NCBI GenBank assembly: GCA_963695385.1
Contig: OY968780.1
Span: forward strand, 263,321-327,320
Direction: 5' to 3'
Source: an uncultured Coriobacteriia bacterium
GTDB lineage: Bacteria; Actinomycetota; Coriobacteriia; Anaerosomatales; PALSA-660
Length of the DNA stretch: 64,000 nucleotides
Part shown: in pieces, positions 1-64,000 of the stretch
How the letters are laid out: the number at the start of each line of letters is the position of its first letter
Numbering within the stretch: the first letter of the stretch is position 1
The notes under the pieces: model-generated
The model's database searches: none
What the model was told of the DNA's origin: nothing
Seen by the model: only the letters and a program-made list of their open reading frames with translations
Program-made: the position numbers and the translations under genes

Positions 1-209
1 GAGGCCTGGCCGAGAAGGCCGGCCTCTATCTGGAGCTGCGCAAGAGATCGAGGGCAACGTCGTCAGCGCGGGCGACGAGCATCACCTGAAGGGCAGTCGT
101 CTCGGCACTTGGGGGTGCCGTCTCGCATCAGTCACATCCATACGGCCAGCGGTCCGCTATCCGCCAATGACGGAAGGGGCGGCGGTCCGCGAAGGGAGGG
201 GCGGTTGAG

Positions 210-1736
210 ATGGCCACGCACGGCTTGACCTCACAGGATGCTGTGACTTGGGATCGCTTGCTGACGCGTGGCCTCGGCATGGACGCACTCGGAGGCTTCG
301 CATCTCGCGGGGTTCGCCGACGCCGCGTGGGCCTGGTTCTGTTGGCATCGGATGCGGCGATGCTCCTGGCTGCCACGGCCGCGCCGTCGCTGCTCGGTTT
401 CGGCGGGCCCCGGGGGGTCGTGTCGGGGGAGTCGGCCCTCAGTCCGCAGAACGCGCCAGTGGCCATCGCGATGGTCTGTTGCCTGCTCGCGTTCATGTTC
501 TCGCAGAGGCTCTACACTCTCGAGAACCTGGGATGGGGCTCGGGCGAGTTCAGCCGCGTCGCTCAGGCTCTCGGCGTGGGAGTGTCCGCCGTGGTCGTGG
601 TCAGCTTCCTTGAGAACAGTCCGGCACTCTCGCGGGAGTGGGTGGTGCTGGTCTGGGTGATCGGAGCGGCGCTGGTGATGTGCGGGCGCTTCCTCCTGCG
701 CACGGTCGGCGCCCGGCAGATGCGGCGTAGCGGCTGGCTGCGGAGGCCCACACTGATCGTGGGATCGAACCTGGAGGCCGCCGAGATCACCCGCATCATG
801 GCGTCCAACCCGGACTGTGGTCTGGTGCCCGTGGGCACCCTGTCGTCGTCACTCAAGGACAAGCTGTCATTCGACTACTGCGAACCGGCGGTGCCCGTTC
901 TGGGAGCGGCGTCGGACCTGGTCAACGTGGTCGTTGAGAGGGCTATCGACACCGTGGTGATCGTCGCCTCCGCCTTCGACTACGAGATCCAGCAGCGGAT
1001 GATCCGCGATCTGCACGGCATGGACGTGGGCGTTCACATCTCCTCGGGGCTCTCGGGAGTGATGAGGAGCAGGGTGGGGGTCCGTGCTGTCAGCGGTGTG
1101 CCGCTGCTGTCTCTGTCGGGCGTCGCGCTGTCCCCGGTGAGCCTGGTCACCAAGCGGGTGTTCGACCTGATCGTCGGCGGAGCCATCATCGTCATCGGGC
1201 TGCCGCTTTGGATCGTCGTCGCCGCGATGATCAAGGCGAACAGCGAGGGCCCCGTGTTGTTCACTCAGGAGAGGGTCGGCAGGAACGGCAGGCCCTTCCT
1301 CATCTACAAGTTCCGCACGATGGTCGATGGGGCGGAGCGGCGCTTGAAGGATCTGGGCGCGGCCAATGAGGCGGACGGGCCGCTGTTCAAGATCCGCGAG
1401 GATCCTCGGCTGACGGCTGTGGGAAAGAAGCTGCGGAAGTACTCCATAGACGAGTTCCCGCAGCTCATCAACGTGATGAAGGGCGAGATGAGCCTGGTGG
1501 GACCGCGCCCTCCGTTGAAGAACGAGACGACCCAGTACTCGAAGGACGACTGGCACCGGCTCGACGTGCCTCCGGGGATGACAGGCCTCTGGCAGGTGTC
1601 CGGAAGGTCGAACCTCACGTTCAGAGAGATGGTCCGACTGGACACCTACTACGTCGACAACTGGTCTGTGAGACTGGACCTCTCCCTGCTCGTGCGAACG
1701 ATCCCGGCAGTGTTGCTCGCCCGCGGAGCGTGCTGA
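210..1736 (+). CDS. Polyprenyl-phosphate glycosyl-1-phosphate transferase (bacterial sugar transferase family, WbaP/EpsB-like)
   Basis: 508-aa ORF. The C-terminal block 'KRVFDLIVGG...PVLFTQERVGRNGRPFLIYKFRTM...DEFPQLINVMKGEMSLVGPRPP...PGMTGLWQVSGRS' is the signature of this family. There are hydrophobic N-terminal segments. The start codon is uncertain. Confidence 0.85.
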   Translation: MATHGLTSQDAVTWDRLLTRGLGMDALGGFASRGVRRRRVGLVLLASDAAMLLAATAAPSLLGFGGPRGVVSGESALSPQNAPVAIAMVCCLLAFMFSQRLYTLENLGWGSGEFSRVAQALGVGVSAVVVVSFLENSPALSREWVVLVWVIGAALVMCGRFLLRTVGARQMRRSGWLRRPTLIVGSNLEAAEITRIMASNPDCGLVPVGTLSSSLKDKLSFDYCEPAVPVLGAASDLVNVVVERAIDTVVIVASAFDYEIQQRMIRDLHGMDVGVHISSGLSGVMRSRVGVRAVSGVPLLSLSGVALSPVSLVTKRVFDLIVGGAIIVIGLPLWIVVAAMIKANSEGPVLFTQERVGRNGRPFLIYKFRTMVDGAERRLKDLGAANEADGPLFKIREDPRLTAVGKKLRKYSIDEFPQLINVMKGEMSLVGPRPPLKNETTQYSKDDWHRLDVPPGMTGLWQVSGRSNLTFREMVRLDTYYVDNWSVRLDLSLLVRTIPAVLLARGAC

Positions 1737-1796
1737 GGCAAGGGGGTTGTTCCCTGCCCGATTGACTCGTGCGGTCGCTGAGAATACAGTGAACGC

Positions 1797-2186
1797 ATGA
1801 GCATATACTCAGACATCTCAGACGCCGATCCGATCTGCGAGACCCCATCGGTCGACAGTCGAACATCGGCCAGGGTCGCCGCGGCCATCTCGGGCGGGCC
1901 CAGGCGAAAGGCCGCCTGCGACGTCCACGGCGCGATGGCGGACCCGACCCGGCACCGCATCCTCGAAGCTCTCGCCTGCGAGCCCCTCTGCGTGTGTGAT
2001 ATCGCCGGGATCGCGGAGGTCAGCCAATCCGCGGTCTCCCATCAGCTGCGTATCCTGAGGGACCTCGATCTGGTCACCTTCCAACGGGAGGGTCAGAGGG
2101 TCGTCTACCGGCTGTCGGACGAACACGTGCGCACGCTCCTGACGATGGGCCTCGAACACGCGTCCGAGCGGACAGGTGAGAGATGA
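1797..2186 (+). CDS. ArsR/SmtB-family metal-sensing repressor, CadC-like
   Basis: 'ADPTRHRILEALACEPLCVCDIAGIAEVSQSAVSHQLRILRDLDLV' is a winged-HTH with the CVCD metal-site motif of ArsR/CadC. The N-terminal extension carries extra Cys/His. An alternative start is ATG 1935. The stop overlaps ATG 2183 (ATGA). Confidence 0.85.
   Translation: MSIYSDISDADPICETPSVDSRTSARVAAAISGGPRRKAACDVHGAMADPTRHRILEALACEPLCVCDIAGIAEVSQSAVSHQLRILRDLDLVTFQREGQRVVYRLSDEHVRTLLTMGLEHASERTGER
1798..1811. promoter_or_regulatory. Imperfect palindrome TGAGCATATACTCA, candidate ArsR/SmtB-type operator
   Basis: 12 of 14 positions are self-complementary. It is AT-rich in a GC-rich background and lies at the 5' end of the ArsR-family ORF. 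A duplicated CTCAGA follows at 1808..1822. Confidence 0.3.
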
Positions 2187-4369
2187 GTGCCGCGGACGCC
2201 GCGCGCGCTTCATGGCGCGTGACGGGGCTCGATTGACCCGACTGCGCGCGGACCGTGGCCAAGTCCGTATCGCTCGTGCCCGGAGTCATCTCGGCGGACC
2301 TGAGTTTCGCCGGCGGAGTGCTGATGCTCGAGTACGATCCCGCCGCGGATCCGCTGGATGCGGTCGTCTCCGTGTTCCGTTCCGCGGGCCTGGGAGTCGA
2401 GCAGGTCTCCGCGCCAGGTGTCGCCTCGACCTCCCCGGCGCTCCCGACCCCCACCTGGTGGGAGCGTCATGGGCATGTCGCATCCGTGGTCGCGTCAGGC
2501 GTGCTGATCGCGATCGGCTTGGCGCTGCAGGAGGGCGGGAGACCCGCGTTCTCGGGAGCCGCGACGGCCGCGAATCTCGCGGCCGTGCTGGCAGGCGGTC
2601 TGTTCGTGGGCCGGCGCGCCTGGAACTCCGTCCGCGCCCGTTCGCTGGACATGAACGTCCTCATGTCTCTGGCGGTGATAGGCGCCGTGCTCATCGCGGC
2701 TTTCCAGGAAGCGGCCGCCATCGTGTTCCTGTTCTCGCTGGGACAGCTGCTCGAGTCCCGGGCCCTCGATCGGACCCGGCGCTCCATCAGGGACCTCATG
2801 GACCTGACCCCCACGGTCGCTCGGGTCCGTCGGAGTGGGAGCGACGTGAAGGTGGGGCTCGATGAGGCGGTCGTCGGCGACCTGCTGATCGTGAAGCCGG
2901 GGGAGCGGATAGCCCTCGACGGCAAGGTGATCAGGGGAGCGTCGGCGGTCGATGAGGCCGCCATCACCGGTGAGTCGGTGCCGGCCGAGAAGGCGCCGGG
3001 ATCGCTCGTCTACGCGGGGACCGTGAACGCCTCCGGCCTGCTCGAGGTCGAGGTCACAAGCCTGGCGGCCGACTCCACCCTGGCGCGAATCGTGTACCTG
3101 GTGGAGGAGGCGCAGGCGCAGCGGGCCCCGACGCAGCGCCTTGTGGACAGGTTCACTCGCTGGTACACCCCCGCCGTCGTCGGACTCGCCGTGGCGATAG
3201 CGGTCCTCCCGCCGGCAGTCGGCTCGCTCTCTGCGGCCGGCGCGCTACCCTTCGACACGTCCTGGTCGACGTGGTTCTATCGCGCGCTGGTGATGCTGGT
3301 CGTCGCCTGTCCCTGCGCGCTTGTCATCTCGACGCCGGTGGCGATCGTCTCCGCCATCACGCGGGCCACTAGGGACGGGGTGCTGGTCAAGGGCGGCGCG
3401 TTCCTGGAGACCGCAGCGGGGGTGCGCGTCGTGGCGTTCGACAAGACCGGCACGCTGACGTGCGGTCGCCCCGAGGTCACAGATGTCGTGCCGCTGGGGG
3501 CGGAAGACTCGGCGGAGGTGCTGCGCATCGCCGCGACGCTGGAGGCCGGATCGACACATCCCGTCGCGGCGGCGGTCCTTCGCGCCGCAGCGACGACCGG
3601 GGGAGTGGCGACTCTCGAGCAGTTCGAGGATCTCGCGGGCAGAGGCGTCCGCGCGAGGATCGACGGAATCAGCTACAGCATCGGGAGCCCCTCGCACGCG
3701 GAAGGTGACGGCGCGGTGACAGACGCCTCGTCGGCCGGGATCGTGCGTCTCGAGGACGAGGGCAAGTCAGTGCTGGTGCTGTCCCGGGAGGACGTGCCCC
3801 TGGGTCTGATCGCCGTGGCCGACGAGATCCGTCCGGAAGCGCGCGACATCGTGGCGGCCCTGAGGCGCGGCGGCGTCGAGCACGTGGTGATGCTCACCGG
3901 CGACAATCCGCGCACTTCCGCGGCCGTCGCCTCCTTGGCCGGCGTCACCGAGTACCGTGCGCGGCTGCTGCCCTCGGACAAGGTCGACGCCGTGAGGGAG
4001 ATGCAGTCTCGGTTCGGTGTGGTGGCCATGATCGGTGACGGGGTGAACGACGCTCCGGCGCTGGCCGCGGCGGACATCGGTATCGCGATGGGAGCCGCGG
4101 GCAGCGACACCGCGCTCGAGACAGCGGACGTCGCGCTCATGGCGCCCGAATTGCACGAGCTTCCGAGGTTCCTGCGCCTGGGCCGGCGCACGGTGGCCAA
4201 CATCAAGTTCAACGTCGGCTTCTCCATCGTGACGAAGGCGATCGTGCTGGTGATGGCGTTCTTCGGGATGGCGTCTCTGTGGCTGGCCGTATTCGCCGAC
4301 ATGGGCGTGTCGCTGCTCGTGACTCTGAACGGTTTGCGGCTCCTGCGGCCCGGCGAGGCGGACGGCTAG
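2183..4369 (+). CDS. Zn/Cd/Pb-type (P1B-2) heavy-metal P-type ATPase. The uninterrupted ORF starts at GTG 2255, but the HMA domain continues upstream to ATG 2183 across an in-frame TGA (2234..2236).
   Basis: Motifs 'VVACPCALVISTP' (CPC), 'DKTGTLT' and 'GDGVNDAPAL' are present. TM7/8 'NVGFSIVTK' (N-x7-K) and 'ADMG' (DxG) fit the Zn/Cd subgroup. The upstream in-frame translation is MSAADAARASWRVTGLD*PDCARTVAKSV... Confidence 0.8.
2246..2273 (+). other. Hairpin about 10 nt downstream of the in-frame TGA (candidate SECIS-like element)
   Basis: GCG-CGGAC / loop CGTGGCCAA / GTCCG-(tat bulge)-CGC. Five contiguous pairs plus three more across a 3-nt bulge. Found by eye only, in GC-rich DNA where such hairpins arise easily. 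Confidence 0.25.
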
Positions 4370-4370
4370 C
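4365..4370. repeat. Target-site duplication GCTAGC (left copy) of IS481-family element 1
   Basis: An identical hexamer lies at 5401..5406, immediately outside the inverted repeats. Confidence 0.85.
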
Positions 4371-5400
4371 TGAACAGTCCAGACACGTTGTTTACGCGTG
4401 GACCCGCGATATCGGTCGTTGACCGCCGATGCCACCATGCGGTCGGTACAGATTGTAGTACCTGAGGAACGGGTCGAGCTTCTTTGTCCGTTCCTCTGTG
4501 TTCTGGTAGGCGTCCGCGTATGCCCACTCGTTCGTGACGATTCTGACGAACGCCTCTGCCTTGCCGTTGGTTTGTGGCCGGTACGGCCTCGTCTTGCGCA
4601 TGGAAACGCCTCGATGCGCGAGCAGGTCGCGGAACAGATTGGAGCGGTAGCCGGACCCGTTGTCCGTAAGGATCCGGCGCACCTCAATACCGGCGCTCTC
4701 GAAGAAGTCCAAGGCGTGCTCGGCGAAGGAAGCGACGCTCGCGGCGGTCTCGTCGGGCAGAATCTCGACGAAGGCCAGACGCGAGTGGTCGTCGGTCGCG
4801 ACGTGGACGAAGTCCCAACCGATCCCGCGGTCACGTTTGCGCGAGCCGCCGCCGTGGATGCGCTTGCCGCCGCCCTGCCCGATGCGCCCGAGCTTCTTGA
4901 TGTCGAGGTGGATCATGTCACCAGGCTCAGGCCACTCGTAGCGCACCGTCTTGTCCCGCTCGACGCTTTGCAGGCGGTTCAGGCCGAGCCGACGCAGGAC
5001 GGCGTGCACCGTCGAGCCGGCGATGCCGAGTTGCCAGCCCAGGAAGTGCGGGCCGCGACGAAACCGCAGGCGGGCCCTGGCGATGCGCTTCATGGTTTCG
5101 CGGCCGACCTGGGGACGGGTGCGATGCGGGCGTGAACTCGCGTCGCGCAGAGCGTCGGGACCTTGGCGCCGGAATCGATTGACCCACTTGCTCGCGGTCT
5201 GTCGTGAAACGCCGGCAGCGCGTGCCGCGCTGCCAACCGTCCAGCCGGCGGCGACTCGCTCGACCATCAGGGCTCGCTGGTAGACGGACAAGCGGGCGTT
5301 AGGATGTTGCACGAGGACCCCTCTCTTCGGCTGTGGCGTAGACAACCAACAACCGACAGGAAGGGGTCCTCACCTGTCAACAACCTATGTGGACTGTTCA
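4371..5400 (-). mobile_element. IS481-family insertion sequence (copy 1, 1030 bp)
   Basis: Terminal inverted repeats are TGAACAGTCCAGACACGTTGTT (left) and the reverse complement of the right end, TGAACAGTCCACATAGGTTGTT (19/22 match). It carries a single rve/DDE transposase ORF and is flanked by a GCTAGC duplication. Confidence 0.9.
4392..5345 (-). CDS. IS481-family transposase (HTH + integrase-core DDE domain)
   Basis: '...GWTVGSAARAAGVSRQTASKWVNRFR...GDMIHLDIKKLGRI...WDFVHVATDDHSRLAFVEIL...ILTDNGSGYRS...[17 protein letters not shown]...[13 protein letters not shown]'. By alignment with copy 2, the homologous start may be GTG 5312. Confidence 0.9.
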   Translation of the reverse strand: MSTPQPKRGVLVQHPNARLSVYQRALMVERVAAGWTVGSAARAAGVSRQTASKWVNRFRRQGPDALRDASSRPHRTRPQVGRETMKRIARARLRFRRGPHFLGWQLGIAGSTVHAVLRRLGLNRLQSVERDKTVRYEWPEPGDMIHLDIKKLGRIGQGGGKRIHGGGSRKRDRGIGWDFVHVATDDHSRLAFVEILPDETAASVASFAEHALDFFESAGIEVRRILTDNGSGYRSNLFRDLLAHRGVSMRKTRPYRPQTNGKAEAFVRIVTNEWAYADAYQNTEERTKKLDPFLRYYNLYRPHGGIGGQRPISRVHA

Positions 5401-5406
5401 GCTAGC
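5401..5406. repeat. Target-site duplication GCTAGC (right copy) of IS481-family element 1
   Basis: Identical to 4365..4370. Confidence 0.85.
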
Positions 5407-6217
5407 TGCCCTGGGTCAGCGTCTCGTTCAGGGAACCGGTGCGGTAGCCGTCGAGATCCTGCGCGACGTAGGCGAATCCGGCCAGATGGATGACGTCGGC
5501 GATCCGATCCCTCATCTCCCAGGCGCGCTGCATCTCGGCCGGATCGACCTCGACGCGTGCCACATCCCCGTGGGCCCGCACCCGGAACTGACGCAGACCC
5601 AGGGCCCGCAGCCCCTCCTCGGCGCCGGCCACGCTCGTGAGCCCGTCGTGGGTGATCTCCTGGCCGTAGGGGAAGCGGGACGCCAGGCATGCCATCGACG
5701 GCTTGTCCCACGTCGGCAGTCCCAGCATGCGCGAGACCTCCCGCACATCGTTCTTGCTCATCCCCGCATCCTGGAGCGGGCTCACCACGCCGAACTCCTG
5801 GCAGGCACGCCTTCCGGGCCGGTGATCTCCAAGGTCGGTGCCGGTGGACCCGTCGGCCACATGCCTCAGGCCTCGCACGTCGGCGACCGCTCGCAGCATG
5901 CTGAAGAGCTCGAGCTTGCAGTAGTAGCAGCGGTCGACGGGATTGGAGCGGAATCGCGGGTCCGCGAGTTCGTGGGTGTCGACCTCGTGCAGCCGCAGAC
6001 CGAGTTCCGCGGCCGTCCGCCTGGCGGAATCGACCTCGGAAGTGGAAGCGGTGTCCGACACGGCGAGCACCGCCAGGGTGTCGCCGCCCAGGACCGAGTG
6101 TGCGGCGACCGCGAGGAGGGTCGAGTCGACGCCGCCCGAATAGGCGACCAGCACGCTGCCGAGGTTGCTCAAGCGGGCACGGAGCAGGTCGTACTTCTCG
6201 GGCGGGGTGGAGGGCAT
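5402..6217 (-). CDS. larE: LarE-family PP-loop ATP pyrophosphatase / sulfur transferase (TIGR00268-like)
   Basis: Contains the PP-loop 'VAYSGGVDSTLL', 'DRCYYCK', 'PSMACLASRFPYG' and 'RVRAHGDVARVEV'. Confidence 0.75.
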   Translation of the reverse strand: MPSTPPEKYDLLRARLSNLGSVLVAYSGGVDSTLLAVAAHSVLGGDTLAVLAVSDTASTSEVDSARRTAAELGLRLHEVDTHELADPRFRSNPVDRCYYCKLELFSMLRAVADVRGLRHVADGSTGTDLGDHRPGRRACQEFGVVSPLQDAGMSKNDVREVSRMLGLPTWDKPSMACLASRFPYGQEITHDGLTSVAGAEEGLRALGLRQFRVRAHGDVARVEVDPAEMQRAWEMRDRIADVIHLAGFAYVAQDLDGYRTGSLNETLTQGS

Positions 6218-6263
6218 CTACGCTCCGGTTCGCGGTGGCGGGGTCTCGATTATAGCGCCGGGG

Positions 6264-6806
6264 CTACGGGCGCGGCTGGTCCGGTCGCCAGCGGCACTCG
6301 TTGCCGGCGCCGACGTAGCGGGCCGCGACGTAGAGGAAGTCGCTCGCGCGGTTGAGGAAGGCCAGCACCTGCGGGTCGAGCGTCTGGTCGGCAGCGACGG
6401 CCACCGCTGCCCGCTCCGCGCGGCGGGTCACCGCCCTCGCGACGTGAAGGCGTGCCGAGCTCTCGTCGCAGCCAGGAAGGACGAATCCCTCGAAGCCGCC
6501 GCCTCGCGCCGAGTATCGGTCTATCGTCTGCTCGAGAGACACCACGTCCTCGGCGCAGATGGGGGGTGCTCCACCGGCTGGCGTGGGCGAGACGGCCGCG
6601 CCGCAGTTGAAGAGGCGTTGCTGGACGAACTCGAGGACGTCGTCGAGTTCGCTGTCGATCACCGAGGGCCGGGCGAGGCCGATGAAGCAGTTGGCCTCGT
6701 CGAGGGCTCCGAGCATCTCGATACGCGGGTCGGTCTTGGCCACGCGACTGCCGTCGGGCAGCGCCGTCGTACCGGAGTCGCCGCCTCCCGTGTAGATGTC
6801 GCTCAT
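6264..6806 (-). CDS. PduO-type ATP:cob(I)alamin adenosyltransferase
   Basis: 'IYTGGGDSGTTALPDGSRVAKTDPRIEMLGALDEANCFIGLA' is the typical N-terminus of the family. Start taken at MSDIYTGGGD; the ORF extends to 6854. Confidence 0.85.
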   Translation of the reverse strand: MSDIYTGGGDSGTTALPDGSRVAKTDPRIEMLGALDEANCFIGLARPSVIDSELDDVLEFVQQRLFNCGAAVSPTPAGGAPPICAEDVVSLEQTIDRYSARGGGFEGFVLPGCDESSARLHVARAVTRRAERAAVAVAADQTLDPQVLAFLNRASDFLYVAARYVGAGNECRWRPDQPRP

Positions 6807-6888
6807 GACAACTCCCTCGGTGACGGATCCTCGGGCCGGACTCCCTGCGGACATGGAAGCATATTACCCCGTTGCCCAGGCGGGCCGG

Positions 6889-9213
6889 TCACGCGCGCTC
6901 CCTGATGCGCATGGACAGGTGGCCCAGGACGCCGGGGTCGTCGACAGGCTCTCCCTGAGCGTCGACGATATGGAAGACGTCGCGCACGACCCCCCCTCTC
7001 GTCGTCGCCCGCGCCCAACGGATGTCCAGGCCCGACTCGGATATCGCCCGTGCGATGTCGTGGAGCAGTCCCACCCGATCTGCCGCTGTCACGTAGAGCA
7101 CGGTTGCGTACGCCGCCGCGGCTTCGGTGGACACCGTCGTCTCGGCGGACGATCTTGGGGCGTAGTGACGCCGGCGTTCCGAGAGTCGCGCCTCGAGTTC
7201 CAGGTGGTCGTCGAGCGCAGCCGTCAGGTACCTTTCGAACGCGCTCCAAGTGCCCGTGTCGGCCGCGGCCAGGGTATCGGGCCGAACGACGAATGTGTCG
7301 AGGACCACGTCACCCGGCGCGGCGTAAGCATCTGCCGAGAGGATGTCCAGGCCCGCCAGCGCGAGGGCGCCCGCGATGGCGACGAATAGACCCGGACGGT
7401 CGGCCGCGGCCACGGTCAGACGCCACGTGCCGTGGACCGGCCCGGCGGTCACGGAGATACGCAGCCGCGGTCCGCCCCGGGTCCGCGCGACGTCGGCCGC
7501 CAAGGCGGCGTGCGCGGCTACGTCTCCGGGCGTCTGGGTCGCCAGGTACCTCAGGTGCGCTCCGCGGACGAACGATGCCGCCTCCGGAGCGGAGTCGCGT
7601 CCGAGCAGGGCGAGCGCGTGGGTTCGAACCTCCTCGGCGCGCGCGGCCACGCCGGCGCCTTCCACGTCCTCTGCGAGGGCCGCCGAGAGCCGGTCGGCAA
7701 GTTCGCCGAGGAGAGCCGCATGCCATGGCGTCCAGCCTCCGGGTCCGGTGGCCACGGAGTCGGCGGCGGTCAGCAGGTACAGACAGTCGACCAGGTGAGG
7801 CTGTCCGATCCGATCGGCGGCGCGAAGCAGGACGTCCTCATCGTGGACGTCCTGAGTCCCCGCTACCTCCGGGAGAAGCAGATGCTCCCGGATCAGGAGC
7901 ACCGCGTCCCGCGACCCCTCCTCCCCCAAGCCGAACCGGGGGAGGAGGGTCCGGGCGATCGCCGCCCCGCGCGCAGGGTGTCCGGGGCCGGACTGCACCT
8001 TGCCCGCGTCATGCAGAAGCGCCGCGGCCTGGAGGGCACGGACATCACCGATCCGCTCGAGGCGCTGCCTGGCGCCCGCATCGATCGCCGGCAGACCGGG
8101 TATGAAGGCGGCGCACCGCAGGCTGTGCGCCCCCACCGTGTAGGCGTGCGCCAAGCCCGGCCGCCGTATCGTCATCAGATCCCGGAGTCCCGGCCACAGG
8201 TCATCCAGACGGTCGGACCAAGCGGCTCGCTCGAGTTCCGGCAGCGAGCGCTCGCCTTCGTCCAGGAGCCGGAACAGCTCCGCGGGCGTCACGGGCGCCG
8301 ATCCGTGCGGCGCCAAGAGGTCCGCCGCACCCTCCTCGCGTGTGGACTTCCGAGTCGAACTCCGGAGCGCGCGCTCGCGCGTCTGCAACAGGATGTGGTG
8401 CACGTCCGCGAGGGCCGCCTGCACCGCGCTCACGTCCTGGCCGAGTTCCTCCGCCACATCCAGGCTCAACAGCGACGTAGGTCGCGGCGAGGCGAGGTGC
8501 AAAGCCCACCGCGCCGCGGTGATGCGCTCCGAGGCCACGGCGAGTACCGCGGCCTCGCCAGGCGAGAGCACCCCGAGCGCTACCAGCGGCGAAGGATCGC
8601 CGGCCGGCGTCCCGCTCAGGATCGCCGCCGTCCACGTAAGCTCATCGAGGTCGCGTTGACCGCCGGCCCCCTCCTTCAGGTCCGGCTCGAGCAGGTATGG
8701 TGACCCGGTCCGGTCGCGGGACCGCAGGATCTCGAGCAGACGCCGCGAGCGTCTACCGGCATCAGCGAACGTGTCGACGAGAAGCCGAAGCCCGAGGTCC
8801 GGGTCGCCGCACAGGACGCGTCCCGTCAGGGTGGCCGTCAGCGTCGCGATGTCGCTTCGCGCCGCTCGCGAGTGGTCTCGCCGTGACCGCACCTGGTGAC
8901 CGACCTGGAGACCCGAGTCCCACAGGGGGTAGAGCACCCGCTCCAGTGCGGGCCGAAGCTCCGTCGCCGGCGCGTCGGTGACCACCAGCAGGTCGAGATC
9001 GGAACCGGGAAGGAGCCGCCGAGCGCCCCAGCCGCCGAGGGCGAGCACGACCCATGGCGCCCGAAGGTCGGACAGCGCGATCTCCCCCATGCTCGAGACC
9101 GCGCTGTCGGTCAGTTCGCTCAGAGCGCGCGCGGCGGACCCGCCGGGCCGGGACGTCGCGATCAGCGACTCGCGCTCAGCCAGGTACACTCCGACCAGGT
9201 CGGCGGGCGTCAT
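6889..9213 (-). CDS. glnD: [Protein-PII] uridylyl/adenylyl-transferase GlnD (NTase + HD + 2 ACT domains)
   Basis: 'LALGGWGARRLLPGSDLDLLVV' is the NTase, 'LLHDAGK' the HD domain, and there are C-terminal ACT-like repeats. It lies downstream of glnK. The ORF extends to 9345, but that part overlaps glnK, so the start was taken at MTPADLVG. Confidence 0.9.
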   Translation of the reverse strand: MTPADLVGVYLAERESLIATSRPGGSAARALSELTDSAVSSMGEIALSDLRAPWVVLALGGWGARRLLPGSDLDLLVVTDAPATELRPALERVLYPLWDSGLQVGHQVRSRRDHSRAARSDIATLTATLTGRVLCGDPDLGLRLLVDTFADAGRRSRRLLEILRSRDRTGSPYLLEPDLKEGAGGQRDLDELTWTAAILSGTPAGDPSPLVALGVLSPGEAAVLAVASERITAARWALHLASPRPTSLLSLDVAEELGQDVSAVQAALADVHHILLQTRERALRSSTRKSTREEGAADLLAPHGSAPVTPAELFRLLDEGERSLPELERAAWSDRLDDLWPGLRDLMTIRRPGLAHAYTVGAHSLRCAAFIPGLPAIDAGARQRLERIGDVRALQAAALLHDAGKVQSGPGHPARGAAIARTLLPRFGLGEEGSRDAVLLIREHLLLPEVAGTQDVHDEDVLLRAADRIGQPHLVDCLYLLTAADSVATGPGGWTPWHAALLGELADRLSAALAEDVEGAGVAARAEEVRTHALALLGRDSAPEAASFVRGAHLRYLATQTPGDVAAHAALAADVARTRGGPRLRISVTAGPVHGTWRLTVAAADRPGLFVAIAGALALAGLDILSADAYAAPGDVVLDTFVVRPDTLAAADTGTWSAFERYLTAALDDHLELEARLSERRRHYAPRSSAETTVSTEAAAAYATVLYVTAADRVGLLHDIARAISESGLDIRWARATTRGGVVRDVFHIVDAQGEPVDDPGVLGHLSMRIRERA

Positions 9214-9265
9214 GTCTCCCTGCTTCCGCGCAGCGTCGCGCCGGGCGGTCGGGCTCGAGCCGGTG

Positions 9266-9634
<369 letters not shown>

Positions 9635-10861
9635 CTACAGTTCGTACCCGGTCTCCGCGTGCTCGGCTATGTCCAACCCCGCGGTCTCCACATCCTCGCT
9701 CACCCGCAGACCTATGGTCGCGTCGAGAACCTTCAGGATGAGGAGACTCACCACGAACGAGAAGGCCATGGTGGCCACGACCCCGACGGCCTGCTTCATG
9801 AGCAGAGAGGGATTCCCGGCGAGCAGCCCGTTCGCGCCCGCCGCATTGACCGCAGTGGTCGCGAACACGCCCGTCAGAAGCATGCCGGTCGTGGCGCCGA
9901 CGCCGTGGACGCCCACGACATCGAGAGCGTCGTCGAATCGGAAGCGGGTCTTGATCCGCAAGCCGAAGTAGCAAAGCACTCCGGCGGTCAGGCCTATGAA
10001 CAGCGCCGGGAGAGGCTCGACGTAGCCGGCGGCGGGCGTGATGGTGGCGAGTCCGGCCACCGCTCCGGATGCGGCGCCGAGCACGGTCGGCTTGCCCTCC
10101 GTGAACACTTCAGCCAGGTTCCACGCGAGGAGGCCAGCGGCTCCCGCGAGGTTCGTGGCGATGAAGGCAGAAGTCGCGAGCTCGCCCGACGACAGGGCCG
10201 AGCCCGCGTTGAACCCGAACCAGCCGAACCACAGGATGCCCGCGCCGAGCACCGACATCGGTATGTTGTGCGGACGAAGCTCGTCGGTGCCGTATCCGGC
10301 GCGCTTGCCGAGCATGATCGCGCAGGCCAGAGCGGCGGCGGCGGACGACACGTGCACAACAAGGCCTCCGGCGAAATCGAGCACTCCGAACTTCGCGAGC
10401 CACCCGCCGCCCCAAACCCAATGTGCCAGGGGACTGTAGACGAGGATCGCCCACAACGCCGCGAACGCCACGTAGGCCTTGAACTTCATGCGTTCGGCGA
10501 TGGCTCCGGTGATCAGCGCGACAGTGATGACCGCGAACATCCCCTGGTACATGGCGAAGGCACCGGTCGGGATCGCCGCGGAGCCCGTGCCGGTCACCGC
10601 ACCGAGGACGCCTCTGAGCCCGGCGAAGTCCAGCGAGCCGATGAGCCCGCCCTTGTCCGGACCGAATGCGAGTGTGTAGCCGACCAGCGCCCATATCACC
10701 GTGACAAGTCCCATGGCGAACAGGCTGTGCATGGTCGTGGACAGCACGTTCTTGCGACGCACCATCCCGGCATAGAAGAGCGCCAAGCCCGGCGTCATGA
10801 AGAGCACCATCGCTGTGGCGACAAGCATCCAGGCTGTGGAGCCGGTGTCGATAGGCGGCAT
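9635..10861 (-). CDS. amt: Ammonium transporter Amt (copy 1)
   Basis: 408 aa. Contains 'FYAGMVRRKN', 'DFAGGLVVH', 'WFGWFGFNAGSA' and '[13 protein letters not shown]'. Confidence 0.95.
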   Translation of the reverse strand: MPPIDTGSTAWMLVATAMVLFMTPGLALFYAGMVRRKNVLSTTMHSLFAMGLVTVIWALVGYTLAFGPDKGGLIGSLDFAGLRGVLGAVTGTGSAAIPTGAFAMYQGMFAVITVALITGAIAERMKFKAYVAFAALWAILVYSPLAHWVWGGGWLAKFGVLDFAGGLVVHVSSAAAALACAIMLGKRAGYGTDELRPHNIPMSVLGAGILWFGWFGFNAGSALSSGELATSAFIATNLAGAAGLLAWNLAEVFTEGKPTVLGAASGAVAGLATITPAAGYVEPLPALFIGLTAGVLCYFGLRIKTRFRFDDALDVVGVHGVGATTGMLLTGVFATTAVNAAGANGLLAGNPSLLMKQAVGVVATMAFSFVVSLLILKVLDATIGLRVSEDVETAGLDIAEHAETGYEL

Positions 10862-11040
10862 GTCCCCAGTCTCCCTCGGTCTCGATCCGCTGGCGACGGT
10901 TGTCCCAAGCGCGCATCAGACCGTACCGCGGACATGTTTCGTCGCGGTTTCCATGAGACGGCGGAGCGAAGAGCGGCATCAGAGCCGACGGGGGCGGCAA
11001 CGGGTACGCGGGTCGCCCCGATCCGCCACGCCGCCGCTCC

Positions 11041-12632
<1,592 letters not shown>

Positions 12633-12855
12633 TCGCGGTCTCCTTTCATAGCGGTCTGGCACCGCGGACGCTACGGTCGATTCCCAGATTGGCGTGCGCT
12701 TGTTTCGCTGCCATTTCTTCGGCATGAAACCTGCGGGCGCGATTGCCGGACGTCGGGTACCGGATGCTAGGATTGAGTGAAGCGAACGGGAGAGTGACGA
12801 AGGTGGATCGACGAGCAGCGTCGTGACGCCGGCGCGAGCAAGCCGGAGGAGCGGG

Positions 12856-13266
12856 ATGTCTGACCTGGAAGAGCTGTACGCCTTGGTGCCCACTTTCGAG
12901 TGCGAGCCCGGTTGCACCGAGTGCTGCGGGCCGGTCGTCTTCTCTCGCGAGGAATGGGACCGGCTCGAGGACAAGCGAGAATCGGATGGCGAGCGATGTC
13001 CGTATCTGGGATCGGACGGCTGCGAGATCTATGCGCAGCGGCCGATGATGTGCCGGATCTTCGGGACGAATCCAGACTGGGCCTGTCCCCGAGGTCGCGG
13101 GCCGGCCGAGCCGATCAACTGGATGCAGGCGTACTTCCTGCAGATGCAGGTGCTCGGGAGCGACCCTCCCCACTACCGGGGCGCCACCCACTGCGATGGT
13201 TTGAGAGAGCGGCTGGCCAACCACCAGAGGATGTCGGGCCAGTCGGCGGAGCCGCCCAAGAAGTGA
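12856..13266 (+). CDS. YkgJ-family (UPF0153, CxxCxxCC) cysteine-cluster protein
   Basis: Contains 'CEPGCTECCGPVVFS' and 'CPYLGSDGCEIYAQRPMMCRIFG'. GGAGGA lies upstream of ATG 12856. Confidence 0.7.
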   Translation: MSDLEELYALVPTFECEPGCTECCGPVVFSREEWDRLEDKRESDGERCPYLGSDGCEIYAQRPMMCRIFGTNPDWACPRGRGPAEPINWMQAYFLQMQVLGSDPPHYRGATHCDGLRERLANHQRMSGQSAEPPKK

Positions 13267-13347
13267 AGCTTGCGGAACACGAACTCTCGGCCTTCTGCGA
13301 TACTCGCTTCGACACGGACGTCCGCTATCGAAAGGTTGAAGGGAAAG

Positions 13348-13857
13348 ATGACCATGAGAAGGTCGCTTGGTGTTGTGCTGGCCGCCCTCGCCGTCGCTGC
13401 TCTGGTGGCTATGTCGGGCTGCCAGGCCGTCGCGCAAAAGGCTGTTGAATCCGCGACCGGCGTGAAGGTGAACAAGGACGGCAACTCGGTGTCGGTCCAG
13501 GGAAATGACGGGCAGAGCGTCACGATCGGCCAGAGCAACAAGTTGCCCGACGGCTTCCCGGAAGACGTCCCCGTCTACGATCCGGCCACCGTCACCAACT
13601 CGATGTCGCTCGCGTCGGACAAGGGCAGCACGTTCTCCGTGCAGCTCGAGACCGAGGACACCGTCGAGACCGTCTCTGCGTGGTACGACACCGAGCTGAA
13701 GGGCAAGGGCTGGACCATCAAGGGCACCATGAACTCCGCCGACAGCGGGGCTCTCATCACCAGCGAGAAGGCTGACCAGGTCCTGTCGGTGACGATCGCC
13801 CCGGGCTCCGGGTCCGACACCAAGACCACCATCGCGCTCACGTACGCTCCGAAGTAG
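13348..13857 (+). CDS. Lipoprotein of unknown function
   Basis: Signal peptide with lipobox 'LVAMSGC'. The rest is a Ser/Thr/Gly-rich soluble domain. Confidence 0.65.
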   Translation: MTMRRSLGVVLAALAVAALVAMSGCQAVAQKAVESATGVKVNKDGNSVSVQGNDGQSVTIGQSNKLPDGFPEDVPVYDPATVTNSMSLASDKGSTFSVQLETEDTVETVSAWYDTELKGKGWTIKGTMNSADSGALITSEKADQVLSVTIAPGSGSDTKTTIALTYAPK

Positions 13858-13887
13858 CCGGCGCGGGCTTCCACTCGCTGCGACGAC

Positions 13888-13919
13888 GCGCCCCGGCCTC
13901 CTCCAGGAGGCCGGGGCGC
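13888..13919 (+). terminator. Perfect 14-bp GC hairpin after the lipoprotein gene
   Basis: GCGCCCCGGCCTCC-tcca-GGAGGCCGGGGCGC. There is no clear T-tract. Confidence 0.55.
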
Positions 13920-14044
13920 CGTGCTGCCGTGCGCTCTCCGTCGAAACGAACGTATGTTCGTGTATCCTTGGGCGTAAGATGGAGTTTCGGCTGGGATCGG
14001 CCGTCCGCGGATGGTGCGGATAGCGAATCGGAAAGGATCGACAC

Positions 14045-16921
14045 TTGCCCCTCGACTACATCTCCATCCGGGGTGCCAGGGAACACAACCTGCGCGGCGT
14101 GGACCTGGACATCCCGCGCGACAAGCTCGTCGTCATCACCGGACTGTCCGGCTCCGGCAAGAGCTCGCTGGCGTTCGACACTGTGTATGCGGAGGGTCAG
14201 CGCCGCTATGTGGAGTCGCTGTCGGCGTATGCGCGGCAGTTCCTCGGGCAGATGCAGAAGCCGGACGTGGACCACATAGAGGGCCTGAGCCCGGCGGTCT
14301 CCATCGATCAGAAGACGACTTCGCGAAACCCGCGATCCACGGTGGGCACCGTGACCGAGATCTACGATTACCTTCGTCTGCTGTATGCGAGGGTCGGCAT
14401 ACCGCACTGCCCCACCTGCGGCAGGGTGATCGAGCGACAGACGCCGCAGCAGATCGTCGACCGCGTCATGGAGATGACGAGCGGGGCGAAGTTCACCGTG
14501 CTGTCGCCGGTGGTCAAGGGACGCAAGGGCGAATACGGCAAGCTGCTCGACGACCTCAAGAAGGAAGGCTTCACGCGAGTGCGCGTGGACGGGCAGGTCC
14601 GCGGGCTCGACGAGGAGATCGTGCTCGACAAGAAGTACCGGCACGACATCGAGGTGGTCATAGACCGCCTCGTGATGAAGCCGGGTATCGAGCAGAGGCT
14701 CACCGAGTCGGTCGAGATGGCGCTGAAGCTGGCCGGCGGGACTCTCATCGTGGCGCCGGAGGACGCCGAGGAGATCTCGTTCTCGCAGGCCTTCTCGTGC
14801 CCCGTGCACGGCGTGAGCATGGACGAGCCCCAACCGCGCGACTTCTCCTTCAACAGTCCCTATGGGGCCTGCCCGGAGTGCACCGGCCTCGGCAGCCGCC
14901 TGGAGCCCGATCCGGATCTCATCGTGCCCGACCCTTCGCGGTCGCTGAACGAGGGGGCCATCAAGCCCTTCTCCGGCGGACAGACCTACTATCCTCAGCT
15001 CGTGGCGGCCGTAGCCAGGCATTTCGGCATTTCCGAGGACGCCACGTGGTCGGACCTGCCCAAGAACGTCCGTGACGCGTACCTCTTCGGGCTCGGTGAC
15101 CAGCGGATCCGGATCGACTACACCACGCGCGACGGACGCGAGACGCACTGGTTCTCGCGCTTCGAGGGCGCGCTGCATTCCATCAAGCGGCGCTGGGAGG
15201 AGACCGAATCCGACGGCAGTCGCGAGAAGCTCGAGGAGTACATGTCCGTCGTGCCGTGCGCTGCATGCGGAGGCGCGAGGCTGAAGCCGGAGATACTGGC
15301 CGTGACGTTCGGCGGGCGCAACGTGGCCGAGGTCACCGCTCTGTCCGCGAAGGATTCACTCGCGTTCTTCTCCGGCGTCGAGCTCACGGAGCGCGAGGAG
15401 CACATCGCGCGGCTCGTCATCAAGGAGATCATGGAGAGGCTGCGGTTCCTGGTCGACGTGGGCCTGGACTACCTCACGCTGGAGCGCGCGACCGCCACGC
15501 TGTCGGGTGGCGAGGCGCAGCGCATCCGCCTGGCCACACAGATCGGGTCGGGCCTGATGGGGGTGCTCTACATCCTGGACGAACCGTCCATCGGCCTTCA
15601 TCAGCGGGACAACGCGCGCCTCATCGGTACGCTTCTGCGTCTGCGCGACCTGGGCAACACCGTCATCGTGGTCGAGCACGACGAGGAGACGATCCGCGCG
15701 GCTGACTTCGTGGTCGACATGGGCCCCGGAGCCGGGGAGCACGGAGGAGGGATCGTCTGCGCGGGATCGCCCGAGGAGATAATGGCCTCGCCCGAATCGC
15801 TGACCGGCGAGTACCTGTCAGGAGCGCGCAGCATCCCCATGCCGACTTCCCGCCGCGAGACGGACCGCGGGGCGATCCGCATAGTGGGTGCGCGGCAGAA
15901 CAACCTGAAGGATCTCACGCTGGACATCCCGCTGGGCTCCTTCGTGGTCGTGACCGGTGTGTCCGGATCAGGCAAGAGCTCGCTGGTGAGCGACACGCTC
16001 GCTCCCGCGCTGACGAACGCGGTCGTTCGCACTCGCAGGCGCACGGGGAAGTACGAACGCATCGAGGGCCTGAGGGAGATCGACAAGGTCATCGTCATCG
16101 ATCAGTCGCCGATCGGTCGCACTCCGAGGTCCAACCCCGCCACCTACATCGGTCTTTGGGATGACATCCGCTCCCTCTTCGCCTCGACCCACGAGGCCAA
16201 GGCGCGCGGCTACTCCCCGGGCCGGTTCTCTTTCAACGTGGCCGGCGGCCGCTGCGAGGCCTGCAAGGGCGACGGCCAGATCAAGATAGAGATGCACTTC
16301 CTGCCGGATGTCTATGTCCCATGCGAGGTGTGCAAAGGCACTCGCTACAACCGTGAGACGCTGCAGATCACCTACAAGGGACGCAACGTGTCGGACGTGC
16401 TCGACATGTCGGTCGAGGAGGCCGTGCACTTCTTCGAGAACATCCCGCCCATCAAGCGGAAACTGCAGACGCTGTATGACGTCGGGCTGGGCTACGTGAA
16501 GCTCGGTCAGCCGGCCACCACCCTCTCCGGCGGCGAGGCGCAGCGCGTCAAGCTGTCGAGCGAGCTGCAGCGGCGGTCGACCGGACGCACCTTCTACGTC
16601 CTCGACGAGCCGACCACAGGCCTGCATTTCGACGACGTGCGTCAGCTGTTGGTGGTTCTGCAGAGACTTGTCGACGCCGGCAACACGGTGCTGGTCATCG
16701 AGCACAACCTGGACGTGGTCAAGTCCGCGGACTGGGTCATCGACCTCGGACCGGAGGGCGGCGACCGCGGCGGAGAGATCGTCGTTGTCGGGACCCCGGA
16801 GCAGATCGCGGCGCACCCGACATCACACACTGGGCGCTTCCTGAAGCCGGTGCTCGAAGGACGGGGAGCCAGCGTGGCGCCGGAGGGGGATCTCGCGACG
16901 CCGGTGACGTCAGGGGGCTAG
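14045..16921 (+). CDS. uvrA: Excinuclease ABC subunit A
   Basis: 958 aa. It has two ABC modules ('[13 protein letters not shown]', '[11 protein letters not shown]', 'LSGGEAQR' twice) and zinc-finger Cys clusters. Confidence 0.97.
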
Positions 16922-17874
16922 GTGTACTGCCCAGACACGTTGTTGACACTGGGCACCCGTGAAATCGGTGGTAGACCGCCAATGCCGCCGTGCGGACGCC
17001 TGTGATTGTAGTTGAAGACCCAGCGAGGGAGCGCCGCCAGGCGCTCCCCGTTGCTGTCATAGGGTTTGGCGTAGGCCCAGGCGTTGATGAGCATCCGGAT
17101 GAAGCGCTCGGCCTTGCCGTTTGTCTGCGGTCGATACGGACGCGTGTGTGACCGCTTCACGCCGTGCTCCTCGAGCACAGCGAGCTGGGCGTGTGAGTAG
17201 TAGGACATCGCGTTGTCGGTGAGCAGCCTCCTGACCTCTATGCCGAGCGAGGCGTAGTGGCCGATGGCCCGCCTCGTGAACCCGGCTACCGTCTCGGCCC
17301 GCTCGTCGGCGTGCACCTCGACGTAGGCTAGGCGTGAGTGGTCGTCGATGGCCACATGGAGGAAGTCGAACCCGCCGCCGACATTGCGCTTCTTTGCCAC
17401 GCGACCTCCGAACCTCCAGCCGCCACCCTCGCCCAGGCGCCCGAGCTTCTTGACGTCTATGTGGATGAGGTCGCCGGGTGAGGCGTGCTCGTAGCGCACG
17501 GCAGGGGGCCTGGGTTCACGGTCCAGATCACGCAGGCGTCCGTGACCGTTGCGAGCCAGGACCGCATAGACCGTGGAGCGCGGGATGCCCGTGTTCCAAG
17601 AGATCGCGAGCGGGCCTTCCTTCTGCCTGCGCCGACGCCAGATCCTGCGGAAGTCGCGGGGGCTGATGCGCTGTCGGATCCGCTCCGGGCGGCTCGACCG
17701 GTCGTGCAGACCCGACTCGCCCCAGGTCCTGAACCGTCCGAGCCACTTGTGCGCGGTCTGTCGGGAGATGCCGGCGGCGCGGGCGGCATCGGTGACCGTC
17801 CACGCCTGTTCGGCCACACGCCTGCACAGCAGTCTGCGGCCGAGAACGGTCAGCGGGGCGTTAGGATGTGACAC
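16918..17874 (-). CDS. IS481-family transposase
   Basis: '[14 protein letters not shown]...[20 protein letters not shown]...[11 protein letters not shown]...[17 protein letters not shown]...[12 protein letters not shown]'. The stop codon lies in the flanking CTAG. Confidence 0.9.
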
Positions 17875-17965
17875 GAGGGCCCTCCTTGCTCAGTTGTTGG
17901 CTTCAGCACCTACAACCGAACGGGAAGGCCCTCGTTCATGTCAACAACCTATGTGGGCAGTACAC
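16922..17965 (-). mobile_element. IS481-family insertion sequence (copy 2, a distinct relative of copy 1)
   Basis: Inverted repeats are GTGTACTGCCCAGACACGTTGTTG (left) and the reverse complement of the right end, GTGTACTGCCCACATAGGTTGTTG (21/24 match). It is flanked by CTAG(G) on both sides (16918..16921 and 17966..17969). Confidence 0.85.
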
Positions 17966-18005
17966 CTAGGCAGGCATTGGCTCGCGCCCGTCAGACACCG
18001 CGGTC

Positions 18006-19250
18006 CTACGGGCCTACCGGGGTCGTGGCGGGCACGGAGGGGCCTACAGGGGTCGTGGTCGGCGCGGAGTGGCCCACGTAGAAGGCGACACCCTTGTAGC
18101 GGAAGCTCGCGCGGCGCCCTGCGGTCAGTCGCTTCTTCGTCGACGCGTAGCGCGTCAAGAGGATGCCGTGCGTCCTCTTGTGCTCAAGGCGATAGATCGG
18201 AGCACCCGTTCCGGCCGTTGTGGACACGCGCCCGACCGTCCCGCTCGACACCCACACGCGGGGCCGCACGGACAGGAACGCGTCGCGCATCCTCGTGGAC
18301 GCCGTGTACTGGTACCGGTGCGTCCGGGTGTTGCGCAGCCGGTAGAGGGGTTTCGCATTGACCGGCGAACTCGTGTCGATGCTGAACGCGGTTCCTCCGT
18401 AGGACCACGTGTGCGACGACTTGGCCTTCAGACTGTAGCGGGTGCCCTCGGAGATGGTGTACAGATATGCGCCCGTCGAGCGGTTGCGGAACCGGTAGAC
18501 CGGTCGGAGACGCGGAGCCCTGCGGGGGTCGCCGAAGTAGCGAACATAGACGTCCCAGACGAGCTTCTGCGGGTAGTACGGCGTGTAGATGTAGAGGGCG
18601 AAGGTCGACGCGTTCCGGGGCCGGATCGTCTTGCGGTAGGAGATGCGCCTGGCATACTCGACGACCTCCCCGTCGACCGTCTTGGTCGCCGTGATGGACC
18701 TGCGGGCGTGAACGGTCCTGGTCGCGCCGGGGAACCAGCCGTATGTGACCTCGTACGTGGACAGCAGGCGAGCGCCGTTCCAGACCTGCCTGCCGAAGCC
18801 CGGGAACCGGTTCTTGGTCTTGCCGGTGATCGGGTCGATGCCGTAGACGCCGCATCCCATGGCCTTCAGCAGCCGCGCGTGGTTGCCCGAGTTGCTGACC
18901 GTGAGCAGGCTCTGTTCCTTCTGCAGTGTCGCCAGAATGATCTTCGGATTCATGTTCCAGGAGCGCGCTGCCTCCCAGATGATCCGGGCGGCCGTCTTCT
19001 TCTTTCCGTTGTGGTCGGCGGCCACGACCGACTTCAGGGGCCCGGGAAGGGCCTCGAGGAAGGTCTGGACGTCGGCGACGGTCATGGAGGACGAAGCGCG
19101 GTACGTGTCGTAGGGGATCACGTCGAGCGGGTCGTAGGTGGCGGCGACCGCAGGCGATGCGAGAGTGAGAAGCACGCAGGCCGCCAGCGCCAGCGCCGCG
19201 GAGGCTGATCGCAGCCGGAAGGTCCGCACGAGGTCATCGAGTGCCTTCAC
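18006..19250 (-). CDS. Secreted protein: N-terminal cell-wall-enzyme-like domain plus C-terminal YRxxNxxTGxxxYT-type repeats
   Basis: Signal peptide 'AALALAACVLLTLASPAVAA'. Contains 'PKIILATLQKEQSLL'. There are four degenerate repeats (VYRFRNRSTGAYLYT, LYRLRNTRTHRYQYT, IYRLEHKRTHGILLT, FRYKGVAFYV). Function not established. Confidence 0.5.
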   Translation of the reverse strand: MKALDDLVRTFRLRSASAALALAACVLLTLASPAVAATYDPLDVIPYDTYRASSSMTVADVQTFLEALPGPLKSVVAADHNGKKKTAARIIWEAARSWNMNPKIILATLQKEQSLLTVSNSGNHARLLKAMGCGVYGIDPITGKTKNRFPGFGRQVWNGARLLSTYEVTYGWFPGATRTVHARRSITATKTVDGEVVEYARRISYRKTIRPRNASTFALYIYTPYYPQKLVWDVYVRYFGDPRRAPRLRPVYRFRNRSTGAYLYTISEGTRYSLKAKSSHTWSYGGTAFSIDTSSPVNAKPLYRLRNTRTHRYQYTASTRMRDAFLSVRPRVWVSSGTVGRVSTTAGTGAPIYRLEHKRTHGILLTRYASTKKRLTAGRRASFRYKGVAFYVGHSAPTTTPVGPSVPATTPVGP

Positions 19251-19483
19251 GGAGATCGCCTCTATCCTGGGAACGTCCCGCCGGCCGGGACGCGATGGGT
19301 GCTGTCGGAACCCCTATGATAGCGAGTCGCCGGCTGCCCGGCACGCGACAGGCGGCGTGCGCGGTGGGGAGCGCACGATCGACCGGATCGCTCTGGGTAG
19401 GAGATTCGGGACGGATCCGGTCGATCCGTCGCGGGTGCCATGCTCGGCCCACCGTGGGGTCGCGCACGTTCGAGAGGCTGTCA

Positions 19484-19954
19484 ATGGAGCACGAACACTT
19501 CATGCGCCGCGCCATCGCACTCAGCCGTGAGAAGATGCTCGCAGACGAAGGCGGCCCCTTCGCGGCGGTCGTGGTCCGCGACGGCGAGATCATCGGCGAG
19601 GGATGGAACCAGGTGACCAGCCGAAACGACCCGACCGCGCACGCCGAGGTGGTGGCCATCCGAAACGCGTGTCTGGCGACGCGCGACTTCTCGCTTGCGG
19701 GGGCCGTCATCTACACGACGTGCGAGCCATGTCCCATGTGTCTCGCCGCCATCTATTGGGCCCGGCTGTCGGGTGCCTACTATGCCAACACCACAGAGGA
19801 CGCCTCGGCGGTCGGATTCGATGACGGCTATCTGTACCGGCAGGTCGCGCTTCCTCCGGAACTGCGCGCGCTGCCGACACAGCGTATCCTCGCCGCCGAG
19901 GCGCTCGCGGTCTTCCGGGAGTGGGCGGACAAGGATGATCGCATCGGATACTGA
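19484..19954 (+). CDS. guaD: Guanine deaminase (CDA-fold, GuaD-like)
   Basis: Contains 'DPTAHAEVVAIRNA' and 'TCEPCPMCLAAIYWARL', with a C-terminal tail typical of Bacillus-type GuaD. Confidence 0.8.
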   Translation: MEHEHFMRRAIALSREKMLADEGGPFAAVVVRDGEIIGEGWNQVTSRNDPTAHAEVVAIRNACLATRDFSLAGAVIYTTCEPCPMCLAAIYWARLSGAYYANTTEDASAVGFDDGYLYRQVALPPELRALPTQRILAAEALAVFREWADKDDRIGY

Positions 19955-20150
19955 GACGCGAAGAGGAAGCAGACATCCTGTTCGGGAGACAAGAGCCCGG
20001 CGGATGGTCGCGACCGTTGCACGGATGAAGGAACATGAGTGCTGACGTGGCGGCCCCGGTGGGCGTAGACTGACGTAATCGGGCGCCTCGTCGACGCGGC
20101 GTCCGATTTCGGCATCGTTGCGCCAAGGTTCGTGCCCTGGAGGACGGTTG

Positions 20151-22061
20151 ATGAGTTCGCTCCGCGAAACGCTCTTTGAGTCCACAAGGAGCCTCGCCGT
20201 GTTCGCGGAGCAGCACCTCGCCGAGGCCCGCTGTCTTGAGTGGTCGACCAGCAAGAAGGTCACGGACAGCAAGGGCGGCAGGACCGAGTATGCCTTCGCG
20301 CTCGACGTCGTGCGCGAAGAGCTCGCCGGGATGGACTTCTCCGCCATCATGGGAGTCCTTCTCGACGAGAAGTGGTTCTCGCTCCGCGATTCGGAACCCG
20401 GCGTCTTCAACGACTCGAGTCTGAGCCTCTTCCGCGAGATCAGGACCCTCCGGAATCGTCTCACCCACCCCAGCCACGATGAGACGCTGACCCCCGAGGA
20501 GCTCGGTCTCAGGCAGGCTCTTCTCCTGCGCTTCCTTCGGGAGATCGGGGCTGACGGTGCGCTTGTCGCCCGGGCGCAGTGTGCCCTCGACGACTCTGTC
20601 GCCGCGAGATCGTCGGACCGGGTCGCGGCAGGATCCCAGGAGTCCGTCGACCTCCTCACGCACGCCCAGGCCGAATTGCTGGACCGTGCCCAGTCGATGG
20701 CGACGCGCCTGGCGCTGACGGAAGCCGCGGTAGGCGCCGCGGGGGAGACCTCGATCGCCGCCGACGCGCGCAGCGAGGACTTGGCCCGCGAGGTCGAGCG
20801 CCTCCTCGCGCAGCAAGCCGAGTCCGATCAGCATGCGTCCGCCAGCCTGGAGTCAGCCTCTGCGGCGCTGGAGGTCGCGCGCAGCGAGGCGAACGCGGCG
20901 CGAGAGCAACTCGAGCGCGTCCGAGCGGACTACAGCCGGGAAGAGCAGGCCAGGTTCCACTATCAGGCGGAGATCGCACGGCTCGACTCCATGATCAAGC
21001 AGACCAGCGACAGCTACGACGCCCGGGTGCGCTCGGACAGACGATCGCGCATAGCCATCGCGACCGTCGCCGGCGTGCTGGCCCTCGGGGTCTGGGGCAG
21101 CAGCCTCGGCGGGCTTGACGGAAACTCGCCATCCTCGCGATCCGTGGCTCCGACCGCGGGTCCGGTCACGCCGGAACCTCTGGCGGCCTCGGCTGATGAG
21201 GAGACGGGTTCTGCCCTCGTCCGGGTCCCGGGAACGACCGGCTCGACGCTCGCTGATGCCCGGACGCTGCTCGCCGGAGCGGGTCTGCTCATCGACCATA
21301 TAGCCTACACCGCGACAAGCACGGTCACTCCGGGCACGGTCCTCTATCAGTCCCCGGGCGTCGGACAGTCGGTGAAACCCGGGGCGAGCGTGTTCCTGGA
21401 GGTCGCGACGCTGACCGTGCCGCAATCGAAGACGACCAACGCCTCCAACCGCGTGCCCAAGCCCAGTCCGTCGCCGTCGTCCGGACCCACCCCGAAGCCC
21501 GGTGGGAGCGGCGCATCCACGCTCACGGTCGTCGCGGTACCGGGAGTCGTCGGTGACGGGTTCTCCTCGGCGGTCTCGCGTCTTGGCACCGCCGGGCTCA
21601 AGACCGTGGCGTTGGATCCCTACGGGCACACTGTCCCGTACTCGGGAACCAGCCCGCTCGTGGCACATTCGATCTCGGCCTGTTCTCCGGCGCCGGGGCT
21701 GCGCGTTCGAAGGGCCTCCCTCGTGAGGATCACCCTCGAGAACCGCCCGCCCGTCGCCGAGTTCGAGATCTCGGTGCTGGGCACGGGGGACGGCCAGCAC
21801 CGTGTCCAGTTCGACGGTTCGCAGTCCAGAGACGACTTCGGGATCAGGTCCTACAGGTGGAACGTCAGATGGAGCGGAGCGAACGCCGACGACCCGCGTG
21901 CCGAGGTCAACGGAGCCGGCAGGCGGTGGGACACGAAGCTTCCCACTGGCAGTCACGTGTTCTGCGCGACGCTGACGGTGACCGACGAATCCGGAACGAG
22001 CAGGGACGAGTACTGGAACTTCGAGATCGTCGGCGGAGCCGTGGCTCTGAAGTGGGACTGA
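20151..22061 (+). CDS. Single-pass membrane protein: cytoplasmic HEPN-like domain + coiled coil + TM + 2 PASTA + PKD
   Basis: 'FREIRTLRNRLTHPSH' is an RNxxxH motif. There is an Ala/Glu/Arg-rich coiled coil, a TM helix 'IAIATVAGVLALGVWGSSLGGL' preceded by RVRSDRRSR, the PASTA segment 'VRVPGTTGSTLADARTLLAGAGL...PGTVLYQSPGVGQSVKPGASVFLEV', a second PASTA-like segment, and the PKD segment 'PPVAEFEISV...VQFDGSQSRDDFGIRSYRWN...ATLTVTDESGTS'. GGAGGA lies before ATG 20151. Confidence 0.6.
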   Translation: MSSLRETLFESTRSLAVFAEQHLAEARCLEWSTSKKVTDSKGGRTEYAFALDVVREELAGMDFSAIMGVLLDEKWFSLRDSEPGVFNDSSLSLFREIRTLRNRLTHPSHDETLTPEELGLRQALLLRFLREIGADGALVARAQCALDDSVAARSSDRVAAGSQESVDLLTHAQAELLDRAQSMATRLALTEAAVGAAGETSIAADARSEDLAREVERLLAQQAESDQHASASLESASAALEVARSEANAAREQLERVRADYSREEQARFHYQAEIARLDSMIKQTSDSYDARVRSDRRSRIAIATVAGVLALGVWGSSLGGLDGNSPSSRSVAPTAGPVTPEPLAASADEETGSALVRVPGTTGSTLADARTLLAGAGLLIDHIAYTATSTVTPGTVLYQSPGVGQSVKPGASVFLEVATLTVPQSKTTNASNRVPKPSPSPSSGPTPKPGGSGASTLTVVAVPGVVGDGFSSAVSRLGTAGLKTVALDPYGHTVPYSGTSPLVAHSISACSPAPGLRVRRASLVRITLENRPPVAEFEISVLGTGDGQHRVQFDGSQSRDDFGIRSYRWNVRWSGANADDPRAEVNGAGRRWDTKLPTGSHVFCATLTVTDESGTSRDEYWNFEIVGGAVALKWD

Positions 22062-22115
22062 GGTCCGAGGAGCACCGAACCAGCCGCTCGGAGCACCGGA
22101 GGACCCTGGACAACC

Positions 22116-23999
22116 ATGTCGGCGCCTGACCTCAAAGCCCAGCTTGCCAGGGTTCCCGAGGAACCCGGCGTGTACATGTGGAAGGATGCCGCCGGAGAGG
22201 TCCTCTACGTCGGCAAGGCCAAGTCGCTGCGCTCGAGGATGCGCCAGTACCTGGGCGGTCACGACGAGCGCGCCATGGTGCCGGTGATGATGGCCCAGGT
22301 CGCCTCTTTCGACTGCTTCGTGACGGCTTCCGAGGTCGACAGCCTCGTGCTGGAAGCGAACCTGATCAAGCGGTTCAGGCCTCGCTACAACGTCGACTAT
22401 CGCGACGACAAGACCTTTCCCTACATCGCGCTGACGCTTTCGGATCCCTTCCCCGCGATCAAGTACACCCGCGAGAAGCATCGTGAGGGAACGCGCTACC
22501 TGGGCCCCTACACGGACGCCAAGGGCGCGCGCGCCACGGTCGACATCGTGCGGCGCGTCTACCCGATCTGCCGCGCCGACTGCGTCGAATGGAAGCGCCT
22601 GACCGCAAGAGGCGGCACTCCCGGCGGCAAGCCGTGCTTCGACCAGCATGTAGGCAAGGGGCCCGGGCCGTGCGTGGGCGCGGTCAGTCGCGAGGAGTAC
22701 GCCCGCAATGTGCGCAGGGTCAGCGACTTCCTGGAAGGGCGCCGCACTGCCGTGGCCGAGGATCTCGAGCGTGAGATGCGCGACGCTGCGGCCGACCTGG
22801 ACTACGAGCGCGCCGCCCGCGCGCGCAACCGCCTCGAAGCGGTCCGCTCGGTGCTCGAGCGGCAGACCGTGGTGAGCGAGCGCAGGCTCGACGCCGACGT
22901 GATCGGTGTGCATCGCGAGGAGACGATCGCGGCCGCCTACCTCTTCCAGGTGCGGGAGGGTCGTGTCCTGGTCGGGACCGAGTTCGTTCTCGATCAGGGC
23001 CTGGACGTTTCCGCGGCAGACCTCGTGGAGGGTTTCCTTCTCCGCTACTATGCCCAGGCCACGCACGTACCCCGGGAAGTGCTCGTGGCCGTGCTCCCCG
23101 AAGAGCCTCAAGCCGTGGCCGAGTGGCTGTCGGGCTTGCGCGGTTCGAAAGTGAGGCTCGCCGTCCCTGCCCGAGGCGAGAAGCGCGTGCTGCTCGAACT
23201 CGCGACCACGAACGCCCGGCACGCGCTCGCGCGCTACTCGTTTCGGACCAGGTATGACGAAGAGCGCACGAACGCGGCGTTGCTGCAACTCGAGAGCGCG
23301 CTGGCGCTCCCAGCGCCGCCCATGCGCATCGAGTGCTTCGACATCTCCACCCTGCACGGACGGTTCTCGGTCGGCTCGATGGTCGTCTTCGAGTCCGGGC
23401 GCCCCGACCCGTCCGCGTACCGTCGGTTCCGCGTGCGGCTGGAATCATCCGAGAGCAACGACGTGGCGATGATGCGGGAGGTGCTGGGCCGCCGCTTCGC
23501 CCGCGAGGTGCGCGAAGGCTCGCGTTTCGCGAGGCGACCCGACCTGCTGATCGTCGACGGCGGCAAACCGCAGCTGTCGGCAGCCGTTGACGTGCTGGAG
23601 GAGATGGGGATCGCGGATATCCCCGTCGCCGCTTTGGCCAAACGCGACGAGGAGCTGTTCCTTCCCGCGTGGAAGGATCCGGTCGTCCTGCCCGCCGGGT
23701 CCCCGTCGCTCTACCTCGTCAAGCGCCTCCGCGATGAGGCGCACCGTTTCGCGATCGCGTACCATCGCGGACTCCGTGGCAAGGCGATGACGGCCTCCCT
23801 TCTCGACGAGATCCCCGGCGTCGGGCCCACTCGCAAGAAGGCGCTCCTGAAGGCGTTCGGGTCGGTGCGGAAGCTGAGCGCGGCCTCGGTCGACGAGATC
23901 GCCTCCGTCAAGGGCGTGCCGCGTGAGGTCGCGTCGGACGTCTCGGCATGTCTGGCGTCGTGGGAGCGGGACCGCAGTTCGCAGGAGGGCGGCGTGTAG
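22116..23999 (+). CDS. uvrC: Excinuclease ABC subunit C
   Basis: GIY-YIG N-terminus 'PGVYMWKDAAGEVLYVGKAKSLRSRMRQY', a UVR domain, an endonuclease V-like domain and a (HhH)2 C-terminus. Confidence 0.97.
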   Translation: MSAPDLKAQLARVPEEPGVYMWKDAAGEVLYVGKAKSLRSRMRQYLGGHDERAMVPVMMAQVASFDCFVTASEVDSLVLEANLIKRFRPRYNVDYRDDKTFPYIALTLSDPFPAIKYTREKHREGTRYLGPYTDAKGARATVDIVRRVYPICRADCVEWKRLTARGGTPGGKPCFDQHVGKGPGPCVGAVSREEYARNVRRVSDFLEGRRTAVAEDLEREMRDAAADLDYERAARARNRLEAVRSVLERQTVVSERRLDADVIGVHREETIAAAYLFQVREGRVLVGTEFVLDQGLDVSAADLVEGFLLRYYAQATHVPREVLVAVLPEEPQAVAEWLSGLRGSKVRLAVPARGEKRVLLELATTNARHALARYSFRTRYDEERTNAALLQLESALALPAPPMRIECFDISTLHGRFSVGSMVVFESGRPDPSAYRRFRVRLESSESNDVAMMREVLGRRFAREVREGSRFARRPDLLIVDGGKPQLSAAVDVLEEMGIADIPVAALAKRDEELFLPAWKDPVVLPAGSPSLYLVKRLRDEAHRFAIAYHRGLRGKAMTASLLDEIPGVGPTRKKALLKAFGSVRKLSAASVDEIASVKGVPREVASDVSACLASWERDRSSQEGGV

Positions 24000-24107
24000 G
24001 CGCCACTCGATCGCGCGACTTCGACCGCCACGGACCCGGGCGTTGCTATACTGCTGTCGCGGGTATTCATCACCCGTGTGCGGCAGGCGATCGCAGGGGG
24101 CTGGAGC

Positions 24108-24461
24108 ATGACGAGGTTCATCATCCGTCTACTGATCTCCGGCGCTGTGATCTTCGGTGTGTCGTACCTGTCCGGCGGAACGCTGTTGCAGGTCGATTCC
24201 TTCGGCTGGGCGGTGGCACTGGCATTCGTGCTCGGCGTCGTCAATGCCATCATCAAGCCGGTCGTCGCCCTGTTCGCGTTGCCGGTCACCATCCTGACCC
24301 TGGGTCTGTTCTCGCTGCTCATAAACGCCGCGATGCTCTCCCTGGCCACGATGGCGGTGCCGGGTGTGAGCACGACCGGCTTCTGGGCGACCATTCTCGC
24401 GTCGATCATCATCTCCGTCGTGACGTCGCTCGCCACCGGCTGGTTGGAGCGCGAGGACTGA
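24108..24461 (+). CDS. Four-TM membrane protein of the phage-holin-4 / YvlD family
   Basis: 'FGWAVALAFVLGVVNAIIKPVVALFALPVTILTLGLFSLLINAAML' is typical of the family. The ORF can start at 24078. Confidence 0.65.
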   Translation: MTRFIIRLLISGAVIFGVSYLSGGTLLQVDSFGWAVALAFVLGVVNAIIKPVVALFALPVTILTLGLFSLLINAAMLSLATMAVPGVSTTGFWATILASIIISVVTSLATGWLERED

Positions 24462-24528
24462 CTCCGACCACGCGGTCGCGGCCGCGGTTCTGCAATGCCT
24501 ACGCCCGCTCGAGTACGACGGAGGCTTC

Positions 24529-25464
24529 TTGAGAGACCGACCGGACATCGATAGCGAGGAGCTGCCGGTCCCGAGCGACGGCTCGTCCCAGGCGGCGGAG
24601 CTCGTGGTGATCACCGGGCTGGCCGGCGCCGGCCGCTCCGAGGCCATCCACACCTTCGAGGACCTCGGCTACTTCTGCATCGACAACCTGCCGCCGGCGC
24701 TCCTCGGTCCGCTGGTCGACCTCGTCGGCCTGCCCGGAAGCCGGATAGGCAAGGTGGCGGTGGTCTGCGACATGCGCACGATGTCGTTCTTCGACACGCT
24801 GCTAGAGGAGCTCGACAGGCTGGAGGCGGGCGGGCACCCCTTCCGGATCCTGTATCTCGAGGCCGCGGAGAAGGTGCTGGTGAACCGCTTCAAGGAGACC
24901 CGCCGCCGGCATCCTCTCGCGGTGACCGGGTCCATTGTCGACGGGATCCGCCGCGAGCAGGAGGGTCTGCGCCGGGTCAGGGAGCAGGCCGACCTGATCG
25001 TCGACACGAGTGACCTGCTCCCGCAGCAGCTGCGCACCGTCGTTCGCCAGAAGTTCCTCTCGGAGAACCTCAAGGACACCCTGATCGTGACGGTGACGTC
25101 CTTCGGCTTCAAGCACGGGCCGCCGATAGATGCCGACATCGTCATGGACGTGCGATTCCTGCCCAACCCGTTCTACATCCCGAAGCTGCGCCACCGCACC
25201 GGGCAGGACAGGCACGTGCGCGACTTCGTCCTGGATCGCGACGAGACGCGAGCGTTCCTGGCGAGGTGGGAACCGCTCCTGGCAGACCTCACGCCTAGCT
25301 ACCTGGCCGAGGGAAAGCACCACCTCTCGATCGCCTTGGGCTGCACCGGCGGGATGCATCGCAGCGTCGTCCTGGCCGAGGAGACGGGCCGATTCATGAG
25401 GGGCCTCGGCTATCAGGTCTCGGTGCGCCACCGCGACGTGAACAAGGACCAGGAGTGGCTGTGA
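24529..25464 (+). CDS. rapZ: RNase adapter / nucleotide-binding protein RapZ (YvcJ)
   Basis: Walker A 'VVITGLAGAGRSEA', then 'DVRFLPNPFY' and 'IALGCTGGMHRSV'. Confidence 0.9.
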   Translation: MRDRPDIDSEELPVPSDGSSQAAELVVITGLAGAGRSEAIHTFEDLGYFCIDNLPPALLGPLVDLVGLPGSRIGKVAVVCDMRTMSFFDTLLEELDRLEAGGHPFRILYLEAAEKVLVNRFKETRRRHPLAVTGSIVDGIRREQEGLRRVREQADLIVDTSDLLPQQLRTVVRQKFLSENLKDTLIVTVTSFGFKHGPPIDADIVMDVRFLPNPFYIPKLRHRTGQDRHVRDFVLDRDETRAFLARWEPLLADLTPSYLAEGKHHLSIALGCTGGMHRSVVLAEETGRFMRGLGYQVSVRHRDVNKDQEWL

Positions 25465-25492
25465 CCTGCGACCTCCCGGGTGTGACCTAGCC

Positions 25493-26485
25493 GTGTCGTT
25501 CACTTCCGAGGTCAAGGACGAACTCTCCCGGGTCGTCCCCAAGCGGGCCTGCTGCCCGAAGGCCGAACTCGCGGCGCTCGTGCGGATCGAGGGCACGCTG
25601 CACATCACGGGACGCGAGCGTTTCACGTTGGAGATAGCCACCGAGACCGCGCCGGTCGCTCGCAAGGTGATCAAGCTCCTGCACGAGCTCTACAGTCTCA
25701 AGACAGAGCTCACTGTCCGGCGATCGGTGCTGCACAAGACAAACAACTACCTCATAACGGTGCCGTCGCAACCGGCGCTGACCGCAGCGCTCGCTGACCT
25801 TGGGGTGCTCGACGAGTCCCTGGGCATCGCCTACGGAGTTCCCTCCCGGCTGACCCGTCGGGACTGCTGCGCGGTCTCGTACCTTCGGGGCGCCTTCCTC
25901 GGGGGCGGGTTCGTCGCGGACCCGCACGGCGATTTCCATTTCGAGCTGACTGCCGAGTCGGAGCAACTCGCGCTCGATCTCGTGAAGCTGATGAAGCGCT
26001 TCCACATCGATGCGAAAGTCACGCGTCGGCGCGGCCTGTTCGCGGTGTATCTCAAGGGGGCCGAGCCGATCGTGACCTTCCTGGCGCTCGCCGGCGCTCA
26101 TCGCGCGCTCCTGCGCACCGAGGACGTTCGCATCATCAAGAGCATGCGCAACGACGTGAATCGGCTGGTCAACGCCGAGACGGCCAATCTGGAGAAGTCG
26201 ACAGAGGCCGCAATGTCGCAGATCGAGGACATCCGGCGGTTGTCCGATGCGCAGGGCCTCGATCGGCTGCCGAGGGCCCTGCGCGAGTTGGCGGAGTTGC
26301 GCCTCGAGCATCCGGAAGTCAGCCTGCGGGAACTCGGCGAACTCGCCGATCCGCCGCTGTCCAAGTCGGCCGTCTACCACCGGATACGTCGCATCGAGGC
26401 CCTCGCATCCGACCTCATCGCCGAAGATCGCGAAACATCGGCGGATGGCCTTGACGCAGATGGTCGGCAACGGGAAGGTACATAG
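25493..26485 (+). CDS. whiA: DNA-binding cell-division/sporulation regulator WhiA
   Basis: 'MSFTSEVKDELSRV...', LAGLIDADG-like core 'YLRGAFLGGGFVADP', and a C-terminal HTH 'LRELGELADPPLSKSAVYHRIRRIE'. Confidence 0.92.
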   Translation: MSFTSEVKDELSRVVPKRACCPKAELAALVRIEGTLHITGRERFTLEIATETAPVARKVIKLLHELYSLKTELTVRRSVLHKTNNYLITVPSQPALTAALADLGVLDESLGIAYGVPSRLTRRDCCAVSYLRGAFLGGGFVADPHGDFHFELTAESEQLALDLVKLMKRFHIDAKVTRRRGLFAVYLKGAEPIVTFLALAGAHRALLRTEDVRIIKSMRNDVNRLVNAETANLEKSTEAAMSQIEDIRRLSDAQGLDRLPRALRELAELRLEHPEVSLRELGELADPPLSKSAVYHRIRRIEALASDLIAEDRETSADGLDADGRQREGT

Positions 26486-27598
<1,113 letters not shown>

Positions 27599-27609
27599 GC
27601 GCACGGCGG

Positions 27610-28797
27610 ATGTTCTCGAAGAAGACCGTCAGAGACGTAGACGTACGCGGCAAGCGCGTGTTGGTCCGCGTGGACTTCAACGTCCCGCTTCTCGATGCCG
27701 AGGTGACAGACGACGCCCGCGTCCGCGCGGCTCTGCCTACACTGCGTTATCTGGTCGACCACGGGGCGCGGGTGATCGTACTGTCGCACCTCGGTCGACC
27801 GAAGGGTCATGGCGGCTCCGAGTTCTCCCTGCGGCCGGTCCGGCGAGTGCTCCAGCAGCTGATGGGGCGCAACGTCGTCTTCGTCGATGACATCGTGGGC
27901 ACCGAAGCGCAGGAGGCCGTGGAGCGCATGGTCGACGGCGAGATCGTGATGCTGGAGAACGTGCGCTTCGAGCCCGGAGAGAAGGCCAATGATCCCGAAT
28001 TCGCCAAGAAGCTGGCGGCGCTCGCCGACATCTACGTCGACGATGCGTTCGGAACCGCGCACCGGGCCCACGCCTCGACCGAAGGCGTGACCCACTACCT
28101 TCCCGCGTACGCCGGACTGCTGCTTGCACGAGAGGTCGAGACCCTGACCGACATGCTGTCCGACCCCCAGCGGCCGTTCGTCGCCATCCTTGGCGGCAGC
28201 AAGGTCTCCGAGAAGCTCGGAGTCATCGACCGTCTTCTGGACTCCGTGGACACCCTCATCATCGGAGGAGGGATGTGCTTCACTCTGCTGGTGGCGAAGG
28301 GCGTGTTCATCGGCGACTCGATCGTGGAGCCCGACTGGGTCCCTCAGGCCGGCGCCCTCTTCGACAAGGCGGACGCCAACGGCGTCGGTCTGCGGCTGCC
28401 GGTGGACTTCGTCGTTGCCGACCGGATGGCCGAGGACGCCGACACCAGGATCGTCGGGCGGGACGAGATCCCCGAGGGGATGATGGGACTCGACATAGGT
28501 CCCGCCACCACGGAGATGTTCAAGGGGGCGATCTCGTCTGCCCGCACGATCTTCTGGAACGGGCCGATGGGGGTCTTCGAGATGACGCCGTTCGAGTCTG
28601 GAACACGTGAGGTGGCCCTGGCCGTCGCGCGTAACAACCGCGCGGTCTCGATCGTCGGGGGCGGCGACTCCGACGCCGCACTCAAGAAGTTCGGGCTCGA
28701 AGAGCGCGTGACGTTCGTGTCCACCGGCGGAGGCGCGTCGATGAAGCTGCTGGAGGGCGCGCCGCTTCCGGGCGTGGAGGCGCTGCTGGACAGGTAG
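27610..28797 (+). CDS. pgk: Phosphoglycerate kinase
   Basis: 'KRVLVRVDFNVPL', 'DAFGTAHRAHAST', 'FWNGPMGVFE', 'STGGGASMKLLEG'. Confidence 0.95.
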   Translation: MFSKKTVRDVDVRGKRVLVRVDFNVPLLDAEVTDDARVRAALPTLRYLVDHGARVIVLSHLGRPKGHGGSEFSLRPVRRVLQQLMGRNVVFVDDIVGTEAQEAVERMVDGEIVMLENVRFEPGEKANDPEFAKKLAALADIYVDDAFGTAHRAHASTEGVTHYLPAYAGLLLAREVETLTDMLSDPQRPFVAILGGSKVSEKLGVIDRLLDSVDTLIIGGGMCFTLLVAKGVFIGDSIVEPDWVPQAGALFDKADANGVGLRLPVDFVVADRMAEDADTRIVGRDEIPEGMMGLDIGPATTEMFKGAISSARTIFWNGPMGVFEMTPFESGTREVALAVARNNRAVSIVGGGDSDAALKKFGLEERVTFVSTGGGASMKLLEGAPLPGVEALLDR

Positions 28798-28862
28798 ACT
28801 GTCGGAGCCGCGGCGCGCGCGGCTTGGGCGAGATCGATATCCGCGACCGAGGGAGGGCCGCC

Positions 28863-29636
28863 ATGGCTGGCAGGCGCACACCGCTTGTCGCAGGCAACTG
28901 GAAGATGTATGAGACGGCCTCGGAGGGCGCTGTCCTCGTCCAGGACATCGCGGAGTCGATCGGCGATGTGGGCGACGACGTGGAAGTGGCCGTGTTCCCG
29001 CCGTTCACGACTCTCAAGAGTGTCGCCACGGTGATCGAGTTCGACAAGCTCGCGATGAGGCTTGGCGCCCAGGACTGTTTCTGGGAGGAGGAGGGCGCCT
29101 TCACCGGCGCGATATCGCCCAAGATGCTCAAGGACCTGCGCTGCGACTACGTCATCCTCGGCCACTCGGAGCGGCGCGAGTACTTCGGTGAGACCGACGA
29201 GACGGTCAACCGCAAGGTGCATGCGGTGTTCGGAGGCGGCATGCGCCCCATCATGTGTTGCGGCGAGAGCCTCGAGATCTACGAGTCGGGCGGCACGGAA
29301 GCGTTCGTGCGCGGCCAGGTGAAGGCGGGCCTGGCCGGTCTCGATACCGTGCAGGCGGCCCTGCTTGCGATCGCCTACGAGCCGATCTGGGCCATCGGGA
29401 CCGGGCGCACGCCCACTCCCGAGGAGGCGAACGACGTGGCCCGCATGATCCGTGCGACCGTGGGCGCTCTGTACGGACCGCCCTCTGCGATGAGCTGCCG
29501 GATCCTCTACGGCGGTTCCGTCAAGCCGGAGAACGCATCCGATTTCTTCGCCGAGCCGGACATAGACGGCGCGCTTGTGGGCGGTGCTTCTCTGAAGGCC
29601 GATTCCTTCGCGGGCATCGTGCGCGCCGCGCGGTGA
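28863..29636 (+). CDS. tpiA: Triosephosphate isomerase
   Basis: 'PLVAGNWKM', 'ILGHSERR', 'IAYEPIWAIGTG', 'ILYGGSV'. Confidence 0.95.
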   Translation: MAGRRTPLVAGNWKMYETASEGAVLVQDIAESIGDVGDDVEVAVFPPFTTLKSVATVIEFDKLAMRLGAQDCFWEEEGAFTGAISPKMLKDLRCDYVILGHSERREYFGETDETVNRKVHAVFGGGMRPIMCCGESLEIYESGGTEAFVRGQVKAGLAGLDTVQAALLAIAYEPIWAIGTGRTPTPEEANDVARMIRATVGALYGPPSAMSCRILYGGSVKPENASDFFAEPDIDGALVGGASLKADSFAGIVRAAR

Positions 29637-31201
29637 GCGCGGCGGGTATCCCGGGCTTGTCGCGGGCGGCTCGCGCGGGGCTGCACCTGCCGGCCTTGCT
29701 CGTGATCATGGATGGGTTCGGGCTGACGGAGGCCGGGCCGGGCAACGCCATCACGCTCGCCGCCAAGCCGAACCTGGACCGTCTGTTCGCCGATGAGCCT
29801 TGGGCGCCGGTCACGTGCTCGGGACCGGACGTAGGTCTGCCCGAAGGCCAGATGGGCAACTCCGAGGTCGGCCATCTCAACATCGGCGCCGGCCGCGTCG
29901 TCTACCAGGAACTCACACGGATCAACCTGGCGATCGCGGATGGCTCCATCATGCGCAACGAGGTACTGAGCACGGCGATGGACGGAGCGATCGCGGACGG
30001 TCGAGCGGTGCATCTCATGGGGCTGGTCTCCGACGGCGGGGTTCACAGCCACCTGTCCCACCTGTTCAGCCTTCTGAACATGGCAAAGTCTCGCGGTGCC
30101 GAAAGGCTGTTCGTCCACTGCTTCCTGGACGGCCGTGATGTCGCCCCGCGGTCGGGAGCGGGCTTTGTGGCGGAGACGGAGATGTTCCTGGAGAGCCTCG
30201 GCGTCGGCCGGATCGCCACGGTGATGGGTCGCTACTACGCCATGGATCGAGACAATCGCTGGGAGCGCGTGCAGCGTGCATGGAAGGCGCTCGTCCTGGG
30301 AGATGGGGTCAGCGCCGAAGATGCGGTGTCGGCGGTGGAGCGCAGCTACGCGAAGGACGTCACTGACGAGTTCGTGGAGCCCACCGTCATCGCCGGCGTG
30401 GACGGCCGTCTTCGTGAAGGAGACGCGGTCGTCTTCTTCAACTTTCGCCCGGACCGCGCGAGAGAGCTGACGCGGGCCGTGGTCGATCCGGACTTCAGCG
30501 GATTCGAGCGGGAGTCCTTCCCCCGAACACGCTTCGTGTGCCTTACCGAGTACGACCCCACCATCCCCGCGCCGGTCGCGTTCGCCAAGGACTTCCCACG
30601 CTGCGTGCTCGCCGACGTCCTGTCCGACGCGGGTCTGCGCCAACTCCACATAGCCGAGACCGAGAAGTATGCGCATGTGACATTCTTCCTGAACGGGGGG
30701 AGCGAGCCTCCCCGGCCGGGAGAGCAGCGCATTCTTGTGCCGAGTCCCAAGGTGCCTACCTACGACCTGCAGCCGGAGATGAGCGAGCCGGGTGTCACCG
30801 GCAGGCTGGTCGAGGCCATCGGGTCCGACACGGCGGATGTCTACATCGTGAATTTCGCCAACTGCGACATGGTGGGTCACACGGGGGTCCTTGCCGCCGC
30901 GATCGCGGCCGTGGAGGCGGTCGATGACGGTGTCGGCAAGGTCGTCGCGGCGATCCGGGCCAAGGGCGGTTCCGCGATAGTCACGGCGGACCACGGCAAT
31001 GCGGAGCGCATGATCGCCGGGGACGGCGCATCGCCTTTCACCGCTCACACGGCCGACAGCGTGCCGCTCATATGCGTCGCCCAGGGCGTGCGCTCCGTCC
31101 GCAACGGCGGGCGTCTCGCCGATGTCGCGCCGAGCCTTCTGGATGTGATCGGCCTTGAACAGCCCGCCGAGTGGACCGGCCGCAGCCTCCTGGTGAGGTA
31201 G
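29633..31201 (+). CDS. gpmI: 2,3-bisphosphoglycerate-independent phosphoglycerate mutase
   Basis: 'LLVIMDGFGL', 'MGNSEVGHLNIGAGR', 'GLVSDGGVHSH', 'NFANCDMVGHTG', 'TADHGNAE'. GTG 29633 overlaps the tpiA stop (GTGA). An internal TTG start is also possible. Confidence 0.9.
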   Translation: MSAAGIPGLSRAARAGLHLPALLVIMDGFGLTEAGPGNAITLAAKPNLDRLFADEPWAPVTCSGPDVGLPEGQMGNSEVGHLNIGAGRVVYQELTRINLAIADGSIMRNEVLSTAMDGAIADGRAVHLMGLVSDGGVHSHLSHLFSLLNMAKSRGAERLFVHCFLDGRDVAPRSGAGFVAETEMFLESLGVGRIATVMGRYYAMDRDNRWERVQRAWKALVLGDGVSAEDAVSAVERSYAKDVTDEFVEPTVIAGVDGRLREGDAVVFFNFRPDRARELTRAVVDPDFSGFERESFPRTRFVCLTEYDPTIPAPVAFAKDFPRCVLADVLSDAGLRQLHIAETEKYAHVTFFLNGGSEPPRPGEQRILVPSPKVPTYDLQPEMSEPGVTGRLVEAIGSDTADVYIVNFANCDMVGHTGVLAAAIAAVEAVDDGVGKVVAAIRAKGGSAIVTADHGNAERMIAGDGASPFTAHTADSVPLICVAQGVRSVRNGGRLADVAPSLLDVIGLEQPAEWTGRSLLVR

Positions 31202-31317
31202 GCCGAGAGGCGGTCATCGTTGAGCCGGCCGGCCGGGTCGCGTATACTCGTCCATCGCCGGTCGCCCGCGTGGTCCGGCGCCCGTTCCGAGAACAAGGAT
31301 CCAGCGAGGAGATAGCA

Positions 31318-31554
31318 GTGAACCCCATCATCATCCTGGTGATGATCCTGCACATGGTGTTCGCCGTGGGCCTGATCGTCTTTGTGCTGTTGCACTCCGG
31401 CAAGGGAACCGGCCTGTCGTCGATGTTCGGCGGGCTCTCGTCCTCTTCGTCGGGCACGACCATCATCGAGAAGAACCTCGACCGTATCACTGTCGGTCTG
31501 GCCGCGGGGTGGGCAGTGACCTCGCTGCTCTTGATGATCGTCTACAGACCCTAG
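31318..31554 (+). CDS. secG: Preprotein translocase subunit SecG
   Basis: 78 aa. Contains 'LIVFVLLHSGKGTGLSSMFGG'. GTG start after GCGAGGAG. Confidence 0.85.
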   Translation: MNPIIILVMILHMVFAVGLIVFVLLHSGKGTGLSSMFGGLSSSSSGTTIIEKNLDRITVGLAAGWAVTSLLLMIVYRP

Positions 31555-31586
31555 ACCTCCGGCACGCCCGCACATAGACCGTCGCG

Positions 31587-31620
31587 AACAGCGCCCCCAG
31601 TCGCGGGCGCTGTTTCTTCG
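31587..31620 (+). terminator. Rho-independent-type terminator after secG
   Basis: AACAGCGCCC-(8 nt)-GGGCGCTGTT followed by TCTTCG. Confidence 0.6.
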
Positions 31621-31814
31621 CCATCCGGTCCGCGCCGCGGTACTTGCGCCCGGATTGCATCAGCGCGACACTCAACACGTCATTCCATGCACTATTGGGT
31701 ATGTTCCTCAGTGCGACGGCGACCTGGTCCGGTCTCCGTCGGAGTGGCACGGGTCGGGACTCGGTGTTTCCGCACGGTGTCGATATCCGTATTGGAGTTG
31801 AGAGGGGCTGTGCA

Positions 31815-33512
31815 ATGACGAAACGTTTGCGCGGGTTGCTTGCTTTGGCCGTCGTGCTCGGTTTGGCGGCTGGGATCGCGGGTGTCGCTGGGTGCCAGCC
31901 GACCGGTACCACCGGGGGTGGCACGACCACGACCACCGGACCGGTCACGGGTGGCACGCTCACCATCGGATACGAGCAGGAGCCGCAGATACTGAACTCG
32001 TTCATCACCGGCGGCGACATGATGGCCACGAAGGACGTCGAGTCCAATGTCCTTCTCGGGCTCATCCGCATCAAGCCGGACTTCTCGTACGAGCCGATGC
32101 TCGCGGAGTCGATCCCCGATCTGGCCAACGGCGGCGTCACGGAGAACCCCTTCACCGTGACGTGGAAGCTCAAGCCGAACGCCGTGTGGAGCGACGGCGT
32201 TCCGGTGTCGGCTGACGATCTGAAGTTCACTTTCGACACGATCATGAGCGACAAGTGGCAGATCCTGTCGAGGGCGGGCTATGAGGAGATCGAGAAGGCC
32301 GAGGTCATCGACCCCAAGACCGTCAAGTTCACCTTCAAGGCCCCCTACGCTCCGTATCGCGAGATGTTCTCGGCGTCATACATGGTCCTTCCCAAGCACG
32401 CGCTGGACGGCAAGGACTTCAACAAGGTCATGAACGACGCGATCCCGGTCGCCAGCGGCCCGTTCATGTTCAAGGAGTGGAAGAAGGGCGATCACATCAC
32501 GCTGGTGCGCAACGAGAAGTACTGGGGCCAGAAGGCCTATCTCGACACAGTCGTGTGGAAGTGGGTTCCCGACACGAACACCGAGATCGCCCAGCTGAAG
32601 ACCGGCGAGGTCGACGCGGTCAACCCGTCGCCGGACCCGGCCCTCATCGATCAGTTGAAGACAGCCGGAATGGTCATGGCGGACCCGGGGACCCTCTGGG
32701 AGCACCTGGCGTTCAACGTGACCAAGCCGGACGTCTCCGACCTCAGGGTTCGTCAGGCAATCGCGTACACGATCGACCGGCAGAAGATCGTCGACCAGGT
32801 CATGCTCGGCCAGGTGAAGCCGCTGCAGGACATCTTCGTGCCTGAGCAGGCGCAGGTCTACTCGCCCTCCTGGGAGATGTACACGCCGGACAAGGCGAAG
32901 GCCGAGCAGCTGCTCAAGGACGCCGGCTACGCGAAGGGAGCAGACGGCTTCTACGCCAAGGGCGGTAAGACGCTGACTCTCGAGTTCAAGACGACGGCCG
33001 GCAACAAGGGCCGCGAGAAGGTATTCCAGATCATGCAGGCCCAGCTCAAGGAGGTCGGCATCGACGTCAAGTTCGTCTTCGAGGAGGCCAACACCTTCTT
33101 CGGCACTTCGACTCCCAACGGCAAGTTCCAGGTCGGGGAGTGGGCTTGGCTGGCCGCTCCTGACCCGAGCGTGAAGACGCTGTTCTCTTCGGAGCAGCTG
33201 CCGCCGAAGGGCCAGAACTACTACCGCTACAAGAACGCCGATGTGACCAAGTGGATCAACGAGGCGGACGCCAATGTCGACATGGTCAAGCGCGCGGAGC
33301 TCTCCAAGCAGATCTCCAAGCAGATGGCTGCCGACCTGCCTCTGATACCGCTCTACCAGCGGCTCTCGATCCTGGCCGTAAAGAACTACGTCCATGACGC
33401 CACGAACAACGCGACGCTCGAGGGCGCGTTCTGGAACCTGGGCGCATGGTGGAAGGAAGCGGGAGCCGGCGGCGCCACCGGCGGAACCGCGACCATGACC
33501 ACGACGCCCTAG
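31815..33512 (+). CDS. ABC transporter substrate-binding lipoprotein, family 5 (peptide/nickel type)
   Basis: Lipobox 'IAGVAGC', then a Thr/Gly linker and an SBP_bac_5-like body ('WSDGVPVSADDLKFTF', 'LVRNEKYWG'). Confidence 0.9.
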   Translation: MTKRLRGLLALAVVLGLAAGIAGVAGCQPTGTTGGGTTTTTGPVTGGTLTIGYEQEPQILNSFITGGDMMATKDVESNVLLGLIRIKPDFSYEPMLAESIPDLANGGVTENPFTVTWKLKPNAVWSDGVPVSADDLKFTFDTIMSDKWQILSRAGYEEIEKAEVIDPKTVKFTFKAPYAPYREMFSASYMVLPKHALDGKDFNKVMNDAIPVASGPFMFKEWKKGDHITLVRNEKYWGQKAYLDTVVWKWVPDTNTEIAQLKTGEVDAVNPSPDPALIDQLKTAGMVMADPGTLWEHLAFNVTKPDVSDLRVRQAIAYTIDRQKIVDQVMLGQVKPLQDIFVPEQAQVYSPSWEMYTPDKAKAEQLLKDAGYAKGADGFYAKGGKTLTLEFKTTAGNKGREKVFQIMQAQLKEVGIDVKFVFEEANTFFGTSTPNGKFQVGEWAWLAAPDPSVKTLFSSEQLPPKGQNYYRYKNADVTKWINEADANVDMVKRAELSKQISKQMAADLPLIPLYQRLSILAVKNYVHDATNNATLEGAFWNLGAWWKEAGAGGATGGTATMTTTP

Positions 33513-33568
33513 CCAGCGCTACTGCATTCAAGCCGCGCCGTGACGAACGGCGCGATGGCACGGTGAGA

Positions 33569-33603
33569 CAGGGCGGCCGCTCCCCCGCGGAGCGGCCGCC
33601 CTG
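33569..33603 (+). terminator. Perfect 15-bp hairpin between the binding-protein and permease genes (intra-operon attenuator/stabiliser type)
   Basis: CAGGGCGGCCGCTCC-cccgc-GGAGCGGCCGCCCTG. Confidence 0.5.
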
Positions 33604-33707
33604 ATTCGTGCATGCTAGACTTGGCCGGGTTGTTGCATGGACCGTGCAGGGCACGGTTCCGTCGCCGCATAGCCCCCGCGACCGGCCGCGAGAGGAAGCA
33701 CGACGAG

Positions 33708-34727
33708 TTGAGACTCATCCGGTTGTTCTTCTCTCACCTGCGGGAGTTGGCCCCGTTCATAGTCCGGCGCATCTTCTACAGCGTCGGAGTGGTGGCGCTG
33801 GTGGCCGTGATCGTCTTCGCGCTGGTCTCGATCTCGGGCGACCCTCTGGCCAACCTTCGTGAGAACCCGAGGATAAGCCGCAAGGACATCGCCCGCATCG
33901 AACGCACGATGGGCTTGGACAAGCCGAAGTACGTGCAGTTCGGCTACTGGCTGCGCGACTCCGTTCGCGGAGAGGGTGAGTGGTCCAGCAGCTTCTCGTA
34001 TCGGGCACCGGTGTTCCCCATCATTTGGGACCGTTTTCAGAACACGGTGGTGCTGATGTCCGTCACCGTGCTGGTGTGTCTGATCGTCGCCATACCGCTC
34101 GGCATCTACTCGGCGCTGAGGCAGTACTCCAAGATCGACTACACGGTCACTGCGCTGTCGTTCTTCGGGCTGTCGATGCCCGTGTTCTGGTTCGGCCTGA
34201 TCCTGCAGCTCGTTCTTGGCTTCTACCTGATGCAGGCGCTCGGCCTTCGCGAACCTCTGTTCTACACCGCGAGCATGTACACCACGGGGATGGAGGGCGA
34301 CCTCATGAACCGTCTTCGTCATCTCGTGTTGCCTGTCATGACCCTGTCGCTGGCGACCGTGGCGGGCTGGAGCCGCTATCAGCGCTCATCGATGCTGGAT
34401 GTGCTCAACCAGGACTACCTGCGGACAGCGCGTGCCAAGGGACTGCCCGAATGGCGCGTGATCGGCAAGCACGCCCTGAAGAACGCGCTGATCCCCGTTG
34501 TCACCATCGTGGCGATCGATCTTGCATACCTGCTCGGCGGCGCGGTCGTGACCGAGACGATCTTCGCCTGGCCCGGAATGGGCCGTCTCTTCGTCCAAGC
34601 GCTCGAGCAGAGGGACTTCCCGATGGTGATGGGGACGGTCATCTTCACGTCCCTGATCCTTGTGGCGTTCAACCTGCTCGCCGACGTCGTCTACGGGTTC
34701 CTCGACCCGCGAATCCGCCAGGAGTAG
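33708..34727 (+). CDS. ABC transporter permease (DppB/OppB-like)
   Basis: 'FIVRRIFYSVGVV...' and the EAA-type loop 'DYLRTARAKGLPEWRVIGKHALKNA'. Start uncertain (TTG 33708 after GAGAGGAAG; the ORF opens at 33612). Confidence 0.88.
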   Translation: MRLIRLFFSHLRELAPFIVRRIFYSVGVVALVAVIVFALVSISGDPLANLRENPRISRKDIARIERTMGLDKPKYVQFGYWLRDSVRGEGEWSSSFSYRAPVFPIIWDRFQNTVVLMSVTVLVCLIVAIPLGIYSALRQYSKIDYTVTALSFFGLSMPVFWFGLILQLVLGFYLMQALGLREPLFYTASMYTTGMEGDLMNRLRHLVLPVMTLSLATVAGWSRYQRSSMLDVLNQDYLRTARAKGLPEWRVIGKHALKNALIPVVTIVAIDLAYLLGGAVVTETIFAWPGMGRLFVQALEQRDFPMVMGTVIFTSLILVAFNLLADVVYGFLDPRIRQE

Positions 34728-34735
34728 CGATCAAG

Positions 34736-35743
34736 ATGCCCACGGATCCCAGACAGCCCATCGACCGGTCCACGGAGATCGATCCGTTCGACACGGTCAA
34801 GACGCGCAACGGCAAGACGATCCCGCTCGAGGGACTCGATCGCAGCCCGTTCGAACCCGGGGGCGAGCTCATCTACGTCGCCGGCCGGACCCAATCTCAG
34901 ATGTTCTGGCAGCGGTTCAAGAGACACAGGCTGGCGGTGGTCGCCGCGTGCGTGCTCCTCCTCCTGTACGGCATCGCCATCGTGGGCCCATACATCTCGC
35001 CGTATCAGTACGACAGGATCGAGTACACGGGCGCTCTGCCCCCCACGGTCCAGCACCCTCTCGGGACCGACGAACTTGGCCGGGACGAGGCGACCCGCCT
35101 CATCTACGGGGGACGCGTCTCTCTCATGGTCGGTCTGGTGGTCGCGGTTCTGTCCGCTGGGATCGGAACCGTCGTCGGCATGACAGCCGGCTACTACGGC
35201 GGCAGGCTCGACAATGCGCTCATGAGATTCACCGACATGATGCTCGCGCTGCCACTTCTGCCCCTGCTGATGGTCGCGGGGCTGGTATTTCGAGACATCG
35301 GCTGGAGCAGCCTGGCGGCGATCGTGTTGATCCTGGGTGTGCTCGAATGGATGTCAGTGGCCAGGCTGGTCCGCAGCTCCTTCCTCGCGCTTCGCGAGAA
35401 GGAGTTCGTCGAGGCGGCGCGTGCCATGGGCGCCTCGGACTGGCGCATCGTGTCGAGGCACCTGCTCCCGAACTCCATCGCACCCATCATCGTCAACACG
35501 ACCCTTGTGGTCGGTTCGGCGATCATCATCGAGTCCGTGCTGTCCTTTCTCGGCTTCGGGATCCAGCCGCCGACTCCCAGCTGGGGAAACATGCTCACCG
35601 ATGCGAAGTCGACCATGGTGCTCTACCCCTGGCTGATGTGGGGACCGGGCACTGCGATCGTTCTCACCGTCCTGTCGGTCAACTTCCTGGGCGATGGGCT
35701 GCGCGACGCTCTCGACCCGACGCAGATAAGGGTGCGGGAGTAA
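34736..35743 (+). CDS. ABC transporter permease (DppC/OppC-like)
   Basis: 'PLGTDELGRDEATRLIYGGRVSL' and 'EFVEAARAMGASDWRIVSRHLLPNS'. Confidence 0.9.
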   Translation: MPTDPRQPIDRSTEIDPFDTVKTRNGKTIPLEGLDRSPFEPGGELIYVAGRTQSQMFWQRFKRHRLAVVAACVLLLLYGIAIVGPYISPYQYDRIEYTGALPPTVQHPLGTDELGRDEATRLIYGGRVSLMVGLVVAVLSAGIGTVVGMTAGYYGGRLDNALMRFTDMMLALPLLPLLMVAGLVFRDIGWSSLAAIVLILGVLEWMSVARLVRSSFLALREKEFVEAARAMGASDWRIVSRHLLPNSIAPIIVNTTLVVGSAIIIESVLSFLGFGIQPPTPSWGNMLTDAKSTMVLYPWLMWGPGTAIVLTVLSVNFLGDGLRDALDPTQIRVRE

Positions 35744-35747
35744 CGCA

Positions 35748-36875
35748 GTGGCGGACAGGGACATCATCTCCGGTGATGTCGCGTGCGTCCCCAGACGCGC
35801 GCGTGGAGACACGGTCCTCGAGGTCGACGACTTGCGGACGCATTTCGACACCGACGAGGGCACGGTCAAGGCGGTCGACGGCGTCTCCTTCCGGCTCGCC
35901 GGGGGTCAGACGCTCGCGATAGTCGGCGAGTCCGGCTCAGGCAAGACCGTCACCGCTCTCTCCGTCCTGGACCTCCTGCCCAAGACGGCGAAGATCGTGA
36001 GCGGAAGCATCCGGCTCGAAGGCCGCGAACTCGTCGGCATCGCCGAACGAGACATGCGAAGGATCCGCGGCGCCGAGATCGCGATGATCTTCCAGGACCC
36101 TCTAACGGCGATGAACCCCGTCTACACGATTGGCAACCAGATCGTCGAGGCGATCCGGCTCCACCGCGGGATGACCCGGGATGGGGCACGCGAAGAGGCG
36201 ATCGCAGCGCTGCGTCGTGTGGGCATCCCTGAGCCATCGCGTCGCATCGACGAGTACCCGCACCAGCTGTCGGGAGGGATGAGGCAGCGCGCCATGATCG
36301 CCATGGCCCTGTCGTGCTGCCAGAAGGTGCTCATCGCCGATGAGCCCACGACCGCTCTCGATGTGACGATCCAGGCGCAGATACTCTCCCTCATGGCCGA
36401 CCTGCAGAAGGAGCTGGGTATCTCCATCATCCTGATAACCCACGACCTCGGTGTGGTCGCGGAGATGGCGGACAGCGTGCTTGTCATGTACGGCGGCCGG
36501 AAGGTCGAGTACGCCGCGGCGACCGAACTGTTCGAGAACTCCATGCACCCCTACACGTGGGGTCTGCTGCGCTCGCTGCCACGTCTGGATGTGCACGCCG
36601 GAGAGGTGCGCCTTCTGCCGATCCCGGGCGTGCCGCCCTCGCTGATACACCTGCCGGAGGGGTGCCATTTCTCGCCCAGATGCCGGTTCCGGAAGGAACG
36701 CTGCTTCCGTGAGTACCCCGAGCTGCGGGAGGTCGTCCCCGGCCACTGGTCTGCTTGCCATTTCGCCGAGACGCTCCCCGACCACAACGGGGGGCCTCCC
36801 GAAGCAGTGCGTCAGCATGTCGAACTGATCGCGAGTCCTCAGCCCACTCCGCATCCCGAGCGGAGGTTCGAGTAG
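35748..36875 (+). CDS. ABC transporter ATP-binding protein (DppD/OppD-like)
   Basis: Walker A 'GESGSGKT', signature 'LSGGMRQR', Walker B '[11 protein letters not shown]', and a C-terminal oligopeptide-type Cys motif. Confidence 0.92.
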
Positions 36876-36877
36876 AC

Positions 36878-37912
36878 GTGGGGGAGATCCTGCGAGTCGA
36901 CAACCTCGTGAAGCATTTCCCCATACGGGGTGGAGTTCTCAATCGCCGCGTCGGCGCCGTGCAGGCGGTGGACGGCATCTCGTTCTCCGTCAGCGAGGGA
37001 GAGACTCTGGGCCTCGTCGGCGAGAGCGGGTGCGGAAAGTCGACGACTGCTCGACTGGCCCTGAGGCTGCTCGAGCCGACGGCGGGGTCCGTGACCTTCG
37101 AGGGTCAGGACATGTTCACGCTTCCGTCCGACCAGATGCGGCGACTGCGCCGTGACGTGCAGATCGTCTTCCAGGATCCGTACGCTTCACTGAACCCCCG
37201 CATGACTGTCGGGAACATCATTCGGGAACCGCTTGTGATCCACGACATCGGAACCGTCGACGAGCAGAAGGATCGCGTCAAGGACCTTCTCAAGACGGTG
37301 GGGCTGAACCCCGAACACGTGGATCGCTACCCGCACGAGTTCTCGGGAGGTCAGCGGCAGCGCATCGGCTTCGCGCGGGCTCTCGCCACCAGACCGCGAC
37401 TGATCGTGTGCGACGAGCCGGTCTCGGCGCTGGACGTCTCGATCCAAGCCCAGATCATCAACCTCCTTGAGGACCTGCAGGACGAATTCGGGCTTACGTA
37501 CCTCTTCATCGCGCACGACCTTGGCGTGGTGAGGCACATCTCCGACAGAGTGGCCGTGATGTATCTGGGCAAGATCATGGAGATAGCGCCGGTGGCGCTG
37601 CTCTACGAACAGCCTCACCATCCATACACTCAGTCCCTGTTGTCCGCCGTGCCCGTGCCGAATCCGGCCAAGCAGCGCGCCAGGCAGAGGATCATCCTGG
37701 CCGGGGACGTGCCCAGTCCCATCGACCCCCCGACCGGGTGCCGGTTTCACACACGATGTCCGATCGCGCAATTCCCGATCTGTGCCGCCGAGGAGCCCGT
37801 CTTGCGCGAGGTCGCCGGCGGTCAGTCGGCGGCCTGCCATTTCGCCGCGCCGTTCCCGATCACCCCGGGTTCGAACGGAGAGGCGAGCGACAGGAATGTG
37901 TCGGCACCGTAG
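36878..37912 (+). CDS. ABC transporter ATP-binding protein (DppF/OppF-like)
   Basis: 'GESGCGKST', 'FSGGQRQR', '[11 protein letters not shown]', '[12 protein letters not shown]'. Confidence 0.92.
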
Positions 37913-38020
37913 CCTTCGGGGCTACCCTGTGGACCGATGCGTCGCAGGTCAGCGCGCGTGTCCGGCGTCTCGAGCGTGTGCTATACTTCCGTCTCGCGCT
38001 GGCTCCCGGCGCTGACAATC

Positions 38021-38106
38021 GTCCGAGTGGCGGAACGGCAGACGCGCTAGGTTGAGGGCCTAGTGAGGGCAACCTCGTGGGGGTTCAAATCCCCCCTCGG
38101 ACACCA
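38021..38106 (+). tRNA. tRNA-Leu (anticodon GAG)
   Basis: Acceptor stem GTCCGAG/CTCGGAC. Anticodon stem CTAGG/CCTAG with loop TTGAGGG. Long variable arm. T arm GGGGG-TTCAAAT-CCCCC. The 3' CCA is encoded. Confidence 0.9.
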
Positions 38107-38115
38107 GCACAGATA

Positions 38116-38152
38116 CCGCAGCCCCCGTCGTTCCTCCGGGGGCTGCGGCTTT
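38116..38152 (+). terminator. Hairpin terminator after tRNA-Leu
   Basis: CCGCAGCCCCCG-(9 nt)-CGGGGGCTGCGG followed by CTTT. Confidence 0.55.
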
Positions 38153-38326
38153 CATGTGGCGCTCCGCAAGATACCTTCCCGACGGACGGCAGCTCGATTC
38201 CGGCCTCCTACGCGGGGGGATAAGTGAGGGGGGCCGATGCCGGCGCGGCTTCGTCCCGGGGTGATCGGATGGTCGCGCCGGAGTCGCCACAGACACTCAA
38301 GCCGGCGCGGGAAGGAGGGATCGAGC

Positions 38327-39976
<1,650 letters not shown>

Positions 39977-40012
39977 GTCCGCTCGCAGTCCCTCACTGGG
40001 CGTCGCGGCGTC

Positions 40013-41362
40013 CTAAGCGGCTGGCCATCCACCCGTTGCGGGGATGTCGGCGACGGCGGGCATCGCGCCGTCCTCGTCGAAGCGATCGGCGGTCCGGTAG
40101 GGCCAAGCCGAGGCGAGAAGAAGCACGGACCCAGCTACCCACGCCGCGGGAATCGAAACGGCGCGGCTCATCCAGCCGAGTGCCGGCTGACCGCCCGTGC
40201 CTCCTATGTCGCCGAAGAGGGCGTCAAGCGAGAGGACGGTCGCCCGCTGGGACGCTGGCACGTGGTCGTTGATGAATGATTGCCGCACCGGGAGAGCGAT
40301 CCCGTTGACGAAGCTCATCGCGATCCAGAAGCCCATCACGGCCAGGAATGGGATCAGGCCCCGGTCCTGCGGCAATAGAGCCACTCCGACGAGCCCGGTC
40401 CCCAGCGCCGCGAGACCCGACGCGGCGGTCAAGGTTGCGAGCACCCGTCCCGGTCGACGCCGGCCGGCGGGCCCCCTCATGGCACGTCCGACCAGCGTGT
40501 TGCCGATGACGCCGGCGAGCGCTCCCGCGGCGGTGCCGGCGGCCGCGACCCACACGATGTCGCGCCCGAGTGCCTGCAGCAGGTACGGCTGCAGGGAGTA
40601 GAAGGCGTACCACATGAACAAGGCCGACAAAGCCGACTGGAAGAGGAGAGGCCTCACGACCCGATTGCGCCATCCATACCTGGTCCCCTCCCGCAGGACG
40701 GTCCCCACCTCCGCGCCGACCGTGCGGAAAGTGAGCGGGCGCTTCTCGAATCCCAGGTCGCGCATCGCGACCGCCACGAACACGAAGCAGGCCACGAGCA
40801 GTGCGGCGCGCGCCAAGAATGGCCAGGCCAGGTCGAATCCTCCGAGAAAGCCGCCGAGCAGAACACCGACGACCATGGAAGTCTCAGAAGCGATCCCGCC
40901 CCATGCGAAGACCCTCTCCTTGGGCCCCTCCCAGCCGGTGTGGTCGAGCGCGTCGACCAGCCACGCGTCCACCGCCCCGGTCTGGAAGGTCCAGCCGATC
41001 GCCAGAAGGATGGATCCGCCGACGAAGCCCGGAATCCCCCAGGCGTAATTTCCGGCCGCGACGTAGAGCAGCGTGGACACGACCAGTAAGGCGATGCTGA
41101 TCAGATAGGACGTCTTCCGGCCTATCGTGTCTGCGACGACTCCCGTGGGCACCTCGAAGATGACCTGCGTGACGGTGAAGGCCGTGTTCACAAGCATCAC
41201 CTGGAAGATGTCCAGCCCCGTCGCGAGCAGATAGAGCGTCGTGACGCCCCAGATGAGCGAAGCGGCCAGGGTGCCGATGACTGTGGAGCCCAGGTAGGCG
41301 ACGATGACGCGCTGCCGTGGATCGACTGCGCTCACGTCAGGGACCGTGCCAGCACGCGACAT
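40013..41362 (-). CDS. MFS transporter
   Basis: About 12 hydrophobic segments. 'GVVADTIGRK' is an MFS loop 2-3 motif. Start taken at MSRAGTVPD; the ORF extends to 41542. Confidence 0.8.
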   Translation of the reverse strand: MSRAGTVPDVSAVDPRQRVIVAYLGSTVIGTLAASLIWGVTTLYLLATGLDIFQVMLVNTAFTVTQVIFEVPTGVVADTIGRKTSYLISIALLVVSTLLYVAAGNYAWGIPGFVGGSILLAIGWTFQTGAVDAWLVDALDHTGWEGPKERVFAWGGIASETSMVVGVLLGGFLGGFDLAWPFLARAALLVACFVFVAVAMRDLGFEKRPLTFRTVGAEVGTVLREGTRYGWRNRVVRPLLFQSALSALFMWYAFYSLQPYLLQALGRDIVWVAAAGTAAGALAGVIGNTLVGRAMRGPAGRRRPGRVLATLTAASGLAALGTGLVGVALLPQDRGLIPFLAVMGFWIAMSFVNGIALPVRQSFINDHVPASQRATVLSLDALFGDIGGTGGQPALGWMSRAVSIPAAWVAGSVLLLASAWPYRTADRFDEDGAMPAVADIPATGGWPAA

Positions 41363-41572
41363 CCTCGCTTCGCTTCGACACCCGTGTTCTTCGTGGATGT
41401 TCCCAACGGCAGCGGCGTGCACGCATCCCCACCACTCCGGCAGGTTGCGCGAAGTCATCCGCCACGGCATGGCAGGGGTCGACCGCGTGCGATAATGTCG
41501 TCGCGTCAGCGCCGTTGTCGCGCCACGACCAGCCTTCGCCATCTGCCTGAGATCCGGCGCCTGGGAGCCCTC

Positions 41573-42733
41573 ATGACCGAGAACGTCTCAGCTCGAGCCC
41601 GCGCCATCAGGCCCTTTGTCGTCATGGACGTGGTGGCGCGCGCCAAGGAGCTCGAGGCCGACGGGCGCGACGTCGTGCGAATGGACGTCGGAGACCCCGA
41701 CTTCGCCACACCCGAGGTCGTCACGCAGGCCGCAGAGGCGGCGATGGAGGCCGGGGATACCGGCTACACCCAGTCGATGGGGCTGCCGGATCTGCGGCAG
41801 GCTGTCGCCGACCGATTCGGCACCAAGTACGGAGTGACCGTGGATCCGCGCGATATCGTGGTCACCCAGGGCACCTCCCCGGCCATGCTGCTCCTGTTCG
41901 GCTCGCTCCTGGATCCGGGCGACGAGGTCATCGTCGCCGACCCGTGCTATCCGGCGTATCCGAACTACATCGAGTTCCTCGGCGGCGTGGCCAGACGCGT
42001 GCCTGCGCGCGCGTCGGACGGCTTCGCGATGCGGCCGGACGAGATACGCGCCGCGATCACTCCGCGCACGCGATGCATCATGATCAACTCGCCTGGCAAT
42101 CCGACCGGCTCGGTGCTTCCGCCCCGTCACCTGCAAGAACTCGCGGCCATGGCCGAAGAACACGGACTGTGGGTGGCCAGCGACGAGATCTACCACGGGT
42201 TGGACTACTCGGGTCCCGACCACACCATCCTGGAGTTCACGGACAGGGCTTTCGTGCTCAACGGGTTCTCCAAGTTGTACTCGATGACCGGCTGGAGGCT
42301 GGGGTACCTGGTGGCGCCTCGAGACTTCGTCCGCCCCGCCGAGATCATCCAGCAGAACTTCTTCCTGTGCGCCAACCACTTCGTCCAGACGGCGGGTGTG
42401 GTCGCTCTCAGGCAGGCGGGTCCGGACGTGGAGCGAATGCGGGCGATCTACGACGAGCGTCGCCGCTACCTCGTCCCGGCCCTGCGAGAGATCGGCCTGC
42501 GCGTCGACACCGAGCCGACCGCGGCATTCTACGTGTTCGCCGATGCGAGCGAGTGGGGGAGCGACTCGCTGGCCCTGTCACACCGTCTGCTAGAGGAAGC
42601 GCTCGTGGCCACCGCTCCGGGGATCGACTTCGGCCCGGGCGGAGAGGGCTTCCTGCGATTGTCGTACGCCACGTCGCTCGAGCGTCTGCGCGAGGGTGTC
42701 GCACGCCTGGGGACTTGGGCCGCGGCGAGGTAG
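41573..42733 (+). CDS. PLP-dependent aminotransferase, class I/II (aspartate/aromatic type)
   Basis: 'VVRMDVGDPDF', 'INSPGNPTG', 'SDEIYHGL', 'NGFSKLYSMTGWRLGY' (the PLP Lys) and 'LRLSYA'. Confidence 0.9.
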   Translation: MTENVSARARAIRPFVVMDVVARAKELEADGRDVVRMDVGDPDFATPEVVTQAAEAAMEAGDTGYTQSMGLPDLRQAVADRFGTKYGVTVDPRDIVVTQGTSPAMLLLFGSLLDPGDEVIVADPCYPAYPNYIEFLGGVARRVPARASDGFAMRPDEIRAAITPRTRCIMINSPGNPTGSVLPPRHLQELAAMAEEHGLWVASDEIYHGLDYSGPDHTILEFTDRAFVLNGFSKLYSMTGWRLGYLVAPRDFVRPAEIIQQNFFLCANHFVQTAGVVALRQAGPDVERMRAIYDERRRYLVPALREIGLRVDTEPTAAFYVFADASEWGSDSLALSHRLLEEALVATAPGIDFGPGGEGFLRLSYATSLERLREGVARLGTWAAAR

Positions 42734-42827
42734 CGCATCCGGCAGCCCGGTCGGCTGGGGTACGGGTCGGTGTCAGAGCGCGCTGCTATGCTTGCGGCGC
42801 AGCCGCCGGAGACAGGAGCAGGCCCGG

Positions 42828-44005
42828 ATGTCAGTCTTCTCGCACTCGCGCATCGCCGCGTACGAGACGTGTCCCAAGAAGTACGAGTTCGCCTACATCC
42901 AGAAGACCCCCAGGGGGGCTGACGGGGTGGAGGCGTTCATGGGAAGCCGCGTCCACGAAGCGCTCGAGTGGTTGTACACGGAGGTCGGAGCATGCCGCAG
43001 CCCCGACGAGGAGGACGTCGTGGCTCGCTACGTGGACGCTTGGGAGGCGGCATGGAGCGACGACATCAGAGTCACCCGCGTCGGCCGGACGTCCGACGAC
43101 TACCGGGCCATCGGCGAGAAGGCGGTACGCCACTACTTCCGCCGCTATCATCCGTTCGATCGCGGATCACGGTCGGACTCGAGATGCGCGTCGGCCTTCG
43201 GCTGGATCAGGATCACGAGGTCACCGGGTTCATAGACCGCCTGGTCAAGGTCTCCGATGGCGTCTGGGAGATACACGACTACAAGACGAGCGCCTCGCTG
43301 ATGACGCAGGGCAAGGCCGATGCGGACCGTCAACTCGCGCTCTACGAGCTCGCGGTGAGAGAGGCGTATCCGGACGCGGCCGAAGTCTCCTTGGTCTGGC
43401 ACTATCTCGTGTTCGACCAGGAGGTTCGATCCACCCGATCGCCTCAGCAGCTTGCGGACCTCCGCGCCCAGGTGCTCGAGTCGATACACCATATCGAAGC
43501 GCAGACCGAGTTCCCGACCAAGACCTCGGCACTGTGCGACTGGTGCGAGTACAGACCCCAGTGCCCTTCGTGGAGGCATGAAGTCGAGTTGGCCGATCTC
43601 CCGGAGAGCGAGTACGCATCCGAGCCCCGAGTGGCTCTGGTCGACAGATATGTGAGTCTGGCCGAGGAAATCAGGAACCTGGAGACCGAGAAGGACGCGC
43701 TCGCCGCGGAGATACTGCGGCGCGCCGACGCCGACGGTCTCGATCAGGTCTTCGGCACCACGCACGCGCTCAAGGTCTTCCGGTTCCGTGGCGCCGGGGT
43801 CCCCGGCAAGGACGACCCCGGACGCGAGGAGGTCGAGGCGATCCTGCGCGCCGACGGCCTGTGGGATCGATTCTCGTATCTGGCCGCAGCTCCGCTGGCC
43901 AAGGCCATCGACGGAAGGATGCTTCCCCGCGAGACTATGGAGCGGCTATCAGGATATGTGACAATCAGGTCTGGAGCGCGACTGTACCCGCGCAAACGGA
44001 CATAG
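42828..44005 (+). pseudogene. Cas4/AddB-like PD-(D/E)XK nuclease with a 4-Cys cluster, split by a 1-nt frameshift near 43161..43166
   Basis: Frame A gives 'MSVFSHSRIAAYETCPKKYEFAYIQ...RRYHPFDRG'. Frame B continues 'ITVGLEMRV...VTGFIDRLV...WEIHDYKTS...QLALYELA...ALCDWCEYRPQCPSW'. The two parts form one domain. Confidence 0.75.
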
Positions 44006-44015
44006 GAGGGGGAGC

Positions 44016-44456
44016 GTGACCAGTCTCGAGGACCTCGGCGAGTTGCGTGACTTCGGAGACGGCGAAGTGGTGTTCGATGAGGGGACGTCGGGCCGTTGTC
44101 TGTACACGGTGGTGAGCGGCGCTGTCAGCATCCGCAAGACCGGTGACGTGGTCGCGACCGTTCTGACGGAGGTCGGACCGGGCGAGCTTCTCGGCGAGAT
44201 GTCGCTGGTCGAGAACAAGCCTCATTCGGCGACCGCGATCGCGATCGGTCCCACCACTCTCGCGTTCATGGACCGCGACACCTTCCTGTCGGCATTGCGC
44301 CAGAATCCGGAGATAGCGCTGCGCGTCATGTCATCTCTGGCAGGCCGCCTGCGCGACACGACCGATAAGCTCCAGCAAATCGCCACCCTCCACGTGCTCG
44401 ACCGCACGGAGCTTGCCCTGATCCAGAAGGCGATCCTGGAAAGCGACCTGATCTAG
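44016..44456 (+). CDS. Stand-alone cyclic-nucleotide-binding (CAP effector) domain protein, no HTH
   Basis: 'FDEGTSGRCLYTVVSGAVSI...GPGELLGEMSLVENKPHSATAIA...LAFMDRDTFLSALRQNPEIALRVMSSLAGRLR'. Confidence 0.8.
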   Translation: MTSLEDLGELRDFGDGEVVFDEGTSGRCLYTVVSGAVSIRKTGDVVATVLTEVGPGELLGEMSLVENKPHSATAIAIGPTTLAFMDRDTFLSALRQNPEIALRVMSSLAGRLRDTTDKLQQIATLHVLDRTELALIQKAILESDLI

Positions 44457-44624
44457 CGCCCGCCTCAGGTCGTGACACAGCGCGGCGCCTGGTCGCGTGC
44501 CCCGGTCGCGGATGTGTATTCTGTGTGTGGTCGGGCCGCCGATTGTCGAATGGGTATGGTTTTCGCTCATCCTCACGACGATACACAATCCAGAGTGTCC
44601 TCGACGAGCAGGGGAGAATCGCCG

Positions 44625-45359
44625 GTGCCAAACGTATGGAGTAAGGCTGACGTTCACATCCACTCGCGTCACAGTGACGGTCTGGCGTCCATTCCCGAGA
44701 TCATGGAGTACGCATCCAACAGCACGGACCTACGAGTCATAGCCATCACGGATCACAACACCATCGAGGGTGCGCTGTTCGCGAAATCGATCGAGGACCT
44801 CTACCCCGGGCTCGAGGTAGTGGTGGGCGAGGAGATAACGTCGAAGTGGGGGCACATCCTGGGTCTGTTCCTCACCGAGGAGATCCCAGCCGGTCTGTCG
44901 GCGGCTGAGACGATCGCCCGGATCGAGGCGCAGGGGGGCATCGCCATCATCGCCCACCCGTTCGCGAATCGCGCCTTCGGACCGTTCGGTCTCAAGAGTC
45001 TCGGCAAGAAGATCGAGGACGTCGCGTTCCACGCCATGGAGGTCTACAACTCATCGCCCTACCTGGTCTATGCGAATCGGCTGGCTGCAAAGGCCTTCGC
45101 GGGAGGTCAGGGCTGGGCCGCCACCGGCGGCAGCGACGCGCATGTGCTCAAGGCGATCGGCAAGGGTCACACGTTGTTCCGCGGCGAGACGGCCGCAGAC
45201 CTGCGCCATGGACTTCAGCAACTCGACACGAGGGCGTGCGCGGACCGTGGCGGGATGTCGGTCGCACTTCGTTACATGTTCCGCTACCCGCAGATCAGGC
45301 GCCAGCAATCGATCAACTGGGACCGGTGCCGACCGGCCTTCAGCCTGAGGCGTCGCTGA
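44625..45359 (+). CDS. PHP-domain metal-dependent phosphoesterase
   Basis: 'KADVHIHSRHSDG', 'IAITDHNT', 'IIAHPF' and 'GGSDAHV'. GTG 44625 lies after GGGGAGAA; the ORF opens at 44472. Confidence 0.75.
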   Translation: MPNVWSKADVHIHSRHSDGLASIPEIMEYASNSTDLRVIAITDHNTIEGALFAKSIEDLYPGLEVVVGEEITSKWGHILGLFLTEEIPAGLSAAETIARIEAQGGIAIIAHPFANRAFGPFGLKSLGKKIEDVAFHAMEVYNSSPYLVYANRLAAKAFAGGQGWAATGGSDAHVLKAIGKGHTLFRGETAADLRHGLQQLDTRACADRGGMSVALRYMFRYPQIRRQQSINWDRCRPAFSLRRR

Positions 45360-45360
45360 C

Positions 45361-46602
45361 CTAGCACTCCCGGGCCGTGCGCGTCGCGACCTCCGCGAGA
45401 ACGGCTCCGACGGCCGGATCGTCTCCCCATGCGCCCAGCACGACCGTGGAGATGGACGTCCCCACGGCGGCGCGCTCCACGGCGTTCGGCAGGTCTATCG
45501 TCGTCTCCAGCGAGTCCGCCGGCACCGCGGCCGGTACCACGGCGATGCGATCGCAGCCGAGTGCGGCGAGGTGACGGACCACTTCGGTCACGTCCGGGTC
45601 CTGCCAGTCCAGCCAAGCGGAGCGGACGTGTGCCTCGTTTGCCCCCTCGGCGACGAGCATGGCCCTGACGCGTTGAAGGAAGAACGTCTCGTGCTCGCAC
45701 GAGCTGGGATGCGCGCGATCCCACTGCCATGGCTGTCCGTTGCCGGCCAGGACGATCCCGTCGCCCGGGCGCGGCCCGTCGGGCAGGGCGGCGACCACCC
45801 TGTCTGCCACAAGCCGCGCGAGGGGGGTCTCCGACCAAAGCGGAGGGGCGTACGAGACGCGTACTCCCAGGGTCGCGAGGGTCCGGTGATCGGTGTCCGT
45901 ACGTGCGCGCTCGTACTCGATCGACTCGGCGATGCCGAGGTGGATGACCACGATGTGGCGGGCGCCGAGAGCGACCGCCTGCGCGATCGCGTCCGAGAGC
46001 CGCGGCGCGCCGGTGAGCCAAGCCTCGAGAACAGGCCCGTCCTGTCCCTGCGCCCGCAGCGTGTCTTCCATTCGCTCGATGATGGTTCTCACCACCGGGC
46101 GTGAAGGGCTGACCCCCTGGGCACGATACCTCTCCCGGTCGGCGGTGTAGGCCAGGACACGCAGAGCGTCGGGCGGCACCGGGACGTCGGTGTCCGCGAG
46201 AAGCTCGAACGCCTGGGTCACCACCGCGGGGGTGTAGGTCTCCGGCTGGCCCTGAGCCAGGACGACGAAGGCCGGAGCATCCACGCGGGCGTCCGGACTT
46301 CCCGGTGCGGGTTCGAGCTTTCTGGGCGGCGGCTGCAGCCTGGTGAAGTAGGGCACGAGCGAGGCGCCCAGCGCATAGCCGCCCAGGATCGCCCCCACGG
46401 TGATGAAGACCGAGATGACCGATGTATCCAGCCGGCCGGACGACCTCGAGACGGTCACCGCGGACAGCGCCGACATGGTCATGAGCGCCGCGGAGCAGAC
46501 GCTGAGCAGCCGCGCGAGCCTTCGACGGACGACCAGCGAAGCGCAGGCCGCACACCCCGAGGAGACACCGCTCACAAGCAATGCGGCCCAACCGAGCAGC
46601 AT
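45361..46602 (-). CDS. Membrane-anchored ferrochelatase/CbiX-like chelatase-fold protein
   Basis: Two to three N-terminal hydrophobic helices. The C-terminal half 'SAWLDWQDPDVTEVVRHLAALGCDRIAVVPAAVPADSLETTIDL' resembles the ferrochelatase 'WL.P...G...V.P..F..DH.ETL.E.D' block, but the His is replaced. Confidence 0.45.
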   Translation of the reverse strand: MLLGWAALLVSGVSSGCAACASLVVRRRLARLLSVCSAALMTMSALSAVTVSRSSGRLDTSVISVFITVGAILGGYALGASLVPYFTRLQPPPRKLEPAPGSPDARVDAPAFVVLAQGQPETYTPAVVTQAFELLADTDVPVPPDALRVLAYTADRERYRAQGVSPSRPVVRTIIERMEDTLRAQGQDGPVLEAWLTGAPRLSDAIAQAVALGARHIVVIHLGIAESIEYERARTDTDHRTLATLGVRVSYAPPLWSETPLARLVADRVVAALPDGPRPGDGIVLAGNGQPWQWDRAHPSSCEHETFFLQRVRAMLVAEGANEAHVRSAWLDWQDPDVTEVVRHLAALGCDRIAVVPAAVPADSLETTIDLPNAVERAAVGTSISTVVLGAWGDDPAVGAVLAEVATRTAREC

Positions 46603-46895
46603 GCCGATATGCCTCCACTCGTGACCGACAGCAGTCCGCGGCGTCCCGGTCGTCCGCGCCGCGCGTCCACTATAACCCGACCCGAGGCACGCCCGGCTCG
46701 CTACGGAGTCGCCTCGGAAGCCTCAACACACGTATACTTCAGTGGTGCCGCGGCTGGCCCCGTGTGCAGCTCGCCTGACGTGACGGAGGACCCATTGTCC
46801 GTCATCGCGCTCCATCGTCGGGGGAGTGGCGCGTGAGAGCCTCGGCGTGTGTCGTGTGAGGGCCCCGGCTAGGGCCGTGCGAAAGGCGGATTCGG

Positions 46896-47348
46896 GTGAT
46901 CCTGGACCAGACCGACCACATCGAAGCCCGAGAGGACCCCGAGGCGGGATACGACTACCGCCGCGACTGCGTCCGCGGATTCGAAGAGGCCGCGGAGGCG
47001 TTGGAATCCGCTCTCGCCCGGCACGGCTTCACGGTTCGCATCGTCCACGACATCCAGGCCACCCTCGCGGCTAAGGGATTCACCATCAAGCCCATCCGCA
47101 TCTACGAAGTCGAAGCCCCGAGGGGCCCGGGTGCGATAGGCGGTGGCGCGGCGCCGTCCGGCGCGGAGAGCCTGACCAGACTGGTTCCCTGCAGGGTCAA
47201 CGTGTTCGTGGAGGGCGACGGGGTCGTGGTGACCGCCCTGCGACCGACCCTCTTGTGCCGCGTGTTCCCCGACGAGTTGTTCGACGACGTGGCCGTCGCA
47301 CTGGAGCGCGTGCTCGTCGCTGTAGTGGATGAGGCCGCAGGCGTCTGA
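46896..47348 (+). CDS. DUF302-domain protein
   Basis: 'FEEAAEALESALARHGFTVRIVHDIQATLAAKGFTIKPIRIYEV...PCRVNVFVEGDGVVVTALRP'. Confidence 0.7.
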   Translation: MILDQTDHIEAREDPEAGYDYRRDCVRGFEEAAEALESALARHGFTVRIVHDIQATLAAKGFTIKPIRIYEVEAPRGPGAIGGGAAPSGAESLTRLVPCRVNVFVEGDGVVVTALRPTLLCRVFPDELFDDVAVALERVLVAVVDEAAGV

Positions 47349-47371
47349 CCGCCGTCGGAATCGTGTTGCGG

Positions 47372-47722
47372 TCAGGCGTCGTCGGGCGAGGACCACGTGT
47401 CCGGAAGATTCACGAACCGCAGCAGCACGGAAAGGGCCTCGTCGATGATCTCTTCGCGGGACTTCGCCTCTGGATCCACCAGGCAGGTCTTCATGGAATG
47501 CCCGATTATCCGAAGCCCGACCTGGTTCAGCGCCGACTTCGCGGCCATGACCTGAGTGAGGAGGGCGTCGCAGTTCTGGTCGGATGTGATCATCGACTGG
47601 AGTCCGCGGATCTGACCCTCGAGGCGCTTCAGCCGATTCAGGATGCGCTTTCGTTCGTCGTCGTCCCTCATCGGGGCTGTACGTCCGACCGAGTCGCTCG
47701 TCATAAGGGACTCCTCCCGCAC
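47372..47722 (-). CDS. csoR: CsoR/RcnR-family metal-sensing repressor
   Basis: 'RILNRLKRLEGQIRGLQSMI...QNCDALLTQVMAAKSALNQVGLRIIGHSMKTC' carries the C-H-C ligand pattern. Confidence 0.85.
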   Translation of the reverse strand: MREESLMTSDSVGRTAPMRDDDERKRILNRLKRLEGQIRGLQSMITSDQNCDALLTQVMAAKSALNQVGLRIIGHSMKTCLVDPEAKSREEIIDEALSVLLRFVNLPDTWSSPDDA

Positions 47723-47754
47723 CGATGGATCTAGTGACCTGGGGCAAGGCGCAC

Positions 47755-47773
47755 TATACCCCTAGGGGGTATA
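47755..47773. promoter_or_regulatory. Pseudo-palindrome TATACCCCTAGGGGGTATA, CsoR-type operator candidate
   Basis: AT arms flank C4/G5 tracts. It lies 33 bp upstream of the csoR start, in the csoR-rpoN divergent region. Confidence 0.5.
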
Positions 47774-47849
47774 TATGACAAGAACGGTCGGGATACCGGG
47801 CGTCCGGCCGCTGAAGACCTCGGCTTTGCGCATGGGGCATAATCAGAAA

Positions 47850-47865
47850 TGGTACGGCGCTTGCT
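47850..47865 (+). promoter_or_regulatory. Sigma-54-type -24/-12 promoter candidate upstream of rpoN
   Basis: TGGTAC-GGCGC-TTGCT compared with the consensus TGGCAC-N5-TTGCW: one mismatch and correct spacing. It lies 53 bp before ATG 47918. Confidence 0.5.
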
Positions 47866-47917
47866 GGCCCCCGCCCGCTTCCCGGGGGCGGCCGACAGCG
47901 TTTCGGGAGAGGGACGC

Positions 47918-49309
47918 ATGGAACTGGGTCAGAGGCCCGAACTCAGACACAAGGTCACGCTGTCGCCCCAGGTATACCAGGGGCTGAGCATACTCGCCAT
48001 GCCCGTCGCGGAGTTGCAGACGCTGGTCGAGGCGGAGCTCCTTGAGAATCCGGTGCTGGAAGTCGAGGAATCCGATGAGACGGATTCCGACACCGACGAG
48101 CGGGACGAATCCCCCGAAGAGGAGCGCTCCTGGGACGAGTGGCTCGATCAGTACGAGGAGCTGGACTCGTCGGACCCCATAGTGCCGCGAGACCCGAACG
48201 TCGAGGAGGTGGACACCGACGAGTTCGTGGGCGGGGTGCAGACCTTCGACGCCTACCTGCTCGAGCAACTCGGGATGCTCGACATCGACGGGCCTACGAT
48301 GAACGCGGCCGCCGCAATCATCGGCTCACTGGACGATGACGGCTACTTCTGCGGTGAGATGGAAGAGGTGGCGGGGATCGCGGGAGTCCCGGCCGAAGTC
48401 GCCGCGAGCGCTCTCGGGGTCGTGCAGCAGCTGGATCCGCCCGGTGTGGGCGCTCGCACCCTGGGCGAGGCACTCAAGATCCAGCTCGACTATCTGGGCC
48501 TCAACGAGCCGCTGCTGCTGACCATCATCGATGATCACCTCGACGAAGTGGCGGCGAGCCACCATCGCAAGATCGCGCGCGCACTGCACGTCGATGAGGC
48601 CGAGGTGCGTCGCCTGGTGGACATCCTGCGCACCCTGAACCCCCGGCCCGCGGGCGCGTTCTCGCCCGGGCCCTCGCCAGGCTACATCGTCCCGGACGTG
48701 ACGCTGCGCCGTTTCGCCGACGGGTGGACCGTGACCGCCAACAACGACGTGGTGCCGCCGCTGCGGGTCAGCCCGCGATATCGGGGCATGCTGCGCCAGG
48801 GATCGGGCGCGGATCCTCAGACAGTCCGCTACCTCAAGGACAAGATAAGGTCCGCGGAGACCTTCATCCGCAACGTCGACAGGCGCAAGGACACCGTGAG
48901 CCGCATCGCCCAGATCGTGCTGGAGTCTCAAGGCGAGTTCTTCGAGGATGGGAAGGGGCCGCTTCGCCCGCTGCGCCTCGAGGATGTGGCCGTCGAGATA
49001 GGCGTGCATCTTTCGACGGTGAGCCGCGGCGTGACAGGCAAGTACATGGCGACCCCGTATGGCATGTTCGAGATCAAGCACTTCTTCTCGGGGGGGTACC
49101 GCACGAGTTCCGGCATGGACGTGGCCTCGACCAGCGTCAAGAACCGGCTCAAGGAGATGCTGGCCGCGGAGGACGCCGATCACCCGGTGTCGGATCAGCG
49201 GCTCGCCGAGATGCTCAAGGACGAGGGGATGACCATCGCCCGCAGGACCGTGGCGAAGTACCGCGAGGAGATGGGCGTCGAGCCGTCGTGGGCGAGGAAG
49301 CGACGGTGA
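47918..49309 (+). CDS. rpoN: RNA polymerase sigma-54 factor
   Basis: Region I 'LSPQVYQGLSILAMPVAELQTLVEAELLENPVLE', an acidic region II, and the C-terminal RpoN box 'ARRTVAKYRE'. Confidence 0.93.
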   Translation: MELGQRPELRHKVTLSPQVYQGLSILAMPVAELQTLVEAELLENPVLEVEESDETDSDTDERDESPEEERSWDEWLDQYEELDSSDPIVPRDPNVEEVDTDEFVGGVQTFDAYLLEQLGMLDIDGPTMNAAAAIIGSLDDDGYFCGEMEEVAGIAGVPAEVAASALGVVQQLDPPGVGARTLGEALKIQLDYLGLNEPLLLTIIDDHLDEVAASHHRKIARALHVDEAEVRRLVDILRTLNPRPAGAFSPGPSPGYIVPDVTLRRFADGWTVTANNDVVPPLRVSPRYRGMLRQGSGADPQTVRYLKDKIRSAETFIRNVDRRKDTVSRIAQIVLESQGEFFEDGKGPLRPLRLEDVAVEIGVHLSTVSRGVTGKYMATPYGMFEIKHFFSGGYRTSSGMDVASTSVKNRLKEMLAAEDADHPVSDQRLAEMLKDEGMTIARRTVAKYREEMGVEPSWARKRR

Positions 49310-50805
49310 TCGCTCTCGAGCCGGAGGCTCGATCCGAGCGGGACCAGGACTCGGCCAGGCTTCGCGACGTGCTCATCGTGGGTGCCCTGCTGGTCTTCGT
49401 CACGCTGCTGCACAGTTTCACGTCGGATGTGACGCCGACCCAGGCCGCGTTGCACGAGTTCTACAGGCGGCTCTACTACCTGCCCATCCTGTACGCGGCC
49501 TTCAGGTTCGGCACGAGGGGCGGTCTGGTCACGGCCATCGCGTCCGCGCTGCTGTTCAGCGTTCACGTCGCGCTTGCTCTGGGAGGGTTCTTCGGTCGCT
49601 ACTCCGGCAATCTGATCGAGATAGTCATGTTCGTCGTGATGGGCGTGCTTTTCGGCCGGCTGCGCGATGTCGACGAGCGACGCAACCACGATCTGATCAG
49701 GGTGTCGAGGAAGCTGGAGGATGCGTACAGGGTGCTGGAAGAGCGAGCCATGCAGCTGATCAGCATTCAGGACTACACGCAGTCGATCCTGCGCTCGGTC
49801 ACATCCGGAGTCATCACAGTCGGACCCGATGACTCCGTCGCGACGGTCAACCCCGCGGCGGAGCGCATGATCGGAGTGACGGAGGAGATGGCTGTCGCGG
49901 CCACCCTTGGCTCGCTCTTCAAGGAGGACGGCGGTCTGGCCGGGGACGTCTCGCGCGTGCTGGCGGGCCGCGCGCCGCGGATGACCCGCGACCGCACCAT
50001 AGTCACCCGCGGCGGCAGGACGGTTCACGTGCAGGCATCCGTTTCGAGGATGAGAGACGTGGGTGGACGGAAGCTCGGCGCCGTCGTCACCATCGAGGAC
50101 GTCTCGGAGGTGAAGACGCTGACCGACCAGCTGGTCCGGGCGGACAGGCTGGCCGCCATGGGGGAACTCACGGCGGGAGTCGCGCACGAGGTCCGCAACC
50201 CGCTGGGCATCATCCGGGCCTCCGTCCAGCTCATGGAGGAGACCGCCGAGAACCAGCCCCGCCTGCACGAGGCGGCCGAGGTCGTCAAACACGAGATAGA
50301 CCGGCTCGACCGCGTGATCAAGGCGCTGCTGGATTTCGGGAGGCCGTCCGCGCCGAGTCTGCGCGAGGTCGACGTCCGCAGCGTGCTGGAGGAGGTCGTG
50401 CTCTTCACGCGCAAGTTCGCCGACCGAAGCAAGGTCCGCATCTTGGAGGACTATGCGTCCGACCTGCCCTTCGTCATGGCCGATCCGGAGCAGTTGAAGC
50501 AGGTCTTCGTCAACCTGATCAGCAACGCCGTCCAGGCCATGTCGGAGGATGGAGGCGACCTGACCGTGGCGACCGGATGCGAGGACGAGTTCGTGTTCGT
50601 CCGGTTCACGGACTCGGGACCGGGAATCCCCACTGAGACGCTGGGCAAGGTGTTCGACCCGTTCTTCTCGACGAGGGACGACGGGACCGGCCTTGGACTC
50701 ACGATCGTGCATCGGATCGTGGACGAGCACGACGGACACATCGAGGTCGCCAGTGACCCCGAAATGGGAACAGCATTCACTGTGCATCTGCCGGCCGTGA
50801 CGTAG
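49306..50805 (+). CDS. Membrane sensor histidine kinase (TM region + PAS + HisKA + HATPase), NtrB/AtoS-like
   Basis: GTG 49306 overlaps the rpoN stop (GTGA). H-box 'GVAHEVRNPL', N-box 'NLISNAVQAM', and 'DSGPGIP...GTGLGL'. Confidence 0.9.
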   Translation: MIALEPEARSERDQDSARLRDVLIVGALLVFVTLLHSFTSDVTPTQAALHEFYRRLYYLPILYAAFRFGTRGGLVTAIASALLFSVHVALALGGFFGRYSGNLIEIVMFVVMGVLFGRLRDVDERRNHDLIRVSRKLEDAYRVLEERAMQLISIQDYTQSILRSVTSGVITVGPDDSVATVNPAAERMIGVTEEMAVAATLGSLFKEDGGLAGDVSRVLAGRAPRMTRDRTIVTRGGRTVHVQASVSRMRDVGGRKLGAVVTIEDVSEVKTLTDQLVRADRLAAMGELTAGVAHEVRNPLGIIRASVQLMEETAENQPRLHEAAEVVKHEIDRLDRVIKALLDFGRPSAPSLREVDVRSVLEEVVLFTRKFADRSKVRILEDYASDLPFVMADPEQLKQVFVNLISNAVQAMSEDGGDLTVATGCEDEFVFVRFTDSGPGIPTETLGKVFDPFFSTRDDGTGLGLTIVHRIVDEHDGHIEVASDPEMGTAFTVHLPAVT

Positions 50806-50818
50806 GGGGAGCGAACGC

Positions 50819-52165
50819 ATGGGCAAGAGCGTTCTGATCGCCGATGACGAGAAGAATATGCGATGGGTGCTCGGAGAGTCGTTGACCGCCGCCGGCTACG
50901 ACATCGTCGAAGCCGCGGACGGCAAGGAGGCATTGGCCGCGGTCAAGGAGGCCGAGCCCGATCTCATGGTGCTCGATCACAAGATGCCGAGACCTGACGG
51001 CATGGAGGTGCTTCGCCGCATCAGAGCTGACGGGCACACCTTCCCGATCATCATGCTCACCGCGCACGGAAACGTAGCGACCGCCGTCGAGGCGATGAAG
51101 GCCGGCGCGACCGAGTACGTGACCAAGCCGTTCGACCTCGAGGAACTGAAGCTCGCCATCGAGAAGTCGATCCGCATCGGAGACCTGTCCGCCGAAGTGG
51201 AGCGCCTGCGCGCCGAGCTGGACCGGGACTGGGACATCGACGGGATCGTGGCGGCGGACCAACACATGGTCGATGTTCTGTCCGCGGTGCAGAGGGTCGC
51301 CCCGACGACCGCCACAGTGATGGTTTACGGCGAATCCGGGACCGGGAAGGAGCTCGTGGCGAGGGCGATCCATCGTCTATCCCCCCGGTCGGGGAGGCCG
51401 TTCGTGGACGTCCACGCGGGAGCGCTGCCCGAGACTCTTCTGGAAAGCGAGCTGTTCGGGTTCGAGAAGGGCGCGTTCACGGGCGCTCTGACGGCGAAGC
51501 CCGGCCGCTTCGAGATGGCCAATGGCGGGACTCTGTTTCTCGACGAGGTGGGTGACATCTCGCTGGCCGTCCAGGCCAAGCTGCTGCGCGTGCTTCAGGA
51601 GCGCCGGTTCGAACGCCTCGGGGGTACTCGGAGCATAGAGGTCGACGTGCGCGTGGTGGCCGCCACGAACCGCGATCTCCAGCAGATGATCGTGGACGGG
51701 GCGTTCCGTGAGGATCTCTTCTACAGGCTCAATGTCGTGCCGATCACCCTGCCTCCGCTGAGGAAGCGTCCGGGCGACATCCCGCTGCTGGTCGCCCACT
51801 TCCTGGACAAGTACCAGGCCGGGCGCCGCACGTTCACGTCAGAGGCCACGAACATGCTGGTCCAGTACTCGTGGCCCGGCAACATCCGCGAACTCGAGAA
51901 CACGATCGAGCGGATCCTGATCCTCGCGCAGGGTGAAGAGATCGGCACGGCCGATCTCCCGGCCGAGGTTCGCAGCGGCTCGATCTCCGCCACCGCGAAG
52001 CCGGTCTTCGTCCTTCCGGACGAAGGCTGCAACCTTGAGGAGGTCGAGATGGAACTGGTGCGGCAAGCTCTCGACCGTTCGGGCGGGAGCGTCGCCAAGG
52101 CCGCCAAGCTGGTCGGGCTGACGCCCAAGACCCTCGAGGTGCGGATGCAGAGGCTCGGACTCTAG
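50819..52165 (+). CDS. Sigma-54-dependent response regulator (REC + AAA+ bEBP + Fis HTH), NtrC-like
   Basis: '[14 protein letters not shown]', Walker A 'GESGTGKE', the sigma-54 contact loop '[10 protein letters not shown]', 'LFLDEVG', and the HTH '[19 protein letters not shown]'. Confidence 0.95.
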
Positions 52166-52211
52166 GGTTGCCAGAACTCCGTCGACTTGTCCTGCCGGGG
52201 GTGCGGAGCAT

Positions 52212-52227
52212 TGGCACGTGCCTTGCA
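52212..52227 (+). promoter_or_regulatory. Canonical sigma-54 -24/-12 promoter
   Basis: TGGCAC-GTGCC-TTGCA is a perfect match to TGGCAC-N5-TTGCA. It lies 46 bp after the bEBP stop and 51 bp before GTG 52278. Confidence 0.75.
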
Positions 52228-52277
52228 ATTCGTAACGCATCGGTCAGGTCCGCGGCGCGAGATGAGAGGCAGGTGCG

Positions 52278-52628
52278 GTGCGAAGCGATGTGCGCAAGAT
52301 CGTGCTCGCCGTACTCCTCTGCTTGGTTCTCCTCGGCGCCGCTTTGGTGTCATGGGCCATGTGCAACGGCAGCATCAACGGCCAAGGATGCACGGCGGCC
52401 ACGCCGCTTGGTTGGACGATCCCTATCGCATCCCTGATCGTGATCCCCGGTGTGGCTTGGCTCCTGCTGTCGAAGACGCCCGATGACCCTTCCGACGGGG
52501 CCGCTGCGCACAGCCTCGGGTGCCCTTCCTGCGGGCGTGTGCTGCTCGACGGCTGGCGGATATGCCCGTATTGCGGCAAGACTCTTGGTGTGGAACGGGC
52601 GACCGGGGGCGAAGAGGTCGTCACGTAG
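52278..52628 (+). CDS. Small two-TM protein with C-terminal zinc-ribbon (CxxC...CxxC)
   Basis: Hydrophobic segments 'IVLAVLLCLVLLGAALV' and 'IPIASLIVIPGVAWLLL', then 'CPSCGRVLLDGWRICPYCG'. Confidence 0.55.
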   Translation: MRSDVRKIVLAVLLCLVLLGAALVSWAMCNGSINGQGCTAATPLGWTIPIASLIVIPGVAWLLLSKTPDDPSDGAAAHSLGCPSCGRVLLDGWRICPYCGKTLGVERATGGEEVVT

Positions 52629-52665
52629 TCCATCGGTCCTCTGATGCGCCGGACAGGAAACACAG

Positions 52666-53970
52666 ATGTCGCTGACCTACACCGCGTACCTTCTTCTCGG
52701 CTTGGCCACCAGCCTGCATTGCATAGGCATGTGCGGCGGCCTGGTACTCACTTACTCGGTGAAGCATGACGGGCACGGCGGGTTCTTTCGCAGGTTGGCG
52801 CCGCATCTCGCCTACCAAGGCTCCAAGATGCTGAGCTACATGGTGGTGGCTCTCCTGCTCGGTTCAGTCGCCGCGGCGCTTGGCGGCGCGTTCGATCTCA
52901 CGACCGCGCGCAACTGGATCATGCTGGTCGCCGGCGTGTACATGGTGCTTCTGGGACTCGGCATGACCGGCTACTTCCCGTGGCTCGGGCATCTGAGCCC
53001 CAGACCTCCCAAGTTCCTCACGAAGCTCCTGTCCGCGAACCGGAAGCGCGCCCTGGCGGACTCGAAGCACGGTGAGGTCCACTATGCCACCCCCGTGACC
53101 TTCGGGCTGCTGACCGGACTGTTGCCCTGCGCGCCCCTGATCACCGCGCAGGTGGGCGCGATCTCCTCCGGCTCGCCGCTCACCGGGGCGCTTCTCATGG
53201 CAGCGTTCGCCCTGGGGACGGCACCGCTCATGATCGTCTTCGGACTGGCGTCCAGTTTCGCATCCGGGGCCATGCGTCAGCGGATGCAGTACGTGGCGGC
53301 CGTCGCCGTCGTGATCTTCGGTCTGGTCATCTTCAACCGCGGACTCATGCTCGTGGGCTCGCCGGTCACGTTCGACACCGTGCGCCGGGCCGTCGCGGGA
53401 GACGCGCCGAAGGCAGGCCAGAAGTGGCGAGTCGTGGACGGCGTGGCCGTCTACGACCTGGTCATCAGGGACGTGGAATTCGTCCCCAGCGTGGTGAGGG
53501 TTCCTGCCGACAGGCCCGTGCGGCTCGTCGTCGATCGCCAGGAGGACAACGCGTGCTCCGATCAGATTGCCATCCCGCGTATGGGCGTGCTGGTCAACCT
53601 GGCTCCGAACGCCAAGACCACGGTGAACCTCCCTGCGACCGCGGCGGGTTCGTATACGCTCACTTGCGGCATGGGGATGATGGCGGGGCGGATCATCTTC
53701 GGGGGAGGCGGAACCGGCCCGACTATATGGATGTGGGTCCTGGGATTGGGCGCGATCGCCGCGATGGGCGTCATCTGGGTGCGGGCGGTCCGACGACACC
53801 GCGTGACCCAGGCAGGCGGTGGGGGCAACGGCAAGCGTCCCCGGTCGTCCGACAAGACGTCTCCGGGCGTCTTCTTCGGCTTCACCGCGGTGGAGACGGC
53901 GCTGTTGATCGGCGGGGTCACTACCGCGATAGTGGCCGGTCTGGTGCTTGGAGGAGTGTTGGGGCGCTGA
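52666..53970 (+). CDS. Fusion of a DsbD_2/TauE-like polytopic membrane domain (HCxxMCG) with a cupredoxin-like domain and C-terminal TM helices
   Basis: N-terminus 'LGLATSLHCIGMCGGLV'. Cupredoxin-like part 'VIRDVEFVPSVVRVPADRPVRLVV...AAGSYTLTCGMGMMAGRIIF'. Two further hydrophobic helices at the end. Confidence 0.65.
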   Translation: MSLTYTAYLLLGLATSLHCIGMCGGLVLTYSVKHDGHGGFFRRLAPHLAYQGSKMLSYMVVALLLGSVAAALGGAFDLTTARNWIMLVAGVYMVLLGLGMTGYFPWLGHLSPRPPKFLTKLLSANRKRALADSKHGEVHYATPVTFGLLTGLLPCAPLITAQVGAISSGSPLTGALLMAAFALGTAPLMIVFGLASSFASGAMRQRMQYVAAVAVVIFGLVIFNRGLMLVGSPVTFDTVRRAVAGDAPKAGQKWRVVDGVAVYDLVIRDVEFVPSVVRVPADRPVRLVVDRQEDNACSDQIAIPRMGVLVNLAPNAKTTVNLPATAAGSYTLTCGMGMMAGRIIFGGGGTGPTIWMWVLGLGAIAAMGVIWVRAVRRHRVTQAGGGGNGKRPRSSDKTSPGVFFGFTAVETALLIGGVTTAIVAGLVLGGVLGR

Positions 53971-54090
53971 CGCACACCGAACCCGCGCGAACGGTGCGCT
54001 CAGGCGGCACGCGATTCGCTCATCGGCGGTGATAGCATTCTTGGGAACGATCTCGCCGGGCGAGGCGGGTCCTAAGCAAGGGAGGCTCAG

Positions 54091-54312
54091 ATGTCTGAGA
54101 CCACGGTAAGGCTCAAGACCACGGGCATGCACTGCAATTCGTGCTCGATGCTCGTGCAGATGACAGTGGAGGACCTGCCGGGAGTCGCGGCCGTCAAGGC
54201 CGACTTCCCGACGGGGATCACCGAGGTGACCTACGACCCGGACGTGCTGGAAGTCTCGCAGATAATCGACGCGGTGGTTGGCGCCGGGTACGGAGCAGAG
54301 GTCGCCGCCTAG
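54091..54312 (+). CDS. copZ: HMA-domain copper chaperone (CopZ-like)
   Basis: 73 aa, '[16 protein letters not shown]...'. Confidence 0.9.
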
Positions 54313-54328
54313 TCACGAGAGGCAAGAG

Positions 54329-57268
54329 ATGCCGGAACCATCGGGCAGGAGCGTACTCACGCCGAGCAGGATCGTAGTGACACGGCGTGTCGAAGGCATG
54401 CACTGCGGTTCGTGCGAGAAGACGCTGGTCGACATCCTGATGCGCATCGACGGGGTGGAGTCCGCCGCGGCCGATTCGCAGGCTGGCTTGGTGAAGGTCT
54501 GGCTGGATCCAGAGCGCGTGAGCGACGACGACGTACTGGTCGCCGTCATCGACGCCGGGTTCAAGCCCGGCGACGTCATGTCTCGCGAGCCGTTCGAGGG
54601 TCCCGCCCCGGAACCGGGGCAGCGTATCCCGTCGGCGGGCGAGTCGGGCGAGAAGGAGGCCACGTTCGCGGTCACGGGCATGACGTGCGCGTCTTGTTCG
54701 GCCGTGATCGAGAAGGTGCTCTCACGCAAGCCCGGGGTCAGCGAGGCCGTGGTCAACCTCGCGGCGGAGAAGCTGACCGTTCGCTTCGACAGTGCCGTCA
54801 CAGACAGTGAAGCCATAGTCACCGCGGTCGAGGCGGCCGGCTACGGCGCCACGCCGTTGGCGGCTGAGAAGGGGAGTGCGGCAGGCGGGAGGGTGACCCT
54901 CGCCATCACAGGGATGACCTGTGCTTCGTGCTCCGCGGTCATCGAGAAGACGTTGCAGCGTCTCCCGGGAGTGGCTTCGGCGACGGTGAACCTGGCGATG
55001 GAGACGGCGGTGGTCGAGTTCGACCCGACCGTGCTGGGTCCCGACGAGCTGATATCGGCGGTCAAGCGAGCCGGGTATGGGGCCACGCTCAAGGTCGAGC
55101 AGGGCGGTCCGATGGCGGGCGGCGAGGACGACGCACAGAAGGTCGCCCAGGAGGCCTACCATCGCCACCAGCGCTTCCTGCTCATCTTCAGCGCCTCGTT
55201 CGCGATACCGCTGTTCCTGATCGCGATGGTGGAGCCGTTCATGTCGGCCGTGCCCACGATCGTGGCCGGATGGTTCGGCATCCGATCCTCCGGGATGATG
55301 GGCGGCGCGGCCTCCATGGGCGGCGATCCGGTCGCGCAGATCCACAAGTACATCATGCTGGCACTCGCCTTGCCGGTGCAGGTCTACGCGGGTGCGCAGT
55401 ACTACCGCGGATTCTGGCACGCCATCCAGCGGCGCACCGGCAACATGGACACTCTGATCGCGATCGGCACCTCCGCGGCGTTCGCCTATTCGCTGGCGGC
55501 CACTTTCGTGCCGTCGCTCAGCGGCCAGCCGGTCTTCTACGAGACGTCCGCTCTGCTGATCACGTTCGTTCTGCTGGGCAAGTACCTCGAGGCCCGCGCC
55601 AAGGGCAAGACGTCCGACGCCATAAAGAAGCTGATGGGCTTGGCCGCCAAGACCGCGCGCGTCCTGCGCGGCGGCGACGAGGTCGACATCCCCGTCGAGC
55701 AAGTGGTCGTCGGCGACCTGGTCGTGGTGCGCCCCGGCGACAAGGTCCCCGTGGACGGCGTCCTCACCGAGGGTTCCTCGGCCGTGGACGAGGCCATGCT
55801 CACGGGGGAGCCGATACCCGTGGAGAAGAACGTCGGCGACACGGTAATCGGCGCCACCATCAACAAGCTCGGTTCCTTCAGGTTCCGCGCGACCAAGGTC
55901 GGTTCGGACACGGCGCTCGCGCAGATAGTGAAGCTGGTGGAGGATGCGCAGGCTTCCAAGGCGCCGGTCCAGCGCTTCGCCGACCGCATCAGCGCTGTGT
56001 TCGTCCCCGGTGTGATCGGCGCCTCCCTTCTCACGTTCGTCTTCTGGTTCTTCGCCGGGCCGGCGCTCTTCGGCGCCAAGCCGGACGCCGCGAACGCGTT
56101 CATCCTGTTCGAGCCCGTTCTGGTTCTCGCGGCCAACAACGGGTGGCTTGTCGCTTCGCTGCTGGCAGCCACGGCGGTCGTGGTCATCGCCTGCCCGTGC
56201 GCGCTCGGCTTGGCGACTCCGACGGCGATCATGGTCGGCACGGGCAAGGGCGCGGAGAACGGGATCCTGATAAAGAGCGGCGGTGCGCTCGAGACGGCGT
56301 ACAAGCTCACCGCCGTCGTGTTCGACAAGACCGGCACTCTGACGCACGGGACGCCCGTGGTCACCGACGTGGAGCTGATGGACGGTCATGACATCGATCG
56401 CATGCTTACTTTCGCTGCCGCGCTCGAGAAGTCCAGCGAGCATCCGCTGGCTGAGGCGATCGTCGCCCACGCGGCGGCGCAGGGAGTCGAATTCCCGCCC
56501 GTCGAGGGGTTCTCCGCCGTGCCCGGCCATGGGGTCGAGGGATCCGTGGACGGTCATCGTGTCGCGCTGGGCAATCGCAAGCTGATGGCTCGCGAGGGGA
56601 TCGACGTCAGCGCTCACGAATCACGCATACGGGAACTCGAGGAGCAGGGCAAGACGGTCATGCTCGTGGGCATGAACGGCAAGAAGGCCGCCGGGCTGAT
56701 CGCGGTGGCGGACACGCTGAAGGACAACTCCCGCGAGGCGGTGTCGCGCTTGAGCGCGATGGGCGTCGAAGTGTACATGATCACCGGCGACAACCATCGA
56801 ACGGCCGCGGCGGTGGCGCAGCAGGCGGGGATACCGGCCGATCACGTGCTGGCCGACGTTCTTCCGGAGCACAAGGCCGAGGAGGTCGCAAGACTCCAGA
56901 AGGACGGCAAGGTCGTGGCCATGGTCGGCGACGGCATCAACGACACGCCCGCACTCGCGCAGGCCGACGTCGGTATCGCCATGGGTGCGGGGACCGACGT
57001 GGCCATGGAGACCGGCGATGTCGTGCTCATCCGCAACGACCTGCGGGACGCCGTGAGCGCCATCGAGCTGTCGCGCGCGACCATGCGCAAGATCCACCAG
57101 AACTTCGCCTGGGCGCTCGGCTACAACACGATCCTGATCCCGGTCGCCGCCGTCGGTCTTCTCTCGCCCTTCCCCTGGGTCGCCGGCGCCGCCATGGCGG
57201 CCTCGTCCGTGAGCGTAGTGTCCAACTCGCTGCTGCTTCGTGGGTTCAGACCGTCGTTGGTGCGCTAG
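54329..57268 (+). CDS. copA: Cu(I)-translocating P1B-1 ATPase with three N-terminal HMA domains
   Basis: HMA motifs 'GMHCGSC' and 'GMTCASC' twice. Also '[12 protein letters not shown]', 'DKTGTLT', '[10 protein letters not shown]', TM7 'LGYNTILIP' and TM8 '[13 protein letters not shown]'. Confidence 0.95.
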
Positions 57269-57278
57269 ACTGCTGGGT

Positions 57279-58007
57279 ATGACCGGTCAGGTGGGCATGG
57301 CGGCGGCGTTCGGAGCGGGATTGATCTCGTTCCTGTCTCCGTGTGTCCTGCCGCTGATCCCCGCGTACGTCTCCTTCATGACTGGGATGTCTCTCGCCGA
57401 ACTCACGGATGGTGACAGACGGAGTTGGCGCATCCTCGGTCCCGTACTCCTGTTCGTGGCCGGGTTCTCGGTCATGTTCGTGGCGCTGGGTGCCGGCGCC
57501 TCCGTCCTCGGCGCTCTGCTCAACGCCAACCGCATTCTGCTGACGCGCGTGGCCGGCGTCGTGATGATGCTGCTCGGAGTCATCCTGCTCGACGTGGTGC
57601 GGATCCCGTGGTTGGGAGGCGGACGCGGAGTGGACGCGGCCTCCTTCAGGAAGTTCGGGCCGATGGCGTCGTTCGCGTTCGGCCTCGCTTTCCCGTTCGC
57701 CGTCGGTCCGTGTGCCGGGCCGGTGTACGGGGCGATCCTGACACTGGCGGTGGACAGCCGCAGCGTCGGCACGGGAGCGCTGCTTCTGTTCATCTACTCG
57801 GTCGGGCTCGCCCTGCCGTTCATCGCCGTGAGCCTGTTGCTGGATCGCCTCACCGGGACCATGCGCTGGCTCTCGCGTCACTCGGTACTGATCCGGCGAT
57901 TCGCCGGAGCCGTGTTGATCGTGATGGGGCTGGCGATGGTGACCGGGGTGATAGATCAGGTCTCCAGGCTGCTGCAGTCGTTGCCGGTGATCGGCACGAT
58001 AGGCTGA
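57279..58007 (+). CDS. ccdA: CcdA/DsbD-family thiol-disulfide electron-transfer membrane protein
   Basis: 'FLSPCVLPLIPAYVSF' and a second Cys 'AVGPCAGPVYGAIL'. Confidence 0.88.
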   Translation: MTGQVGMAAAFGAGLISFLSPCVLPLIPAYVSFMTGMSLAELTDGDRRSWRILGPVLLFVAGFSVMFVALGAGASVLGALLNANRILLTRVAGVVMMLLGVILLDVVRIPWLGGGRGVDAASFRKFGPMASFAFGLAFPFAVGPCAGPVYGAILTLAVDSRSVGTGALLLFIYSVGLALPFIAVSLLLDRLTGTMRWLSRHSVLIRRFAGAVLIVMGLAMVTGVIDQVSRLLQSLPVIGTIG

Positions 58008-58225
58008 GTGCCTGTGAGGCCGGCCCGCTCGGACAAGCGCGCGTGATGTCGACGGGGCGCGTACTCTAGGATGCGAACGTCTCTTCCACCGAACGGCGTG
58101 GGGGGTCTTGGGTGATGACCGGACGCACACGTCCGCGTGGTGTCGCGAGGCAGATGGCCGGGGCGACGCTGGTGGCCGGGGTACTCGAACTGAGGCGGGC
58201 AAGCCCTCGCGGCCTGGCCAGAAAG

Positions 58226-61200
58226 ATGGCCGTCTTCACGTTGGGTGTCGCTCTCATGATCTCTCTCCTGGTGGGCGGCATCTCGGCGCTGGAGGTCTAC
58301 AACCTCAACCGGCGGGAGGACGCCAGCCTCGCGGCCGTCTACCGGAAGATGCTTGCCGGGGACGTCTCCGAGCATCTCCTGCAGGCGCGGCGAACGATAG
58401 ACTCCATTGCCAAGCCGGGGGGTTTGGATCGCCACCCGGGTGAGACGATCGATGCCGCGCTCGCGCGCTCCTCAACCCCGATCGCCGACCACCTCGAGGG
58501 TGTGGCTCTTATCGACGCTTCGGGGACTGTCATGGCATCCTCCCGAAGGGAGGAGTTCCCGCGGTCTCTGGCCGGGACTCCGCTCATGCCGGCCGGCCAC
58601 GCCGAGTCGGATGCGCGATTCGTCATGTGGCGCAGTCAGGCTGCGAGGGACGAGACCGCTCTCTGGATCACGCGGTCATTTCAGGACCGCTCCGGTGGGG
58701 CCGTCGCGGTGGTCGGCCGAGTCCGAGTCGCCGACATCTACTCTCTGGCGGACTCGGTCGCGGCTGGGACTTGGCATCGCGCGGCCTTGCTGGTGGGCCC
58801 GGGCGGATCGATCATCCACGGAGCATGGGGCGGCTCCCGTATCGCGTCTTCCTCGATCGTCTATTCGCCGATCCCGGGCCAGAAGATCGACGGCCTGGCA
58901 GTCGCCGACACGCAGGCCCGCGGCCGGATGGCCGGCTCTTGGGAGGACGTGACGGCGGCGCCCGAGCTCGGCTGGCGGGTAGTCGTTCTCGAGTCCGAGT
59001 ATGAGGCGCTTGCCCGCGCTCGCAGCGCTCTGAGGCCGTCGCTTTTCGCCACCGTCCTGGTCGCCGCGCTGGCCATCGCCGCGGCGCTGGTGTTCGGTCG
59101 ACGTCTGACGGCGCCACTCGCCGAGTTCGAGCGCCGGGCTCGCGAGATAGCCGCCGGAGGCTACGTCCGTCCGATGGAGCTGGATCGCACCGACGAACTC
59201 GGCCGACTGGCCGACGCGTTCGACCGCATAGGGGTTCGGCTGAACTCGCTGCAGGACATGGCCCAATTGCTCGCCAGCGCTCACGACCCGACCGAGGTCT
59301 ATGACGAGGTGCTGCAGGCGATAGGCCACCTGGTCGGGACCGGCGAGGCCGCAGTGCTGCTGGCGGACCCGGAAGACGCAAGACTCGTGCTGGTCCGGGG
59401 CCGCGGGCTGAGGGAACCCGACCTGCAGTTCACCGTCGCCTTTGACACGAACTCGCCGGTGGCTGTCGCCTACTCGGAAAGGCAGGAGGTCGTCTTCGAC
59501 GGGACCACCTCCGATGAGACGGCGTCCATTCTTCGCCTCTTCGATGCACAGCCCTCACGGTCCGGAGTCGCCATCCCGCTTATCGTCGGCGATGAGGCTC
59601 TCGGCGTGCTGGTCGCGCTCGCTCCGGGGCGCAGGCGCGTGACGCAGGCCCAGATCGAGACGCTGCGGGCATTCTCGGCTCAAGCCTCGGTCGCTGTGCG
59701 CCTGTCGCGTCTGTTCGAGCACGAACACGAGTCACGGGGAGAAGCCGAGGCGTTGCGAGAGGCCGCAGAGGTCATCGTCGAGGTCAGCGACCTGTCGAAG
59801 GCCCTCGGGCGCGTGGCCGGTGTCGCGGCCGATCTGTTGGGCATGACCGACAGCATGATCGCGCTGGACAACCGCGAAGAGTTCGGGATGGAGCCGGCCG
59901 AGGATCCTGAAGAGGAGCGGGCGCTGCTCGCACTCTGGCGGGAGCGCGCCGTCGGCGAAGCGGGTGACGCATCGGTCTTCGAACCGGCCGTCATCGAGCA
60001 CGCCCAGATAGCTCTCGGCGGACCGTCCGAGGCGGATACCGTACCGGCACACCAGGGTGCTCCCCGGGAGGAGAGCGGTTCGGCGGAACAGGCCCACAGG
60101 GACTTCGAGACTCTCATGTTGATCCCCCTCGTGCGCGCGGACCGCGTCAGGGGAGTGCTGGCACTCTCGGCATCCAAGCAGGATTCCACACCCGGGGCGA
60201 GGCACGTCGCACTGGCCGGCACTCTGGGCAGGGAGATATCGCTCGCTCTCGAGAACGCGGCGCTGCTTCAGGAAGCACGAGCAAGGGCGGCGAACCTCGA
60301 GACGGTCTTCCGCATCAGCCAGGCGGTGAGTTCCTCGCTGCAGATCAACGTGGTGCTGAACCGCGTGCTGGATGTCGTGCAGAAGATCTTCTCGGCGGAT
60401 GCCGTCACGCTCATGGCGTACGACCCGGTCAAGCGCACGATGGGCACTTCGATGGCTCGCGGGATCGCCAACCGGGAGTTCCTGTATCTGGAGGTCGCTC
60501 CCGGTGAGGATATCGCGGGGGCGGTCTTCGACACCCGGTCGCCGGTTCAGTACGGGGATCTGAGAGAGGTGGACACTCACATGGCGCGGCTGGCGATCGG
60601 TCAGGGGCTGCGGTCCGCGCTCGCTGTGCCGCTGCTCGCGCGTGGCCGCAGCATCGGCGTGTTGACCGCGCTAGATCGCCGCACGGACGCCTTCGTGGAC
60701 GAGGACATGGAGCTGCTGCTCACTTTCGCCAGCCAGGCGGCCCTCGCGATCGACACGGCCTCGCTCTACGGCCGGGAACATCACGTGGCCAGCGTGCTCC
60801 AGTCCTCGATACTTCCGGAGCGCCTTCCTGTCATGCGGGGTCTGGAGACGGGCAGCTTCTACCTCCCCGCGGGGATGGACGCCGAGATCGGCGGCGACTA
60901 CTACGACCTCTTCGCGACCGGAGACGGCAGTGCCGTCATCGCGATCGGAGACGTGTGCGGGAAGGGCGTCCAGGCGGCGACCAAGACCTCGATGATCAAG
61001 TACTTCCTGCGAGGGATGATCGCGGCAGGGGCCGGTCCCGGGCAGGCTCTGAGCGAACTCAACCGTATCGTATCGGGTACCGGCGATCCATCCGACATCG
61101 TCACGGCGTGGGTGGGGATAGTCGACCCCGCGAGAAGGTCGTTCCTGTACGCGGACGGCGGCCATCCTCCCGCGCTCCTGTATCGGCGATCGAGTCGTAA

Positions 61201-61525
61201 GTTCGAGCGTCTGGAAGCCACCGGGCCGCTTCTCGGAGCCATCGAGGACGCGCCGTACGACGAGAGGGTCATCCGGATCGAACCCGGGGATCTTCTTCTC
61301 ACGTACACCGACGGGGTCACCGAGGCCCGGCGCGGGAACCGCTTCTTCGGGGAAGGGCGGGTCCGACGGGTCATGCGCAGGTCCGAATCAGCCCAGGGCG
61401 CGGCTGACCAGCTGCTGGAGGCGGTGGCGAAGTTCTCCTCGGGCGTGATGCGTGACGATGCGGCCGTGCTGGCGATAAGGATCGTGGAGCCGCTTTCCCA
61501 GGATGAGGGGTTGGGCCAGTTATGA
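58226..61525 (+). CDS. Membrane sensor PP2C phosphatase (extracytoplasmic sensor + HAMP + GAF repeats + SpoIIE/RsbU-type PP2C)
   Basis: Two TM segments flank a region of about 280 aa. HAMP 'FERRAREIAAGGY...ELGRLADAFDRI'. There are GAF-like repeats. PP2C 'EIGGDYYDLF...IGDVCGKGVQAA...YADGGHPPALL...LLTYTDGVTEAR'. Start uncertain (the ORF opens at 58112). Confidence 0.85.
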   Translation: MAVFTLGVALMISLLVGGISALEVYNLNRREDASLAAVYRKMLAGDVSEHLLQARRTIDSIAKPGGLDRHPGETIDAALARSSTPIADHLEGVALIDASGTVMASSRREEFPRSLAGTPLMPAGHAESDARFVMWRSQAARDETALWITRSFQDRSGGAVAVVGRVRVADIYSLADSVAAGTWHRAALLVGPGGSIIHGAWGGSRIASSSIVYSPIPGQKIDGLAVADTQARGRMAGSWEDVTAAPELGWRVVVLESEYEALARARSALRPSLFATVLVAALAIAAALVFGRRLTAPLAEFERRAREIAAGGYVRPMELDRTDELGRLADAFDRIGVRLNSLQDMAQLLASAHDPTEVYDEVLQAIGHLVGTGEAAVLLADPEDARLVLVRGRGLREPDLQFTVAFDTNSPVAVAYSERQEVVFDGTTSDETASILRLFDAQPSRSGVAIPLIVGDEALGVLVALAPGRRRVTQAQIETLRAFSAQASVAVRLSRLFEHEHESRGEAEALREAAEVIVEVSDLSKALGRVAGVAADLLGMTDSMIALDNREEFGMEPAEDPEEERALLALWRERAVGEAGDASVFEPAVIEHAQIALGGPSEADTVPAHQGAPREESGSAEQAHRDFETLMLIPLVRADRVRGVLALSASKQDSTPGARHVALAGTLGREISLALENAALLQEARARAANLETVFRISQAVSSSLQINVVLNRVLDVVQKIFSADAVTLMAYDPVKRTMGTSMARGIANREFLYLEVAPGEDIAGAVFDTRSPVQYGDLREVDTHMARLAIGQGLRSALAVPLLARGRSIGVLTALDRRTDAFVDEDMELLLTFASQAALAIDTASLYGREHHVASVLQSSILPERLPVMRGLETGSFYLPAGMDAEIGGDYYDLFATGDGSAVIAIGDVCGKGVQAATKTSMIKYFLRGMIAAGAGPGQALSELNRIVSGTGDPSDIVTAWVGIVDPARRSFLYADGGHPPALLYRRSSRKFERLEATGPLLGAIEDAPYDERVIRIEPGDLLLTYTDGVTEARRGNRFFGEGRVRRVMRRSESAQGAADQLLEAVAKFSSGVMRDDAAVLAIRIVEPLSQDEGLGQL

Positions 61526-62409
61526 TTGACCCGTCGGGGGTAGATTCACGACACGACCGACCGGCTTTGCAGGTCGAACTCGCGAAAAGGAACAAGTCAG
61601 CCAACATGGGTGTCGAGATAGTACGGTCCAGTGATACGCCTGCTTGCACGGTGCGCATCACCGGAGACATGGATCTCTCCCTGGTTCCTGCGATCCGCGC
61701 CGCCGTGGACGGCGTGGTCTCAACGTCGTGCTCGCACGTCGTCCTCGACCTCTCCGGTGTGACCTATGCGGACAGTTCCGCATTGAGCCTGCTGGTGTGG
61801 ATGGACCGCCGCGTACACCCTCTGGGCGGGAAGGTGGTACTGGCCGGAGCAGATCGCAATGTCAGCCGCGTGCTCGAACTCTCCGGTCTGGTCGGGTTGG
61901 CGCCGTCGATCGTCATGGCGTCGGACGCCGAGCACGCGCTCGACGGCCTGGTGCTGCCGCCGCTTCGCGATGAGCCCGCTTGGGAGCAGAGCCTGACGGT
62001 CCCCGCGCGGGTCGAGGAGATGTCCGGGGTGAGGACTCGCGTATGCGACATCATCGCGCCGCTCCGGATGCCGGAGACGTCCCTCTACGATCTCAAGGTC
62101 GCGCTGGGGGAGGCTCTGGCCAATGCCATGCGGCATGGCTCCCCGGCCGGCGAGTCCGATGAGGTGACCGTGAACGTGTACGCGTACGACGACAGGGTCG
62201 TCGTGGAGGTACTCGACAGCGGGTCCGGGTTCGACGGTGTCTCGGACTCCGACGACGATGTGTACGCGAGCGGGGGCCGAGGCATCCTCTTCATGCGCGC
62301 GCTCACCGATGGCGTCGAGTTCATGCGGCGCGAGGGCGGGGGGACCGCGGTTCGTCTGACCAAGAGGCTGGACGGACAGCACGGTACGGTAACGAGCGGA
62401 CGGGCTTGA
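61522..62409 (+). CDS. Fusion protein: STAS anti-sigma-factor antagonist domain + RsbW/SpoIIAB-type serine kinase (HATPase_c)
   Basis: STAS 'VVLDLSGVTYADSSALSLLVWM...VSRVLELSGL'. Kinase N-box 'LGEALANAMRHG', G1 'VLDSGSGFDG', G2 'GGRGILFMRAL'. ATG 61522 overlaps the PP2C stop (ATGA). Confidence 0.8.
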   Translation: MIDPSGVDSRHDRPALQVELAKRNKSANMGVEIVRSSDTPACTVRITGDMDLSLVPAIRAAVDGVVSTSCSHVVLDLSGVTYADSSALSLLVWMDRRVHPLGGKVVLAGADRNVSRVLELSGLVGLAPSIVMASDAEHALDGLVLPPLRDEPAWEQSLTVPARVEEMSGVRTRVCDIIAPLRMPETSLYDLKVALGEALANAMRHGSPAGESDEVTVNVYAYDDRVVVEVLDSGSGFDGVSDSDDDVYASGGRGILFMRALTDGVEFMRREGGGTAVRLTKRLDGQHGTVTSGRA

Positions 62410-63491
62410 CCGCTGACGATCTCCACGTCGTGGTGGCGACCGCGGGCCTCGGGGGCGCGCAGGAGGAGATCGCCGCCGCCGTCGTCCGCCGGCTCCGTGG
62501 CCATCACGGAGACCGGGTCCGTGTCAGTTCGATTGACCTGCTGGCGAGATGCGCGCCGAGATCGGCGCGACTTGCCCGTATCGCCTCTCGCGGCGGGGAG
62601 GAGTTCTTCCCCGACGGCAGCGGGACCCTGTCCCAGATTGCGCCATCCCAGACGGATGATCCGATCGTGCGGGAACTAGTGTCCAGCGGAGCGGCCGCGG
62701 CCGAGTCCGCCCTGCGCGCTCTACGCCCGAGTGTCGTGTTCGCCACACATCCGGTCGCCGGAGCCATCGCCGCGGAAGTCCGTTCGGGCCGGGGATACGC
62801 CACGGCTGCGCTGGTCCCGGACCTCTGGCCGCGGCGCCTGTGGCTGCACCCGGACGTGGACTTGTACTTCGTGGCGTGCCCGGAAGCACGCGACGCGCTG
62901 GCGAGCCGCGGGCTGCCGTGGGCACGCATGGCGGTGACCGGCGTGCCGATCGGCGAACCGGGAGCGGACGGCGAAGAGGTCGCGGGAGAGCCGACCCCGC
63001 ACCCTGCGGGCTTCACGGCGCTCGTCGCAGTGCCCGGAGGCGATGATGCGGTGGCGGAAGCGTTGGTGTCACACGCGATCCGTGTCGTGAGGAGTGCGCC
63101 GGCGGACGGTGTCCCGACGAGATCCCCCGAGCGCGCGAACTCGGTGAGGACGTTTCGGACGGGCGAGTCGATCGTGCGCGCGATGGCCGGGTGCGACGTC
63201 GTGGTGTGCGGGCCGTGCGGGACCGCCCTTTGGGCGGCGGTGGCGATGGGCGTGCCCATGGTGGTGATCGAGCCGGTCTCCGCGACGGAGCGCTCGAGCG
63301 TCGACCTGCTCGCCACCGCAGGGGCCGCTGTCGTCGCGCGCGACGCCGAAGACGCCGCCATCCGGGCGGGCTATCTGGGCGCCCATCCCGAACGTCACGC
63401 GCAGATGCGCCGCGCTGCCGCCGAACTCGGCCGCGGCAACGCGGTTCGGGCGGTCTGCGAGCGCCTGCTCGCCATGAAACTGGGGGTATAA
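62406..63491 (+). CDS. MGDG-synthase/MurG-like (GT28-type) glycosyltransferase homologue, possibly degenerate
   Basis: 'PSVVFATHPVAG...ALVPDLWPRRLWLHPDVDLYFVACPEARDALASRGLPWARMAVTGVPIG' resembles the MGDG_synth N-domain. The expected G-x-GH and GQE motifs are not recognisable. TTG 62406 overlaps the upstream stop (TTGA). Confidence 0.45.
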   Translation: MTADDLHVVVATAGLGGAQEEIAAAVVRRLRGHHGDRVRVSSIDLLARCAPRSARLARIASRGGEEFFPDGSGTLSQIAPSQTDDPIVRELVSSGAAAAESALRALRPSVVFATHPVAGAIAAEVRSGRGYATAALVPDLWPRRLWLHPDVDLYFVACPEARDALASRGLPWARMAVTGVPIGEPGADGEEVAGEPTPHPAGFTALVAVPGGDDAVAEALVSHAIRVVRSAPADGVPTRSPERANSVRTFRTGESIVRAMAGCDVVVCGPCGTALWAAVAMGVPMVVIEPVSATERSSVDLLATAGAAVVARDAEDAAIRAGYLGAHPERHAQMRRAAAELGRGNAVRAVCERLLAMKLGV

Positions 63492-63551
63492 TCGGGACGC
63501 CGTGACAGGTATCATCTGTGCCTATCTTGTTGTCCAACGTCCGAGGTGACC

Positions 63552-64000
63552 GTGGAGCTGCACGAAGTCATAGAGAATCGGCACATGATCCGCGCGTTCA
63601 CCGGCGAGCCGGTCGAGCGGGCTGTCGTGGAGCGGCTGATCCAGGCCGCCGCCCACGCGCCTTCGTCGGGGAACCTCATGGCGACGCGCTTCCACGTGAC
63701 GACGGGCGACACACGTGAGGCGATGGCACGGGCCCTTTCCATGTGCACGCTGTCCCTCGTGGAGTACTACAGCATCACGGACCCGGCGCGCATCAGCGGC
63801 TACGAGAGTTTCTACGGCGACCTCGGCAATGCGCCGACGGTCATCGCAGTGTCGATCGAGACTCCTGAAGACGACATGCAGCGGATCAACTCTCTGTTGT
63901 CCGCGGGCTGTTCGATGGAGAACCTCCTCCTCACGGCTGCAGACGAAGGCATAGGCTGCTGCAACATCACCGCGTCGTTCTGGGTCCGCGAGACGCTGTC
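63552..64000 (+). CDS. Nitroreductase-family protein (5' part; runs off the window)
   Basis: Manual translation gives 'VELHEVIENRHMIRAFTGEPVERAVVERLIQAAAHAPSSGNLMATRFHV...SAGCSMENLLLTAADEGIGCC'. It is not in the ORF track because it is open at the window end. Confidence 0.7.
   Translation, partial: MELHEVIENRHMIRAFTGEPVERAVVERLIQAAAHAPSSGNLMATRFHVTTGDTREAMARALSMCTLSLVEYYSITDPARISGYESFYGDLGNAPTVIAVSIETPEDDMQRINSLLSAGCSMENLLLTAADEGIGCCNITASFWVRETL

Follow-up and report, generated by a model that had tools for sequence, protein, structure and literature searches.

A heavy-metal P-type ATPase of uncultured Coriobacteriia as a predicted selenoprotein with selenocysteine in its N-terminal metal-binding motif

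Heavy-metal P-type ATPases are listed as a selenoprotein family by Zhang & Gladyshev 2007 (PMC1976440), by Peng et al. 2016 (PMC5029168) and in a 2026 AEM review (PMC13188914), as a sequence-only reading of the DNA studied here had correctly said of selenoproteome surveys. [quoted passage not shown] Judged from its sequence, the ATPase encoded in the window (the whole 64,000-nucleotide stretch of DNA that was analyzed) almost certainly joins this known family and opens no new category. It differs in its host, a high-GC uncultured environmental member of the Coriobacteriia, and in belonging to a clade with its own fixed SECIS sequence and a majority of Sec forms. For the RNA signal, the published bSECIS model gives an apical loop of 3–9 nt, an upper stem of 4–16 bp, a G at one of the two opening positions of the loop, a distance of 16–37 nt from UGA to loop and a minimum free energy (MFE) of at most -7.5 kcal/mol (PMC13188914).

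We read the gene at 2183..4369 (forward strand, 728 codons) as a P1B-type efflux ATPase of the Zn/Cd/Pb class, very likely with Sec (codon 18) replacing the first cysteine in its HMA CxxC motif. Among metal pumps it resembles ZntA and CadA of the P1B-2 group, with the same domain order of HMA domain and 8-TM core with CPCx6P and C-terminal DxG, and with DKTGT, HP and GDGVNDAP. In the Arguello classification, the P1B-2 (Zn/Cd/Pb) signature comprises TGES, DKTGT, HP, GDGxNDxP, CPCx6P and a DxG in the last helix; all of these are present (TGES at residue 262, CPCALVISTP at 376, DKTGT at 420, THP at 458, GDGVNDAP at 618 and DMG at 706). A match above cut-off to TIGR01525 (heavy metal translocating P-type ATPase; 594.8 bits, cut-off 346.25) is a point of likeness to the known selenoprotein family, and one to TIGR01512 (509.5 bits, cut-off 313.5) is shared with ZntA/CadA. 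By its profile scores the protein does not qualify as a strict ZntA orthologue, since it stays far under the cut-offs of the ZntA equivalog and exception models (NF008262, 616 against 1005 bits; NF033775, 546 against 1240 bits). Unlike ZntA/CadA, it would carry Sec at the first metal-binding Cys of the HMA domain.

The mechanically called ORF runs from GTG 2255 to the stop codon TAG 4367-4369 and encodes 704 amino acids. The sequence-only reading had extended it in the same frame up to ATG 2183, across a TGA placed at the first Cys of GxDCxxC, and had proposed that this completes an HMA domain; translation and profile searches bear out each of these points. Translated from ATG 2183, the frame gives MSAADAARASWRVTGLD, then TGA (2234..2236), then PDCARTVAKSVSLVPGVISADLSFAGGVLMLEYD; after the TGA it goes on as PDCARTV into an intact ATPase. 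This is the sole in-frame TGA between 2183 and 4369, and the predicted protein holds a single UxxC, U18-P-D-C21, with the second Cys of the HMA motif encoded by TGC 2243-2245. With Cys placed at the TGA, the N-terminal HMA domain (2216..2389, residues 12-69, motif G-L-D-U-P-D-C) scores 33.9 bits against PF00403, compared with 15.2 bits for the product that begins at GTG 2255, so that the cut-off of 24.8 is passed only if the TGA is read through. The SD-like sequence AGGTGAGAG precedes ATG 2183, and no SD-like sequence was found before GTG 2255.

Upstream of the ATPase, on the same strand, lies a gene for an ArsR/SmtB-family metalloregulator of 129 amino acids with a CVC motif (1797..2186), assigned by profile matches (PF01022, 63.2 bits, cut-off 22; NF033788, 94.4 bits, cut-off 55). 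Its stop codon TGA 2184-2186 overlaps the ATPase start ATG 2183-2185 as ATGA, just as the sequence-only reading had described, and in relatives the ArsR gene is likewise situated directly 5' of the ATPase. The arrangement matches the regulator-pump operons of ZntA/CadA with CadC/ArsR-SmtB regulators, including the overlapping stop and start. In front of the regulator gene, a sigma-70-like sequence, TTGACT-17-TACAGT (1762..1790, forward strand, consensus match only; one such site seen against 0.2 expected in shuffles), is probably the operon promoter. On the other side, an IS481 transposase gene (4392-5345) adjoins the ATPase gene, and given this neighbour the locus may have been disturbed recently. 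The ATPase gene itself appears to be a long-standing resident, since many uvrC homologues lie on contigs equal in length to those of ATPase homologues, in some cases 34-43 kb, and the two genes therefore seem to share contigs. The UvrC of the host lineage is at most 80% identical to any database match listed. A search for a plasmid origin gave no meaningful plasmid match for the locus.

The TGA codon is conserved among relatives. In an alignment of orthologues at this codon, as the sequence-only reading had suggested, 18 loci from related Coriobacteriia/Actinomycetota genomes were informative; 11 of them have TGA at the HMA position and the other seven TGC or TGT, with the common motif G-L-D-[U/C]-P-D-C-A across loci. 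With the true HMA matches of a metagenome scan added to the genome loci, the set comprises 60 distinct Sec-form sequences, and most close homologues in the clade are Sec forms. Many orthologues that have diverged to 51-70% protein identity conserve the TGA. In the codons upstream of it, positions 1 and 2 are conserved and position 3 is saturated; the codon entropy is 0/0/1.79 at Gly -3, and the same pattern is seen at Arg -6 and His -10. The frame 3' of the TGA is open in all sequences, and on either side of the TGA the sequence evolves in the manner of a protein-coding region. The window sequence has the full signature of the Sec forms (GAT-TGA, then CGG ACC GTG .. .. TCC) and does not follow the Cys forms in its codon pattern.

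Directly 3' of the UGA and within the coding sequence, as in the fdhF-type SECIS of E. coli, a SECIS-type hairpin is predicted at 2248..2268 (forward strand; predicted fold and comparative evidence). It consists of a 6-bp stem (5' arm 2248-2253, GCGGAC; 3' arm 2263-2268, GUCCGU) and a 9-nt apical loop, CGUGGCCAA (2254-2262), and can be prolonged by an optional lower stem in which 2244-2246 pairs with 2271-2273. The hairpin which the sequence-only reading had placed at 2246..2273, with G/GU in its apical loop, thus exists. The loop starts 17 nt past the UGA and has a G at its second position followed by U, at +22/+23 and near the 5' side, as in the E. coli fdhF loop with G23/U24. The hairpin by itself has an MFE of about -7.7 kcal/mol, which the lower stem brings to -11.4 kcal/mol. 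Loop length, stem length, spacing and energy all lie within the ranges of the bSECISearch consensus model. Compared with the SECIS elements of E. coli, the hairpin has no sequence similarity and no bulged U was identified in it; most members of the clade have a 9-nt loop and a minority one of 5 nt, and binding of SelB is predicted only.

A stem-loop of 5 bp or more, positioned with its 5' arm at +16..+20, is present in 59/60 Sec forms but in 0/7 Cys forms, against a background of 5.9% among 18,000 synonymous randomisations. The type seen in the window occurs in 49/60 Sec forms, and 10 more form alternative hairpins with the 5' arm at the same position. For example, nine sequences with G18->C, which breaks the common stem, form CGCAC/GUGCG with a 5-nt loop instead (one of them, L090, has a double change A-U->G-C), and another sequence, L161, has the stem GCGCGG/CCGCGC. 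In the common register, 94.5% of cells pair, against 20-37% when the partner is slid. The sequence-only reading had also suggested looking for covariation in the hairpin. Its occurrence follows the Sec forms, as just described, but no pair in the common register is changed on both sides, and the covariation score was reached by 157/500 shuffles. This weakness of the classical signal results from a stem that is nearly invariant, and support for the stem is drawn instead from the register-shifted stems in 10 sequences and from frozen synonymous sites. Within stem and loop, CGG is used in 50/59 cases (25% elsewhere in the same genes), ACC in 57/57 (42% elsewhere), GTG in 58/59 Val codons (47% elsewhere) and TCC in 51/56 (22% elsewhere), whereas neighbouring invariant residues show third-position entropies of 1.3-1.8. 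The synonymous sites that are frozen are exactly those in the stem and the loop. The folding energy as such is undistinctive, with z = -0.25 against dinucleotide shuffles for the window sequence and a mean z of -0.57 against synonymous-codon randomisations; as MFE does not discriminate in sequence of 70% GC, the position-specific presence of the hairpin was used. At gathering thresholds, Rfam gave no SECIS match in this DNA and only a tRNA-Leu.

Genes of the Sec machinery were searched for in the surroundings. ARAGORN found no tRNA-Sec in the 64-kb window or in 186 fetched loci, Pfam scans found no SelA, SelB or SelD among the 38 ORFs of the window, and tblastn with an approximate E. coli SelD query found no SelD in the 186 loci. 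A scan of the window and the loci for further selenoprotein genes, by in-frame TGA in CxxU/UxxC context, picked out none besides the ATPase. One look-alike, at position 7841 of locus L004, was rejected as an ordinary small ORF. A literature search on Sec use in OPB41/Anaerosomatales returned nothing specific.

The sequence-only reading had put Sec first, which the comparative data support, but had called a mutation or a base-call error "equally valid", which they do not. We prefer Sec over both because the conserved TGA alternates with Cys codons, the upstream codons are under coding constraint, the hairpin is restricted to Sec forms and the window sequence carries their codon signature. A wider version of the Sec reading holds that Sec is the ancestral and majority state of the whole Coriobacteriia Zn/Cd pump clade with repeated Cys reversions, and that the invariant GTG in the loop, 19 nt past the UGA, doubles as a re-initiation codon. 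If true, this would make a selenium-responsive gene with two products: a full-length pump with a selenium-containing metal sensor domain when selenium is present and, when it is scarce, a stop at the UGA followed by a restart at GTG 2255, giving a pump without HMA domain which is still active. We regard this combination as unlikely; its one positive hint, the invariance of the GTG, is already explained by the G-U requirement of SelB binding.

A nonsense mutation from TGC to TGA, leaving either a pseudogene or a pump rescued from GTG 2255 with a crippled HMA domain, would need a single base change, and the 704-aa ORF from GTG 2255 is intact, an IS element adjoins the gene and no Sec-machinery gene was found within the 64-kb window. 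However, a chance mutation does not account for a TGA at the exact codon in 60 distinct homologous sequences, nor for the presence in the window of the Sec-form codon pattern and of a hairpin that the seven Cys forms lack. The 17 codons 5' of the TGA are undamaged, as is the ATGA coupling, and the SD-like sequence precedes ATG 2183 and not GTG 2255. Conservation effectively refutes this explanation, and we consider it very improbable.

Slightly less credible still is read-through without selenium, in which either a near-cognate tRNA for Trp or Cys decodes the codon or UGA has been reassigned in this lineage, with the hairpin as a general stimulator. The lack of Sec machinery within the 64-kb window would suit it, and so would the insertion of Cys at UGA that Sec-decoding systems show under selenium limitation. 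Against it, UGA is a normal terminator in the window, where it ends about a third of the long ORFs and the arsR gene 48 nt upstream of the codon in question. Moreover, Cys codons are the sole alternative to UGA at this site of a metal-binding CxxC, which is the classical Sec/Cys pattern, the hairpin geometry and the G-U in the loop match the SelB-dependent bSECIS model, and selenoprotein catalogues already include the family. A sequencing or assembly error at 2236, with C or T as the true base, is practically negligible, as dozens of assemblies produced by separate projects independently show the same codon and an error would not coincide with the GAT-TGA context and the Sec-form-specific SECIS hairpin.

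Under the Sec reading, the UGA at 2234-2236 would be decoded by Sec-tRNA(Sec) through the standard bacterial mechanism, and the ATPase would be co-transcribed and, via the ATGA overlap, translationally coupled with the ArsR/SmtB metal-sensing repressor. Compared with a dithiolate, the resulting selenolate/thiolate pair would bind Cd, Zn, Pb and possibly Hg with higher affinity and at a lower pH. Such tighter binding of soft metals might serve to adjust the pump's N-terminal domain in its regulatory or metal-receiving role. Sec is proposed here as a metal ligand and not as a redox catalyst. With this locus, a selenoprotein family known to date from predictions alone gains a large clade, widespread in the environment, which offers natural Sec/Cys pairs as well as two or three alternative SECIS solutions. 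This clade could be used to ask why selenium serves a metal-sensing domain, and how the SECIS constrains the overlapped protein sequence A-R-T-V-x-K-S.

The GTG at 2255..2257 (Val25, forward strand) lies inside the SECIS loop and is the false start picked by ORF and gene callers, as in the called ORF 2255..4369. Among the 120 closest database proteins listed, 55 begin exactly at this loop GTG and about 18 more begin slightly later; these starts point to truncated calls of the kind that a Sec codon systematically causes. The error affects over half of the closest entries listed (55-73 of 120), and in the present gene call it drops the metal-binding site. As a consequence, domain-based surveys would undercount both HMA domains and selenoproteins in uncultured Coriobacteriia. 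The correct annotation would start at ATG 2183 and mark 2234-2236 as a translation exception (Sec). Among the metagenome matches, a low-GC lineage (L086, L148 and L168) has the U at the same position together with a different hairpin.

The frame that begins at ATG 2183 (+ strand) reads MSAADAARASWRVTGLD, passes a TGA at 2234–2236, continues with PDCARTVAKSVSLVPGVISADL and then stays open to a TAG at 4367–4369. As the sequence-only reading had described, the TGA is in frame, the ATG (2183–2185) overlaps the stop codon (TGA, 2184–2186) of an ArsR-family ORF (1797..2186, +), and a mechanical ORF list starts the ATPase gene at GTG 2255 (704 aa). Profile matches identify the upstream gene as an ArsR/SmtB metalloregulator, preceded by a promoter-like site (1762–1790, +). 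An SD-like AGGTGAGAG stands upstream of ATG 2183, while GTG 2255 has no comparable sequence. The HMA domain claimed to span the TGA was recovered as well: with Cys at the TGA, residues 12–69 of the read-through product match Pfam HMA at 33.9 bits (cut-off 24.8), whereas the product from GTG 2255 reaches 15.2 bits, below the cut-off. The read-through product also passes the NCBIfam models TIGR01525 (heavy metal translocating P-type ATPase; 594.8 bits, cut-off 346.25) and TIGR01512 (cadmium family; 509.5 bits, cut-off 313.5), and scores far under the cut-offs of the NCBIfam ZntA equivalog models. It contains TGES, CPCALVISTP, DKTGT, THP, GDGVNDAP and a C-terminal DMG, a motif set that we take to be the Zn/Cd/Pb-type signature of the P1B classification.

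A protein database search with this product returned many proteins of 687–698 aa that lack the HMA Pfam domain and whose N-termini (V/M-E/A/Q-K-S-...) start exactly at the equivalent of GTG 2255. Among the best 120 database proteins listed, 55 (among P0003–P0117) start at this GTG, inside the loop of the candidate SECIS, and about 18 others begin a few residues past it. These entries are N-terminally truncated gene calls that have lost the metal-binding site; two of the proteins (P0007, P0010) retain a second, Cys-type HMA domain.

The orthologue alignment that had been proposed as a check was made on relatives' DNA from the genome collection, translated upstream in frame. Eleven Coriobacteriia/Actinomycetota loci carry G-L-D-*-P-D-C-A-R-T-V with the stop at the identical position, which is TGA in 11/11, and seven genome loci have TGC or TGT there (Cys forms). 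Scanning metagenome contigs with the exact pattern GGN YTN GAY TGA CCN GAY TGY GC gave 106 stretches, about half of them true HMA-ATPase genes with the frame open and conserved on both sides; the remaining half are chance matches within other genes. Altogether, 67 loci yielded 60 distinct 66-nt sequences with TGA (Sec forms). In the ten codons preceding the TGA, positions 1 and 2 are conserved and position 3 is saturated (third-position entropy of the invariant Gly at −3, 1.79), a coding pattern from which it follows that translation must pass through the TGA in the same frame. The Asp codon directly adjoining the TGA on its 5' side (window 2231–2233; L003–L185 among the fetched loci) is almost always GAT in Sec forms (third-position entropy 0.12); GAC accounts for 75% of the Asp codons in these genes and is what Cys forms usually have at this site. 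The preference for GAT may reflect an effect of codon context on UGA recoding.

Downstream of the TGA, the window can form a hairpin with the stem G2248–C2253/G2263–U2268 and the loop CGUGGCCAA (2254–2262). As modelled, this candidate SECIS stays within all the limits of the bacterial SECIS model that a 2026 review quotes (PMC13188914): apical loop 9 nt (allowed 3–9), upper stem 6 bp (4–16), G at loop position 2 followed by U (G required within the first two positions), UGA-to-loop distance 17 nt (16–37), and MFE −11.4 kcal/mol with the lower stem or about −7.7 for the hairpin alone (≤ −7.5). Of the Sec forms, 59/60 have a hairpin with a stem of 5 bp or more whose 5' arm lies at +16..+20 from the UGA, as against 0/7 Cys forms; among 18,000 synonymous randomisations based on codon usage in these genes, the share is 5.9%. 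The window type accounts for 49/60 Sec forms and a CGCAC/GUGCG stem with a 5-nt loop for 8/60; one of these eight, L090, has it as CGCGC/GCGCG, a double change from A-U to G-C. Further variants are a 3-nt loop (L116) and the stem GCGCGG/CCGCGC (L161). A low-GC metagenome lineage (L086, L148, L168) shares the position of U within the HMA domain (EVTGLD-U-PDCAGKLV) and has a different, longer stem, GGGAAG(+16..21)/CUUCCC(+43..48); its SECIS solution differs from that of the Coriobacteriia, yet the 5' arm starts at the same +16.

In Sec forms, the stem and the loop's 5' side have frozen synonymous sites: CGG is used in 50/59 at the hairpin site versus 25% in the same genes, ACC in 57/57 versus 42%, GTG in 58/59 versus 47% and TCC in 51/56 versus 22%. 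Invariant residues neighbouring these sites have third-position entropies of 1.3–1.8. In a formal pair count, the stem pairs at 94.5% in its stated register versus 20–37% in slid registers. As to the covariation that the sequence-only reading had suggested looking for, both-sided changes are absent from the common register, because its stem barely varies; compensatory variants occur in shifted registers instead. Folding-energy z-scores of the region are unremarkable, and Rfam has no match at the hairpin. Four things thus carry the case for a SECIS: its position-specific conservation, its restriction to Sec forms, the compensatory variants in shifted registers and the fit to the published model.

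Comparative data (TGA conservation, coding constraint, the hairpin in Sec forms) support the selenocysteine interpretation, and we predict with high confidence that TGA 2234–2236 is a selenocysteine codon. A stranded or nonsense state, read-through with another amino acid and error together share the small remaining probability; selA, selB, selD and tRNA-Sec are found neither within the 64-kb window nor in the 186 fetched loci. Nonsense mutation and base-call error, earlier ranked as equally valid, are effectively excluded by the comparative evidence. A reassigned UGA code is argued against by TGA still serving as an ordinary stop in the window, for arsR and about one third of long ORFs.

[quoted passage not shown] 2016 counted 32 such proteins in 25 organisms (PMC5029168), and the 2026 AEM review lists it as TIGR01525, UxxC, one Sec, example ABB15669.1 (PMC13188914). 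Passing TIGR01525 and having U-x-x-C, the window gene is therefore a member; both features are common to it and the catalogued family, and Sec is predicted in both. The new points are modest: the host lineage of uncultured environmental Coriobacteriia, the excess of Sec over Cys forms among close homologues, the clade-specific SECIS with its variants, and the scale of mis-annotation caused by the Sec codon.

Rough neighbour-joining of 40 full-length proteins (L001–L019, L082–L180) scatters the seven Cys forms among Sec forms. Selenocysteine is probably old in this Coriobacteriia ATPase clade, with several Sec-to-Cys switches, since one SECIS sequence is common to most Sec forms. Many relatives have an extra N-terminal CxxC-containing domain of ~70 residues, which the window gene lacks; 12/60 Sec forms, the window included, have the short N-terminus. 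Many uvrC and ATPase homologues lie on contigs of equal size, some only 34–43 kb, which suggests that they share the same contigs; this apparent linkage favours a stable place in the chromosome over recent transfer. The window UvrC has at most 80% identity to any database protein, its named relatives being uncultured Coriobacteriia. Elsewhere the window consists of core chromosome, with uvrA, uvrC, rapZ, whiA, gap, tpi, pgm, two amt genes, glnD, rpoN and genes for an oligopeptide ABC system and for a CopA-type ATPase. An IS481-family transposase gene (4392–5345, −) adjoins the TGA-containing ATPase gene, starting 23 nt past its stop codon, and a second copy lies at 16918–17874 (−).

For a genome of 66% GC, the window is rich in TAG stops (33 long high-GC3 ORFs: ~20 TAG, ~11 TGA, 2 TAA); high-GC actinobacteria usually favour TGA stops. 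Positions 38001–40000 form a local composition anomaly (GC 0.705, GC skew −0.154, AT skew +0.245), adjoined by a tRNA-Leu (38021–38106); the 579-aa ORF at 38237–39976 has no Pfam match. A second metal cluster (52666–58007, +) comprises a DsbD_2/cupredoxin protein (52666–53970, +), a CopA-like P-type ATPase of 996 aa (54278–57268, +) whose three HMA domains are of the ordinary Cys type (GMxCxSC) and a DsbD_TM protein (57240–58007, +).
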